Source: an uncultured Bacillales bacterium (GTDB taxonomy: Bacteria > Bacillota_I > Bacilli_A > RFN20 > CAG-449). Taken from it: a DNA stretch of 55,627 nt. The notes below the pieces were generated by a model, which did not search any database, was not told the DNA's origin, and saw nothing but the letters and a program-made list of their open reading frames with translations. Each line of letters begins with the position of its first letter. The first letter of the stretch is position 1. The position numbers and the translations under genes were made by a program. Positions 1 to 55,627 of the stretch are shown here, in pieces. Location: contig CAMEOO010000004.1 in NCBI GenBank assembly GCA_945929875.1, positions 1-55,627 on the forward strand, given 5' to 3'.

Positions 1-35
1 GGTATCCGTTTGGACAGAATAGCGAGCTGCCGGGC
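1..35 (+). rRNA. rrf: 3' end of 5S rRNA (partial, short Mollicutes/Erysipelotrichia-like form)
   Basis: GC-rich GGTA-TCC-GTTT-GGA-CAGAATAG-CGAGCTGCCGGGC followed by a T-run resembles the short helix IV, the GAAUAG loop E strand and the 3' strand of helix I of 5S rRNA. Only 35 nt are visible. Confidence 0.62.
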
Positions 36-113
36 TTTTTTTTTGCTATGTTTTAATTGATTGTAATCAAAATTTCATTTATATTATTGATGTAAGTCAA
101 AAGGAATATATAT

Positions 114-2498
114 ATGAAAAAACAAGTTTTATTCTTAAGTATAGTTACATTATTAACAATTTGCTCTTGTTCTATTAAGAAACCATCAATTAGTGAATCA
201 AATAGTTCTTTAGAAGAAAATACATCATCTAGTAGTCTTTCTAGCGCTGATGAATCGCTTGGTAATACTTCTAACGAATCAAGTTCAGTTAGTAGTTCAC
301 TTAGCGATGACTCTTTGAATTCATCAAATAATACTTCAAGTAGCAAATCAAGCGAGACAACTAGTAGTTCTTCTAGTGAAGTTACAAGTAGTGAATCAAG
401 TGTCGACTATACTAGTTCTTCAAACATGGTATCTAGTTCGATAACTTCTAGTGAAGATAGTAGTAGTGATATTTCTAGTGTAGATTCTAGTAGTGATTCT
501 AGTTCTTCTAGCGAATCTTCAGAAATTACTGTTTCTACTGAAGAAATTACCTTTAATACTTCATCTGAAAGTTCTGAAATCACTTCTTCTATTTTAAATT
601 TACCAAATACTATGTCTTATGATAGTAGTAGTAAAGTATTTGGAGGAGATAATGCTATTAAATTTGGAGCTTCAAAAGCTAGTGGATCTTTAAAAATTAA
701 TATCAGTTCTTGTAATATTTTATCTATTTCTTTAGTAGGAAAAACTTATAGTACTGACACTGATGTAGGAATAAAAGTTTCTTTATCTAATGGAGAAACT
801 AAAAATGTAGTAGTAAATTCAAGTTTTTCAGAAGAACTTGTTTTTGATGAAACTTCATCTAGTTCAAGTTTTACTATTTCTAACACTGCTTCAAAAAAAA
901 GATTCTACTTGGAAAAGATAGTTTTAAAAGTTATTTATGGAGAAAATAATAATTCAGGTTCATCAGAATATGAAAAGAAAAGTATAAAATATTCTTCCCC
1001 TATTTCTTTAACTAACGGAAATGTTCCTAGTTCAAAAGTAAATAGTGAAGGATATTATCAACCAACGGTAAATAGTGAATTGAATATTGATAATTATAGT
1101 TACTATTACTCTGATGTTTACTTCCCAAGTACTGGTAAAAATAAACTTTTAGTGGTTCCAGTAGATTTTACGGATTATAAAGCAGAATCTAAACTAGGTG
1201 GAGAAGATAACTCGCAAAAAGAAATTTACAATTGCTTTTTTGGCGATAGTAAAGATACTGGATGGGAGTCGGTAAGATCTTATTATGAAAAATCTTCATA
1301 TGGTTCATTAATTATCGAAGGCGAAGTTACTCCTTGGTATCATTCTTCTTATTCGACAAAAGCGTTTTGTCAAAAAGTCTATTCAGGTAGTAATCATGAG
1401 TATAGTTCTTATTACGATCCTACCTGGGACATGCTTGATGAAGTGACTTCATGGGCTAAGAACACTTTAAAAATTGATTTATCTGAGTATGATTCAAATA
1501 ATGATGGATTAATCGATGGAGTATGGATGGTATATAGTTGTCCTTATGAATATTTAGATGAAAATGTTGATGAAAATGGTGTTTATTGGGCATATACCTA
1601 TGGTAATTATGATAATTTGAATAGTTCAACTAATAATATAAAAGGATTTAAATACTCTTGGGCATCATATTCTTTTATGAATGATGGTGGATATGGAAAG
1701 GTAGACGCACATACTTATATTCATGAAACTGGTCATATGTTAGGCCTTGATGATTATTATAATTACGATAATCCTACTACTGAAGGAGTGTGTGGAGGAG
1801 TAGATATGATGGATTATAATATCGGAGATCATGGAGCTTATTCTAAATATCTTCTAAACTGGACTACTCCTTATGTGATTGATGGAACTAAAGAAAGTGT
1901 TACTATTAATCTCAAACCATTTGAATCTAGCGGAGATTTTATTCTTCTTTCTTCAAATTTTAATGACAGTCCTTTTGATGAGTACATTACCATTGAATAT
2001 TACACTCCTACTGGCCTAAACCAAAAAGATACAACCGGATATTGCGATGGGCTCAATACTTACACTGATAGTGGAATTAAGATTAATCATATCGATTCAA
2101 GAATATTACAAGATGCTTATGACAAGTATGGCAATTATTTATCCTCTCAATATGTAGATAGTTTTGTTGATTCTTCTTATTACGAATATTATATTGGGGC
2201 AAATAATACACCTTCTTATTCAGTAGATACAGAAAATGATGAAAATAGTCCATATCGATTAATTCAATTGATAGAAGCCACGAATAAAATGACTTTTAAA
2301 GATAATGATGAATATTCAATGAATTATGGAACAAATGAAGTCTTATTCCATTCTGGTGATAGCTTTTCAATGAATCAATATAATAAATTCTTTACAAATG
2401 GTTCTAAACTTAATAGTGGAGATTCTCTTCCTTATGAAGTAATAGTCGGTGAAATTAATCAAGATGGATCTATCTCTATTACCATTAATAAAATTTAA
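114..2498 (+). CDS. Lipoprotein M6-family (immune inhibitor A-like) zinc metalloprotease with Ser-rich N-terminal stalk
   Basis: Lipoprotein-type signal ending LLTICSC; about 130-aa Ser/Glu/Thr-rich region; LLVVPVDFTD, SVRSYYEKSSYG, YDSNNDGLIDG; zinc motif HETGHMLGLDDYY (HExxHxxGxxD); Met-turn DMMDYN. Confidence 0.88.
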   Translation: MKKQVLFLSIVTLLTICSCSIKKPSISESNSSLEENTSSSSLSSADESLGNTSNESSSVSSSLSDDSLNSSNNTSSSKSSETTSSSSSEVTSSESSVDYTSSSNMVSSSITSSEDSSSDISSVDSSSDSSSSSESSEITVSTEEITFNTSSESSEITSSILNLPNTMSYDSSSKVFGGDNAIKFGASKASGSLKINISSCNILSISLVGKTYSTDTDVGIKVSLSNGETKNVVVNSSFSEELVFDETSSSSSFTISNTASKKRFYLEKIVLKVIYGENNNSGSSEYEKKSIKYSSPISLTNGNVPSSKVNSEGYYQPTVNSELNIDNYSYYYSDVYFPSTGKNKLLVVPVDFTDYKAESKLGGEDNSQKEIYNCFFGDSKDTGWESVRSYYEKSSYGSLIIEGEVTPWYHSSYSTKAFCQKVYSGSNHEYSSYYDPTWDMLDEVTSWAKNTLKIDLSEYDSNNDGLIDGVWMVYSCPYEYLDENVDENGVYWAYTYGNYDNLNSSTNNIKGFKYSWASYSFMNDGGYGKVDAHTYIHETGHMLGLDDYYNYDNPTTEGVCGGVDMMDYNIGDHGAYSKYLLNWTTPYVIDGTKESVTINLKPFESSGDFILLSSNFNDSPFDEYITIEYYTPTGLNQKDTTGYCDGLNTYTDSGIKINHIDSRILQDAYDKYGNYLSSQYVDSFVDSSYYEYYIGANNTPSYSVDTENDENSPYRLIQLIEATNKMTFKDNDEYSMNYGTNEVLFHSGDSFSMNQYNKFFTNGSKLNSGDSLPYEVIVGEINQDGSISITINKI

Positions 2499-2530
2499 TT
2501 ATTAATTAATAAGCAATATAAAAAATGTGA

Positions 2531-2572
2531 AAAATAACCTAGTAGATAAATGCTTTTACTAGGCTATTTTTT
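2531..2572 (+). terminator. Hairpin/intrinsic terminator after the M6 protease
   Basis: AAAATAACCTAGTA...TACTAGGCTATTTTTT inverted repeat followed by a T-run. Confidence 0.65.
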
Positions 2573-2657
2573 ATGGATTTTTACTTTATTTGACTATTAA
2601 TCATATTGTAAATATGATACAATAATCACACCTGTAGCAACTATAGGAGGTTTTGGT

Positions 2658-3014
2658 ATGGATATAGATAAAAAAACTAAATTCGGCACTATCAATATTA
2701 CTAGCGATGCAATCGCTCAAGTAGCGGGTAATGCAGCAAGCCAATGCTATGGAGTAGTAGGCATGGCTCAAAAGAAATCTATTCGTAACGAAATTAATGA
2801 ATTATTAAAAAATGATAGCTTCAATAAAGGAGTTTTTGTCAATAAGAGAAAAGATTCTATTGAAGTAGATTTATATATCGTAGTTGGATATGGACTTAGA
2901 ATCACAGAAATTGCTTCGGAAGTTCAAAAGAAAGTAAAGTTCGATTTAGAGCGTACTTTTAATATTAGCTTTTCCGCAATTAATGTGTATGTCCAAGGAG
3001 TAAAGAGCCTATAG
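2658..3014 (+). CDS. yloU: Asp23/Gls24 family protein (YloU-like)
   Basis: GTINITSDAIAQVAG..CYGVVGM, VDLYIVVGYG, INVYVQGV; SD AGGAGG; directly upstream of the DAK2 gene. Confidence 0.92.
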   Translation: MDIDKKTKFGTINITSDAIAQVAGNAASQCYGVVGMAQKKSIRNEINELLKNDSFNKGVFVNKRKDSIEVDLYIVVGYGLRITEIASEVQKKVKFDLERTFNISFSAINVYVQGVKSL

Positions 3015-3037
3015 ACTCTAAGAAAGAGGACCAAGTA

Positions 3038-4687
3038 ATGAAATTTATCGACGGAAATATGCTCAAGCAGATGATTATCAGTGGAGCAAATAATTTATTT
3101 AATCACTATCCAGAAGTGGATGCACTTAACGTTTTCCCAGTACCTGATGGAGATACTGGTATCAATATGAACTTAACAATTTCAAGTGGAGCCAAGGAAG
3201 TTCAAAATCGAACTGATACCGATGTTTATGAAATTGCTAAAGCTTTCTCTAAAGGTTTATTAATGGGAGCAAGAGGAAATTCAGGAGTTATCCTTAGTCA
3301 AATATTTAGAGGGTTTGCTCAAGCCTTAGAAGGCGCAAAAGTTATTTCTCCTATTCTACTTGCCGATGCATTTGTAAATGGCAAAGAAGTAGCTTATAAA
3401 GCAGTAATGAGACCAGTTGAAGGGACAATATTAACTGTTATTAGAGAAGCAAGTGAAGCTTTAAAACAAAAAGTTACTAGTTCAACAAGCATTGAAAAAG
3501 CATTTGATATTTTAATCAAAGAAGCTAATGAGTCACTAGAAAGAACACCAGAATTATTACCAATTCTTAAGGAAGTAGGAGTAGTAGATTCAGGAGGAGC
3601 AGGACTTTTAAAAATATTAGAAGGTTTTAACAGCGCCATTCATGGAAAAGTTGTTGAAAAGAGTATGGCTACTGTTACTGAAGATCAACCTCAACAAAAA
3701 GCAGGTTCAAAGATTGAAGGAGATGAATTTGGCTACTGTACTGAATTTATCTTAAGATTACCAGAAAATCCAACGATGGCAGGAAAGAAATTCTTCGTGG
3801 AAAAAAGATTTACTTCAGTTTTAGCTTCTCATGGAAATTCTCTTGTAGTAGTAAGAGATGACGACATTGTTAAAGTTCACGTCCACACTTTAATGCCAGG
3901 CAATATTTTAGTCTACGCTCAACAATTTGGTGAATTTGTAAAACTTAAAATTGAGAATATGTCTGAACAACATACAAAACTTCAAGAAGAAAATAAAGAT
4001 CCTTTGAATTCTAAAAAAGAAATGAAGGAATATGCTTTAATTTCTGTTTCTGTTGGTGAAGGAGTCAATAAGATGTTTGAAGAACTTCACGTTGATCAAA
4101 TCGTTTCAGGTGGACAAACTATGAATCCTTCGACAGAAGATTTTGTTGAAGCAATCAAAAAATGTAACGCAAAGAAGATTTTCATCTTCCCAAATAACTC
4201 TAATATCATTATGGCGGCTTCTCAAGCTTGTGACGTTGCTCCTGAAGGAGTTGAATGTAAAGTTATTCCAACAAAAACTATCCCTCAAGGACTTACCGGT
4301 TGCATGATGTTTAATCCTGAAGCTGATTTTGAAGAAAACGAAGAAGAAATGAATGAAGCGATTAAAAACGTTAAATCTGGGCAAGTTACCTTTGCAATTA
4401 GAGATACAGTAATCGATGATGTCGAAGTTAAAAAAAATCAATTCATCGCTCTATTTGGTAAAAAAATCGTTTCTTGCGATTCAAATAAACTTACAGTAAC
4501 AATGAAAATGCTTGATGAAATGATTGATGAAACTAGTTCAATTATTACTCTCATTTGCGGAGAGGATGCTAGTGAAGAAGAGGTTGAGGAACTAACTCAA
4601 ATGATTCAAGAAAAATTTGATGAAGTTGATTTAGATGTAAGAAGAGGAAATCAACCTGTTTATTCATTTATCATCGGAGTAGATTAA
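3038..4687 (+). CDS. fakA: DAK2-domain fatty acid kinase subunit A (YloV/FakA)
   Basis: LNVFPVPDGDTGINM, GARGNSGVILSQ, GVVDSGGAG, YCTEF, KVHVHT, GGQTMNPS. Confidence 0.95.
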   Translation: MKFIDGNMLKQMIISGANNLFNHYPEVDALNVFPVPDGDTGINMNLTISSGAKEVQNRTDTDVYEIAKAFSKGLLMGARGNSGVILSQIFRGFAQALEGAKVISPILLADAFVNGKEVAYKAVMRPVEGTILTVIREASEALKQKVTSSTSIEKAFDILIKEANESLERTPELLPILKEVGVVDSGGAGLLKILEGFNSAIHGKVVEKSMATVTEDQPQQKAGSKIEGDEFGYCTEFILRLPENPTMAGKKFFVEKRFTSVLASHGNSLVVVRDDDIVKVHVHTLMPGNILVYAQQFGEFVKLKIENMSEQHTKLQEENKDPLNSKKEMKEYALISVSVGEGVNKMFEELHVDQIVSGGQTMNPSTEDFVEAIKKCNAKKIFIFPNNSNIIMAASQACDVAPEGVECKVIPTKTIPQGLTGCMMFNPEADFEENEEEMNEAIKNVKSGQVTFAIRDTVIDDVEVKKNQFIALFGKKIVSCDSNKLTVTMKMLDEMIDETSSIITLICGEDASEEEVEELTQMIQEKFDEVDLDVRRGNQPVYSFIIGVD

Positions 4688-4691
4688 AATT

Positions 4692-4711
4692 AAGGGCGAT
4701 GCCCTTTTTTT
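4692..4711 (+). terminator. Intrinsic terminator after fakA
   Basis: AAGGGC-GAT-GCCCTT followed by a T-run. Confidence 0.75.
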
Positions 4712-4735
4712 AAATAAGAAAAAAGAAAGAAAAAT

Positions 4736-6736
4736 ATGAGACTACTAACTTCATCTACAAATTTAATTGAAGATTTAAAGAAAATTAACATCTATCGTAG
4801 TGAAGATCTAATTGAGTATCTTCCTTATCGATACGATTCTTTTTACTATACTGATGAAGATGAACTACTAGATAAGATGAGAGTGGTGGTTTTAGGAAAG
4901 CTTGTTTCTAATCCAAGGAGCTCTAGCAAAGGAAAGTTAAATACAATCACCTTTCATTTTGTCTCAAATAAAGGAAAGTTTTATTCTTGTATAGTTTTTA
5001 ATAGACCTTATTTAATGGGTATTCTTGATTTAGATAGCGAGTTTACTATTGTAGGGACATTTTGTTTATCAAATCATCAAATTAATGTTTCTTCTCTAAA
5101 AAAAGGAAAGATCGATTCAGTTAATGCTTTAAAACCAATTTATCATCTACCAAGTAGTGTAAGTCAAAGCACCTATTTAAATTTAGTGAAGAGAACATTT
5201 GAAAGAATTGATGAATTAGTAGGTGAAGTAATTCCTAGTTATCTAAAGGATAAATATCATCTTTTATCGCATAAAGAAGCTATAAAAATGGTCCATTTTC
5301 CTTTAAAAAGTGAAGATATATCTAAAGGATTAAGGACTTTAAAATTTGAGGAATGTTTAGAATACTGTTTTAAAAATAGAATAATTAGGCAGCAAAATAA
5401 AAAGTTAGTAAAGGTTGTAAATAAAGAAATTGATACAAAATTAATTAATCAGTTTATTTTAAACTTAGAGTATAAATTAACTAGAGACCAAATTATAGCA
5501 ATTAGAGAAATTGTATTAGATTTAAAAGATAAATCAGTGATGTATCGTCTTCTTCAAGGAGATGTAGGAACTGGTAAAACTATAGTAGGAATAATAACCT
5601 TGTATGCAAATTATTTAAGAGGGAAACAAGGGGTTTTACTTGCTCCAACTGATTCACTTGCTAGGCAACACTATGAAAATGTAAACAAAGAGTTGAGTAA
5701 ATATAATATTAAAACTTGCCTTTTGATTGGAGATATGAAACAAAAAGAAAAACAAGAGATTAAATCTTTAATTTCTGAAGGTAAAATTGATGTTATCGTG
5801 GGAACTCACGCAGTATTTTCTGAAAGTGTTAATTATTCTTCTTTAGGTCTAGCTATCATCGATGAGCAACATCGATTTGGAGTCAACCAAAGAAATATGT
5901 TAGCGAGTAAAGGTGATGATGTAGATTTACTACTAATGAGTGCAACTCCAATTCCAAGAACCTTAGCCTTATCAATCTATGGAGATTTAGATGTTTCTTC
6001 TTTAACTATGTATCCTAGTGCAAGAAGAGAAGTAATTACTAAAGTGGTTGATTTTGATTCAGAAAAGATTCTTTCTCTTCTTCAATATGGAATAGAAAAT
6101 AATCGTCAAGTTTTTGTAGTTTGCCCAAAAATTAGTTGTGGTGAACAAAAATCTTCTGAGGAGATATATGACAAATTTAAGCCATTATTTCAAGAAAAAA
6201 TAGCGCTTTTGCATGGGAAAATGCCAAATGAAGTGAAGATAGAAATTCTAGATAAATTTAAGAAAAATGAGATTTCAATTTTAGTTTCTACCACGATAGT
6301 TGAACTAGGGATAGATATTAAAAATGCCTGTGGGATGATTATTTATTCGGCTAATAGTTTTGGCTTAAGCTCTCTTCATCAGTTAAGAGGAAGAGTAGGA
6401 AGAGATGGTCAAAAAGCCTATTGCCTTCTTGTAGATCACTTTGATGAAGAAAAAGAAGGAGAAAGGCTTAAATTTTTAGAAACATGTTCAAATGGGCTTG
6501 AAATCGCCGAAGAAGATATGAAAAGAAGAGGACCAGGTGATTTTATTGGAATTCAACAAAGTGGATTTCCTTCATTTAATTCATTAAATATCGTCAGTGA
6601 TTTTAAGATGTTTGAAGTGGCTAGAAGTGAAGTTTCCTATATGTTTACTAATCTATTAGAACCTAGTGTAAATAAGTACTATTACTATTGTATAAACAAA
6701 ATTAAGAAAGATGAAGTTGTTACTTTACTAGATTAG
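4736..6736 (+). CDS. recG: ATP-dependent DNA helicase RecG
   Basis: LLQGDVGTGKT, IIDEQHRFGV, MSATPIPRTL, HQLRGRVGR, RGPGDFIGIQQSG. Confidence 0.97.
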   Translation: MRLLTSSTNLIEDLKKINIYRSEDLIEYLPYRYDSFYYTDEDELLDKMRVVVLGKLVSNPRSSSKGKLNTITFHFVSNKGKFYSCIVFNRPYLMGILDLDSEFTIVGTFCLSNHQINVSSLKKGKIDSVNALKPIYHLPSSVSQSTYLNLVKRTFERIDELVGEVIPSYLKDKYHLLSHKEAIKMVHFPLKSEDISKGLRTLKFEECLEYCFKNRIIRQQNKKLVKVVNKEIDTKLINQFILNLEYKLTRDQIIAIREIVLDLKDKSVMYRLLQGDVGTGKTIVGIITLYANYLRGKQGVLLAPTDSLARQHYENVNKELSKYNIKTCLLIGDMKQKEKQEIKSLISEGKIDVIVGTHAVFSESVNYSSLGLAIIDEQHRFGVNQRNMLASKGDDVDLLLMSATPIPRTLALSIYGDLDVSSLTMYPSARREVITKVVDFDSEKILSLLQYGIENNRQVFVVCPKISCGEQKSSEEIYDKFKPLFQEKIALLHGKMPNEVKIEILDKFKKNEISILVSTTIVELGIDIKNACGMIIYSANSFGLSSLHQLRGRVGRDGQKAYCLLVDHFDEEKEGERLKFLETCSNGLEIAEEDMKRRGPGDFIGIQQSGFPSFNSLNIVSDFKMFEVARSEVSYMFTNLLEPSVNKYYYYCINKIKKDEVVTLLD

Positions 6737-6817
6737 TGATTTTAAATATGAATATTTATTTTATAAATATTAATTACTATGATATAATTACAAATAAATT
6801 AAAGGAGAAAAGATTTT

Positions 6818-7804
6818 ATGTATACTATCGCGGTTGATTGTATGGGCTCAGATAATGGGCCAAAAGTATGTGTTGAAGCAATAAAAATATTTTTAAATAG
6901 ACATAGCGACGTAAGAGTTGTAGCTTTTGGAAGAGAAGAAGATTTAAAAGATTTAAAAAACGTTAATAATGTCGAAGTGGTTCATTGTGAAGATGTTATG
7001 GAAATGACAGCGGGTTCTCTCGAAGCGATGAGAAAAAGAAAATCTTCGATGTATCAAGCGATTGTCTCCACAAAAGAAAATGAATACGATGGAGTAATTT
7101 CTGCTGGATCTACAGGGGCTTTTTTAACTTTAGCTAGCGTTAAATTGAAAACCATTGAAGGAGTAGATCGCGCGGCTTTAGTCACCGCTTTACCAAGCTA
7201 TGATGGAAAGCAAGTTACCGTTCTTGACGTTGGGGCTAATGTTGAAACGACTGGTGAGCAATTAGTTCAATTTGCTAAGATGGGAAGATTATATTCTCAA
7301 AAAGTTTTAGGAGTAAAGGAACCTAAAGTTTGCTTATTAAGTAATGGCGCTGAAGATGAAAAAGGAAGTCACGATGTAAAAGAAGCAAATAAATTATTAA
7401 GAGAAATGAATTTTCCAGGCTTTATCGGAAATGTTGAAGGAAGAGAAGTCCCAAAAGGAGTATGCGATGTACTAGTAACTGGCGGATATGCAGGAAATAT
7501 CTTCTTAAAGACATATGAAGGTGTGGCAAAAATGATGTCGAAAATGATTAAAGATGCGTTTATGACAAACACCTCAAGTAAAATTGGGTATCTGTTCGCT
7601 AAAAAGGGATTTAATGAATTAAAAGAAAAGTTAAATTATGAAAAAGTAGGTGGAGCGATGCTAATTGGTGTCAATGGCGTTGCAGTTAAAGCGCATGGCT
7701 CTTCTTCAGCCTATTCTTTTTCTCAAGCGATGGAAGTATGTTTTAATATGATAAATGAAAAAGTGTTAGATCTCATTAAAGAAGGAGTAAAAGAAAATGC
7801 CTAA
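6818..7804 (+). CDS. plsX: Phosphate acyltransferase PlsX
   Basis: IAVDCMGSDNGP, SAGSTGA, LDVGAN, GNVEGR, VKAHGSS. Confidence 0.96.
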   Translation: MYTIAVDCMGSDNGPKVCVEAIKIFLNRHSDVRVVAFGREEDLKDLKNVNNVEVVHCEDVMEMTAGSLEAMRKRKSSMYQAIVSTKENEYDGVISAGSTGAFLTLASVKLKTIEGVDRAALVTALPSYDGKQVTVLDVGANVETTGEQLVQFAKMGRLYSQKVLGVKEPKVCLLSNGAEDEKGSHDVKEANKLLREMNFPGFIGNVEGREVPKGVCDVLVTGGYAGNIFLKTYEGVAKMMSKMIKDAFMTNTSSKIGYLFAKKGFNELKEKLNYEKVGGAMLIGVNGVAVKAHGSSSAYSFSQAMEVCFNMINEKVLDLIKEGVKENA

Positions 7805-8480
7805 ATTTTTAGAGGTATTAAAAAAATTTGATATTACCCCTAAGGATGTAAGCCTTTTTGAACATGCTTTTTCTCATTCTTCTTTTGTTAATGAAAAGCG
7901 TGGAAACTATGTTGACTATGAAAGAATTGAATTTATTGGTGATGGAGTATTAGATCTTATCGTTGCTGATTTAATATATAAAAACCATCCTAAAATGGAT
8001 CAAGGATTGATGTCTAAACTTAGATCTGCTTTAGTAAGAAGAGAATCTTTAGCAAATTATGCTAGAAGATTTGGCTTTGGTGAAGCGATATTTCTAGGCC
8101 ATGGCGAAAAAAATAATGGCGGAAGCAATTTAGATAAAATTTTAGAAGATGTCTTTGAATCTTTTATCGGGGCTATCTATCTTGATCAAGGATTTGATAC
8201 AGTCTATCAAATAGTAAAAACTATTTTTGAATATGATGTGATTCACTATTCTTTAGAAGAAGTAACTGATTATAAATCAAGGCTTCAAGAATACGTTCAA
8301 GCGGACACGAGAGAAAGCGTGACTTATCGAGTAATTAAAGAAGAGGGATCTTCGCAAGATAAGCATTTTACAGTAGAAGTTCTTTGGGATGGTAACGTCT
8401 GGGGAAGAGGAACTGGTTCTAATAAGAAAAAAGCTGAGCAAAATGCTGCGAAAGATGCTTTAAGTAAGGTGGCGAGATAA
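7797..8480 (+). CDS. rnc: Ribonuclease III
   Basis: ERIEFIGDGVL signature, EDVFESFIGAIYLDQG, C-terminal dsRBD (DYKSRLQE...KKKAEQNAA). Confidence 0.97.
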   Translation: MPKFLEVLKKFDITPKDVSLFEHAFSHSSFVNEKRGNYVDYERIEFIGDGVLDLIVADLIYKNHPKMDQGLMSKLRSALVRRESLANYARRFGFGEAIFLGHGEKNNGGSNLDKILEDVFESFIGAIYLDQGFDTVYQIVKTIFEYDVIHYSLEEVTDYKSRLQEYVQADTRESVTYRVIKEEGSSQDKHFTVEVLWDGNVWGRGTGSNKKKAEQNAAKDALSKVAR

Positions 8481-8482
8481 AT

Positions 8483-9466
8483 ATGGGATTAATATCTTTT
8501 TTAAAAGAAAAGTTTTCTAAAAAAGAAAATAAGAATGAAAAATATGTTACTGGTCTTGATAAATCAAGAAAGAACTTTTCTTCTAAGCTTAATTTATTAA
8601 CAAAAAAATATTCTAAAGTAAATGATGATTATTTTGATGAATTAGAGCAAATCTTAATTGAAGCGGATGTTGGAGTTAATTTAGCTTTAGAAATTGTCGA
8701 AGCTACTAAAAATGAAACTGATGAAAAGAAGATTACTGATCCAAGTCAAATTAATGAACTTCTCGTTGATAAAATGTTTATTAGTTACGCCCAACAAGGA
8801 GAAAATATCATCAATGAAATATCTTTTCAAAAGGATGGACCAACCGTTCTTTTAGTTGTTGGAGTAAATGGGGTAGGAAAAACTACCACGATTGCTAAAC
8901 TTGCCTACCGCTATAAAAAGCAAGGTAAAAAGATTCTTCTTGTCGCAGGTGATACCTTTAGAGCCGGTGCAACTGAGCAACTTACCATCTGGGCTGAAAG
9001 ACTAGGTGTTGATATTGTAAAAGGAAAAGAAAATCAAGATCCAGCCTCAGTATGTTATGATGGTATGAGAAAAGCTAAAGAAGGTAATTTTGATCTAGTG
9101 ATTTGTGATACCGCGGGAAGACTTCAAAATAAATTAAATTTAATGCAAGAACTTTCTAAAATGAAAAAAGTCATCTCTAAAGAGATTCCAAGTGCTCCTC
9201 ATGAAATATTTTTAATAATTGACGCTACAACTGGACAAAATGGAGTTGTACAGGCTAAAGCTTTTAAAGAATGTACTTCTTTAACTGGAGTCATTATCAC
9301 AAAGATGGATGGAACAAGTAAAGGTGGTATAATTCTTGCAATTAGAGATGAGCTTGGTATTCCGGTTAGATTTATTGGTCTTGGCGAAAAAATGGATGAT
9401 TTACAAGAATTTGATTTAGACCAGTATCTATATGGATTATGTTTAGGAAATAAGGAGGATGAATAG
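8483..9466 (+). CDS. ftsY: SRP receptor FtsY
   Basis: GVNGVGKTTT, DTFRAGA, DTAGRLQ, TKMDGTSKGG. Confidence 0.97.
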   Translation: MGLISFLKEKFSKKENKNEKYVTGLDKSRKNFSSKLNLLTKKYSKVNDDYFDELEQILIEADVGVNLALEIVEATKNETDEKKITDPSQINELLVDKMFISYAQQGENIINEISFQKDGPTVLLVVGVNGVGKTTTIAKLAYRYKKQGKKILLVAGDTFRAGATEQLTIWAERLGVDIVKGKENQDPASVCYDGMRKAKEGNFDLVICDTAGRLQNKLNLMQELSKMKKVISKEIPSAPHEIFLIIDATTGQNGVVQAKAFKECTSLTGVIITKMDGTSKGGIILAIRDELGIPVRFIGLGEKMDDLQEFDLDQYLYGLCLGNKEDE

Positions 9467-9725
9467 TATGGGCTTTTTTGTATCACTTTTAATAATTATC
9501 GCAATTCAAACAATTATTTCGGTAGTGCTTAAGTTTTTTGGAGTTCCTTCTCTTTATGTAGAGATGGTTATTAACTTTGTTTTAGCTTTCGTCTTCTCAT
9601 TTTGGAATTATATTAGAATCAAACCAAAAAAAGAGATTATCAAAGATATATCATTCCATGTCAATGTATGCATTTGGTTTGCAGTATTAACAGGCATTAG
9701 TTGTCTAGGCTACATGTTGTATTAG
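9459..9725 (+). CDS. Small 3-TM membrane protein of unknown function
   Basis: 88-aa hydrophobic ORF overlapping the ftsY stop, 4 nt before ylxM; strong SD TAAGGAGG suggests the real start may be ATG 9468. Confidence 0.75.
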   Translation: MNSMGFFVSLLIIIAIQTIISVVLKFFGVPSLYVEMVINFVLAFVFSFWNYIRIKPKKEIIKDISFHVNVCIWFAVLTGISCLGYMLY

Positions 9726-9729
9726 TATT

Positions 9730-10053
9730 ATGGAAGAATTAGAAAAGAGTATTAAAGTTAATAAACTAATTGACTTTTATGGCGATTTATTAACTTCCCA
9801 CCAAAGAGAAATACTATCTCTATATTATCAAATGGATTTATCTTTATCTGAAATATCAGAGCAATTAGAAATTTCTCGAAATGGAGTTTACGATGCGTTA
9901 AAAAAAGGAGTAAATTTATTACAAAAATATGAGGAAAAACTTCATCTAGTTAGTAAAGATGAAGAATTAGAAGAATTTTTATTAAAATTGAAAGAAAATG
10001 CTTCTAAAGAAGAAATAGAATTAATAGATAAAATTGAAAGTAAGGTGAGATAA
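9730..10053 (+). CDS. ylxM: YlxM/UPF0122 HTH protein (SRP-associated)
   Basis: DFYGDLLTSHQ..YYQMDLSLSEI..ISRNGVYD..YEEKL; immediately upstream of ffh. Confidence 0.93.
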   Translation: MEELEKSIKVNKLIDFYGDLLTSHQREILSLYYQMDLSLSEISEQLEISRNGVYDALKKGVNLLQKYEEKLHLVSKDEELEEFLLKLKENASKEEIELIDKIESKVR

Positions 10054-10054
10054 T

Positions 10055-11371
10055 ATGGCATTTGAATCATTAAGTGGTCGATTTCAAGGAATATTAAAAA
10101 AATTAAAAGGCCAATCTAAATTAACAGAAGCTAATATGGATGAGATGCTTAAAGAAATAAGGGTAGCTCTTCTTGAAGCAGATGTCAATTTTAAAGTTGT
10201 TAAAGAGTTTATTAATACCGTAAAAGAAAAAGCATTGGGGCAAGAAGTATTTACTAAGGTAAGTCCAGGACAAATGGTAGTTAAAATCGTTCATGATGAA
10301 CTTGTGGAACTTCTCGGTGCGGACCAATGTGAAATAAACACTAAAAATAAACCTACTATTATTATGATGTGTGGTTTACAAGGCTCTGGTAAAACGACTA
10401 CTTCTGGTAAATTAGCTTTGTTATTTAAAAAGAAAATGAATAAGAAAGTTTTATTAGTTGCAGGGGATGTTTATCGTCCAGCGGCTATCGATCAACTAGT
10501 TACCGTAGGAAAGCAAGTAGACGTGGAAGTACTGAATTTAGGTGATAAACTCTCTCCTGTTGAAATCTCTATAAAAGGTGTAGAAAAAGCTAAGCAAGAA
10601 AACTTTGACGTAGTTATTATTGATACTGCTGGGCGTTTACAAATCGATGAAACATTAATGCAAGAGCTCGTCGATATTGAAAATGCTGTTCACCCACACG
10701 AAGAATTACTACTTGTCGATGCGATGAGTGGACAAGACGTTGTTAACGTGGCTAACGCTTTCAACACTAAGCTTCATCTTACTGGTGTCATCATGTCTAA
10801 ACTTGATGGCGACGCTAGAGGCGGAGCAAGTTTATCCATCAAACATCTAACTGGACTTCCAATTAAATATGCTGGTGTAGGTGAAAAATTATCAGACTTA
10901 GAAGTATTCCATCCAGATAGGATGGCTGATCGAATTCTTGGAATGGGAGACATCGTTTCTCTTGTTGAAAAAGTCCAAGAAGAAATCGATGAAAAAGAAG
11001 CGAAAAAAGCCGCGAATAAGATGTTTAAAGGAACCTTTGATCTTAACGATATGCTAAGTCAATTAGAGCAAATCAATAAGATTAGCATGAGTAGCATCTT
11101 AAAATTGATCCCTGGAATGCCAAAAGTTAGCGAAGAAGATCAACAAAAAGTAAAAGATCAATTAAAAGTGACTAAAGCGATTATCTCTTCGATGACTCCT
11201 GAAGAAAGAGCACGTCCAGATATAATCAAAAATTCTCGTAAATTAAGAATTGCTGCCGGTTCAGGAAAAACTTCTCAAGATGTCAATCGCGTATTAAAAC
11301 AATATGATCAAATGAAAGAAGCGATGAAACAAATGAAAAGTAAATTTGGCGGAAGAATGCCAAAGTTTTAG
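10055..11371 (+). CDS. ffh: Signal recognition particle protein Ffh
   Basis: GLQGSGKTT, DTAGRLQ, KLDGDARGG, Met-rich M domain (SMTPEER, RIAAGSG). Confidence 0.98.
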   Translation: MAFESLSGRFQGILKKLKGQSKLTEANMDEMLKEIRVALLEADVNFKVVKEFINTVKEKALGQEVFTKVSPGQMVVKIVHDELVELLGADQCEINTKNKPTIIMMCGLQGSGKTTTSGKLALLFKKKMNKKVLLVAGDVYRPAAIDQLVTVGKQVDVEVLNLGDKLSPVEISIKGVEKAKQENFDVVIIDTAGRLQIDETLMQELVDIENAVHPHEELLLVDAMSGQDVVNVANAFNTKLHLTGVIMSKLDGDARGGASLSIKHLTGLPIKYAGVGEKLSDLEVFHPDRMADRILGMGDIVSLVEKVQEEIDEKEAKKAANKMFKGTFDLNDMLSQLEQINKISMSSILKLIPGMPKVSEEDQQKVKDQLKVTKAIISSMTPEERARPDIIKNSRKLRIAAGSGKTSQDVNRVLKQYDQMKEAMKQMKSKFGGRMPKF

Positions 11372-11376
11372 AAAAC

Positions 11377-11418
11377 AAGCGTTAGTGAACTAGCTTTTCA
11401 ATTTCATTAACGCTTTTT
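11377..11418 (+). terminator. Intrinsic terminator after ffh (possibly bidirectional)
   Basis: AAGCGTTAGTGAA...TTCATTAACGCTT followed by T's. Confidence 0.75.
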
Positions 11419-11554
11419 ATATCTATAAAGTTTTATTATTATTTAAGAAATATACAATTAAGAATTATTTGCTTTTAAAATATCAATCTCTTTTTGCTCA
11501 TAGGCTTTATTGTAGCGGATGTAAAAAAACTTATCTTAATATTTATTTATAATA

Positions 11555-12331
11555 TTATTTTTTCATAAACTTTTTGCCTTTTTCAATAGCTTCTTTTTCC
11601 CATTTTGGAGTAGAGGCAGAATCTAATTCTTCTAGTAGCTTAAGATCTTGTTTTGATAGCTTGACTTGGCTAAATAAATCAGGTCGATATTCTCTTGTAA
11701 GTCTTAGTGACTCTTTTCTTCTATATTTATTTATCGCAGAGTGATTTCCTGAAAATAGAATATCAGGAATTTTGTCATCATTAAATGAATAAGGAAGAGT
11801 ATATTGAGGGTATTCTAATAATTCTTTGTTAAATGATTCTTCTTCTATTGATTCATCATTTATGACTCCAGGAATTAGCCTAATGATTGAATCAGAAATA
11901 GCCATGACTGGAATTTCTCCTCCGGTTAAGATAAAATCGCCGATTGAAATTAATTCATCTGCATACTTATTGATTCTTTCATCGATTCCTTCGTAATGGC
12001 CACATATAAAAATAAGGTGTTCTTCTTTTGATAATTCAAGTGCTTTTTTTTGCGTGAAAGTTTTTCCTCTTGGAGAAGTTAATAAAACTCTTGAATTTTC
12101 TTTTTTAACGCTTTTAAGAGCATCAAAAACTGGTTGACATTTCATAATCAAGCCAGCCCCTCCACCGGTAGGGTAGTCGTCGACTCGATGATTCTTATCT
12201 AAAGTAAAGTCTCTTATATTAACTAATTCAAATTTCACTTTTTCTTTTGCTAAGGCTCTTTTAATAATTGAATTGTCTAAAAAAGAAGAAAACATTTCAG
12301 GGAATAAAGTAAGAATAGTAATTTTCATCAT
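11555..12331 (-). CDS. trmD: tRNA (guanine37-N1)-methyltransferase TrmD
   Basis: ILTLFPEMF, VDDYPTGGGAG, ICGHYEGIDER, SIGDFILTGGE, LEYPQYT. Confidence 0.97.
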   Translation of the reverse strand: MMKITILTLFPEMFSSFLDNSIIKRALAKEKVKFELVNIRDFTLDKNHRVDDYPTGGGAGLIMKCQPVFDALKSVKKENSRVLLTSPRGKTFTQKKALELSKEEHLIFICGHYEGIDERINKYADELISIGDFILTGGEIPVMAISDSIIRLIPGVINDESIEEESFNKELLEYPQYTLPYSFNDDKIPDILFSGNHSAINKYRRKESLRLTREYRPDLFSQVKLSKQDLKLLEELDSASTPKWEKEAIEKGKKFMKK

Positions 12332-12843
12332 TAAATCATTCCTTCTATTAATTCTACATTGATCTTTTTGTTTTCAACATCGACTTTTTTTATGAACGCT
12401 TTGACAAAAGGAAGAAGTAAATCCTTTTGATTGTTTAGCCTAATTCTTAATGTTTCATTCGCGCTGTATTGTTCTATTTTAGTTACTTTTCCAATAGTTT
12501 CTCCAGTTTGGCATATCACTTCACAACCTACTAAATCATCAAAATAATAGCTATCTTTACCTAAAGGAGGTTGCTCTTCTTTAATCACTACGATTTGATA
12601 AGAAATATAAGGAGTAATTAAATTGATATCTGGAAATTCAACAAAGCTAACATAGTCAAAGCCTAAAGATGAATTATAACTTTTGACGTGTACTTCCACT
12701 AAATCGGAGGTTTTTTCATTGTACAAATAAACCTTGTTGTTTTTCTTATATCTAGAACTAGCAAAGTCAGTAGTCGATTTAACTTTTACTTCACCTTTTA
12801 ATCCTCTTGTTTTTAGAATGTAACCTAATGTTAAATATTTCAT
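12331..12843 (-). CDS. rimM: Ribosome maturation factor RimM
   Basis: GYILKTRGLKGEVKV, YYFDDLVGCEV, LLLPFVKAFIKKVD; lies between khpA and trmD. Confidence 0.95.
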   Translation of the reverse strand: MKYLTLGYILKTRGLKGEVKVKSTTDFASSRYKKNNKVYLYNEKTSDLVEVHVKSYNSSLGFDYVSFVEFPDINLITPYISYQIVVIKEEQPPLGKDSYYFDDLVGCEVICQTGETIGKVTKIEQYSANETLRIRLNNQKDLLLPFVKAFIKKVDVENKKINVELIEGMI

Positions 12844-12865
12844 ATTATTTCACCAAAATTATTAT

Positions 12866-12894
12866 AAAAAAAAGATGTGGTTTTTTCCACATCT
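12866..12894 (-). terminator. Intrinsic terminator after khpA
   Basis: Minus strand AGATGTGG-AAAAAA-CCACATCT followed by a T-run. Confidence 0.75.
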
Positions 12895-13177
12895 ATTTAT
12901 CGTTTGATTCAGTTGTTACTTCGCTAAGAGAATCGTTAGAAACAAACTTGAGGTGAATGCGTTCACCATTAGTTTTTCCAGCGATAGAAATAACTTCTCT
13001 TAAAGCTTCCGCGGTAGAACCGTGTTTTCCAATTAATCTTCCAGCATCTTCTGGATCACATACGATTTGGAAAGTGCGATCTTTACTAGATTCATTAGGT
13101 AGTTCATTGATGACAATATGATCTTTATTTAGAACAATTGGATCGATGAATTTATGAATAGATGCAATGTAATCCAT
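12893..13177 (-). CDS. khpA: KH-domain RNA-binding protein (KhpA/YlqC)
   Basis: EDAGRLIGKHGSTAEALR (GxxG KH loop); lies between rpsP and rimM. Confidence 0.9.
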   Translation of the reverse strand: MDYIASIHKFIDPIVLNKDHIVINELPNESSKDRTFQIVCDPEDAGRLIGKHGSTAEALREVISIAGKTNGERIHLKFVSNDSLSEVTTESNDK

Positions 13178-13182
13178 TGATC

Positions 13183-13467
13183 TTATTCTCCTTTTTTAGC
13201 TTTAGATTCTGCGAATGCTTTGATGATTCCTGCATCAGAAAGAATTGATTTAACTGTATCTGATGGGATAGCTCCATTATTTAACCATTCTAAGATTTTG
13301 TCATTGTTTAAGGTTACGCTTGGAGTTTGTCCTTTTGCATTTGGGTTGAAGTAACCAACTTGTTCGATGTATCTTCCATCACGAGCAAAACGTGAATCTG
13401 CGACGACGATACGATATACTGGATCCTTATGGCGACCCATTCTTGTTAATCTAATTTTTACTGCCAT
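13183..13467 (-). CDS. rpsP: 30S ribosomal protein S16
   Basis: [32 protein letters not shown]; start moved to ATG 13467 behind SD AAGGAG. Confidence 0.98.
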
Positions 13468-13491
13468 TTTTAAATTCTCCTTTTCAAACAA

Positions 13492-13540
13492 TAGTATATT
13501 ATATGAATAATAAATGCCTGTCAAGTATTTTTACTTAACA
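13492..13540 (-). promoter_or_regulatory. rpsP promoter region with inverted repeat over the -35
   Basis: Minus strand TGTTAAGTA-AAAA-TACTTGACA contains TTGACA, followed by TATAATATACT. The -35/-10 spacing is non-ideal (15 nt to TATAAT). Confidence 0.55.
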
Positions 13541-13568
13541 TTTATTTTTTTATATCTTCATTTTTTTG

Positions 13569-13597
13569 TTGTATTTTGATTGATGATTTGATATTAT
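13569..13597 (+). promoter_or_regulatory. Sigma-A type promoter for rplS
   Basis: TTGTAT-17 nt-TATTAT with extended -10 TG. Confidence 0.55.
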
Positions 13598-13614
13598 TAT
13601 CACGCGTGAAAAAA

Positions 13615-13660
13615 GCGCTTAGCTAATTCCTCTAGTCAAGATTATGAATTAGTGAAAATT
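13615..13660 (+). promoter_or_regulatory. Possible L19-leader-like hairpin in the rplS 5' UTR
   Basis: GCGCTT-A-GCTAATTC...GAATTAGT-GAAAA stem-loop upstream of SD AAGGAG; position matches Firmicute L19 leaders. Confidence 0.4.
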
Positions 13661-13683
13661 GTCATGAAAGGAGCGTGTCTTCA

Positions 13684-14031
13684 ATGAATAATCAATTAGT
13701 TGAAACAATCACTAAATCACAAATTAGAACTGACCTTCCAAAATTTGTAACTGGTGATACAATCAAAGTTAGTGTTAGAATCGTTGAAAATGGCAAACAA
13801 AGAATCCAAGTATTCCAAGGTGTTGTCATCGCACGTCGCGGCTCAGGAGTGGGCGAAACATTTATCGTAAGAAAAATGTCATCTGGTGTAGGTGTTGAAA
13901 GAACATTCCCAGTAAACTCCCCAGTAATTTCTTCTATCGAAGTTGTTAAACATGGTAAAGTTAGAAGAAAGAAAATTTACTTCCTACGTAGTAGATCTGG
14001 TAAATCCGCACGTCTTAAAGAAGTACTTTAA
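13684..14031 (+). CDS. rplS: 50S ribosomal protein L19
   Basis: [43 protein letters not shown]; ATG 13684 chosen from SD spacing. Confidence 0.98.
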
Positions 14032-14045
14032 TCTAAGACTAATTC

Positions 14046-14082
14046 AAGGTTGTTATGAACTTAAGATTCTAACAACCTTTTT
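14046..14082 (+). terminator. Intrinsic terminator after rplS
   Basis: AAGGTTGTTA...TAACAACCTT followed by T's. Confidence 0.75.
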
Positions 14083-14099
14083 AAATACTTGGAGGTAAT

Positions 14100-14624
14100 A
14101 TGAAAGTATTAGTAACAGCGTTTAAACCATTTAATAATCAGATTAATAATTATTCATTAGAAGTTTTAAATTATTTAGTAAATGTTGATAAATTACTTAT
14201 CGATGTAGTATATGATAACTGCTATAAAGAAATAATTAATAATGTAAATATCGATGAATACGACTTAATAGTAAGTTTAGGAGAAGCTAGAAGTAGAGAA
14301 GAATTAACTCTAGAAGTAGAAGCAAAAAATATCTCTTCATGTAGCTTAAAAGATAACAAAGGCAATTTAAAAAAAGATGAATTAATCTCCCCTTTAGCTA
14401 GTGATTCTTTGAGGACAAAAGTTGATGTAAATAAAGTTAAGGATGAAGTAAAATTATCTTTTGATGCGGGTAAATTTGTGTGTAATAACCTATATTTTCA
14501 CTTGTTAGAAAACCATCCTAGAAAAGCGATTTTCATTCATGTACCAAATTGCCATAATGATGTAAAAATGTATCAAAAATATGCAAAAAAGATTAATTTG
14601 ATCATTGATAAATTACTTTCATAA
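14100..14624 (+). CDS. pcp: Pyroglutamyl-peptidase I (C15)
   Basis: KVLVTAFKPF, LEVEA (catalytic Glu region), DAGKFVCN (catalytic Cys), FIHVP (catalytic His). Confidence 0.9.
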   Translation: MKVLVTAFKPFNNQINNYSLEVLNYLVNVDKLLIDVVYDNCYKEIINNVNIDEYDLIVSLGEARSREELTLEVEAKNISSCSLKDNKGNLKKDELISPLASDSLRTKVDVNKVKDEVKLSFDAGKFVCNNLYFHLLENHPRKAIFIHVPNCHNDVKMYQKYAKKINLIIDKLLS

Positions 14625-14693
14625 TTAGGTGTTCTTTCATTGTTTACTAGCGCTAAAAATGGTATAATAAAAGGTGTTAGGGAGAGAGTTATT

Positions 14694-15269
14694 TTGAAAA
14701 AAATTTTCACTATTATTCTATTAGTAACTAGCTTTATTTGTTGTTCACTACTTATCTTTCTCAACGTTTGCTTTGAGAAAGTTTTAGTAAATGGTGAATC
14801 GATGTATCCGACTTTAAAAGATCAAGAATTAGGATTATATCTAAAGAAAAATTTTATTGTTGGAGGGATTAAGAGAAACGATATTGTGATTTTTGAACAT
14901 GAAAATAATAGTTATGAAGATAAATTGTTTATTAAAAGAGTAATTGGACTTCCTAATGAAAAAGTAGAGATAAAAGAGAATGGTTCAATTTATATCAATG
15001 AAGAAAAAATAAAACAAGATTATTTAGATTTAGAACAAAATACAAATACGTATCAAATCATTAATAGCGAAAGAATGGAATTGATTTTAAAGGAAGATGA
15101 GTATTTTGTTTTAGGCGACAATCGTGGTAATAGTTACGACTCAAGATTTTTTGGGCCAATAAAAAAAGATGTAATTTTAGGTAAACTATGCTTAATCTAT
15201 GGCCATCAAGAGGAAAAACAAAATAGTGGAAAAATAACAAAATACTTTTTCCCAATCAAATTATTTTAG
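14694..15269 (+). CDS. lepB: Signal peptidase I
   Basis: N-terminal TM, GESMYPTL (Ser), FIKRVIGLP (Lys), VLGDNRGNSYDSR; TTG 14694 start inferred from SD GGAG. Confidence 0.95.
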   Translation: MKKIFTIILLVTSFICCSLLIFLNVCFEKVLVNGESMYPTLKDQELGLYLKKNFIVGGIKRNDIVIFEHENNSYEDKLFIKRVIGLPNEKVEIKENGSIYINEEKIKQDYLDLEQNTNTYQIINSERMELILKEDEYFVLGDNRGNSYDSRFFGPIKKDVILGKLCLIYGHQEEKQNSGKITKYFFPIKLF

Positions 15270-15277
15270 AGGTAAGT

Positions 15278-15877
15278 ATGAAGATTTTAATAGCGACAAA
15301 CAACAAACATAAAATTGATGAATATAAAAAAATCTTTTCTTCTTTTAATATCGATGTTTGCTCTTTAAAAGAAGAGAATATTATTTGTGATCCAGTGGAA
15401 AATGGAAAAACTTTTGAAGAGAATTCCTTAATTAAAGCCAAAGAATGTGCAAAATATTACTATGGAATTATTCTTAGTGATGATTCTGGCTTAATTGTTG
15501 ATGCTCTTCCTGATATTCTTGGAGTGCATACTTCTAGATTTATGGGCGAAAATACACCTTATGAGAAAAAATGGGAAGAAGTAATTAAGCGTTTAGAAGG
15601 AAAAGAAAGAAGTGCTAGATTTGTTTGCTGTATCACTATTCTAAATCTTGAAAAAAATCCTTTGTTTTTTAAAGGAGTAGTGGAAGGGCATATTAGCTAT
15701 AAACCTGAAGGAGAAAATGGATTTGGTTACGATCCAATTTTTATTCCAGATGGATATGAATGCAGTTTTGCTACGATGAGTGAAGATCAAAAAAATGAAA
15801 TCTCCCATCGAGGAAGAGCGACAAAGAAAATGATTGAGTATTTGAAGGAGAAGTTTAATGAGAATTTTACTAACTAA
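15278..15877 (+). CDS. rdgB: Non-canonical purine NTP pyrophosphatase (RdgB/HAM1)
   Basis: ATNNKHK, ENGKTFEENSLIKA, DDSGL, GFGYDPIF, SHRGRA. Confidence 0.96.
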   Translation: MKILIATNNKHKIDEYKKIFSSFNIDVCSLKEENIICDPVENGKTFEENSLIKAKECAKYYYGIILSDDSGLIVDALPDILGVHTSRFMGENTPYEKKWEEVIKRLEGKERSARFVCCITILNLEKNPLFFKGVVEGHISYKPEGENGFGYDPIFIPDGYECSFATMSEDQKNEISHRGRATKKMIEYLKEKFNENFTN

Positions 15878-16574
15878 CGACGATGGATATTTTTCTAAAG
15901 GAATATTGCTTTTAAAGAAAGAACTAGAAAGATATGGAAAAGTGATTATTGCCGCACCAAATAATGTTCAATCTGGTAAATCTTGTTCTATTACAATTAC
16001 TAAACCTCTTGGAATTTTTGAAGTAGAAAAAGATGTTTATGCAGTTTCTGGCACCCCTGTAGATTGCGTAATCTTTGGATTATCTGAACTTGGTAAATTT
16101 GATTTAGTTGTTTCTGGGTGCAACAATTCCCCAAACCTAGGCGTGGATACTATTTATTCAGGAACTCTTGGAGCTTGTAGGCAGGCGTTAATTGCTGGCG
16201 TTCCTACTATCAGTTTTTCTTGCCATAACGAAAATTATTTTTCACACATAGGTAAATATACAAAGCAAGTGATGGATTTTATTATTAAAAATAAACTTTT
16301 AAGTGAAGATTATTTTATTAATGTAAATTTTCCAAGAGGAAATGTTGAATATCAAGGAATGAAAATCACTAAGTTATTTTTCCAAAAGGTGAAATATTCA
16401 ACTAGAGATTTTATCGATGATTTATTTGTTTCAGGCCGAGATATGGGTGAAGAAGTTTTAGATGATACTTATGATGTAGGAGCGTTCAATTCAGGCTATA
16501 TTTCTTTAACACCAATATATAAATCATCCTTTAATGAAACGATCTATGAAAAAATATTAAAGAAAATTAAATAA
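15858..16574 (+). CDS. surE: 5'/3'-nucleotidase SurE
   Basis: ILLTNDDG, SGTPVDCV, DLVVSGCN, YSGTLGA, ISLTP. Confidence 0.95.
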   Translation: MRILLTNDDGYFSKGILLLKKELERYGKVIIAAPNNVQSGKSCSITITKPLGIFEVEKDVYAVSGTPVDCVIFGLSELGKFDLVVSGCNNSPNLGVDTIYSGTLGACRQALIAGVPTISFSCHNENYFSHIGKYTKQVMDFIIKNKLLSEDYFINVNFPRGNVEYQGMKITKLFFQKVKYSTRDFIDDLFVSGRDMGEEVLDDTYDVGAFNSGYISLTPIYKSSFNETIYEKILKKIK

Positions 16575-16603
16575 ACTATTTTAATGTTAAGGAGGTGGGC
16601 ATT

Positions 16604-17461
16604 ATGCAACAAAAGGGTATACATTGGTTTCCAGGCCACATGCAAAAAGCTATTAGGCAGATCGAAGAAAGAATAAAACTAATTGATGTCGTCGTTGAAG
16701 TTGTCGATAGTAGATGCCCTCTTTCTAGTAAAAACCAATACTTAGAAAAAATTACGCAAAACAAAAAAAGGGTAATCGTTTTTTCAAAGAAAGACTTAAC
16801 TTCTTTAGAAGAAATTAAGCCTTTTGAAGAATATTATTTAAAGAATGGATATTATCCTCTCGTCTGCGATTTAAATAATCAAAATGATATTAGTAAGATA
16901 AAAAAAGCGATTGCTATTCAAGGGAAAGATATTACCGATAAATATATAAGAAGAGGGATGAAACCTCAACCTTTAAGAGCGATGATTATCGGTATACCTA
17001 ATGTAGGGAAATCCACATTGATTAATCGCTTATCAAAATCTTCTTCAATGTCAGTAGCTAATACACCAGGACACACTAGAAGTCAACAATGGATCAAAGT
17101 TGATAAGACTTTAGAGTTACTTGATACTCCAGGTATTCTACCTCCTTCATATGAAGATAAGATCACCGCGATTCATTTAGCTTTAATTGGCGCAATGAAA
17201 ATTGAAAATATTTCAGAAAGTGAATTATCTGATTATTTGTTCTCTTTATTAAAAAAAAAATATTCTTCTTTCTTAATTGAAAGATATTCATTAAATGAAG
17301 ATAGTTTAGTCTCTAAAGAGGCTCTATTTGAAGGTATCGCTAAAAGAAGAGGGCTACTATTACCTCAAAATGAGTTGGATACTTCTAAAGCTGAACTCTT
17401 ATTTTTAAAAGAATTTAAGGAAGGGCTAATTGTCAAATTAGTTTTAGATACATTATGTTAG
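16604..17461 (+). CDS. rbgA: Ribosome biogenesis GTPase RbgA/YlqF
   Basis: IHWFPGHMQKA, GIPNVGKSTLIN, LLDTPGIL; ATG 16604 behind AAGGAGG. Confidence 0.96.
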   Translation: MQQKGIHWFPGHMQKAIRQIEERIKLIDVVVEVVDSRCPLSSKNQYLEKITQNKKRVIVFSKKDLTSLEEIKPFEEYYLKNGYYPLVCDLNNQNDISKIKKAIAIQGKDITDKYIRRGMKPQPLRAMIIGIPNVGKSTLINRLSKSSSMSVANTPGHTRSQQWIKVDKTLELLDTPGILPPSYEDKITAIHLALIGAMKIENISESELSDYLFSLLKKKYSSFLIERYSLNEDSLVSKEALFEGIAKRRGLLLPQNELDTSKAELLFLKEFKEGLIVKLVLDTLC

Positions 17462-18078
17462 ATTATGAAAAACATATATATGAACAAGGATATTCTTTAG
17501 TCGTGGGTTGCGATGAAGCTGGAAGAGGACCTTTATGTGGCCCAGTTGTCTGCGCGTGTTGCATCCTTCCAGTAGGCTATCAAAATGAGATGATTAACGA
17601 CTCAAAAAAGTTAACTGAAAAGAAAAGGGAAATTCTTTTTGAAGAGATTAAGAAAGTGGCTCTATTTTATAAAATTATTGCAATTGAACCAGAAGAAATC
17701 GATCGAATCAACATTTACGAAGCTTCTAGAAAAGGAATGACGGAAGCTATACTACAATGCGGGGTTAAACCAGATTACATCTTGACTGATTGCATGCCTT
17801 TATTCGGCTTTGATGGTATCCCTCAAGAAAATTTAGTTAAAGGGGACGCTAAAGCTCAATGCATCGCTGCAGCAAGTATTCTGGCTAAAGTTACTAGAGA
17901 TCACATCATGGAAGAAATCGATTTGAAATATCCTCAATACGATATTAAAAAACATAAAGGCTATCCGACTAAAGAGCATTTAGAACTCTTAAAAAAATAT
18001 GGTCCAATTAAAGGGTTGTATCGCTATTCTTATAAGCCGGTAAGAGAAACTCAACAAGAACAAATAAAATTATTTTAG
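17455..18078 (+). CDS. rnhB: Ribonuclease HII
   Basis: GCDEAGRGPLCGPV, INDSKKL, VKGDAK, AASILAKVTRD, HKGYPT. Confidence 0.97.
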   Translation: MLDYEKHIYEQGYSLVVGCDEAGRGPLCGPVVCACCILPVGYQNEMINDSKKLTEKKREILFEEIKKVALFYKIIAIEPEEIDRINIYEASRKGMTEAILQCGVKPDYILTDCMPLFGFDGIPQENLVKGDAKAQCIAAASILAKVTRDHIMEEIDLKYPQYDIKKHKGYPTKEHLELLKKYGPIKGLYRYSYKPVRETQQEQIKLF

Positions 18079-18126
18079 ATTTTTTAAAATAACCTTCTAA
18101 TTAATTTATATTAGGAGGCTATTTTT

Positions 18127-18879
18127 ATGTTAATTAGAAACATCATAATTTATTTATCGATTAAATATTGTGGAGATTGGGATAAAATCTATGAAGCAAT
18201 TTCAAAAAAAGAGTATTGTAATAACGAAGAAGTAGAAAGAGTATTATCATCATTAACCTATAAAGCTGTAACGATTTTGGATGATAATTATCCATCTACT
18301 TTGAAAAACATTTATAAACCACCATTTACTATTTTCTATTTGGGAGATCTTTCATTATTAGAATCTAATATTATTTCTGTTGTCGGATCTAGGGATCCTT
18401 CTATATATGCGATTAAATCTACAAGAAAGATCATTTCCGAATTAAAGGAAAAGAACGTGGTTATCTGCTCTGGCTTAGCTCGAGGCATCGATAAAATCGC
18501 TCATGAAGAAGCGTTAAAAAATAATCTTAAAACAATTGCGGTTTTACCTACTGGCATCTTATTTTGCTATCCTAAGGAGAATTATTCTTTATATGAAGAA
18601 ATAGCTAAAAAAGGATTGATTATTTCTGAATATCCTTCATATGATAGGGTGAAAAAAGAAAAGTTTGGAATGAGAAATCGAATTATAGCAGGGTTAGCGG
18701 ATAAACTACTTGTAATGTCTGCAAGAGAAAAAAGTGGCACATTGATCAGCGTTAAATTTGCTTTAGAGTTTGGTAAAGATATTTATTGCTTACCATATCA
18801 TATAGAAGAAAGCTCTGTTTGTAATAAATTAATTAAAGATGGAGCATACTTACTTAGTAGCGGAAACGATATTTTTTAA
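18127..18879 (+). CDS. dprA: DNA-processing protein DprA/Smf
   Basis: VVGSR, SGLARGIDKIAH, IISEYP, RNRIIAGL, SGTLIS; upstream of topA. Confidence 0.94.
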   Translation: MLIRNIIIYLSIKYCGDWDKIYEAISKKEYCNNEEVERVLSSLTYKAVTILDDNYPSTLKNIYKPPFTIFYLGDLSLLESNIISVVGSRDPSIYAIKSTRKIISELKEKNVVICSGLARGIDKIAHEEALKNNLKTIAVLPTGILFCYPKENYSLYEEIAKKGLIISEYPSYDRVKKEKFGMRNRIIAGLADKLLVMSAREKSGTLISVKFALEFGKDIYCLPYHIEESSVCNKLIKDGAYLLSSGNDIF

Positions 18880-19004
18880 AAAAATAAAAAAACTTATTAT
18901 TATCATTAATAATAAAGGAAAAAGACCAAAAAAAGAGATAAAAAATTGTTTGACTTTACTAAAAAAAATCACCATAATTGTTTCTAGACTAAGGAGGAAG
19001 ATAT

Positions 19005-21095
19005 ATGAAACTTGTCATTGTTGAATCGCCTACAAAATGTAACACTATCAAAAAATATCTTGGTAGCGACTTCCAAGTCATGGCTTCTTGCGGTCATATT
19101 AGAGATCTTTCCACAAAAGGGAAAGGTGGTTTAGGTGTTGATATCGATCACGATTTTAAACCTGATTATGAAAACTCTAAAGATAAGTATAAAATTATTT
19201 CTGAATTAAAAAACGCAAAGAAAAAAGCAAGTGAAGTATATCTAGCAACCGACCCTGATCGGGAAGGAGAAGCAATTTCATGGCATCTTTGCGAAGTCCT
19301 AGGACTTGATCCAAATACTACAAAAAGATTAGAGTTTCACGAAATTACTAAAGGAGCGATCCTAAAAGCGATAGATAATCCTCGAGTTATCGACATGTCT
19401 TTAGTTCAATCACAAGAGACAAGAAGAATTATCGATCGCATCATGGGATTTAAATTATCTACTCTATTAAAAAACAAAATCGGTTCAGTATCTGCTGGAA
19501 GAGTTCAATCGGTTACCCTTAAACTTATTACTGATCGAGAAAAAGAGATTCAAGGTTTTGTTCCAAGCGAGTATTGGAATATCGAAGCGGAATTAGAAAA
19601 CGGGTTAAAAATAAAATATGAAAATTCCTTAGATGGCCAAAATAAGACTATTTCTTCTTTAGAGCAGGCTCAAAAGATCGTGGATAGTTTGTCTGATGAA
19701 TTTAAAGTAGATTCTCTTCAAGTCCGTTCAAGAAGAGTAGAATCAAAACCTCCATTTACTACTTCCACTTTGCAGCAAGAGGCTTACTCAAAACTGCACT
19801 TTTCTACGAAAAAGACTCAATCAGTCGCTCAAAAGTTATATGAAGGAGTCGATATTGGGAATAATGAAACCGTAGGTTTAATTACTTATATGAGAACAGA
19901 TTCAATAAGACTATCTCCTGAATTTGTTAATAATTCCATCAGTTTTATTAAAGATAATTATGGGCAATCATACGTTGGAAGAGAAAATACTAAGCAATCT
20001 AAAGGGATGGTTCAAGATGCTCACGAAGCGATTAGACCAACTAGTTTGAATTTAAATCCAAAGTCAATTAAACAATATTTATCTTCTGATGAATATAATT
20101 TGTACAATTTAATTTATAAAAGAGCTTTAGCCTCTTTAATGAGCGCTAAGCAAGAAGAAGTTACTCAAGTTAAATTTTTAAACAATGGTCAAATATTTAA
20201 ATGTGAAGGCGTAGTTACGACTTTTGATGGGTATTCAAAACTATATGAAACTGCTGATCAAAATTCTCAAGATAAAAAATTACCTCCTTTAGAAGCTGGC
20301 CAAATTATTAAATCAAAAGAAGTTACAAAAGAGCAAAAATTTACCTTGCCACCTAGTAGATTTAATGAAGCTAAACTTGTAAAGACGATGGAAGAATTAG
20401 GAATAGGAAGACCATCAACTTACGCTTCTACAATAAGCACATTAAAAGCTAGAAAATATGTTACTTCCGATAAAGGAGTATTTACTCCAACTGAACAAGG
20501 GATTGAAACAGTAAAACAACTTGCTCATTTCTTCCCACCATTTATGGATACAACTTACACGTCTAACATGGAAAAGAAATTAGATGATATCGTCGATGGA
20601 AATGATTCTAGAATTAATCTTTTAAGAAATTTCTATGAGGAATTTAATTCTTTCTATCAAGTAGCACTTAAAGAAATGGATAAAGCTAAACCAGTTGAAA
20701 CAGGTGAGATTTGTCCAGTTTGCTTTTCTCCTCTTGTGATTAAAAAATCTAAATTTGGAGAATTTACGGCTTGTTCAAATTATCCTACTTGCCGTTACAT
20801 TAAGCCAAAAGAAACAAAACCATTAGAGGTTTTAGAAAATGAAGTTTGCCCAAAGTGTGGTAGACCATTAGTTAAAAGAACTTCTAAAAATGGTGATTTT
20901 TACGCTTGCAGCGGATTCCCTTCATGCCGTTATATAAAAGGTCAAGAAGAGCAAAAGAAGTTAGATGAAATCACTGACAAGATCTGTCCAAAATGTGGAA
21001 AACCACTTTTAAAGAAAAAAGGAAGAAATAATAAAGGCGATTTCTTAGCTTGTTCTGGTTTTCCAAAATGTCGATATATCGAATCAATTAAATAA
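19005..21095 (+). CDS. topA: DNA topoisomerase I
   Basis: LVIVESPTK, ATDPDREGEAI, SAGRVQS, ITYMRTDS, three C4 zinc ribbons. Confidence 0.98.
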   Translation: MKLVIVESPTKCNTIKKYLGSDFQVMASCGHIRDLSTKGKGGLGVDIDHDFKPDYENSKDKYKIISELKNAKKKASEVYLATDPDREGEAISWHLCEVLGLDPNTTKRLEFHEITKGAILKAIDNPRVIDMSLVQSQETRRIIDRIMGFKLSTLLKNKIGSVSAGRVQSVTLKLITDREKEIQGFVPSEYWNIEAELENGLKIKYENSLDGQNKTISSLEQAQKIVDSLSDEFKVDSLQVRSRRVESKPPFTTSTLQQEAYSKLHFSTKKTQSVAQKLYEGVDIGNNETVGLITYMRTDSIRLSPEFVNNSISFIKDNYGQSYVGRENTKQSKGMVQDAHEAIRPTSLNLNPKSIKQYLSSDEYNLYNLIYKRALASLMSAKQEEVTQVKFLNNGQIFKCEGVVTTFDGYSKLYETADQNSQDKKLPPLEAGQIIKSKEVTKEQKFTLPPSRFNEAKLVKTMEELGIGRPSTYASTISTLKARKYVTSDKGVFTPTEQGIETVKQLAHFFPPFMDTTYTSNMEKKLDDIVDGNDSRINLLRNFYEEFNSFYQVALKEMDKAKPVETGEICPVCFSPLVIKKSKFGEFTACSNYPTCRYIKPKETKPLEVLENEVCPKCGRPLVKRTSKNGDFYACSGFPSCRYIKGQEEQKKLDEITDKICPKCGKPLLKKKGRNNKGDFLACSGFPKCRYIESIK

Positions 21096-21120
21096 GCTAG
21101 CTTGCTAGCTTTTTCTTTTT
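21094..21120 (+). terminator. Intrinsic terminator after topA
   Basis: AAGCTAGC-TT-GCTAGCTT followed by T-runs. Confidence 0.65.
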
Positions 21121-21170
21121 CTTGGGCTAGGAATTATTTATAATATTACTGAAGAAAGAGATGATTTTTT

Positions 21171-22448
21171 ATGAAAAATGTAAGAATTAATGTAATCGGT
21201 GCAGGTCTAGCGGGCTGTGAAGTTAGTTTCTATTTAGCAAATAAAGGTTATGAAGTTAATCTTTATGAACAAAGGCCAAAAAATACTACCGGAGCTCATA
21301 AAAGTGATTTATTTGGTGAATTAGTTTGCTCAAATTCTTTAAAAAATATGAAGCTAGATAACGCTTGTGGATTATTAAAAGAAGAAATGCGTCAATTTAA
21401 TTCTTTAATTTTAAAAGCTGCAGAAGTAAGTCAAGTTCCTGCAGGAAACGCTTTAAGTGTCGATCGTAAACTTTTTGGTGAATACATTACAAGTCAAATT
21501 AAAAATCACTCAAATATCAACGTGATAATTGAAGAAGTAGAAGAATTAAAAGAGGGGATAAATATTATTGCTACTGGTCCTTTAACTAGTCAAAAAATGA
21601 CTAAAACTCTTCAAAAAATTCTTGGGGAAGATTTCTTATTTTTCTATGATGCAGCAGCGCCAATAATTGAAAAAGATTCTGTCGATATGACAATCGCTTA
21701 TAAAAAAAGTCGATATGATCAAGGGGATGACTCCTATATAAATTGCCCTTTTGATAAAGAACAATATGAAAAGTTTTATCAAGAGCTAATTCATGGAGAA
21801 AGAGCAAAACTTCATGAATTCGATAAAGTATTTGAAGCTTGTATGCCAATTGAAGTGATGGCATTAAGAGGAGAGAAAACTTTAAGATTTGGGCCATTAA
21901 AACCTAAAGGATTAGAACATGGTGGAATAAAACCTTACGCCGTCCTTCAACTAAGGCAAGATAATGTTTCTGGCTCTTTATATAACATGGTAGGCTTCCA
22001 AACAAATTTGACTTATCCTGAACAAAAAAGGATCTTTAGAATGATTCCAGGCTTAGAAAATGCAGAGTTTGTTCGTTATGGTTTAATGCATCGTAACACA
22101 TATATATGTGCGCCTAAACACTTAAATAGAGACTTTTCATTAAAGAACAATTCTAATGTTTATATTGTTGGCCAATTATCTGGGGTAGAAGGATATGTCG
22201 AATCAGCTATGAGCGGTCTTTTATGTGCGGTTTATTTAGATTTAAAGTTAAGAGGAAAAGAATTTGTATCAGTTCCTCAAACTACGATGATGGGATCAAT
22301 CGTCAATTATATATGCTTGTGTTCTACTAAAAATTTTGCACCGATGAACGCAAATTTTGGAATAATGAACAATATGTTAAAAGATCGCTTAGAAATGGCT
22401 AATCGTTCCTTAGATAGTTTAAAGAAGTGGATAGAGGAAAATCTATGA
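21171..22448 (+). CDS. trmFO: Folate/FAD-dependent tRNA U54 methyltransferase TrmFO (Gid)
   Basis: VIGAGLAGCE, ELVCSNSL, FGPLKPKGL, VGFQTNL, GVEGYVES. Confidence 0.96.
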   Translation: MKNVRINVIGAGLAGCEVSFYLANKGYEVNLYEQRPKNTTGAHKSDLFGELVCSNSLKNMKLDNACGLLKEEMRQFNSLILKAAEVSQVPAGNALSVDRKLFGEYITSQIKNHSNINVIIEEVEELKEGINIIATGPLTSQKMTKTLQKILGEDFLFFYDAAAPIIEKDSVDMTIAYKKSRYDQGDDSYINCPFDKEQYEKFYQELIHGERAKLHEFDKVFEACMPIEVMALRGEKTLRFGPLKPKGLEHGGIKPYAVLQLRQDNVSGSLYNMVGFQTNLTYPEQKRIFRMIPGLENAEFVRYGLMHRNTYICAPKHLNRDFSLKNNSNVYIVGQLSGVEGYVESAMSGLLCAVYLDLKLRGKEFVSVPQTTMMGSIVNYICLCSTKNFAPMNANFGIMNNMLKDRLEMANRSLDSLKKWIEENL

Positions 22449-23356
22449 TCGATGTCCTTAAGTCATATTTAGAATACCTAGAATTACAAAAGAGATATTC
22501 ACCTCACACCATCGATAGCTATAAAAGAGATATCGAAAAGTTTTTAAATTTTATGAATGATGAAGGGTATACATATAAAAATGTGGATGAAATATTAATT
22601 AGAAATTTCTTAATGAAGGAAAGAAGAAATAATATATCTGCCCGAAGTAATCAAAGAAGATTAATCGCCTTAAGAAAGTTTTACGATTATTTACTACGTT
22701 ATGATTATGTTGATTCTAACCCCTTTTTAGTGATTCGTTCTCCAAAAGTAACTAAAAATCCTCCTCAAGTTTTATATGAGCAAGAACTTGATAAATTGTT
22801 TGCTTACAATTATTCAAGAACGGATTTCTTAGCTAAAAGAGATCAAGCTATTTTAGAACTTTTATATGCTTCTGGTCTTCGTGTCAGCGAGCTTGTATCT
22901 TTGACTCTTCAAGATATTTATTCAAGGCAAAGAATCTTGAAGATTAATGGTAAAGGCAATAAGCAAAGGATGGTCCCTTATTCGATAAAAGCTCAGGAAG
23001 CATTAAATGATTATATTTTAAATTGCCGAAATGAAATATTTAAAAAGAATTCAATAGAAAATCCAACTAATATTTTATTTGTTAATGACAAAGGTAATCC
23101 TTTAACTACAAGAGGAGTAGAGTATATCATCGCAAAAATTGATGAAAAAGCGGGAACTAATTTTAAGCTTCACCCTCATACCTTAAGGCATACTTTTGCT
23201 ACGCACCTACTTGACAATGGCGCGGACTTACGAACTATTCAAGAATTATTAGGTCACGCTAGTTTAAATACCACGCAAGTTTATACTCATGTTTCTTCTT
23301 CAAAAATGTTAGAAGAGTATCAAAAAAACTTTCCGAGAGCTAAAAAGAAAGAATAG
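22445..23356 (+). CDS. xerC: Tyrosine recombinase XerC/CodV-like
   Basis: LLYASGLRVSEL, GKGNKQR, HPHTLRHTFATHLL, LLGH..TTQVYTH; ATGA overlap with trmFO; housekeeping synteny. Confidence 0.92.
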   Translation: MIDVLKSYLEYLELQKRYSPHTIDSYKRDIEKFLNFMNDEGYTYKNVDEILIRNFLMKERRNNISARSNQRRLIALRKFYDYLLRYDYVDSNPFLVIRSPKVTKNPPQVLYEQELDKLFAYNYSRTDFLAKRDQAILELLYASGLRVSELVSLTLQDIYSRQRILKINGKGNKQRMVPYSIKAQEALNDYILNCRNEIFKKNSIENPTNILFVNDKGNPLTTRGVEYIIAKIDEKAGTNFKLHPHTLRHTFATHLLDNGADLRTIQELLGHASLNTTQVYTHVSSSKMLEEYQKNFPRAKKKE

Positions 23357-23411
23357 TTTAGAATTATTAGGTTAATATTATATATTAATATTAATTATTG
23401 ATATTTTTCGC

Positions 23412-23441
23412 TTGCTTAATTCTAGACAAACGTGATATCAT
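23412..23441 (+). promoter_or_regulatory. rpsB-tsf promoter
   Basis: TTGCTT-18 nt-TATCAT with extended -10 TG. Confidence 0.55.
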
Positions 23442-23447
23442 AAATTG

Positions 23448-23570
23448 GCTCCTTAAAGGAGACTACACACTTTGTGGATTCATCACTCGGTTCTAACTAG
23501 CCAAGGGGCAAGAAAGTTAGGGGTGATGTTGGAAGCAAAGGCGGATATTAACAAAATAGGAGGCTCAAAA
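23448..23570 (+). ncRNA. Structured rpsB (S2) leader RNA
   Basis: ACACAC motif, nested stems CTTTG/CAAAG, CATCACTC/GGGGTGATG, CTAACT/AGTTAG, then GCGGA and SD AGGAGG, as in Firmicute S2 leaders. Confidence 0.75.
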
Positions 23571-24668
23571 ATGAGTGAAGAAAAAGAAGTCGTCGAACAA
23601 CAAGAAGTTGTTGACACAGTAATGGAAGCAGTCATCCACGATGAAAACGAACCAGTCGTTTCCACAAAAAGACTATTAGAAGCAGGATGTCATTTTGGAC
23701 ATCAAACTCGTAGATGGAACCCAAGAATGAGTTCATATATCTATGGAGCAAGAAATGGAATTTACATTATCGATTTGGTAAAGACCGCTCAAAAGTTACA
23801 AGAAGCTTATCAAGCTTTAAAGAAAATCGTTTTAAATGGTGGAAAGGTTTTATTTGTTGGTACTAAAAAACAATGCCAAGAAATCGTTCAAGAAGAAGCA
23901 GTTCGTTCTGGTTCATTCTACGTTTCAAATCGTTGGTTAGGTGGTACATTAACAAACTTCAAAACTATCCAAAAGAGAATTAAATATTTAAATAGCTTAG
24001 AGGCTATGGAAGAAGATGGCTCATTTGATACAATGCCAAAGAAAGAAGTAGTTTTATTAAGAAAAGAAAAAGAAAAATTACTAAAGAACTTAGATGGTAT
24101 CAAAGCAATGAGAAAAGTTCCTAATGCAGTATTTGTAGTTGATCCAAAACTAGAACACAATGCAGTTAGCGAAGCTCACAAATTAAATATCCCAGTATTT
24201 GGTATCTGCGATACTAACTCAGATCCAACTGAAGTTGACTTCCCAATCCCATCTAATGATGATGCAGTAAAAGCAGTTAAATTAATCGTTGGCTTACTTG
24301 CTGATGCAGTAGTTGAAGCAAAAGGTGGACAAACAATGGTTGCTTATGGAGTTCAACCAGAAGAAGAAGTTTCAATGATCGACGCTTTAAATTCATTTGA
24401 TAAAGCTGAAGAGTTAAAACAAATTAGACAAAAAGCTAGAGAAGATATGCTAGCTAGTAAGAAAAAAGATGGACGTTCTTCTCATCCTTCAAAAAAACCA
24501 GTAAAGGTTGAAAAGAAAGAGGAAGTTAAAGTAGAAGAAGCTCCTGAAGTTGCTCCAGAAGTAAAAGTAGAAGCTGCCCCTGAAATAGCAGAAGAAGCTA
24601 AACCAGTTAAAAAAGCAAGAAAAACTACAAAGAAAGTTGAAGAAGCACCTGCTGAAGATAAGGAGTAA
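23571..24668 (+). CDS. rpsB: 30S ribosomal protein S2 with N- and C-terminal extensions
   Basis: [41 protein letters not shown]; start moved to ATG 23571. Confidence 0.98.
24522..24593 (+). repeat. 36-bp imperfect tandem duplication in the rpsB tail
   Basis: GAAGTTAAAGTAGAAGAAGCTCCTGAAGTTGCTCCA / GAAGTAAAAGTAGAAGCTGCCCCTGAAATAGCAGAA encode [12 protein letters not shown] / [12 protein letters not shown]. Confidence 0.8.
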
Positions 24669-24672
24669 AACA

Positions 24673-25542
24673 ATGGCATCAAATATTATTGAATTAATCA
24701 AAGTTTTAAGAGAACGTACCGGCGCAGGTATGATGGATTGCAAAGCTGCTTTACTAGCAAATGATCTCGACGTTGAAAAATCATGCGAATGGTTAAGAGA
24801 AAAAGGTATTGCTAAAGCCGCTAAAAAAGCATCTCGTATCGCTGCTGAAGGATTAACTTACGTAGTAACAAAAGGTAATGATGCAGTAATTCTTGAAATT
24901 AACTCAGAAACCGACTTCGTCGCTAAATCAGATGATTTCAAAAACCTTGTAAGCGAAGTAGCTTCTATCGTATTAGAAAAGAAACCTGCTTGCATCAATT
25001 GCGCAAAAGAATTAACAAACGAACTATTCACTAATGCAACAGTTAAAATTGGGGAAAAATTAGATTTCAGAAGATTTGAAATCGTCTCTAAAAATGATTC
25101 TCAAACATTTGGCGCATATATGCACATGGGTGGAAAAATCTCCGTATTGACTTTAGTTGAAGGTCTTGACGAAGAAGTTGCTAAAGGATTATCTATGCAC
25201 ATCGCCGCAAATAACCCATCGTATATTTCTAGTAGCGACATTCCTCAAGAAGCTATTGAAAATGAAAAGAGAATTCAAACTGAAGCCGCTAAAAACGATG
25301 AGAAATTAAAAGGTAAACCTGAACAAGCATTAGTTAAAATCATCGAAGGTAAAGTAAATAAAATCTTCTCTGAAACTTGCTTGCTATCTCAAGAATACTT
25401 ACTTGATCCAAGCAAAAAAGTTGAACAACTATTAAAAGAAAAAGGACTTAAAGTTGTTAAATTTGTCCGTTATGCAGTAGGCGAAGGTATTGCAAAACGC
25501 GAAGAAAACTTTGCTGAAGAAGTTGCTAAACAAATGCAATAA
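24673..25542 (+). CDS. tsf: Elongation factor Ts
   Basis: LRERTGAGMMDCK, EINSETDFVAK, MHIAA, RYAVGEGI; ATG 24673 behind AAGGAG. Confidence 0.98.
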   Translation: MASNIIELIKVLRERTGAGMMDCKAALLANDLDVEKSCEWLREKGIAKAAKKASRIAAEGLTYVVTKGNDAVILEINSETDFVAKSDDFKNLVSEVASIVLEKKPACINCAKELTNELFTNATVKIGEKLDFRRFEIVSKNDSQTFGAYMHMGGKISVLTLVEGLDEEVAKGLSMHIAANNPSYISSSDIPQEAIENEKRIQTEAAKNDEKLKGKPEQALVKIIEGKVNKIFSETCLLSQEYLLDPSKKVEQLLKEKGLKVVKFVRYAVGEGIAKREENFAEEVAKQMQ

Positions 25543-25547
25543 AAATT

Positions 25548-25574
25548 AAGCACTCTTTTTATGAGTGCTTTTTT
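25548..25574 (+). terminator. Intrinsic terminator after tsf
   Basis: AAGCACTC...GAGTGCTT followed by T's. Confidence 0.75.
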
Positions 25575-25594
25575 AAGAAAAGAAAGGGAATCAG

Positions 25595-26317
25595 ATGGCT
25601 AAATATAAAAGAGTTTTAGTGAAGTTATCAGGTGAAGCTTTAGCTAAAAAAGGCAAAGATGAAATATTCGATGCAACAAATTTAAACCAAGTGGCCTTAG
25701 CTTTAAAATCTATCGTAGATAAAGGAGTTCAAGTGTCGGTTGTTGTAGGTGGAGGTAATATTTGGCGAGGGAAACTTGCTGAATCAATTGGTGTAGAGAG
25801 ATCCACCGCTGACTATATGGGGATGCTCGGAACGATTATTAATGCTTTAGCTCTTCAATCCGCTTTAAATCAAGTAGGCGTCGATTCGAGAGTCATGAGC
25901 GCAATTGAAGTTAGGCAAGTGTGCGAACCATATATCAAGCTAAGAGCGATTAGACATTTAGAAAAAGGTAGAATCGTCATATTTGGTGGAGGAACTGGTA
26001 GCCCATATTTTACCACTGATACTACCGCTGCCTTAAGAGCAAATGACATTAATTGCGATGCGATTTTAATGGCTAAAAACGGTGTAGATGGAGTTTACAC
26101 TTCTGATCCTAGAACAAACAAAGATGCTAAGTTTATTTCTAATATCTCATATAAAGAAATGTTAGATATGAATCTTCAAGTTATGGATCGAACAGCAGTT
26201 TCTCTATGCATGGATACAAATATCGAGCTTAGAGTATTCAACATGAATGATACTTCAAACTTTATAAAAGTAATTGAAGGGGAAAATATTGGTACAACAA
26301 TTAGAAAGGAAAATTAA
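25595..26317 (+). CDS. pyrH: UMP kinase
   Basis: VKLSGEAL, VGGGNIWRG, ADYMGML, PYFTTDT. Confidence 0.97.
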   Translation: MAKYKRVLVKLSGEALAKKGKDEIFDATNLNQVALALKSIVDKGVQVSVVVGGGNIWRGKLAESIGVERSTADYMGMLGTIINALALQSALNQVGVDSRVMSAIEVRQVCEPYIKLRAIRHLEKGRIVIFGGGTGSPYFTTDTTAALRANDINCDAILMAKNGVDGVYTSDPRTNKDAKFISNISYKEMLDMNLQVMDRTAVSLCMDTNIELRVFNMNDTSNFIKVIEGENIGTTIRKEN

Positions 26318-26320
26318 GAA

Positions 26321-26866
26321 ATGGAAGAAATTATTATTTTAGCAAGAGAATCAATGGAAAAATCAATTCAATCTATTAAGTTTAATTTAAATACAATTAG
26401 AACTGGTAGAGCATCAGCTCAATTATTAGATAATATAGAAGTTGATTATTATGGATGTCCTACTCCATTAATCCAAGTTGCTTCAGTTTCAATTCCTGAG
26501 CCACGTCAACTATTAATCAAACCATATTCTAGAGAAGATTTAAAATCGATTATTGCCGCTATAAACGCTTCTAATTTGGGACTTACTCCAATTAATGATG
26601 GAACTTCAATTAGATTAAATATTCCACCTCTAACTGAAGACAGAAGAAGAGATTTAGCTAAGCAAGCTAAAAGATATGGTGAAGATGGAAAAGTTGCTAT
26701 TAGAAATATCCGTAGAGAATATATGGATGAATTAAAAAGCGATAAAGAATTGCCTGAAGATACAAGGAAGAGATTAGAGCAAGAAGTCCAAAAAGTTACA
26801 GATGAATTCGTTAAGAAAATTGATGAAATCTGTGCTGAAAAAGAAAAAGAAATCATGACAATTTAA
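26321..26866 (+). CDS. frr: Ribosome recycling factor
   Basis: IRTGRAS, VDYYGCPTPL, PPLTEDRR, VAIRNIRR. Confidence 0.98.
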   Translation: MEEIIILARESMEKSIQSIKFNLNTIRTGRASAQLLDNIEVDYYGCPTPLIQVASVSIPEPRQLLIKPYSREDLKSIIAAINASNLGLTPINDGTSIRLNIPPLTEDRRRDLAKQAKRYGEDGKVAIRNIRREYMDELKSDKELPEDTRKRLEQEVQKVTDEFVKKIDEICAEKEKEIMTI

Positions 26867-26867
26867 T

Positions 26868-26893
26868 GGTATACGCTTGACGTATACCTTTTT
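26868..26893 (+). terminator. Intrinsic terminator after frr
   Basis: GGTATACG-CTTGA-CGTATACC followed by T's. Confidence 0.75.
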
Positions 26894-26901
26894 AAAAGGA
26901 G

Positions 26902-27786
26902 ATGTTAATTATGAGACTAGGAGAAGAATGTAGAACTTGTTTATTTAATAGTCAATCAAAAAAAGTAAACAAATATGAAGATAGTAAGAAGAAAGAAGAG
27001 TTTTTATCTAATTTAAAAACATTGTGTGATACTTATCCTTCTAATGGGGCTTCTCCTTTACTAATGAGAGAGATAAATAGACTTCACGAAAAGATATTTT
27101 CCTTTTCTTTAGATTACTCTAAAGAGAAAGTAAAATTTAATTCTATTTGTTTATCTTATGAAAAAGAAATTGAAGAAATCATTTCTTCAAGCGATGATTC
27201 ACTTAAAAAAGCTATTCAATTTGCTATTGTTGGAAACTTGATAGATTTTGCTAAATTAACTTCAATTGATATTGATTTATTAGAGTATTTCAAAGAAAAA
27301 GTAAGTGAGCAAAAAATCGATGACACAGTGTTATCGATGCTAAAAGAAGATTTATCTAAAAGTAACAAAGTCACCTATTTATTAGATAATTGCGGCGAAG
27401 TAGTTTTTGATAAAATCTTGATTAAAGAGATATTGAAAAAATATCCTCATATCGAATTAACCGCGGTGGTGAGAGGGAAAGAGGTTCTCAATGACGTAAC
27501 TTACTTTGATAGCAAGATGATTAATTTAGATAAAGTGTGTAAAGTAATTGATAATGGAACAGATATTCCAGGAACTTACCTAAAAGAGATTTCATCTTCG
27601 TGCTTACAGCAAATTAATTCTAGCCAAGTCATTATTTCTAAAGGGCTTGGAAACTTTGAAACTTTACATGGATGTAAGAAAAATATTTATTATATGTTTT
27701 TATGTAAATGCGATTATTTCGCCAATAAGTTTAATTTAAATAAGTGGGAAAGCGTTCTGACAAATGAACAACTTTTAAATGGTTAA
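26902..27786 (+). CDS. DUF89/ARMT1-like damage-control phosphatase
   Basis: N-terminal CxxC, AIVGNLIDF, LLDNCGE, VLNDVT, ISKGLGNFE, LCKC. Confidence 0.9.
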   Translation: MLIMRLGEECRTCLFNSQSKKVNKYEDSKKKEEFLSNLKTLCDTYPSNGASPLLMREINRLHEKIFSFSLDYSKEKVKFNSICLSYEKEIEEIISSSDDSLKKAIQFAIVGNLIDFAKLTSIDIDLLEYFKEKVSEQKIDDTVLSMLKEDLSKSNKVTYLLDNCGEVVFDKILIKEILKKYPHIELTAVVRGKEVLNDVTYFDSKMINLDKVCKVIDNGTDIPGTYLKEISSSCLQQINSSQVIISKGLGNFETLHGCKKNIYYMFLCKCDYFANKFNLNKWESVLTNEQLLNG

Positions 27787-28287
27787 TTCGTAAGCTAAGC
27801 GTTGATTGTCTTCTTCTTCACGCTTTAAATAAATGATTCCACGAAAAGAAAAATTATTGTCTAGTAGAATTTTCTGCATGGCAATATTTTTTTTATGGGT
27901 GTCGACCTTAATAGAATGAATCTTTTTTCTTTTTGCATAATCTATTGCAAATTTAATTAATTGATCGCCTATTTTTTTGTTGTGATAAATATTTCTTACA
28001 GCAATTCGATGAATTACTAAGTCTTTTTGTGAAGGCTTCTTTATCCATTTTCCAAGGGTGATTTCTTTATAGTTTTCATCTTCTCCTATAATTAGACTTT
28101 CTATTCCAATTAATAAGTTATCTTGATAGATTCCAAAAAGATTTCCACAATTAATATCATTTAACATAATTTCTTCATTTGGATAATTATTTTGCCATTG
28201 AGAAGACTGAGTTTTTAATAACCTTTTGGCGTCAGAAATTATTTCCATTACTGAAATGATTTCTTCTTTATTTACTTTTTCAATCAT
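27775..28287 (-). CDS. GNAT family N-acetyltransferase
   Basis: QWQNNYP, VIHRIAV, VDTHKKNIAMQ, FSFRGII. Confidence 0.88.
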   Translation of the reverse strand: MIEKVNKEEIISVMEIISDAKRLLKTQSSQWQNNYPNEEIMLNDINCGNLFGIYQDNLLIGIESLIIGEDENYKEITLGKWIKKPSQKDLVIHRIAVRNIYHNKKIGDQLIKFAIDYAKRKKIHSIKVDTHKKNIAMQKILLDNNFSFRGIIYLKREEEDNQRLAYELTI

Positions 28288-28288
28288 A

Positions 28289-29626
28289 TTATTTCCTAAC
28301 GATAGCTTTATTCATCCATTTATTGCTTTGCCATCTAAATAGCATCATAACCGCTCTAACGCATTCATCTAAAGCTTGGGCTAAGAAAATACCTAAAAAT
28401 CCTAGATTGAGCCAAATTCCAAGGACCCAGCTTCCTAAAGAAGAGAAGATAAACATTGAGATAATTGCCCCAATTAATGGGAAGACGACATCTCCTGATG
28501 CTTTTAATGAGTTGATAAAAATTAAATTGATGCATCTACCAGTTTCATAGATAAACATATAGGACAAAATACTAGTGGCATAATTAATAACACTTTGATA
28601 ATCCTCTTGATCTTTTACTATTAGGTAAATAATATCCTCCCCAAACAAATTTAGTAAAATAATTACCATTAGTAAAATAGGAAAACAAAGTAAATATGAC
28701 TGATAAGTTCTTTTTTTGGCTTGAAGATATTTTCCTTCACCCACATCGTGACCCACTAAAATGGCATTGGCTTGTCCAAAGGCTACAGAGAATTGATAAA
28801 TGTAAGTCATTATTAAATTAATGTATGATCTAGCTAGCATTTCTGCTTTTGTCAATTGATTAACCGCAGCTGTAACAAATAAGCCAGAAATCGTGTAGCA
28901 GAAAGATTCTAAAGCGGAAGGAAGACCAATTAACAACACTTTCTTTAAATGATAAAAAGAAAATTTTAATGAATAGATTTTATCTTTTAGTAGTATTGGC
29001 GCGGTCACTAAAGAAAGAATCAAAGTAATAATTTGACTGACTAAAGTGGCTATCGCAGCACCTTTAATTCCTAAAGGAGGTATTCCTAGTTTTCCAAAGA
29101 TAAGAATGTAGTTTAATATGACATTTAAGATATTTGAAATAACTGCAATAATAGTCATAAACGCTGGCTTTTGATTTGATCTTAAGTTTGCTGCGATTAT
29201 GTTTACAATTGCGCTACAAGGCATACCAAAACTGACGATGGACAAATATGTCATCGCATCATTAATATACTCTTTTGGGCAGTCGATTAATTGTAGAAGA
29301 TATTTTTGAAAGATTAATAAAATTGCCATTAAGACTAAACTGAGGCAAAAATTAAAAATGATTCCATTATTGAATGCTTTTTTTGCGTCATCTTTCTGTT
29401 TAGCTCCTAAGTATTGAGAAATAACAATTCCAACTCCAGTAGAGCAAATCATTAGAAGAACGTTGAGCATATTGATGACAGTGCTGGCGTTATTCATCGC
29501 TAAAACGTAGTTTTCATTATATGAGTTTATCATTAAAACATCTATTGAGTTTAATAGATTAAATAAGAATAATTGAATGAAAATAGGTATGCCAAGGGAT
29601 AATATGCTAGCTTTTTTCTCTTTCAT
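28289..29626 (-). CDS. MATE family efflux transporter
   Basis: About 12 TM; ISQYLGA, NILNVILNYILIFG..PLGIKGAAIAT, LKASGDV. Confidence 0.93.
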   Translation of the reverse strand: MKEKKASILSLGIPIFIQLFLFNLLNSIDVLMINSYNENYVLAMNNASTVINMLNVLLMICSTGVGIVISQYLGAKQKDDAKKAFNNGIIFNFCLSLVLMAILLIFQKYLLQLIDCPKEYINDAMTYLSIVSFGMPCSAIVNIIAANLRSNQKPAFMTIIAVISNILNVILNYILIFGKLGIPPLGIKGAAIATLVSQIITLILSLVTAPILLKDKIYSLKFSFYHLKKVLLIGLPSALESFCYTISGLFVTAAVNQLTKAEMLARSYINLIMTYIYQFSVAFGQANAILVGHDVGEGKYLQAKKRTYQSYLLCFPILLMVIILLNLFGEDIIYLIVKDQEDYQSVINYATSILSYMFIYETGRCINLIFINSLKASGDVVFPLIGAIISMFIFSSLGSWVLGIWLNLGFLGIFLAQALDECVRAVMMLFRWQSNKWMNKAIVRK

Positions 29627-29771
29627 TAATACGTTCCTCCACGAAAAAATAATATATCAAAAAAGCACGATAATATAAAGGGTATTTTGTTTATTTTTTC
29701 TCAAAAAATATTTACCCTTTATTTTTACAAATAATATTTTTATAATTAGTCTATCAAGTGAGGTAATTATT

Positions 29772-30143
29772 ATGAAAATAGGTATTAAAAGAGAAGATAG
29801 ATATATAGTAGATCACACAAATAGTGCTTTAGAAATGGGAAGTGGAGATTTATTAGTTTTAGCTACTCCATCCTTGCTTGCTTTTTTTGAAAATAGCGCA
29901 AAAGAACTTGTAAGAGATTATCTAGAAGAAGGAACTACAACAGTAGGAATAAGCGTGAATATGTCTCACTTAGCTCCAACGAGAATTGGTGATGAAGTGA
30001 TAGTGACTTGCTCTTTAGTGGCTATTGAAAAAAGAATTCTCACCTTTGAACTTGAAGCTAGGGACTCATTCAATTTAATTTCCAAAGCTACTCATCAAAG
30101 ATGCATTGTAAATGAAGAAAAATTCATGTCGAAATTGAAATAA
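29772..30143 (+). CDS. Hotdog-fold thioesterase (FlK-like)
   Basis: GSGDLLVLATPSL..E, TTVGISVNMSHLAPT, HQRCIV. Confidence 0.88.
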   Translation: MKIGIKREDRYIVDHTNSALEMGSGDLLVLATPSLLAFFENSAKELVRDYLEEGTTTVGISVNMSHLAPTRIGDEVIVTCSLVAIEKRILTFELEARDSFNLISKATHQRCIVNEEKFMSKLK

Positions 30144-30144
30144 T

Positions 30145-31011
30145 ATGAAAGTAACTTTATTAAAGCCTATAGGATTTTGTCAAGGAGTCATAAAAGCGAT
30201 ATCTAAAGCATATCAGGTAAAAAATGCAAATAAAGATAAAAATGTCTTTGTATTAGGAAAGTTAGTCCATAATGAAAAAGTCATTAAAGACTTAGAAAGT
30301 AAAGGTATTTTTACTTTGGATGTAAATAGTCAAGATATCAGTGAAATTATAAAAAAAATAGATGAGGATGACATTGTTATTTTAACTGCTCATGGCCATA
30401 GCAAAAATATTGAAAAGCTTTTAGATGATAGAAGGATAAAGTATTTTGATACCACTTGCGAAAAAGTAAAAGAAAACATGAGAATTATTAAAGATAATGA
30501 AGCTAACGGTATCATTTATATCGGTAAGAAAAATCATCCAGAAACTATGGCTTCATTAAGTGTCTCAAATAACGTATTTCTTTATGATATCAACGAAGGA
30601 ATTGATTATTCTAAAGTGATTTTTTCTTCTCCGGTTGTCATTAATCAAACTACTCTCTCTTTTTTAGAGATAAGAAAAATACATCTAGATATATTAAATC
30701 ATTTGCCAAGTGCTTTAATTTATGACGAAGTGTGTAACGCGACTAGATTGAGGCAAGAAATGCTTTTATCTAAAAAAGAAGACTATGAGATAATATTTAT
30801 CGTGGGCTCAATCCATTCATCTAATACTGAACAATTATATCGAATTGCAAAAGATAGATATAAAGATTCCTTTGTGGTTAAAGTGAACAGCCTAGAAGAT
30901 GTTAAGAAACTAGATTTATCAAATTACCATACTTGTTTAATAGGAAGTGGGACTTCCACTCCTTTAGAGATAATTGAAGAAATTAAAGACTATTTAGAAG
31001 GGATGAATTAA
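30145..31011 (+). CDS. ispH: HMBPP reductase IspH/LytB
   Basis: Three Fe-S cysteines (GFCQGV, DTTCEKV, VCNAT), VHN, AHG, HPE, NQTT, SSNT, GTSTP. Confidence 0.95.
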   Translation: MKVTLLKPIGFCQGVIKAISKAYQVKNANKDKNVFVLGKLVHNEKVIKDLESKGIFTLDVNSQDISEIIKKIDEDDIVILTAHGHSKNIEKLLDDRRIKYFDTTCEKVKENMRIIKDNEANGIIYIGKKNHPETMASLSVSNNVFLYDINEGIDYSKVIFSSPVVINQTTLSFLEIRKIHLDILNHLPSALIYDEVCNATRLRQEMLLSKKEDYEIIFIVGSIHSSNTEQLYRIAKDRYKDSFVVKVNSLEDVKKLDLSNYHTCLIGSGTSTPLEIIEEIKDYLEGMN

Positions 31012-31739
31012 TGGAAGAAAATTTTAAATTGACAAAAAAGTTGAATCACATCGCCTTTATTATGGATGGAAATGGCAGGTGGGCAAAAAAAAGAGGCCTA
31101 TCTAGAACTAAGGGCCATAAGGAAGGGTGTAAAAGAATTGGTGAAATATTTTCAGCATGTCGAAAATATGGAATAAGAGTCTTTACTATTTATGCCTTTT
31201 CTACTGAGAATTGGAATCGCCCTAAAAAAGAAATTGATTATTTATTTAATTACCTAGAATCATTTTTTAATGAAAATATTGAAAGATTTGTTAAAGAAGG
31301 AGTTAGAGTTCAACATATGGGTGATCCTTCTAAACTTCCTATTAAAACCCAAAAAATATTAAAAGAAGCTATAGAAAGAACAAAACACAATGATAAAAAT
31401 GTATTTAATATCTGTTTAAATTATGGTTCTAGACAAGAAATAGTTTCTAGCGTTAAAAAGATTATTAAAGATGTGAAAGATAAAAAAATAAATGTTGATG
31501 ATATCGACGAACATTTATTTTATCAATACTTAGATTCAGGAAATCTAGAAGAAGTAGATTTATTGATTAGAACTTCTGGTGAACAAAGATTATCTAATTT
31601 CTTGCTTTATCAATTAGCGTATGCTGAATTTATTTTTACTCCAACTTATTGGCCAGATTTTAATGAAGAAGAATTAGTTAAGTGCTTAAAAGAATATTGC
31701 TCACGAGAAAGAAGATTTGGTGCGATAAAAGAAGATTAA
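31011..31739 (+). CDS. uppS: Undecaprenyl/polyprenyl diphosphate synthase
   Basis: HIAFIMDGNGRWA, YAFSTENWNRP, NYGSR, IRTSGEQRLSNFL, RRFG. Confidence 0.96.
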   Translation: MEENFKLTKKLNHIAFIMDGNGRWAKKRGLSRTKGHKEGCKRIGEIFSACRKYGIRVFTIYAFSTENWNRPKKEIDYLFNYLESFFNENIERFVKEGVRVQHMGDPSKLPIKTQKILKEAIERTKHNDKNVFNICLNYGSRQEIVSSVKKIIKDVKDKKINVDDIDEHLFYQYLDSGNLEEVDLLIRTSGEQRLSNFLLYQLAYAEFIFTPTYWPDFNEEELVKCLKEYCSRERRFGAIKED

Positions 31740-33583
31740 GCTTTTAATTTATTAATTAAAGATGTCAATGTAAATAAATCGACGTGACATCTTTTTTCTT
31801 GCTGATCAATTGTTCCTTTTTGGATAAATTCATTTTTTAAACAAACTCGATGAATTTGATTTTTATAGCCTAGATCATTTAATAATGCAATGACATGATA
31901 ACTAAATCCTTGCTCAATAGCATAAGGATCATAGATAACAATATTTTTATAGTCTAATAATTCTTTTAATAACTCTTTATCAAGAGGAGATTGGAAAATT
32001 GCATTAATGATTGTAATTCCAAGATTTAGAGAAAGAATTTCATTTAATTTTGGGCCAAAGGTGATTAAGCATACTTTTTCATTATCTACTTTTGTTTCAT
32101 ATAACCACTTTCCATATTTAATTTCTTCAATTTTTCTTTCTTGATTTTTTAAATATCCTACTGGGTATCTTATCGCTAAAGGATGAGGGAAGGTTTTACT
32201 AAAATTAATTAATGAAATAATTTGATTTTGATCTTTTCCCATACATACTGACATATTAGGCATATTTAATAAAAATGATTCATCAAAAATACCTTGATGA
32301 GTTTCTCCATCACTACCCACTAAACCTGAGCGGTCGATTAAGAAAGTGACGGGTAAATCCATTCTGGCAACATCGTGATTAATTTGATCGTATGCTCTTT
32401 GTAAGAAGGTAGAGTATAGACATACGTAAGGGTGTTTATTTAATAAAGCATAGCCAGAACAAAAAGTAACAGCGTGTTCTTCGCTGATTCCAAAGTCTAA
32501 AGCTTGATCTTGATATTTTTCTAAAAGATAATCCATTTTGCTCCCATAAGCGGTGCTAGCTAAAACTAATATCGAATCCTTATTTTCATTTAAAACTATA
32601 TCCATTTCTTTAGAAACAACTTCACATATTTGAGTCTCATCCTTTGGGGTAGTGTCAATTTGAATTCCATTTTGTATATTAAAAGGCTTTACGCTATGGT
32701 AGGAAGAATTTTCAACTTCAGAATATTTATATCCTTTCCCTTTTATTGTAGAAACATGAATTATTACGGATGATTTTTTCTTTTTAGCCTTATTAAATGC
32801 TCTTTCCATCTCCTTAAAGTCATATCCATCTACATTGCCAATATAATAAAATCCAAACATTTCAAAATAATTGTTTTTAAGCAGTATTTTTTTTATGAAA
32901 TCTTTTGTTCTTTTCAAAAAAGAGAATATCGCTCTTGTAAATCTATTCTTATCCATTCTCTTACTATATTTTTCTTTGAAATTCATGTATTTTTCCGATA
33001 AGCGAATTGATTGAAGCATGTTGTGGAAGGCTCCAACTGGTTGAGAAATAGACATGTTATTATCGTTAATCACGATGATAACTTTATGTTTTAAATAATC
33101 TTGACTATTTAAAGCTTCAAAAGCTAATCCATTTGAAATGGATGAGTCGCCAATTACTGTCACAATAGAGTAATCTTCATTATTTTGATCTCTAGCTAAA
33201 GCCATGCCTAGAGCGCTGGAAATAGAAGTAGAAGAGTGACCTGCTTCAAAGGGATCGTATTCTGATTCTTTTCTTTTTTGAAATCCATCTACTCCATTTT
33301 CTTTTCTTAGGTTATCTAATGATCTTCCAGAAAGTATCTTGTGAGTGTAGCATTGATGACCAACGTCAAAAAGAAGCTTGTCTTTTGGAAAAGAAAAAGC
33401 CTTATGCAAAGCGACAGTTAGTTCAACTACTCCAAGATTTGAAGCTAGATGACCTCCATTAACACTGCATTTTTCAATAATGTAATTTCTAATTTGATTA
33501 CTTAATTCTTTTAATTCTTTAGTGCTCTTTTCTTTCAAATTACACTTTGAAACTTGATTGATGAAATCTTGATTATCTTCCAT
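31736..33583 (-). CDS. dxs: 1-deoxy-D-xylulose-5-phosphate synthase
   Basis: GGHLASNLGVVELT, FDVGHQCY, AGHSSTSIS, YSTFLQRAYDQ, DRSGLVGSDGETHQG; ATG 33583 behind AAGGAG. Confidence 0.95.
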   Translation of the reverse strand: MEDNQDFINQVSKCNLKEKSTKELKELSNQIRNYIIEKCSVNGGHLASNLGVVELTVALHKAFSFPKDKLLFDVGHQCYTHKILSGRSLDNLRKENGVDGFQKRKESEYDPFEAGHSSTSISSALGMALARDQNNEDYSIVTVIGDSSISNGLAFEALNSQDYLKHKVIIVINDNNMSISQPVGAFHNMLQSIRLSEKYMNFKEKYSKRMDKNRFTRAIFSFLKRTKDFIKKILLKNNYFEMFGFYYIGNVDGYDFKEMERAFNKAKKKKSSVIIHVSTIKGKGYKYSEVENSSYHSVKPFNIQNGIQIDTTPKDETQICEVVSKEMDIVLNENKDSILVLASTAYGSKMDYLLEKYQDQALDFGISEEHAVTFCSGYALLNKHPYVCLYSTFLQRAYDQINHDVARMDLPVTFLIDRSGLVGSDGETHQGIFDESFLLNMPNMSVCMGKDQNQIISLINFSKTFPHPLAIRYPVGYLKNQERKIEEIKYGKWLYETKVDNEKVCLITFGPKLNEILSLNLGITIINAIFQSPLDKELLKELLDYKNIVIYDPYAIEQGFSYHVIALLNDLGYKNQIHRVCLKNEFIQKGTIDQQEKRCHVDLFTLTSLINKLKA

Positions 33584-33852
33584 TAATTCTCTCCTTGGTG
33601 TCACTTGTAAATTGTATCACTATTTATTATTTAAAGAAAGATATAATTTATTAATTGAAATTAAGCAAAATGTATAATAGAAGTACTTTAAAATACACAT
33701 AGTTATTGTTTATGCGATAATATGATGAACTTGTTACTATTATTATTTTCGTGGTCATGACTACGAAAAATAATTTAATTATTTTCAAGTTTCATTTTTA
33801 AGTATATTTTTATGTGGTAAAATAAAGTATTGGAAGAATTTAGGTGAAGAGT

Positions 33853-36699
33853 ATGGCTAGTAAAGAAATAGTTGTAAAAGGCGCAAGAGAGAATAATTTA
33901 AAAAATATTAATATTAGTTTACCAAAAGAAAAATTAATTGTTTTTACTGGGGTATCAGGAAGTGGTAAATCCACTTTAGCTTTCGATACCATTTATAATG
34001 AAGGTCAAAGGAGATATGTAGAGAGTTTATCAAGCTACGCTAGACAATTTTTAGGCAACGTGGAAAAACCAGATGTCGATGCGATTGAAGGATTATCTCC
34101 GGCTATTGCAATCGATCAAAAAACCACTTCTCACAATCCTAGATCAACGGTAGGTACAGTAACTGAAATCTATGATTATCTTCGTTTATTATTCGCTAGA
34201 ATCGGCGTTCCTTATTGTCCAAATCATCATAAACCAATCGTCAAATTTACTCCTAGACAAATGATCGATATCATCAAAAAGAAACCGCTAGGAAGCAAGA
34301 TTATTATTTTAGCCCCAATTGTATATAATGAAAAAGGCACTCAAAAAGAAGTGTTAGAAAAAATTAAGAATTTAGGCTATGAAAGAATAAGATTAGAAAG
34401 AAAGGATTTTTATAGAATTAATGAAGTCCCTCCGCTAGAAAAGAATAATAAGCATTTTATCGATGTAGTTATCGATCGACTCATCTTAAAAGAAGATTCT
34501 GATTCAAGATTATATGAAAGTATAGAAAATGCTTTAGATGTCGCAAATGGGTATGTAATTATTTATTCTGAAGGAGAAGAAACTTTGTTTAGTGAGCATC
34601 AAGCTTGCCCTGAATGTGGATTTTCAATTCCTCCTCTTGAACCAAGATTATTCTCATTTAACGCACCATTAGGATGCTGCCCTGAATGTCATGGGTTAGG
34701 ACTTAAAAGAGAAGCGGTAGAAGAACTAATTGTTCCAAATCCAAATTTATCAATTAACCAAGGAGCAATCGTCTATTATAAAAATATTATTAATACGACA
34801 AATATTGAATGGCAAGAATTTGATTACTTATTAAATTACTATGGAATTTCAAAAGATATCCCATATCGTAAAATACCAGAAGATCAAAGAAAAATCATTT
34901 TATATGGTTCTCCTACTCCTATTCAATTTAAACTTACTTCCTCTTCGGGGAATGTGATGAATCGAACTGGAATAGAGGGAATTAAAACTAAAATTGATCG
35001 AATGTATTTGACCACTTCTAGCGAATTTATGCGTGATTACTATGGTTCTTTTATGCTTGATTCAGTTTGTACTACTTGTAATGGAGCAAGGCTAAATGAA
35101 AGTACTTTATCTGTAAAAGTGGGTGGATTAAATATATATGAAGTAACTAAACTATCGCTAAAAGACTTGCTATCATTTTTAGATAATTTACAATTAACTC
35201 CACAAGAAAAAGAAATAGCGAACTTGGTGTTAAAAGAAATTAAGAATCGAGTTTCTTTCCTTGTCGATGTTGGACTTGAATACCTAACTCTAGCGAGAAT
35301 GGCGATGACTCTTTCAGGAGGAGAAAGTCAAAGAATTAGATTAGCTACGCAAATTGGCTCAAAACTTTCTGGCGTTTTATATGTTTTAGATGAACCTTCA
35401 ATTGGTCTTCATCAAAGAGATAACGATCGTTTAATAAAAACATTAAAAGAAATGAGAGATTTAGGAAATACTTTAATCGTTGTTGAACATGATGAAGACA
35501 CGATGCTTGCAAGTGACTTCCTCGTGGACATTGGCCCTGGAGCAGGAGTTCACGGAGGCAATGTAGTCAGCGCTGGTACTCCAGAAGAAGTTATGAATGA
35601 TCCTTCTTCTTTAACCGGACAATATCTATCAGGGAAAAAATTCATTCCAGTTCCTAATTTTAGAGGAAAAGGTAATGGTAAGTTTATTACTATTAAGAAG
35701 GCTAGTTGCAATAATTTGAAAAATATTGACGTCAAGATTCCTCTTGGTTTATTTTGTTGTATCACCGGGGTATCAGGAAGTGGTAAGTCAAGTCTAATTA
35801 CTGAAATCTTATATAAAACTGTTAGAAATAAACTTTATAATACTAAAGAAATCCCAGGAAAAAACGAAGGGGTTTTAGGAATAGAAAATATCGATAAAGT
35901 TATCAATGTATCTCAAGAACCAATTGGAAGAACTCCAAGAAGTAATCCAGCCACTTATATAGGAGTGTTTGATGATATAAGAGATTTATTTGCTAGCACG
36001 ATTGAAGCAAAAGCAAGAGGCTATTCTAAGGGTAGATTTTCCTTTAATGTTAAAGGAGGAAGATGTGAAAAATGTGAAGGAGATGGAGTAAAAAGAATTT
36101 CGATGAATTTCCTTCCAGATGTCTATGTCACTTGCGATGAATGTGGAGGAAAAAGATATAATGAAGAGACTTTGCAAGTCACTTATAAAGGAAAGAATGT
36201 CTTCGATGTTTTAGATATGACATGTGAAGATGCTGCGGAATTTTTCAAAAACGTTCCTTCAATATATCGTAAAGTGCAAACTCTCGTCGATGTTGGACTA
36301 GGCTATATTAAGTTAGGACAAAGTTCAACTACCTTATCTGGAGGAGAAAGTCAAAGAGTCAAACTCGCTTATGAACTACAAAGAAGATCAACAGGTAATA
36401 CGCTATATATTCTTGATGAACCTACAACTGGTCTTCACGTCGATGATATTAGGTGTCTACTAAATGTTTTAAATACTATTGTCAATAATGGTAACAGCGT
36501 AGTAGTAATTGAACATAACTTAGACGTAATTAAGTGTGCGGATTACATTATTGATCTAGGCCCTGAAGGAGGAGACCAAGGTGGACAAATCGTTTGTCAA
36601 GGAACTCCAGAAGAAGTATCTTTATGCGATAAATCTTATACAGGGCAATATCTAAAAAAGATTATTGAGCGCGATAAAAATCGGGCTAAAAATCTATAG
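33853..36699 (+). CDS. uvrA: Excinuclease ABC subunit A
   Basis: Two Walker A GVSGSGKS, two LSGGE, zinc fingers, FSFN motifs. Confidence 0.98.
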   Translation: MASKEIVVKGARENNLKNINISLPKEKLIVFTGVSGSGKSTLAFDTIYNEGQRRYVESLSSYARQFLGNVEKPDVDAIEGLSPAIAIDQKTTSHNPRSTVGTVTEIYDYLRLLFARIGVPYCPNHHKPIVKFTPRQMIDIIKKKPLGSKIIILAPIVYNEKGTQKEVLEKIKNLGYERIRLERKDFYRINEVPPLEKNNKHFIDVVIDRLILKEDSDSRLYESIENALDVANGYVIIYSEGEETLFSEHQACPECGFSIPPLEPRLFSFNAPLGCCPECHGLGLKREAVEELIVPNPNLSINQGAIVYYKNIINTTNIEWQEFDYLLNYYGISKDIPYRKIPEDQRKIILYGSPTPIQFKLTSSSGNVMNRTGIEGIKTKIDRMYLTTSSEFMRDYYGSFMLDSVCTTCNGARLNESTLSVKVGGLNIYEVTKLSLKDLLSFLDNLQLTPQEKEIANLVLKEIKNRVSFLVDVGLEYLTLARMAMTLSGGESQRIRLATQIGSKLSGVLYVLDEPSIGLHQRDNDRLIKTLKEMRDLGNTLIVVEHDEDTMLASDFLVDIGPGAGVHGGNVVSAGTPEEVMNDPSSLTGQYLSGKKFIPVPNFRGKGNGKFITIKKASCNNLKNIDVKIPLGLFCCITGVSGSGKSSLITEILYKTVRNKLYNTKEIPGKNEGVLGIENIDKVINVSQEPIGRTPRSNPATYIGVFDDIRDLFASTIEAKARGYSKGRFSFNVKGGRCEKCEGDGVKRISMNFLPDVYVTCDECGGKRYNEETLQVTYKGKNVFDVLDMTCEDAAEFFKNVPSIYRKVQTLVDVGLGYIKLGQSSTTLSGGESQRVKLAYELQRRSTGNTLYILDEPTTGLHVDDIRCLLNVLNTIVNNGNSVVVIEHNLDVIKCADYIIDLGPEGGDQGGQIVCQGTPEEVSLCDKSYTGQYLKKIIERDKNRAKNL

Positions 36700-36762
36700 T
36701 TATTGTAAATATAGTAATTAATTGTTATTATCATAACGGGAATGAATTTAAGGAGAAAAATC

Positions 36763-37950
36763 GTGAAAAATGCAGTTTATTTTCAATCGGGAGGACCTAC
36801 TTCAGTAATTAATACTTCTTTTTTAGGTGTGATTAAAAAATACCAAGAAAATGATGAAGTAGATGTTCTTTATGGATCAAAATATGGAATTCAAGGTCTT
36901 ATTGACGACGACTTAATTTTGATTGATAAAAATAAAGACTATTCCTCTTTATCTAAAATTCCTGGAGCAATACTTGGAAGTGCACGCGTAAAACTATCTA
37001 ATGAATTTGATAAAACTTATTATCAGATTCTAGATACTTTAAAGAAACACTCTATCGAATATATATTCATTAATGGCGGAAATGATTCGATGGATACTGG
37101 GAATAAACTTCTTTCCTTCCTTAAAAAAGAGAACTATAAGTGTCAAGTAGTTGGAATTTGTAAAACTATCGATAACGATTTAGAAGAGATGGATTTTAGC
37201 CCAGGGTTTCCTTCTGCTGTTAATTATATAGTTAAATCAATAATGGAGATTTCTCTTGATACAAGATCCTATAAAAAAGGAAGGGTCACTATTGTTGAAA
37301 CTATGGGTAGAGATGCCGGTTGGCTTTGCGCTTCTAGTTTTCTTGCAAATGACTTTGGCTATGGCCCAGACTTAATTTATCTTCCAGAAGTTAATTTTAA
37401 CGTCAATAATTTCTTAGAAGATGTAAAAAAAGTCTATCAAGAACAAGGGAGAGTTTTAGTTTGCGTTTCCGAAGCCTTAAAAGATAATAGAGGTAATTAC
37501 ATCTTTAACGATAACTCAAAGTTAGATTCATTTGGACACACTCAACTTGGATCTATATCTAAAACGCTTTGCGACATCGTAAAAGAAAAACTAAACTACC
37601 CAACTCGAGCGATTGAATTTAATTTAATGCAACGTTGCTCTTCACACATTCAAAGTAAACTCGATACAAAGGTCGCCCTTGAATGTGGAGAAAATGCATA
37701 TAATTTTGCCTTAGATAAAAAAAGTGGAGTTATTTGTGTAAGAATTGATAACGGGAAGATCAATTATAGGATAGAGAATTTTGAAAAAATCGCTAACAGG
37801 ATAAGAAGAGTTCCTTTAGAATTTATAAGTGAAGAAGGAAATGGATTATCAAAAAAAGGAAAAGAATATTTTGAGTTTTTTAAAGATGATTCTTTAAAAA
37901 TCGATATTCCAGAAGATTTAAAAGGAGTTACAAATGGAAAGAATAGCTAA
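36763..37950 (+). CDS. pfp: 6-phosphofructokinase, probably PPi-dependent
   Basis: QSGGPTSVIN, GGNDS (Asp), KTIDND (Lys), ETMGR, DSFGHTQL; GTG 36763 behind AAGGAG. Confidence 0.85.
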   Translation: MKNAVYFQSGGPTSVINTSFLGVIKKYQENDEVDVLYGSKYGIQGLIDDDLILIDKNKDYSSLSKIPGAILGSARVKLSNEFDKTYYQILDTLKKHSIEYIFINGGNDSMDTGNKLLSFLKKENYKCQVVGICKTIDNDLEEMDFSPGFPSAVNYIVKSIMEISLDTRSYKKGRVTIVETMGRDAGWLCASSFLANDFGYGPDLIYLPEVNFNVNNFLEDVKKVYQEQGRVLVCVSEALKDNRGNYIFNDNSKLDSFGHTQLGSISKTLCDIVKEKLNYPTRAIEFNLMQRCSSHIQSKLDTKVALECGENAYNFALDKKSGVICVRIDNGKINYRIENFEKIANRIRRVPLEFISEEGNGLSKKGKEYFEFFKDDSLKIDIPEDLKGVTNGKNS

Positions 37951-38446
37951 ATTTGAAAAAGTTTCATTGAAGCAATTTTTAGAAGGTGCAAAAGAATTTT
38001 TACCAACTTTAAATGAAGATCAACTTAAAGAATTGTACGATAATATTAAATTACCAAAAAGAGCTACTAAAGCTTCCGCTGGATACGATTTTTTTACTTA
38101 TGTTGATTTGACTTTAAATCCAGGAGAAACCTTAAAGGTTCCTACTGGAATTAGATGTAAAATCGAAGATAATTACGTTTTATTAATCGCACCTCGCTCT
38201 AGTTTAGGATTTAAGTATCGATTACAATTAGATAATACCATTGGAGTTATCGATAGCGATTACTACAACGCAAAAAATGAAGGGCATATTTTTATAAAAA
38301 TCACTAATGATTCAAAGAATAATAAACAAATGAAGGTTAATGCTTTAGAAGGATTTGCTCAAGGAATATTTGTTCAATATGGAATTACTATTGATGATGA
38401 AGTAAATGAAATAAGAACTGGAGGATTTGGCTCCACCAATAAATAA
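37934..38446 (+). CDS. dut: dUTP diphosphatase
   Basis: SAGYDF, PRSSLG, GVIDSDYY, AQGIF, RTGGFGST. Confidence 0.95.
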   Translation: MERIAKFEKVSLKQFLEGAKEFLPTLNEDQLKELYDNIKLPKRATKASAGYDFFTYVDLTLNPGETLKVPTGIRCKIEDNYVLLIAPRSSLGFKYRLQLDNTIGVIDSDYYNAKNEGHIFIKITNDSKNNKQMKVNALEGFAQGIFVQYGITIDDEVNEIRTGGFGSTNK

Positions 38447-38447
38447 A

Positions 38448-38744
38448 ATGAAAAACAAGAAGATTTTTGAGATTGTATTTGTATTAATTGTTGGGTTAAC
38501 AATTCTAGGTATATGCATTCCTTCAATTATCACCAATGTAAAAAAAGCAAGGATCGACGCATCTTATCTTGCTGCGAAAGCATATTATGAAGAATATTTG
38601 TCATATTACCAAATAGAACATTTAGAAGAAGGGCAAGTAATTTATTATAATGATGGCCATCAATATTGGTTAATCGATAGTCAAGGAAATATCTTAGTAG
38701 ATGAAGATAAAAACCCGATGACGCTAATCGAAGAGAAAAAATAA
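38448..38744 (+). CDS. Small single-TM protein, pilin/pseudopilin-like N-terminus
   Basis: MKNKK, a hydrophobic helix ending in IPS, then amphipathic VKKARIDAS; start moved to ATG 38448, right after the dut stop. Confidence 0.6.
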   Translation: MKNKKIFEIVFVLIVGLTILGICIPSIITNVKKARIDASYLAAKAYYEEYLSYYQIEHLEEGQVIYYNDGHQYWLIDSQGNILVDEDKNPMTLIEEKK

Positions 38745-38800
38745 AAAAATTGTTTTTTATGACAATTTTTTTTATAATCATTATGTGAGGATGATTAAAG

Positions 38801-40105
38801 ATGAACAAAATTGGAAAGGCTACTCTTATCCTTTTTCTATTAACTTGTTGCTCTTGCTATAGGAAGCTACCTTCTTCTAGCTCTTCTTTTTCTAGTGAAA
38901 GTGAATCTACTACCAGCGAAACTAATAGTCAGGATAGTCTTAGTCAATCAAGTAGTTTGATAGGCTCAAGCGAACAATTATCTACTTCTTCTAGTAGCAA
39001 TACTTCTAGTAGCATTTCTAGTAATAACTCTTCAAGTGATAATCCATCAAGTGAAGCCATTACTAGTTCATCTAGTGAAGTAATCTCAAGTGAATCTAGT
39101 AGTGAGGATTATTCTAGTATATCTTCAAGTGATGACTCTTCAAGCATCTCATCAAGTGAAGAAATATCAAGTGTAGATTCAAGTGAAAATACCTCAAGTG
39201 ATAATTCAAGTGAAGATTATTCGAGTGAATCATCTAGTGAGATCATCTCTAGTAGTGAAGAATCATCTAGTGAAGATCCTATTAAAGAAGATATGAGCTT
39301 TATCGACTATATAAGTGATGGTACATATGATGAAATTAATGATGATAATGGAGGAATAGACAAATCTGATTTATCCAAATTAATTGAATACTTTAATAAT
39401 TTCAATGCTTCATCTTATGTTGTTGATTCAAAAAATTATTTGTCAAGTCAAGCGATTTCAAAATATAATCAAATATACAAAAAAGAGTATACTTCTAACG
39501 TTAGAGCGATTGTTTCTAATCAATATAGGTATTTCTTTAATCAAGATCTAACGATAAATGATGCGTTTGTTGATTATCAAAATAACATTGCTTATACAAA
39601 ACTAATTGGTGAAGAAATAAAAGATAAGTTGAATTCAAATATTGATAATAGCAATCTAAGCATTTACTTAGAAAATAATAGCTGTAATGAACATTTCTTT
39701 TCTCTAGAAGATATTAATTCTTCATATATCGATCAATATGGACCTTATCAAGAGGAAATAAATTCTTCTCTATCTATCACTTATCAAGGATGGGAAAAAG
39801 TCAGTGAAAATAAATATCGATGCGATCGAAAAGAAGTGATAAATGATTTCTTAGGACTAATTTCATATGATTATCAAAATGATGGCTTATTTATGACTTA
39901 TGATCATTTAACTCTTGAATTAAATGTATCTGAAGAGATTTCTTTAAGAATCAGAGTATATGCTAGTTCAACTCAAAGTGGAAAATTAATTTCTTCTCAT
40001 ATAAATGAAGAATATACCAATTGGTACTTACTTGCACACGAAGCGATAATTTATAACTTAAATAATGCATATGTAAATGCAATAGAAGATTTTTTAAATA
40101 GATAG
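38801..40105 (+). CDS. Ser-rich lipoprotein of unknown function
   Basis: Lipoprotein-type signal ending LLTCCSC, about 135-aa Ser/Glu-rich stalk, about 270-aa unassigned globular domain. Confidence 0.82.
   Translation: MNKIGKATLILFLLTCCSCYRKLPSSSSSFSSESESTTSETNSQDSLSQSSSLIGSSEQLSTSSSSNTSSSISSNNSSSDNPSSEAITSSSSEVISSESSSEDYSSISSSDDSSSISSSEEISSVDSSENTSSDNSSEDYSSESSSEIISSSEESSSEDPIKEDMSFIDYISDGTYDEINDDNGGIDKSDLSKLIEYFNNFNASSYVVDSKNYLSSQAISKYNQIYKKEYTSNVRAIVSNQYRYFFNQDLTINDAFVDYQNNIAYTKLIGEEIKDKLNSNIDNSNLSIYLENNSCNEHFFSLEDINSSYIDQYGPYQEEINSSLSITYQGWEKVSENKYRCDRKEVINDFLGLISYDYQNDGLFMTYDHLTLELNVSEEISLRIRVYASSTQSGKLISSHINEEYTNWYLLAHEAIIYNLNNAYVNAIEDFLNR
39031..39280 (+). repeat. Degenerate TCAAGTGA/TCTAGTGA tandem repeats encoding SSE/SSD units
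   Basis: More than ten copies of TC(A/T)AGTG at irregular 12-21 nt spacing. Confidence 0.75.
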
Positions 40106-40116
40106 GATCGAGATAT

Positions 40117-40572
40117 ATGAATAAATTTATGAAAATAGCAATTAAAGAAGCTCAAAAAGGAATTAGAAATAATGAAGGAGGCCCTTTTGGAAGCGTTATA
40201 GTAAAAGATGGAAAAGTTCTTTCAAAGGCGCATAATCAAGTTTTATTAAAACACGATGCTACTTGCCATGGAGAAATGCAAGCGATTAGAAAAGCTTCAA
40301 AGAGATTAAAATCTTTCAATCTTGAAGAATGTGAAATATATACTACCGGTGAACCTTGCCCTATGTGCTTAGGGGCGATTTTATGGTCTAATATAAAAAA
40401 AGTGTATTATGGATGCAATATTGTCGATACGGAAGAAATTGGTTTTAGAGACAATAAATTTTATAATTTAACCAAAGAAGAAAAAGCTTCTTTCATTAAT
40501 GAACTTGATCGAGAAGAATGCTTAAAACTTTATGAGGAATATAAAAACATTGAAGATAAAAAAGAATATTAA
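40117..40572 (+). CDS. guaD: Nucleoside/guanine deaminase (cytidine deaminase fold)
   Basis: GGPFG, HGEMQAIR, EPCPMCLGAI. Confidence 0.85.
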   Translation: MNKFMKIAIKEAQKGIRNNEGGPFGSVIVKDGKVLSKAHNQVLLKHDATCHGEMQAIRKASKRLKSFNLEECEIYTTGEPCPMCLGAILWSNIKKVYYGCNIVDTEEIGFRDNKFYNLTKEEKASFINELDREECLKLYEEYKNIEDKKEY

Positions 40573-40592
40573 TTCTTTTTGTAGGTGAAAAA

Positions 40593-41606
40593 ATGAAAGA
40601 GATTAACTATTTACAAGAAAATGGGAAAATTAGTTTAGTCGCTCCAAGTTTTGGTTGTACCACTGAGCCATATGAAACTAGGCTAAAAGAAGCAATAGAA
40701 AATTTGAAGCAAGATGGCTTTGAGGTTTCTGAAGGCATTAATATTTTTGCTTCTAAACATAAGATTAGAAGTAATACCGCGAGAAAATGCGCACAAGAAT
40801 TTATGGATGCTTATAGAAGTGACTCCGATGCGATTATCTCTGTTGGGGGAGGAGAAATAATGTGTGAAATCCTTCCTTACATCAATTTTAAAGAGTTAGA
40901 AAAATTACCACATAAATTCTTCATGGGATTTTCTGATAACACTAATTTGACATATACTCTAGCAACTATTTCTCACATCCCTTCAATTTATGGCCCTTGT
41001 GCTGGTTCATTTGCCTTTAAGCCATATAAATATTCAGTTAAAGATAGCTTAGATTTATTGATGGGTAAAACAAAAGATACTTATGGTTATCCTGTTTGGG
41101 AAAGATATAAAATTAAAAGCGATGATCCTTTCAATGTTGGAAATTATACAGAAAAGAAAGTTTTACGGGTATACCCTAATTCGAAAGTAGAAATAAAAGG
41201 AAGATTACTTGGAGGATGTTTAGATTGCTTAGTAACTTTATGTGGAACTAAGTTTGATAAGACTAAAGAATTTATAGAAGAATATAAAGAAGATGGCTTC
41301 ATTTGGTTTTTAGAGGCTTGCGATTTAAGTCCTGTTGGAATTCAAAGAGCACTATTTCAATTAAGGCAAGCTGGATGGTTTAAATATTGTAAAGGCTTCA
41401 TTATTGGTAGACCCCTTTGCTTTCGAAAAAAAATGTTTGGAATCACCCATTATCGAGCAATAAAAGAAGCCTTGCACGGATTAAACGTTCCATTAATCTT
41501 AGATGCTGATTTAGGACATTTTGATCCATCTATGCCGATAATTACTGGAGTTAATGCTTCAGTTGAAGTAAAAGATAATAACATTCATATTCACTATGAA
41601 GGATAA
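40593..41606 (+). CDS. S66 peptidase (LD-carboxypeptidase/MccF-like)
   Basis: LVAPS, GFSDNT (Ser), GRLLGGC, FLE (Glu), DLGH (His). Confidence 0.9.
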   Translation: MKEINYLQENGKISLVAPSFGCTTEPYETRLKEAIENLKQDGFEVSEGINIFASKHKIRSNTARKCAQEFMDAYRSDSDAIISVGGGEIMCEILPYINFKELEKLPHKFFMGFSDNTNLTYTLATISHIPSIYGPCAGSFAFKPYKYSVKDSLDLLMGKTKDTYGYPVWERYKIKSDDPFNVGNYTEKKVLRVYPNSKVEIKGRLLGGCLDCLVTLCGTKFDKTKEFIEEYKEDGFIWFLEACDLSPVGIQRALFQLRQAGWFKYCKGFIIGRPLCFRKKMFGITHYRAIKEALHGLNVPLILDADLGHFDPSMPIITGVNASVEVKDNNIHIHYEG

Positions 41607-41617
41607 GGAGTAAAGAT

Positions 41618-42253
41618 ATGGCAAATAATATTTCTTCAAACACAAAAAATCGTTTACCTTTTTATTTAGAGTATTTAAGAAAGATTTATACTGAAGGTCA
41701 AGTTAACATCTCTTCTGGAGCAATCGCTCAAGCGTTAAATTTAGGTGAAGTTCAAGTTAGAAAAGATTTAGCATCCGTTTCTTCAAACGGGAAGCCAAAA
41801 GTAGGCTACGAGATTGTTAATTTAATTAAAGATTTAGAAGATTATTTAGGATATAAAGATACTGATGATGCAGTAGTCTTTGGCGCTGGAAAACTTGGGA
41901 TGGCTTTACTTGACTATCAAGGATTTCTTGAATGCGGATTAAACCTTGTTGGGGCTTTTGATGTTGATAAGAAAAAACATGGTGTATCTGAATCAGGGAA
42001 AATAATTGAAGGAAATGAATATTTTCCATCATTTAATAAAGACAATAAGGTCAAAATCGGTATTCTTTGCGTACCAGAAAATAACGCGCAAGAAGTATGT
42101 GACTTCATGATTCAAAATGGGATTAAAGCAATTTTAAATTTTGCACCTATTCATTTGAATGTTCCAAAAGATATTATCGTAAAGAATGAAAATCTAGCTT
42201 ATTCTTTAGCCCTTCTTTCAATTGAACTAAAGTCTAAAGAAAAAAATAAATAA
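41618..42253 (+). CDS. rex: Redox-sensing transcriptional repressor Rex
   Basis: RLPFY, QVRKDL, GKPKVGY, GAGKLG, ILNFAP. Confidence 0.95.
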   Translation: MANNISSNTKNRLPFYLEYLRKIYTEGQVNISSGAIAQALNLGEVQVRKDLASVSSNGKPKVGYEIVNLIKDLEDYLGYKDTDDAVVFGAGKLGMALLDYQGFLECGLNLVGAFDVDKKKHGVSESGKIIEGNEYFPSFNKDNKVKIGILCVPENNAQEVCDFMIQNGIKAILNFAPIHLNVPKDIIVKNENLAYSLALLSIELKSKEKNK

Positions 42254-42275
42254 AAGCGTAATTTCTTACGCTTTT
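42252..42275. terminator. Bidirectional terminator between rex and the convergent DUF308 gene
   Basis: AAAAGCGTAA-TTTC-TTACGCTTTT. Confidence 0.75.
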
Positions 42276-42316
42276 ATTTATTATAGGATTTCGCTAAATA
42301 AGATTAATAATTTTTA

Positions 42317-42910
42317 TTATTTTTCATCGTGTTCTTGATAGGTTACATCTATGATGTCATCACTTCGATCAACTGTTTTATTGATTTTATCGATTGTTTT
42401 ATCTAGATTCCATATGGAAAATAAACTAAAGATATCAAATAAGCAGTTTAATAAGACTGCACTTCCAATTAAATAGCCAATAATGTTTTGACCATCTAAA
42501 ACTAATAAAACTATTGAGAAAACAATCATTAATCCACCTAAAACGATATTAACTAACCAATATTTGTTAAAGCTTTTATTAATTATATTTGTGGTTATTT
42601 TTGTTAATCCACGGATCAAGATAAAAAAAGATACAAAAACTGGGATTAATGAAGATACAAAATTATTAAAAATCATCATCAATACCCCAAAAATAATCAT
42701 TAAAATACTAAATGCAAAGCTAGAATATAAAGGTAACCTCATTCTAATAGTATAGACTAAACTAATGATTCCAATTCCACAGACGATCCCTCCAAAAACG
42801 TAGATGATAAAGTTTTGGAAACTAGTAGGGAATATCAAAAATAGAACTCCAATTAGAAGCTCAATAAATATTTGTATAAGTAAACTTTTCTTTTGACTTT
42901 TTATATCCAT
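42317..42910 (-). CDS. DUF308/HdeD-like membrane protein
   Basis: Six short TM helices with IGVLFLIFP, GIGIISL, IFGVLMM patterns. Confidence 0.7.
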   Translation of the reverse strand: MDIKSQKKSLLIQIFIELLIGVLFLIFPTSFQNFIIYVFGGIVCGIGIISLVYTIRMRLPLYSSFAFSILMIIFGVLMMIFNNFVSSLIPVFVSFFILIRGLTKITTNIINKSFNKYWLVNIVLGGLMIVFSIVLLVLDGQNIIGYLIGSAVLLNCLFDIFSLFSIWNLDKTIDKINKTVDRSDDIIDVTYQEHDEK

Positions 42911-43094
42911 ATTAATAATTTAAAACAATATAATAATTGCTTCTCCTTTCATTTATTATATTTTATAGTATTTGATTTTTTAATGAAACTAATATTATCT
43001 TTTTTGATTATTATTTTTATTAAAAAATAAATTATTCTAACGCTTTTATTTTTTTAAAGTGTATACTAAATGTAAGGAAAAAAAGAAAGAGAAA

Positions 43095-44120
43095 ATGATT
43101 AATTTAAAAAATGATTATTGCTATATCGCTCATCATAAAATATTAGAAAAAATGATGGCCTTAGAAAATGAAGCTAATCCTGGATATGGTGAGGATAAGC
43201 ATAGTGAAAATGCCAAAAGAATAATTTTAAAATTAGTTGATAATCCTAATAGTGATGTCCATTTCCTTGTCGGTGGAACCATTACAAATAAGGTGTTTAT
43301 TTCTCATGTACTAAAGCCTTATGAAGCAGTTATCTCATGCGATTCAGGCCACATAAACGTTCATGAAACAGGAACCATAGAAGAATCAGGACATAAAATA
43401 CTATTAGTACCTAATAAAGAAGGAAAAATCAAAATCGATTCTTTAAAAGAAGTTCTATCTAAACATACTGATTGCCACATGGTTAAACCTAAACTTGTAT
43501 ATATTTCAAATCCTAGCGAGTATGGCACGATTTATTCTCTTAAAGAACTAGAGGAACTTTCTTCTTTTTGTAAAGAAAATCATTTGTTTTTTTACGTTGA
43601 TGGGGCAAGGCTTGCTAGTGCCTTAACATGTGATCAAAATGATATTTCTTTAAAAGATTTAGGGCGATTGACGGATGCTTTTTATATCGGTGGAACTAAA
43701 AATGGAGCGGTCCTATCAGAAGCGCTAGTAATTAATAATCCTTCATTAAATGAAGAATTTAGATATTCGATTAAACATTTTGGAGGAATGTATGCAAAAG
43801 GCTTCGTCGCGGGAATTCAATTTGAAACTTTATTTGAAGAAGATTTGTTTTTCTCCATTGCAAAAAAGCAAAATGAATTAGCTAAAGAATTGACAAATGG
43901 GCTAAAAGAATTAAACGTTAAATTATTTGTAGAAAGCCCAACAAATCAAGTGTTTTGCATTTTTAAAGAAATAGAAGCAAAAAGAATTATGAATAAAGTC
44001 GATTGCGAAATATTTGAAAAGCAAAAAGACTTTGTCGTCTTACGTTTTGTGGTTAATTATTTAAATACTAATATTGATATAGATGAGACTTTAAAGGTGG
44101 TTAAAGATTCGTTGATTTAG
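43095..44120 (+). CDS. ltaE: Low-specificity L-threonine aldolase
   Basis: NDY, GYGED, HINVHETG, DGARL, YIGGTKNG (PLP Lys), SPTNQVF. Confidence 0.92.
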   Translation: MINLKNDYCYIAHHKILEKMMALENEANPGYGEDKHSENAKRIILKLVDNPNSDVHFLVGGTITNKVFISHVLKPYEAVISCDSGHINVHETGTIEESGHKILLVPNKEGKIKIDSLKEVLSKHTDCHMVKPKLVYISNPSEYGTIYSLKELEELSSFCKENHLFFYVDGARLASALTCDQNDISLKDLGRLTDAFYIGGTKNGAVLSEALVINNPSLNEEFRYSIKHFGGMYAKGFVAGIQFETLFEEDLFFSIAKKQNELAKELTNGLKELNVKLFVESPTNQVFCIFKEIEAKRIMNKVDCEIFEKQKDFVVLRFVVNYLNTNIDIDETLKVVKDSLI

Positions 44121-44137
44121 TTTAAAAGGAAGATAGT

Positions 44138-45928
44138 ATGGATTCTACTAAAAAAGAAAAAAATAGTTTTAAAAAAGATAAATGGTTATTTTCTTTTGGG
44201 GCGGTAGGCCACGATATGGTCTATTCCTTAGTCGTCTCATACCTTTTAACTTACATTCAATTCGGATTTAGATTATCAGTCCCTCAATATTTAATTATTT
44301 CATTTGCAATTGGAGTCTTAGGAAGAATTTGGGACGCGATAACTGATCCGATAATGGGATGGCTAATTCAAAAATGCAATTTTAAAAGTGGGAAGTATAG
44401 ATTTTGGATTTTACTAGGTGCAGTTTTAACTGGTATGCTTACCGTATTTTTGTTTAATGCAAATTTTGAAGGTTGGACCTTTGTAATCTATATTGTAGCG
44501 ATGAATCTACTATGGGAAACGGCTTATACAATTAATGATATTAGCTACTGGGCGATGTTTCCTTCTATTAGTAGCGATTCTAAAGAAAGAAATATAATTT
44601 CTACGTTGACTTTATTTTTTGCCGGAGTCGGAGGAGGAATTATTCAAGGTCTAGTTACGATCTTTCAAACAGGAAATATATTAGAAACTTATTCAGCATT
44701 AAGTATAATTTCAGCAATTGCGATAATATTAACTCAAGGTATAACCGCTTTGTTTGTTAAAGAAAAGAATAGAAATTTTGACGAAAAGGAAGAAAAAATT
44801 ACTATTGGAGGAATGCTTAAAACCATCTTCGGAAACAAGCAATTATTAATTGTTGCTTTAGCCCTTGGCTTATATGTAATTGGAAATGGAGTTTTTGTTT
44901 CTTTATTATACAACATTTATTACATCGAGTTAGGTTATGATGGTCAAATTGTCATCGTTTTAGTGGTTTTTGCAATATTTTCTACTTTGGTTCAATTCCT
45001 CTACCCGTTATTAACCAAAAAAATGTCTAGAAAGAAGATATTGACGATATCTAGTTTTTGTTCTATAACAGGATACTTTTTATTTTTAATTATCGGTTGG
45101 AATAAAGTATTGCCATTCAATTTAATTACTATTTGTATTTCCGGTTTTTTAATATATACTGGCAATGGATTAGTCAACCTCATCACCATTATTCAAATCA
45201 CTAATTGCGTAGAGTATAATGAATATTTAACAGGCCACCGCAATGAGGCAATCATCTCTACCGTGAGGCCTTTTGTAACAAAAATGTCTACAGCGATTAA
45301 ATATGGCTTGACTAGTTTGATATTAATTGTTTCTGGAGTTTTCTCTTTAAGCCAGAATATTTCAAATTTAGAGGTTCAAAAGAATTATTTCTCAAAGATC
45401 ACTGAATATAATCAATTATCAAAATTTGAAGTCCAAAAAATATATCTTACGGCGATTCAATATTATTCTGAGAGATTAAATAGCATCGAAGATGAAGAAG
45501 AATATGAAAATGAGATAGATTTAATTAATAATGAGTTGCTCTCCGATGAATTACTTGCTTCATTTAAGTTAGAAGGGGAAACCATTCAGTCTAGCTCGAC
45601 TCTTTATGTATTAGAAAATGGAAAAGTGATGAGTCAGATCATTAACCTCGATATAAGTTCTATGAAAGAAGAAAACTCTTACTCTTTATCAATAAGTGGA
45701 TATTATACCGATGAAAATGGAAAAAAAGTGAAATATAATGTGGGAGATTTGTGTTTTAAAGATATTTCCACAAATAAGGAAAGAATTGCCTTAAGGTCTC
45801 TTTCTACGATTGTGCCAATGGTTTGCATCGGACTAAATTGGCTAATTCAATTTAAATATTACAAAATTGATGAAGAATACTATGAAAAGATTTTAAAAGA
45901 GATCAATAGTAGAAATAAATTGGTCTAA
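44138..45928 (+). CDS. Glycoside-pentoside-hexuronide (MelB-like) MFS symporter with large loop insertion
   Basis: RIWDAITDPIMG, GKYRFWIL, YTINDISYW, VEYNEYLTGHRNEA; 596 aa. Confidence 0.88.
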   Translation: MDSTKKEKNSFKKDKWLFSFGAVGHDMVYSLVVSYLLTYIQFGFRLSVPQYLIISFAIGVLGRIWDAITDPIMGWLIQKCNFKSGKYRFWILLGAVLTGMLTVFLFNANFEGWTFVIYIVAMNLLWETAYTINDISYWAMFPSISSDSKERNIISTLTLFFAGVGGGIIQGLVTIFQTGNILETYSALSIISAIAIILTQGITALFVKEKNRNFDEKEEKITIGGMLKTIFGNKQLLIVALALGLYVIGNGVFVSLLYNIYYIELGYDGQIVIVLVVFAIFSTLVQFLYPLLTKKMSRKKILTISSFCSITGYFLFLIIGWNKVLPFNLITICISGFLIYTGNGLVNLITIIQITNCVEYNEYLTGHRNEAIISTVRPFVTKMSTAIKYGLTSLILIVSGVFSLSQNISNLEVQKNYFSKITEYNQLSKFEVQKIYLTAIQYYSERLNSIEDEEEYENEIDLINNELLSDELLASFKLEGETIQSSSTLYVLENGKVMSQIINLDISSMKEENSYSLSISGYYTDENGKKVKYNVGDLCFKDISTNKERIALRSLSTIVPMVCIGLNWLIQFKYYKIDEEYYEKILKEINSRNKLV

Positions 45929-46018
45929 ATAATTTGTTTTTATTTATTATTAATAAATAAGAGATTATGATAATATATAAGTCAGCCAATTAACATCAGT
46001 TAATATTTTGGAGGTATT

Positions 46019-47248
46019 ATGAAAAAAGATCTATTAAAAAAATATGCCAAATTGCTTGTAGTCAAAGGGGTTAACATCCAAAAAAATCAAGAGCTTACCC
46101 TGATTGCTTCTATCTCTCAAGCTCCTCTTGTAAATGAAATAGTAAAAGAAGCTTATCTTCATGGAGCTAAAAAGGTAAATGTTGAGTGGCAAAGTCAAGA
46201 TTTAGATAAACTAAATTTCAAATATCAATCGGTAAAAACTTTATCGACATTAGAAAAATGGGAAAAAGAAAAACTACAGCATCGAGTGGATGTATTACCT
46301 GCAAGACTTTATATTGAAAGTGATGATCCTGATGGAATGAAGGGGATCAATCCTAAAAAATTAGCGGAAGTGAATAAAAATAGATACCCTCAAATAATGC
46401 CATATAGAAATCAAGTAGAAGATAAAGAACAATGGTGTATTGCCGGGGCACCAAGCGTCAAGTGGGCTAAAAAAGTATTCCCAAATTTAACAAAAGCTAA
46501 AGCAGTTGAAAGTTTATGGGATGCAATATTTAAAACTTCAAAAGTTGATGAAAATGATCCTCTTGAAAATTGGGATAAACATAACAAGTTTCTTTCTGAT
46601 AAATGCGATTACCTAAATTCATTACACTTAACTAGATTAATATATAAATCAAGTAATGGAACCGATTTTTCAGTTGGACTAATCGATGAAGGAATTTTTG
46701 AAGGGGGATGTGAAAAAACTAAAGGAAGCAACATTATCTTCAATCCAAATATTCCTTCAGAAGAAATCTTTACTTCTCCAAAAAAAGGGGAAGCAGAAGG
46801 AATAGTTTATTCAACTAAACCTCTTTCCTATCAAGGTCAACTAATAGAAGATTTTTCTATTAGATTTGAAAAAGGAAAAGTTGTGGAAGTTCACGCGAAA
46901 AAGAACGAAGAATTATTAAAGGAAATGGTCAACCTTGATGAAGGGGCTAGTTATCTTGGTGAAGTAGCTCTAATTTCTTTTGACTCACCAATTAATAATA
47001 CTGGCATTCTATTTTACAATACTCTCTACGATGAAAATGCATCTTGCCATTTAGCTTTAGGTAGAGGATTTGCTACTTGTATTAAAAATTTTGAAAAATA
47101 CACAAAAGAAGAACTTGACAATCTTGGAATCAACGATTCGATGGTTCACACCGACTTTATGATTGGAAGTAAAGATTTACAAATTGTAGGAATTACCAAA
47201 GAAGGAAAGGAAGTCCAAATCTTTAAAAATGGCAATTGGGCTTTTTAG
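46019..47248 (+). CDS. M29 aminopeptidase (AmpS/PepS type)
   Basis: GVNIQKNQ, PNIPSEEIFTSP, LGEVAL, DENASCHLALG, SMVHTDFMIG. Confidence 0.94.
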   Translation: MKKDLLKKYAKLLVVKGVNIQKNQELTLIASISQAPLVNEIVKEAYLHGAKKVNVEWQSQDLDKLNFKYQSVKTLSTLEKWEKEKLQHRVDVLPARLYIESDDPDGMKGINPKKLAEVNKNRYPQIMPYRNQVEDKEQWCIAGAPSVKWAKKVFPNLTKAKAVESLWDAIFKTSKVDENDPLENWDKHNKFLSDKCDYLNSLHLTRLIYKSSNGTDFSVGLIDEGIFEGGCEKTKGSNIIFNPNIPSEEIFTSPKKGEAEGIVYSTKPLSYQGQLIEDFSIRFEKGKVVEVHAKKNEELLKEMVNLDEGASYLGEVALISFDSPINNTGILFYNTLYDENASCHLALGRGFATCIKNFEKYTKEELDNLGINDSMVHTDFMIGSKDLQIVGITKEGKEVQIFKNGNWAF

Positions 47249-47256
47249 AAGATTAA

Positions 47257-49161
47257 ATGATGCAAATGAAAGATAGAAAAAAAATAATTTCTAATATTAT
47301 TTCGATGATAAATATTCTAGTGTATTGTACATTAGTTTGTTTATTCGTTGCTTTTATTGCGCCAATAATTCCAGAAAATAAAAATATTTTAATTGCAGGT
47401 TGGATTAATATCGCATTAGTGATTTTTGTTAATCTATATTCTTTATATTCAAAATATAAATCATTTAAAGAGTTAAGAAATATTAAAGATAAAATTCCAG
47501 AAATGGATTTAAATAAAGAAAACCTATTATCTCAAATTTCTATTCAAGGTAAATTTAGTATTGTTTTTATTAGCTTATCTTTATTTTTAGAACTTCTTTT
47601 ACCTTTTTCGGTAGGATACATTTCTAAAAGTTATTTCTCTTGCTTTTGCGTTGCGCTAATCTATAAGCTTTTTATTGTCAAATTCAATAAAGATCCTAAG
47701 GTTTCTTTGAAAAAAATAAAAAAGATTAACAAGATACTAAAAGAAGTAAAAGATGAACTTAATGTTAAATATAAAATTAATATTATTCCTTTAGAAGGAG
47801 TAGAAGCAAGCCTAGGGGTTGAAAATCTTCATAATAACCTTTATTTAGGAGTAGAGCTTGTTTATATTCTATCTGATGAAGAAATTAAGGCGTTCTTCTA
47901 TGCTTTACTTTCGAGTATGACTGATAATAATTATAAGATTACTAGGAAAGTGAATAATTATTTATTTTTCATCGATGAATTATCAAACCGAAGCTTTTTT
48001 CAAATTGAAGCGGGATTTACTATTAGTCTCTATCAAAAGTCTGTTACTTTATTAAACATTATCAGCAGTCAAAATGTTACCTCCATATTAGATGGGATTA
48101 AAAATAGTTCTTATGTAAAAGATTATGTCAATGCGAAATATAAAAAATCGCTATATAAAATAGCTAAGTTTTATTTATCAGTAAATGATTTTATTAAAAT
48201 CGACCTTGATAATTATTATTTGTCTTTAGTTAAAGAAACTATTAATAAAATTTCAAGTAATAAATGGATTCATGATCTAGTAAGGAAAGAAATTAGGGCA
48301 AATAACAATCCGGAGTTAACTTTTAGTGAAGTAGAAGAAAAACTTGACTATAAAGTTTCTCAAATAGAAATAAAAGTAAATGAAGGAATAAAAAATGATG
48401 GAAAGAAAATGGTAGATGCTTTTTCTTTCTCTTTAAAGAAAGAAACAAAAGAATTTATTAGTAATAATTATTTATTATTTAAGCAAGCGATAGATTTTCA
48501 AAATTATTATGAAAATTTAAAGGAAAAGACTTTTGAAAAGAAAGTAGAGTATGCTTTTTCAAATTATGTCTTAGGTGAGTATCAAAAAGCTAAAGAGATT
48601 TGCTTAGAGTTAATAAATGAAAAAAACAATTGTGAAATAGCTTATTATCTTCTTGGTAATATTTACTTAAAGGTTAATTCCTATGAATGTGAATGTAATT
48701 TACTTTATCCATATTACAAATTAGATTTCTTTATTAATTCAAGGCATCTATTAGAAAAGTTCTATTTAAATAATGGTGATAAGGAAAAACTATTAGAACA
48801 AGAAAGTGATTTTTCAAAAGCTAAGCAACTTGATTATTTAAATAAGAAAGATTCTAAATTATTATTTTCTAGCGATGAAGCAATAAAAATCAATGTGCAT
48901 GATAAAGTAAATTCTTCTTTAATAGAAGGGCTAAAAGCAAATTCAAATGTTTCAACATTAATCATGTTTGATAAATATTACGATAGCCATTATAAAATGT
49001 TTGTTCTTCTTCTTTTAAAAAAAGATGACGATCGAATGATAAAAGAGATCGAAGATTACTTTTATCTTCAGCAAGATATCGATTTAAATATCATTCAGCT
49101 AGAAGAAAAAGATAAAGAAATAATTCACAAATTTAATGATTTTATTATTTTTAAAAGATAA
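47257..49161 (+). CDS. Membrane protein with M48-like segment lacking HExxH and a TPR-like region
   Basis: Four N-terminal TM; LYLGVELVYILSDEEIKAFFYALL; YVLGEYQKAKEICLELI..AYYLLGNIYL. Confidence 0.65.
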   Translation: MMQMKDRKKIISNIISMINILVYCTLVCLFVAFIAPIIPENKNILIAGWINIALVIFVNLYSLYSKYKSFKELRNIKDKIPEMDLNKENLLSQISIQGKFSIVFISLSLFLELLLPFSVGYISKSYFSCFCVALIYKLFIVKFNKDPKVSLKKIKKINKILKEVKDELNVKYKINIIPLEGVEASLGVENLHNNLYLGVELVYILSDEEIKAFFYALLSSMTDNNYKITRKVNNYLFFIDELSNRSFFQIEAGFTISLYQKSVTLLNIISSQNVTSILDGIKNSSYVKDYVNAKYKKSLYKIAKFYLSVNDFIKIDLDNYYLSLVKETINKISSNKWIHDLVRKEIRANNNPELTFSEVEEKLDYKVSQIEIKVNEGIKNDGKKMVDAFSFSLKKETKEFISNNYLLFKQAIDFQNYYENLKEKTFEKKVEYAFSNYVLGEYQKAKEICLELINEKNNCEIAYYLLGNIYLKVNSYECECNLLYPYYKLDFFINSRHLLEKFYLNNGDKEKLLEQESDFSKAKQLDYLNKKDSKLLFSSDEAIKINVHDKVNSSLIEGLKANSNVSTLIMFDKYYDSHYKMFVLLLLKKDDDRMIKEIEDYFYLQQDIDLNIIQLEEKDKEIIHKFNDFIIFKR

Positions 49162-49244
49162 AATAAAAATGAGCTGTAATTGATAATTTAATTTTTATTT
49201 GTAAAAAGATATAATTATATAAAGTAAAAATAGGAGGAATATTT

Positions 49245-50630
49245 ATGATAGAATTCAAAACAGTAAGAGAATTGTATGAATCATATAATTATGGAGATCA
49301 TCTAGTTTTAGATTCCATTAATGAAATTGAATTAGAAGGATGGATCAGAACCAATAGAGATAATGGTTCAGTTGGATTTATTGAATTAAATGATGGGACT
49401 TATTTTAAAAACTTACAATTAGTTTATGATAAGAGCCTTGAAAATTATAATGAAATTTCTCACTATTTGACTGGAAGTGCAATTGATGTTAAAGGGAAAT
49501 TTGTCCTAACTGAAAATGGAAAGCAACCTTTTGAAGTTCACGTAACTTCTATTACTCTTGAAGGAGGAGTAGATCCTTCTTATCCTCTTCAAAAAAAGAG
49601 ACATTCTTTTGAATATTTAAGAGATATAGCTTATTTAAGGCCAAGAACCAATACATTTAACGCGGTATTTAGATTAAGAAGCGTTCTTTCTATGGCTATT
49701 CACGAATTCTTTCAAGATCAAGGCTTTGTCTATGTCCATACCCCAATTTTAACTGGAATATCGTGTGAAGGGGATAATATGTTCCATTGCACGACAAATG
49801 ATAAAGATCCAAATAGCTATTTTGGGAAACCAACTTTACTATCAGGATCAGGACAAATCCACGTTGAAGCTTTTGCAATGGCTTTTAGAGATGTCTATAC
49901 TTTTGGCCCTACTTTTAGAAGCGAAAAATCAAATACAAAAACTCATGCGTCAGAATTTTGGATGATTGAACCAGAAATTGCTTTCGCGGATTTAGAAGAT
50001 GATATGCAACTTATTGAAGATTGCTTAATCTATTGCATAAAATATTGTTTTGAAAACGCTCCAGAAGAAATGGAATTCTTCGATAAGTTCATCGATAATA
50101 CTTTGAAGCAAAGATTGAACCATGTTATTAATACACCATTTAGAAGAATGGAATATACAGAAGCGATAGAAATACTTCAAAAGGCAGTTAAAGATGGTCA
50201 CCAATTTGAAAATAAGAATATCTATTGGGGATTAGATTTACAAAGTGAACACGAAAGATACATTACCGAAGAAGTAGTTAAAGGCCCTGTCTTTTTAATT
50301 AATTATCCTAAAGAGATTAAATCTTTCTATATGAGAGACAACGACGATGGGAAAACCGTTGCGGCTTGCGATTTACTGGTTCCAGGAATTGGTGAACTAG
50401 TTGGAGGATCTCAAAGAGAAGAACGTTACGATGTTCTTGAAAAGAAAATGAAAGATGCAAATATGAATGTGGAAGCATATCAATGGTATCTTGACTTAAG
50501 AAGATATGGTGGTTGTAAGCACGCCGGATTTGGAATTGGCTTTGAAAGATTACTAATGTATCTAAGTGGAATGGAAAACATCAGAGACGTAGAAGCATTC
50601 CCAAGAACATATGGTAAAATCGATTACTAG
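49245..50630 (+). CDS. asnS: Asparagine--tRNA ligase
   Basis: GWIRT, FIELNDG, YTFGPTFRSE, EFWMIEPE, DLQSEHER, WYLDLRRYG, GFERL. Confidence 0.96.
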   Translation: MIEFKTVRELYESYNYGDHLVLDSINEIELEGWIRTNRDNGSVGFIELNDGTYFKNLQLVYDKSLENYNEISHYLTGSAIDVKGKFVLTENGKQPFEVHVTSITLEGGVDPSYPLQKKRHSFEYLRDIAYLRPRTNTFNAVFRLRSVLSMAIHEFFQDQGFVYVHTPILTGISCEGDNMFHCTTNDKDPNSYFGKPTLLSGSGQIHVEAFAMAFRDVYTFGPTFRSEKSNTKTHASEFWMIEPEIAFADLEDDMQLIEDCLIYCIKYCFENAPEEMEFFDKFIDNTLKQRLNHVINTPFRRMEYTEAIEILQKAVKDGHQFENKNIYWGLDLQSEHERYITEEVVKGPVFLINYPKEIKSFYMRDNDDGKTVAACDLLVPGIGELVGGSQREERYDVLEKKMKDANMNVEAYQWYLDLRRYGGCKHAGFGIGFERLLMYLSGMENIRDVEAFPRTYGKIDY

Positions 50631-50638
50631 AGGGAAAT

Positions 50639-51718
50639 ATGGCTACAGAATTACAAGAATTTACTCAAGAAGAAGCATTAAAGAAAAAAATTAGGCAAAA
50701 GAAAAGAATTAGAGGTTGCTTAATTGTTTTAAATGCGCTTCTACTTTGCTATTTTTCTTATCTAGTGGTTGATACGATTGTTCAAAAAGTTGTTGAAAAG
50801 AAACAAGAAATCAATAATGAGATTATTCAATTAAATGGAAAATCTAGTTCTAAGAGTAAAGAGATTTACGAGAAATATATTTATAAAACTGTAGATGTTA
50901 ACGATTTTGCTACTTATGGTAAGTATCTTCTAACATCTAGTTCTAGAGTAAGTTATGATGATCTTCATTTTGAAAATGAGATTAAACTAATTAATCTTTT
51001 AGAAGATAATTTTACTGCTGAATCAAAATTTTATTTTAACTTAGGTTCAAAACTTGATGAACAGTTAGACTTATGTTCTTTAGATGTTGGCGATTATATG
51101 ATTTGCACGAGCATTACTCAAACAAAAGGGATAGCTTATCATTATACTGGTGATGACCTTTTAGAAATTACTTTATATAGTTTCCCTGATGAATTAAACC
51201 ATCGAAAAAAGATTACTATTAGAGGTAAAGAATCTTCTCCAGCACTTGTTATTTCTATTGAAGCAATTAATCTACTTCCTAAGGATAATTACGATTTTGT
51301 CGTTATTGGAAATGAAAGTGAACTACCAATCTTTAAAAATACAAACTACCAAGTTAAATATGTAACTACCTTAAAAGAAGCTTATTTAACTAATGCAAGC
51401 TATGCAATCAATCTACTTGATGAAGAAGATACTATAATTAGTTCTAATTATGTGAGTTTAGATACAAAGAAACCAGATAAAATAATCGGGTCAGCCTATG
51501 ATTCATTAGATAGTGAAAATTCTATTAGAGAATTAGGTGGATATGTATTTAATGCCGGTTATGGGGTAAAAAAAGAAGTAGGTGAAGATATTTCTAAAGC
51601 ATCACTTGAAATTAAATCGACAGGAAAAGAAGTAAGAAAAGGGAAATATACTCTTTCAGTAGGTAAAAAAATTACTTTAAAAGATATAGAAAGTTTATTA
51701 GGAGTGAAAAATGAGTAA
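50639..51718 (+). CDS. Single-TM membrane-anchored protein, possible degenerate Amidase_3-type protein
   Basis: Basic N-terminus plus one TM; LPKDNYDFVVIG and IRELGG segments; 8-bp overlap with galE. Confidence 0.7.
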   Translation: MATELQEFTQEEALKKKIRQKKRIRGCLIVLNALLLCYFSYLVVDTIVQKVVEKKQEINNEIIQLNGKSSSKSKEIYEKYIYKTVDVNDFATYGKYLLTSSSRVSYDDLHFENEIKLINLLEDNFTAESKFYFNLGSKLDEQLDLCSLDVGDYMICTSITQTKGIAYHYTGDDLLEITLYSFPDELNHRKKITIRGKESSPALVISIEAINLLPKDNYDFVVIGNESELPIFKNTNYQVKYVTTLKEAYLTNASYAINLLDEEDTIISSNYVSLDTKKPDKIIGSAYDSLDSENSIRELGGYVFNAGYGVKKEVGEDISKASLEIKSTGKEVRKGKYTLSVGKKITLKDIESLLGVKNE

Positions 51719-52697
51719 AATACTAATTGTTGGTGGAGCGGGTTATATCGGCTCAATTAATGTAAGATTATTTTTAGATAAAGGCTACGATGTCGTCGTA
51801 GTTGATAATTTAAATACAGGGCATATTTCAAGTGTTGATCAAAGAGCAAAGTTCTATAAGCTCGATATTAGAAATAAAGAAGAATTAACTAAGATTTTAA
51901 TTGAAGAAAAAATCGATGCTGTAGTTCATTTTGCTGCCCTCTCTCTAGTGGGAGTAAGCATGAAAGATCCATTATCGTATTTTGATAACAATGTCTATGG
52001 AATGATTTGCTTACTTCAAGCGATGCAAGAAGCAAAAGTGAATAAAATCGTCTTCTCTTCTAGCGCAGCCACCTATGGGGAGCAAGATCAAATGCCTTTG
52101 AATGAGGAAAGTACTACTCATCCTACTTCAGTGTATGGGGAAACAAAATTAATGATGGAAACCATCATGAAGTGGTGCGATGAATGCATTGGGATAAAAT
52201 ATGTGTCATTAAGATACTTTAATGCGGCAGGAGCAAGTAGTGATGGAACTTTAGGCGAAGATCATAATCCAGAAACCCATTTAATTCCTTTAATTCTCCA
52301 AGTACCTTTAGGTAAAAGAGATCACATCAACGTATTTGGAAATGATTATCCAACTAGAGATGGAACTTGCATCAGAGATTATATTCACGTTGAAGATTTA
52401 GCTTCTGCACACGTAAAGGCAATTGAATATCTATTAGAAGGGAATCCTTCAAATATCTTTAATTTAGGTAGTGGAGATGGACAAAGCGTCAATGAAATGA
52501 TTTCCACAAGTGAAAAAGTAGTAGGAAAAGAAATCAAAAAAGAATACGTAGAAAGAAGACCAGGAGATCCTGCAATATTAATTGCTTCAAATAAAAAAGC
52601 AAAAGAAGTGCTTCATTGGGAAAATAAAAAGAATCTCGAGGACATCATTTCTTCAGCATATAACTTTCATAAGAAAAATCCTAACGGACTAAAATAA
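51711..52697 (+). CDS. galE: UDP-glucose 4-epimerase
   Basis: GGAGYIGS, HFAA, FSSSAATYG, YGETK, LRYFN, RDYIHV. Confidence 0.96.
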   Translation: MSKILIVGGAGYIGSINVRLFLDKGYDVVVVDNLNTGHISSVDQRAKFYKLDIRNKEELTKILIEEKIDAVVHFAALSLVGVSMKDPLSYFDNNVYGMICLLQAMQEAKVNKIVFSSSAATYGEQDQMPLNEESTTHPTSVYGETKLMMETIMKWCDECIGIKYVSLRYFNAAGASSDGTLGEDHNPETHLIPLILQVPLGKRDHINVFGNDYPTRDGTCIRDYIHVEDLASAHVKAIEYLLEGNPSNIFNLGSGDGQSVNEMISTSEKVVGKEIKKEYVERRPGDPAILIASNKKAKEVLHWENKKNLEDIISSAYNFHKKNPNGLK

Positions 52698-52703
52698 ATT
52701 ATC

Positions 52704-52727
52704 AAGCACATGAAAAATGTGCTTTTT
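52704..52727 (+). terminator. Intrinsic terminator after galE
   Basis: AAGCACA-TGAAAAA-TGTGCTT followed by T's. Confidence 0.75.
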
Positions 52728-52731
52728 AAAT

Positions 52732-52757
52732 AAAAAAAACTTAAGGATAACCTTAAG
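52732..52757 (-). terminator. Intrinsic terminator of the small minus-strand transcript
   Basis: Minus strand CTTAAGG-TTAT-CCTTAAG followed by T8. Confidence 0.8.
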
Positions 52758-52800
52758 CCTTATAATACTACATAGATGTTCTAATTGGTTTTTATTCCAA

Positions 52801-52809
52801 TTAGTACAA
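52801..52809 (-). other. Minigene TTG-TAC-TAA (Met-Tyr-stop)
   Basis: Perfect SD TAAGGAGG (52815-52822), 5-nt spacer, then TTG TAC TAA. Confidence 0.4.
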
Positions 52810-52838
52810 TTTTTCCTCCTTACTCAAGTATTATTACT

Positions 52839-52895
52839 TTAAAGTGGATAGAAATAAATATAAAGATTTGATAGATATTGATATAAATATGACAA
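52839..52895 (-). CDS. Tyr-rich 18-aa peptide MSYLYQYLSNLYIYFYPL
   Basis: SD AAGAAGGAG, 5-nt spacer, TTG start; six TAT codons; below the ORF-track size cutoff. Confidence 0.5.
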   Translation of the reverse strand: MSYLYQYLSNLYIYFYPL

Positions 52896-52921
52896 GATAT
52901 CTCCTTCTTTATATTGCTAGT

Positions 52922-52950
52922 ATTATATGATAGAAAAAAATAAAATGCAA
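52922..52950 (-). promoter_or_regulatory. Near-consensus sigma-A promoter
   Basis: TTGCAT-17 nt-TATAAT on the minus strand. Confidence 0.8.
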
Positions 52951-52961
52951 CAACAATTTTT

Positions 52962-53654
52962 TTAAGTTTCTTCTTTAATGACTTTTGTTAATTCTTCATC
53001 AGGCTTTTTAATGTGAACCCCACGAGCTTGAAGTTTGGCTTCTTTTAAAGCATTTAAATCTTTCTTATAATATTCATTTGACACCTTTATTGTGCGAATG
53101 TTTCTTATAAGTAAAACGATAGAACATAAGATAAAATGGATAATCCCATAAATCATTCCAAGATCAAAAATATAAGTTAACCAAGCATCGACTTTATCAA
53201 AGTGGAAGAGAGGAACTTTACTAACTTGAGGCCATCTAGCAAGCACTGGAATAAAACCTAATAATAGTTCTCCTGTATTTTCCCAATCTAGCGCAAAAGA
53301 AAGATCTTTATTATATTTACCAATAAAGCTCAAATCAAATCCGACAACGCACATATAAATAAAAATTGTTAACATGGATAGCAAGATAAAGAAAACTGGA
53401 ATTCTCGCAGAAAAATAAAACTTTCTTCGATTCTTTTCCCATGAAACTTTTCTAAAATGCTTCTTATTTAATATCACTTCAGCATCTAGTAAATCATACA
53501 TGGAATTATCAACAAAATCGGCTTTTTTACTTAAAATGTGTTTTATTAATTTAACTAGATATCCAATTAATACTAAAAGGATGATTAGCACTAAACATAG
53601 AGCAATTAAAACTCTTTTATCAGATTCGGATAATTTTAATAGAAGATTTATCAT
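52962..53654 (-). CDS. Membrane protein of unknown function (about 3 TM)
   Basis: 230-aa ORF with hydrophobic segments; ATGA-coupled to the upstream ORF; SD GAGGAGG. Confidence 0.8.
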   Translation of the reverse strand: MINLLLKLSESDKRVLIALCLVLIILLVLIGYLVKLIKHILSKKADFVDNSMYDLLDAEVILNKKHFRKVSWEKNRRKFYFSARIPVFFILLSMLTIFIYMCVVGFDLSFIGKYNKDLSFALDWENTGELLLGFIPVLARWPQVSKVPLFHFDKVDAWLTYIFDLGMIYGIIHFILCSIVLLIRNIRTIKVSNEYYKKDLNALKEAKLQARGVHIKKPDEELTKVIKEET

Positions 53655-54082
53655 AATTCATCCTCCTCTTCTTTTGCTTCTTCTTTGTTTTCAATAAGAG
53701 AACTTTCGTTAGGTAAAGAATTTTCACTTGGATTATTGGAACTTGGAATTTGAACGGATTTTAAAACCCCATTTTGATCGGTTTGAATAATAATTGGTTG
53801 AACTAGAGTTGTAGTTGTTTTTTCAATGACTGGAGAAGGTTGAATAGCTTTTTTGACTTCATCTTCTTCATCTTGCTGTTTGATGTGAAGTTTAGCAAGC
53901 TTATCGATTTTCATTTCATCTTTCATGTCTTCGCCAGAAAAGAACATAAATATTCTTTTAAAGAACATGAAAAGGAATACGGCTAAAGAATAAACCGTAT
54001 ATACTAGGACGATGATTAATAAAATTGGAGACAAGATTAGATATAAAATCCCTTGCCCACATGTTTTTAAAAAATCAAACAT
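53651..54082 (-). CDS. Membrane-anchored protein with low-complexity C-terminus
   Basis: Long N-terminal hydrophobic stretch, Pro/Thr/Ser/Glu-rich tail; SD GAGG. Confidence 0.78.
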   Translation of the reverse strand: MFDFLKTCGQGILYLILSPILLIIVLVYTVYSLAVFLFMFFKRIFMFFSGEDMKDEMKIDKLAKLHIKQQDEEDEVKKAIQPSPVIEKTTTTLVQPIIIQTDQNGVLKSVQIPSSNNPSENSLPNESSLIENKEEAKEEEDEL

Positions 54083-54114
54083 AAAGCTTTACCTCTTTAA
54101 ATATTTTACCTATT

Positions 54115-55050
54115 TTAATTTAATTTATCAAATATAGATGAGGTAATTCTACTTTTCTTGACGATTTTTTGATAAAACACGATATAAGATGAAGTTATTA
54201 ACTGACTAATTAATGGAATTAAGAATAAGTATGGCTGATATGTTCTTTCTACGTAAGATAAAAGAATGATCATTACGATGATGGAAATAAAATATAAAGG
54301 TAATTGAATAAAAAGAATATCTTTTTTTCGATAATAAGAGAAATTATAGTATCCTAAAACTACTCCCATATAGAAAGATATACCGATTAATAAATAGCCG
54401 ATTTTATTATTAAAAAACATGAAGAAAATCGTCAATATAATCAAACTTGTTTCGATTGATAAATTTAGGATGAACTTATTTTTATTTTCATTAAACTCAT
54501 AATCGAATTTCTTTAGCTCTGAAGTAATTATTAAGTAAGATAAGGAAGCTTGAATTAAAGATAGCATAAACAAGAATAAAAAGTAAGTTTTTGAAAAGGT
54601 AGATTCACTAATTTTAATTAGTGAAGCCATCGTATTAACTAAATTGATATTGTAGATAAAATTGATTAAGTAAGTAGAACCAATTTGCATAATTAATAGC
54701 ATTAACGCGTCAATTAATATAATGTAGTAGCCTTGAATATATATTCTTATTAATTTTCCAAATATTAACCCTGAGATTAAAGAAGGGATAATGATAAAAA
54801 GAGCTAATTGGAAATCGATTATGCTGATTAAAAAAGTTGATGCTATATAGATTAATGAATATTTATAATTTACATTGACCGCAACTAGAGAAGCGCATAA
54901 AGGTAAGACTAGGCTCAATAATAAGCCGATATCTCCAATAAAGTAACTAAGAATCACTAAAACTATTGATATCGCACTTAATATAGAAACAAACGTTAGA
55001 GCATTTACTTTTTCATAACGATATTTATTTTGGTTTTTCAAAATTATCAC
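54115..55050 (-). CDS. Polytopic membrane protein (N-terminus resembles DUF2232/YybS)
   Basis: About 9-10 TM; LTFVSILSAISIVL..LVLPL..ISGLIFG pattern. Confidence 0.7.
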   Translation of the reverse strand: MIILKNQNKYRYEKVNALTFVSILSAISIVLVILSYFIGDIGLLLSLVLPLCASLVAVNVNYKYSLIYIASTFLISIIDFQLALFIIIPSLISGLIFGKLIRIYIQGYYIILIDALMLLIMQIGSTYLINFIYNINLVNTMASLIKISESTFSKTYFLFLFMLSLIQASLSYLIITSELKKFDYEFNENKNKFILNLSIETSLIILTIFFMFFNNKIGYLLIGISFYMGVVLGYYNFSYYRKKDILFIQLPLYFISIIVMIILLSYVERTYQPYLFLIPLISQLITSSYIVFYQKIVKKSRITSSIFDKLN

Positions 55051-55123
55051 CTAATTAATTGTAGCATAATTATTGGGATTTTTATCTTGCGATTGCTAAT
55101 TATTTAGTAGAAGGAGAAAATCT

Positions 55124-55543
55124 ATGTTAAAAAATATAATAGTTCTTATACTTATTTGCATTAAAATACTTAGTTTGTATAATAACTCTTTCCCAAAGGA
55201 AGAATATGATTATCTAAGTCATAAGATTGCTTTTTCAAACTTACTATTAATGGATAAAGATGAATATCAGGTTCTTTTTTATCTAGAAAGTTGCCCCAAT
55301 TGCTCTTTGACTTTGGAAATAATAAATAAAAGAAAACTTTACCAGTATACAAATATATACTACATAGATATTTTAGAGGTTGATGAAAGAAATAAGATTA
55401 CAACTATAAATAATGTTGGAATAAGTAATTATGAAGAAGTTCAAGTAAATGTAGTTCCTTTACTATTTGATATAAGAAAAAAAATCATAGCTCAGATAAT
55501 TGGAAAAGACCAAATAATCGATTATTTAGAGTTAATGACCTAA
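55124..55543 (+). CDS. Exported thioredoxin-fold protein
   Basis: N-terminal hydrophobic segment, VLFYLESCPNC (CxxC), IYYIDI, VVPLL (cis-Pro loop). Confidence 0.75.
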   Translation: MLKNIIVLILICIKILSLYNNSFPKEEYDYLSHKIAFSNLLLMDKDEYQVLFYLESCPNCSLTLEIINKRKLYQYTNIYYIDILEVDERNKITTINNVGISNYEEVQVNVVPLLFDIRKKIIAQIIGKDQIIDYLELMT

Positions 55544-55627
55544 AAAGAAAGAAGTGATAATCATTAATGTAACATTGAATTAATTTTTTGTAGGTCGAGT
55601 AAGTAATACTTAAGCTACTTTATAAAT

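Follow-up and report, generated by a model that had tools for sequence, protein, structure and literature searches.

The window analyzed here comprises 55,627 nt of DNA from an uncultured Bacillales bacterium (genome G000). A three-gene operon on its minus strand (52962-55050) encodes proteins of 311, 143, and 230 aa, which are uncharacterized membrane proteins conserved across the family; none of them belongs to an NCBIfam family, and the sole Pfam match among them, DUF2232 for the 311-aa protein, stays just under the cut-off (26.8 versus 27.8 bits). The 230-aa product, a predicted membrane protein without family match, is encoded by a gene referred to here as mem (52962..53654, minus strand), and the element that is the subject of this study always comes after mem. 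The next gene downstream is galE (51711-52697, plus strand; TIGR01179, 422 bits versus a cut-off of 262), which is convergent with the element and possesses a terminator hairpin of its own (52704..52724, plus strand; identified by sequence and terminator scan), separate from the element. The start of galE is overlapped by 8 nt by a 359-aa ORF without Pfam match (50639-51718, plus strand), which is preceded by a gene for a class II aminoacyl-tRNA synthetase (49245-50630).

A preliminary description of positions 52732-52950 had listed on the minus strand a promoter, 2 Shine-Dalgarno (SD)-TTG units, 6 TAT codons, a small hairpin, and a terminator, and all of these features are indeed present. In G000, the mem stop codon is separated by 11 nt from the -35 hexamer TTGCAT (52945..52950, minus strand), which has an A-rich tract immediately upstream and is followed, after a 17-nt spacer, by the -10 hexamer TATAAT (52922..52927, minus strand). 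Since TTGCAT shares just 3 of its 6 letters with the TTGACA consensus, the site was not returned by the promoter scan. The predicted small RNA (sRNA) body spans 52733..52921 on the minus strand, corresponding to about 185-190 nt from a putative start site, and scores 152.5 bits with a covariance model (R1) that was built from the 4 copies of the element described below.

According to the folds, the RNA is organized into consecutive hairpins. P1 (52857..52915, minus strand) is a long 5' hairpin that holds the first SD-like stretch, the first TTG, and most of a tyrosine-rich ORF, with an outer stem that is kept with covariation (helices 1-4). P2 (52812..52854, minus strand) has at its tip the small AAGTA/TACTT hairpin (AAGTA-ATAA-TACTT), and its 3' arm, GGAGGAAA, which represents the second SD, pairs with UUUCU-UCC in the G000 fold; its helix 5 comprises 17 pairs, 4 of them changed on both sides, and includes the conserved blocks ACUUUAAA and UUGAGU. 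P3 (52777..52808, minus strand), which was absent from the preliminary description, consists of CTAATTGG, an 8-nt loop, and CCAATTAG. For its 10 pairs (helix 6), 87.5% of the cells in the alignment are paired, and a Met-Tyr-stop minigene overlaps its 5' foot. P4 (52728..52761, minus strand; terminator scan) is the intrinsic terminator, with a stem at 52761-52736 that is followed by a T run; across the 4 species, 3 of the 6 pairs of this stem (helix 7) show changes on both sides.

The mem gene was found in 21 of 31 family genomes, including 13 of 14 congeners, and the sequence following it was extracted at 17 loci. The distance between mem and galE amounts to 33 nt in G012, while in 9 further genomes (G003, G004, G011, G010, G006, G044, G020, G016, and G024) an epimerase gene is reached within 40-167 nt, an interval that reads as one hairpin; the epimerase gene of G006 shares only 43% identity with the galE described here. 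Synteny with galE is broken in G005, G008, and G002. Considerably longer intervals were found in G000 (about 270 nt), G009 (about 314 nt), G013 (about 480 nt), and G001 (about 760 nt), and each of these 4 harbors a homologous element of 185-197 nt. In G001, a gene for a 152-aa GNAT acetyltransferase (L041:2446-2904, minus strand; PF13508, PF00583), which the other carriers lack, lies between the element and galE and is convergent with the element. The absence of a cis target, which had been noted for G000 on the basis of the convergent galE, thus also holds for G001. In G013, about 230 nt of additional noncoding spacer separate the mem stop codon from the element promoter, which is intact. Together, the GNAT insertion in G001 and the spacer in G013 indicate that the element travels beside mem as a unit with its own signals.

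All 4 copies share the upstream A-rich tract, the hairpins P1-P3, and the terminator hairpin P4. The -35 sequence containing TTGCAT is identical in G001 and G013 (TTGCATTTT) and is replaced by TTTACATTTT in G009 (TTTACA), while the -10 sequence is CATATAAT after a 17-nt spacer in G000, G001, and G013 and GCATACAAT (TACAAT) after an 18-nt spacer in G009. Thus, promoter hexamers and spacing have been kept across a range of 22-40% G+C, with the element itself at 22% G+C in G000 and G009 and at 37-40% in G013 and G001. The RNAs have the following blocks in common: GUAUAAAGA, UAUC, AUCUUUAUA, ACUUUAAA, UUGAGU, CU[A/G]AUUGGAA, and CCAAU.

Folded independently, the G001 and G000 RNAs yield the same 4 hairpins, with a minimum free energy of -55.5 kcal/mol for G001 (z -4.91; 0 of 200 shuffles as good) and of -40.3 kcal/mol for G000 (z -3.01; 2 of 200 shuffles as good). 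RNAalifold recovered the P1 outer stem, P2, P3, and P4, amounting to 33 pairs, 8 of which show compensatory change. Covariation was assessed by projecting the G001 fold on a structure-blind MAFFT alignment of the 4 copies. Of 211 pair cells, 86.7% were standard pairs, compared to 25-50% when the partners were slid by 1-3 columns, and 14 of 54 pairs were changed on both sides, compared to 2-5 for slid partners; neither value was reached by any of 500 shuffles, a control that ignores relatedness and was applied to 4 sequences, one of which supplied the tested structure. As G001 and G013 are close kin (89% identical), the copies represent effectively 3 lineages, and the covariation statistics are correspondingly thin. 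The frequent G-U pairs, including an invariant U-G pair, fit the minus strand only. The interpretation of the stretch as a stand-alone small transcript, already put forward in the preliminary description, is thus supported by a promoter, 4 hairpins, and a terminator that are kept in 3 further species with compensatory changes in the stems.

The element is also more conserved than its surroundings. Between lineages, the copies are 57-63% identical, while identity at fourfold-degenerate sites of mem and galE amounts to 12-36%; for the close pair G001/G013, the corresponding values are 89% and 69%. Judged from these comparisons, the RNA sequence is under purifying selection, and since it is more conserved than flanking fourfold sites, the element is no decaying relic. 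Furthermore, the tetranucleotide UAUC is enriched, with 15 occurrences in the 4 RNAs compared to 3.56 in dinucleotide shuffles (0 of 500 shuffles reached 15). In G000, 6 copies are located at RNA positions 23, 39, 45, 49, 72, and 173 (window positions 52899, 52883, 52877, 52873, 52850, and 52749). Copies near positions 40 and 50 are common to all 4 RNAs, and a copy at position 152 is found in G009, G001, and G013, but not in G000. The repeats lie on the 3' side of P1 and, in 3 of the 4 RNAs, also in the linker between P3 and P4. On the strength of this pattern, UAUC may be a recognition motif.

The distribution of the element appears to be narrow. The covariance model R1 finds its 4 source copies at 152-186 bits and revealed no further real member in the 31 family genomes; a match of 27.7 bits in G002 sits inside a 719-aa ORF and was therefore rejected as a false positive. 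Across 151 genomes of the order, 4 carriers were found, all from one genus, in a search that scored only a subset of first-look candidates, so that absence here means not found among those searched. A pattern scan of genome contigs returned 11 stretches, 3 of which score exactly like the 3 congeners and 8 of which are unrelated chance matches, while a scan of metagenome contigs returned 24 stretches with a single real one (L099), which is almost identical to G001 and therefore adds no diversity. No second copy of the element was found in the G000 genome. A 38-nt stretch elsewhere in this genome (C6:23369-23407; E 0.0037) matches the terminator portion of the element at 82% identity and is probably simply a similar terminator hairpin. 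In a single-gene tree of the mem protein, G000, G012, G009, G001, and G013 form one clade (support 99/100), 4 of whose 5 members carry the element. However, G012 is not firmly placed inside this clade, and, therefore, loss in G012 and gain after the branching of G012 are indistinguishable.

Searches against known RNA families gave no indication of a described RNA at this site. With Rfam 15 at gathering thresholds, no match was obtained anywhere in the window, and a relaxed search of a 501-nt region (E up to 10) returned 7 sub-threshold matches, the best at 14.5-23.8 bits (E of at least 2.3). These matches (snoR19, Ref84, rli38, PyrD leader, and others) are all far under the Rfam thresholds and were rejected. 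Likewise, nothing was found on the element at the G001, G013, and G009 loci with E up to 1. The possibility, raised in the preliminary description, that a known RNA such as 6S explains the sequence is thus not borne out by any family match. The genome has its own 6S RNA (RF00013) elsewhere (C3:4605-4767, 48.1 bits, above cut-off), as well as its own SRP RNA locus, which is above cut-off and is also matched, below cut-off, by the large-SRP model. A tracrRNA or other repeat-guided RNA was rejected as well, as no repeated complementary sequence was found in the genome. We therefore classify the element as a candidate for a new, narrowly distributed sRNA family, "new" referring to the comparison with Rfam 15 only.

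Contigs from 4 sequencing runs filed as RNA or possibly RNA (2 of them as animal-gut RNA libraries, the other 2 rated as probably DNA) were compared with the region 52300-53400. These contigs cover only 52306-52645, within galE, at an identity of at least 99%, which places this organism or a close relative in the samples of those runs. With regard to possible targets, exact complementarity between the RNA and its own genome extends to 15 nt at most and thus does not exceed the 15-22 nt obtained with 30 mononucleotide shuffles.

In G000, the element contains 2 potential translation units on the minus strand. The first consists of the SD AAGAAGGAG (52909-52901), a spacing of 5 nt, and a TTG at 52895 that opens an 18-codon ORF (MSYLYQYLSNLYIYFYPL-stop; 52839..52895) with 6 TAT codons at positions 3, 5, 7 and 12, 14, 16. 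The second consists of the SD TAAGGAGG (52822-52815), again a spacing of 5 nt, and the minigene TTG-TAC-TAA (52801..52809). By 2 rough measures, these features are more than expected by chance within G000. First, with a strong SD defined as AGGAG or GGAGG located 4-9 nt ahead of a start codon, 110 such units were counted on both strands of the intergenic DNA (133,579 nt by a crude definition; 0.41 per kb-strand), which corresponds to about 0.08 expected in 189 nt, where 2 are seen. Second, 2 of the 1,697 small intergenic ORFs that are 12-30 codons long reach a Tyr content of at least 30%, and an SD-like motif is found upstream of this one only.

The comparison with the orthologous copies, however, reveals no shared reading frame among ORFs of at least 5 codons. 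The Tyr-rich ORF, both SD-TTG units, and the Met-Tyr-stop minigene are restricted to G000 and absent from G009, G001, and G013, and neither the SDs nor the starts nor the Tyr codons are conserved as units in these relatives. Moreover, their sequences coincide with structural parts of the RNA: the 5' arm of P1 contains the first SD, the 3' arm of P2 makes up the second, and the conserved ACUUUAAA block of P2 supplies the stop codon of the Tyr-rich ORF. SDs and starts are mostly paired in the predicted fold, with mean unpaired probabilities of 0.27 and 0.32 (SDs) and of 0.38 and 0.40 (starts). Each mini-ORF begins with TTG 5 nt after its SD, whereas the 311 long ORFs of this genome that have a strong SD mostly begin with ATG (282, versus 16 for TTG), and their spacing, which is 5 nt in 35 cases, peaks at 7-8 nt. 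As UAUC is enriched in all 4 RNAs, the Tyr bias has a noncoding source: 3 of the 6 TAT codons are the UAU of UAUC copies, and TAT is also frequent in stems of 22% G+C. The Tyr-rich ORF and the SD-TTG units are thus probably side effects of stems and a repeated motif, although the strength of the SDs and their statistical rarity leave some probability to translation in G000.

In 3 of the 4 copies, start codons fall into the same alignment columns (columns 26-34, about 52887-52895 in the window). In the columns of the G000 TTG, G001 has ATG-TAA and G013 has TTG-TAA, while in G009 a TTG-TTA-TAA lies 3 columns upstream; a purine-rich AAAGAG/AAGAA stretch precedes all of these sites. The alignment may reflect conservation of a start-stop site, or these codons may just belong to the UGUAAUA arm at the P1 tip.

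Taken together, we consider it likely that this stretch encodes a structured sRNA of about 190 nt that has its own promoter and terminator, and that the mini-ORFs confined to G000 are most likely by-products, a status argued from the comparison of orthologs. In the proposed mechanism, a sigma-70-type promoter would drive transcription of an RNA folding into 4 consecutive hairpins, P1-P3 and the P4 terminator, in one subclade of a genus of gut Bacilli. In G000, G009, and G001, the interval from the mem stop codon to the element lacks a terminator; therefore, operon transcripts should read into the element and stop at P4, and such read-through may add to the RNA pool. We infer that the RNA would act in trans as a riboregulator. 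Since UAUC is repeated and conserved, and since the sequence of the stem arms, not only their pairing, is strongly conserved, binding at the UAUC sites is suggested, and a protein or another RNA might bind there in a multi-site decoy or multi-seed manner. In this reading, the purine-rich "SDs" are stem arms, and half of the TAT codons are the starts of UAUC copies.

The G000 mini-ORFs nevertheless allow for readings that involve translation. The RNA could be dual-function in the G000 lineage only, i.e., an sRNA from which an 18-aa Tyr-rich hydrophobic peptide is translated, perhaps with a second ribosome-loading site. While the occurrence of 2 strong SDs at 5 nt from TTG where about 0.08 are expected, the singularity of this SD-preceded Tyr-rich ORF among the small intergenic ORFs, and a frame that stays open for 18 codons at 22% G+C argue for such a peptide, the ORF and both SDs are missing from 3 of 3 orthologous copies, SDs and starts are predicted to be mostly base-paired, and both TTG (16 of 311) and the 5-nt spacing (35 of 311) are atypical for the genes of this genome. 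Furthermore, for the Bacillus dual-function sRNA SR1, both functions are described as conserved across 23 homologues (PMC3526287). A dual-function sRNA or a small-peptide gene, as considered in the preliminary description, is therefore unlikely, even in a version restricted to G000. A related and slightly less probable scenario is that a micro-gene is being born inside the conserved sRNA, where drift of the P1 and P2 stems together with expansion of UAUC may have generated 2 strong ribosome-binding sites and an 18-codon frame at the aligned start. Far less probable still, to the point of being very doubtful, is a Tyr-sensing leader peptide or attenuator, or a tRNA-sequestering minigene, either active or left as a relic of a lost operon. 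The 6 TAT codons within 18, arranged in 2 YxYxY runs, the Met-Tyr-stop minigene with its strong SD, and the downstream terminator had made this an attractive reading. However, Tyr codons, ORF, and minigene occur in 1 of 4 copies, with the SD of the minigene (TAAGGAGG) corresponding to the P2 3' arm, and the convergent galE leaves no downstream gene to be controlled in cis. P2 and P3 separate the stop codon of the ORF from the terminator, which begins about 80 nt further on, and the folds, both consensus and single-sequence, consist of 4 independent hairpins, without a predicted antiterminator that would involve the ORF and compete with the terminator; likewise, by eye, no P3-P4 alternative holding in both G000 and G001 was seen. 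A full-text literature search for Tyr-codon leader peptides and attenuation yielded, in the passages retrieved, only text on trpL and on tRNA-Tyr modification (PMC13602947). The purifying selection on the RNA speaks against a relic, so that the attenuator left behind after operon loss, which the preliminary description had envisaged, is contradicted as well.

The element might also not be an independent sRNA gene at all, but part of the mem operon, which would then end in a structured 3' UTR with a role in termination or mRNA stability. Its invariable position after mem and the lack of an intervening terminator in G000, G009, and G001 would fit this explanation. Nonetheless, hexamers, spacing, and upstream A-tract are conserved across a divergence that is saturated, and the promoter has stayed intact in G013 despite the spacer of about 230 nt after mem. 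In addition, termination alone needs no 190 nt, as other genomes end mem with a short interval, either the 40-167 nt with one hairpin found in 9 family genomes or the 33 nt found in G012. We therefore consider a 3' UTR function improbable, about on a par with the nascent micro-gene, and retain the structured-sRNA gene as the preferred interpretation.

If this interpretation is correct, the element adds an unclassified structured sRNA family to an uncultured, small-genome lineage of gut Bacilli for which hardly any regulatory RNA is known, with the repeated UAUC motif providing a testable handle. It also represents a cautionary case, in which stems and repeats of an AT-rich structured RNA mimic leader peptides and SD sites and in which the comparison of orthologs resolves the ambiguity. 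If ribosomes load at the aligned start, the RNA would be one turning dual-function, and the start (or start-stop) site might help to control the sRNA; if the ORF of G000 is translated, it would be a neat case of an ORF arising from noncoding RNA. Overall, the element is moderately interesting for RNA biologists who study gut Bacilli, while its general surprise value is low.

Several known systems resemble the element in part. With 6S RNA it shares a similar length, but in the folds its 5' end is engaged in P1 instead of pairing with the 3' end. Leader-peptide attenuators comprise a short ORF rich in the codons of one amino acid upstream of a terminator. The element likewise has a codon-rich short ORF ahead of a terminator, as in trpL (described in PMC13602947); however, its ORF is not conserved, and it has neither a downstream operon nor an alternative antiterminator. 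Similar to SR1, it is a small structured RNA holding a short SD-preceded ORF, but this ORF occurs in 1 of 4 copies, and there is no sequence relation, as the Rfam scans were empty. CsrB and RsmZ are multi-motif decoy sRNAs that expose a GGA motif in loops. The element shares with them a short motif repeated in a hairpin-rich sRNA, a likeness that is a mechanistic analogy only, since its motif is UAUC instead of GGA and is found mainly in a linker and in stem arms, not in loops. With regard to its position, sRNAs with internal promoters at the 3' ends of genes exist. 3'-UTR-derived sRNAs are the subject of PMC9731577. Among known systems, trans-encoded sRNA genes of Firmicutes are a further comparison: the element differs from them in having no Rfam 15 family match and in having been found in 4 species of one genus only, yet it resembles them in its length of about 190 nt, its own promoter by the upstream stop codon, its stacked hairpins, its Rho-independent terminator, and the lack of a conserved ORF.
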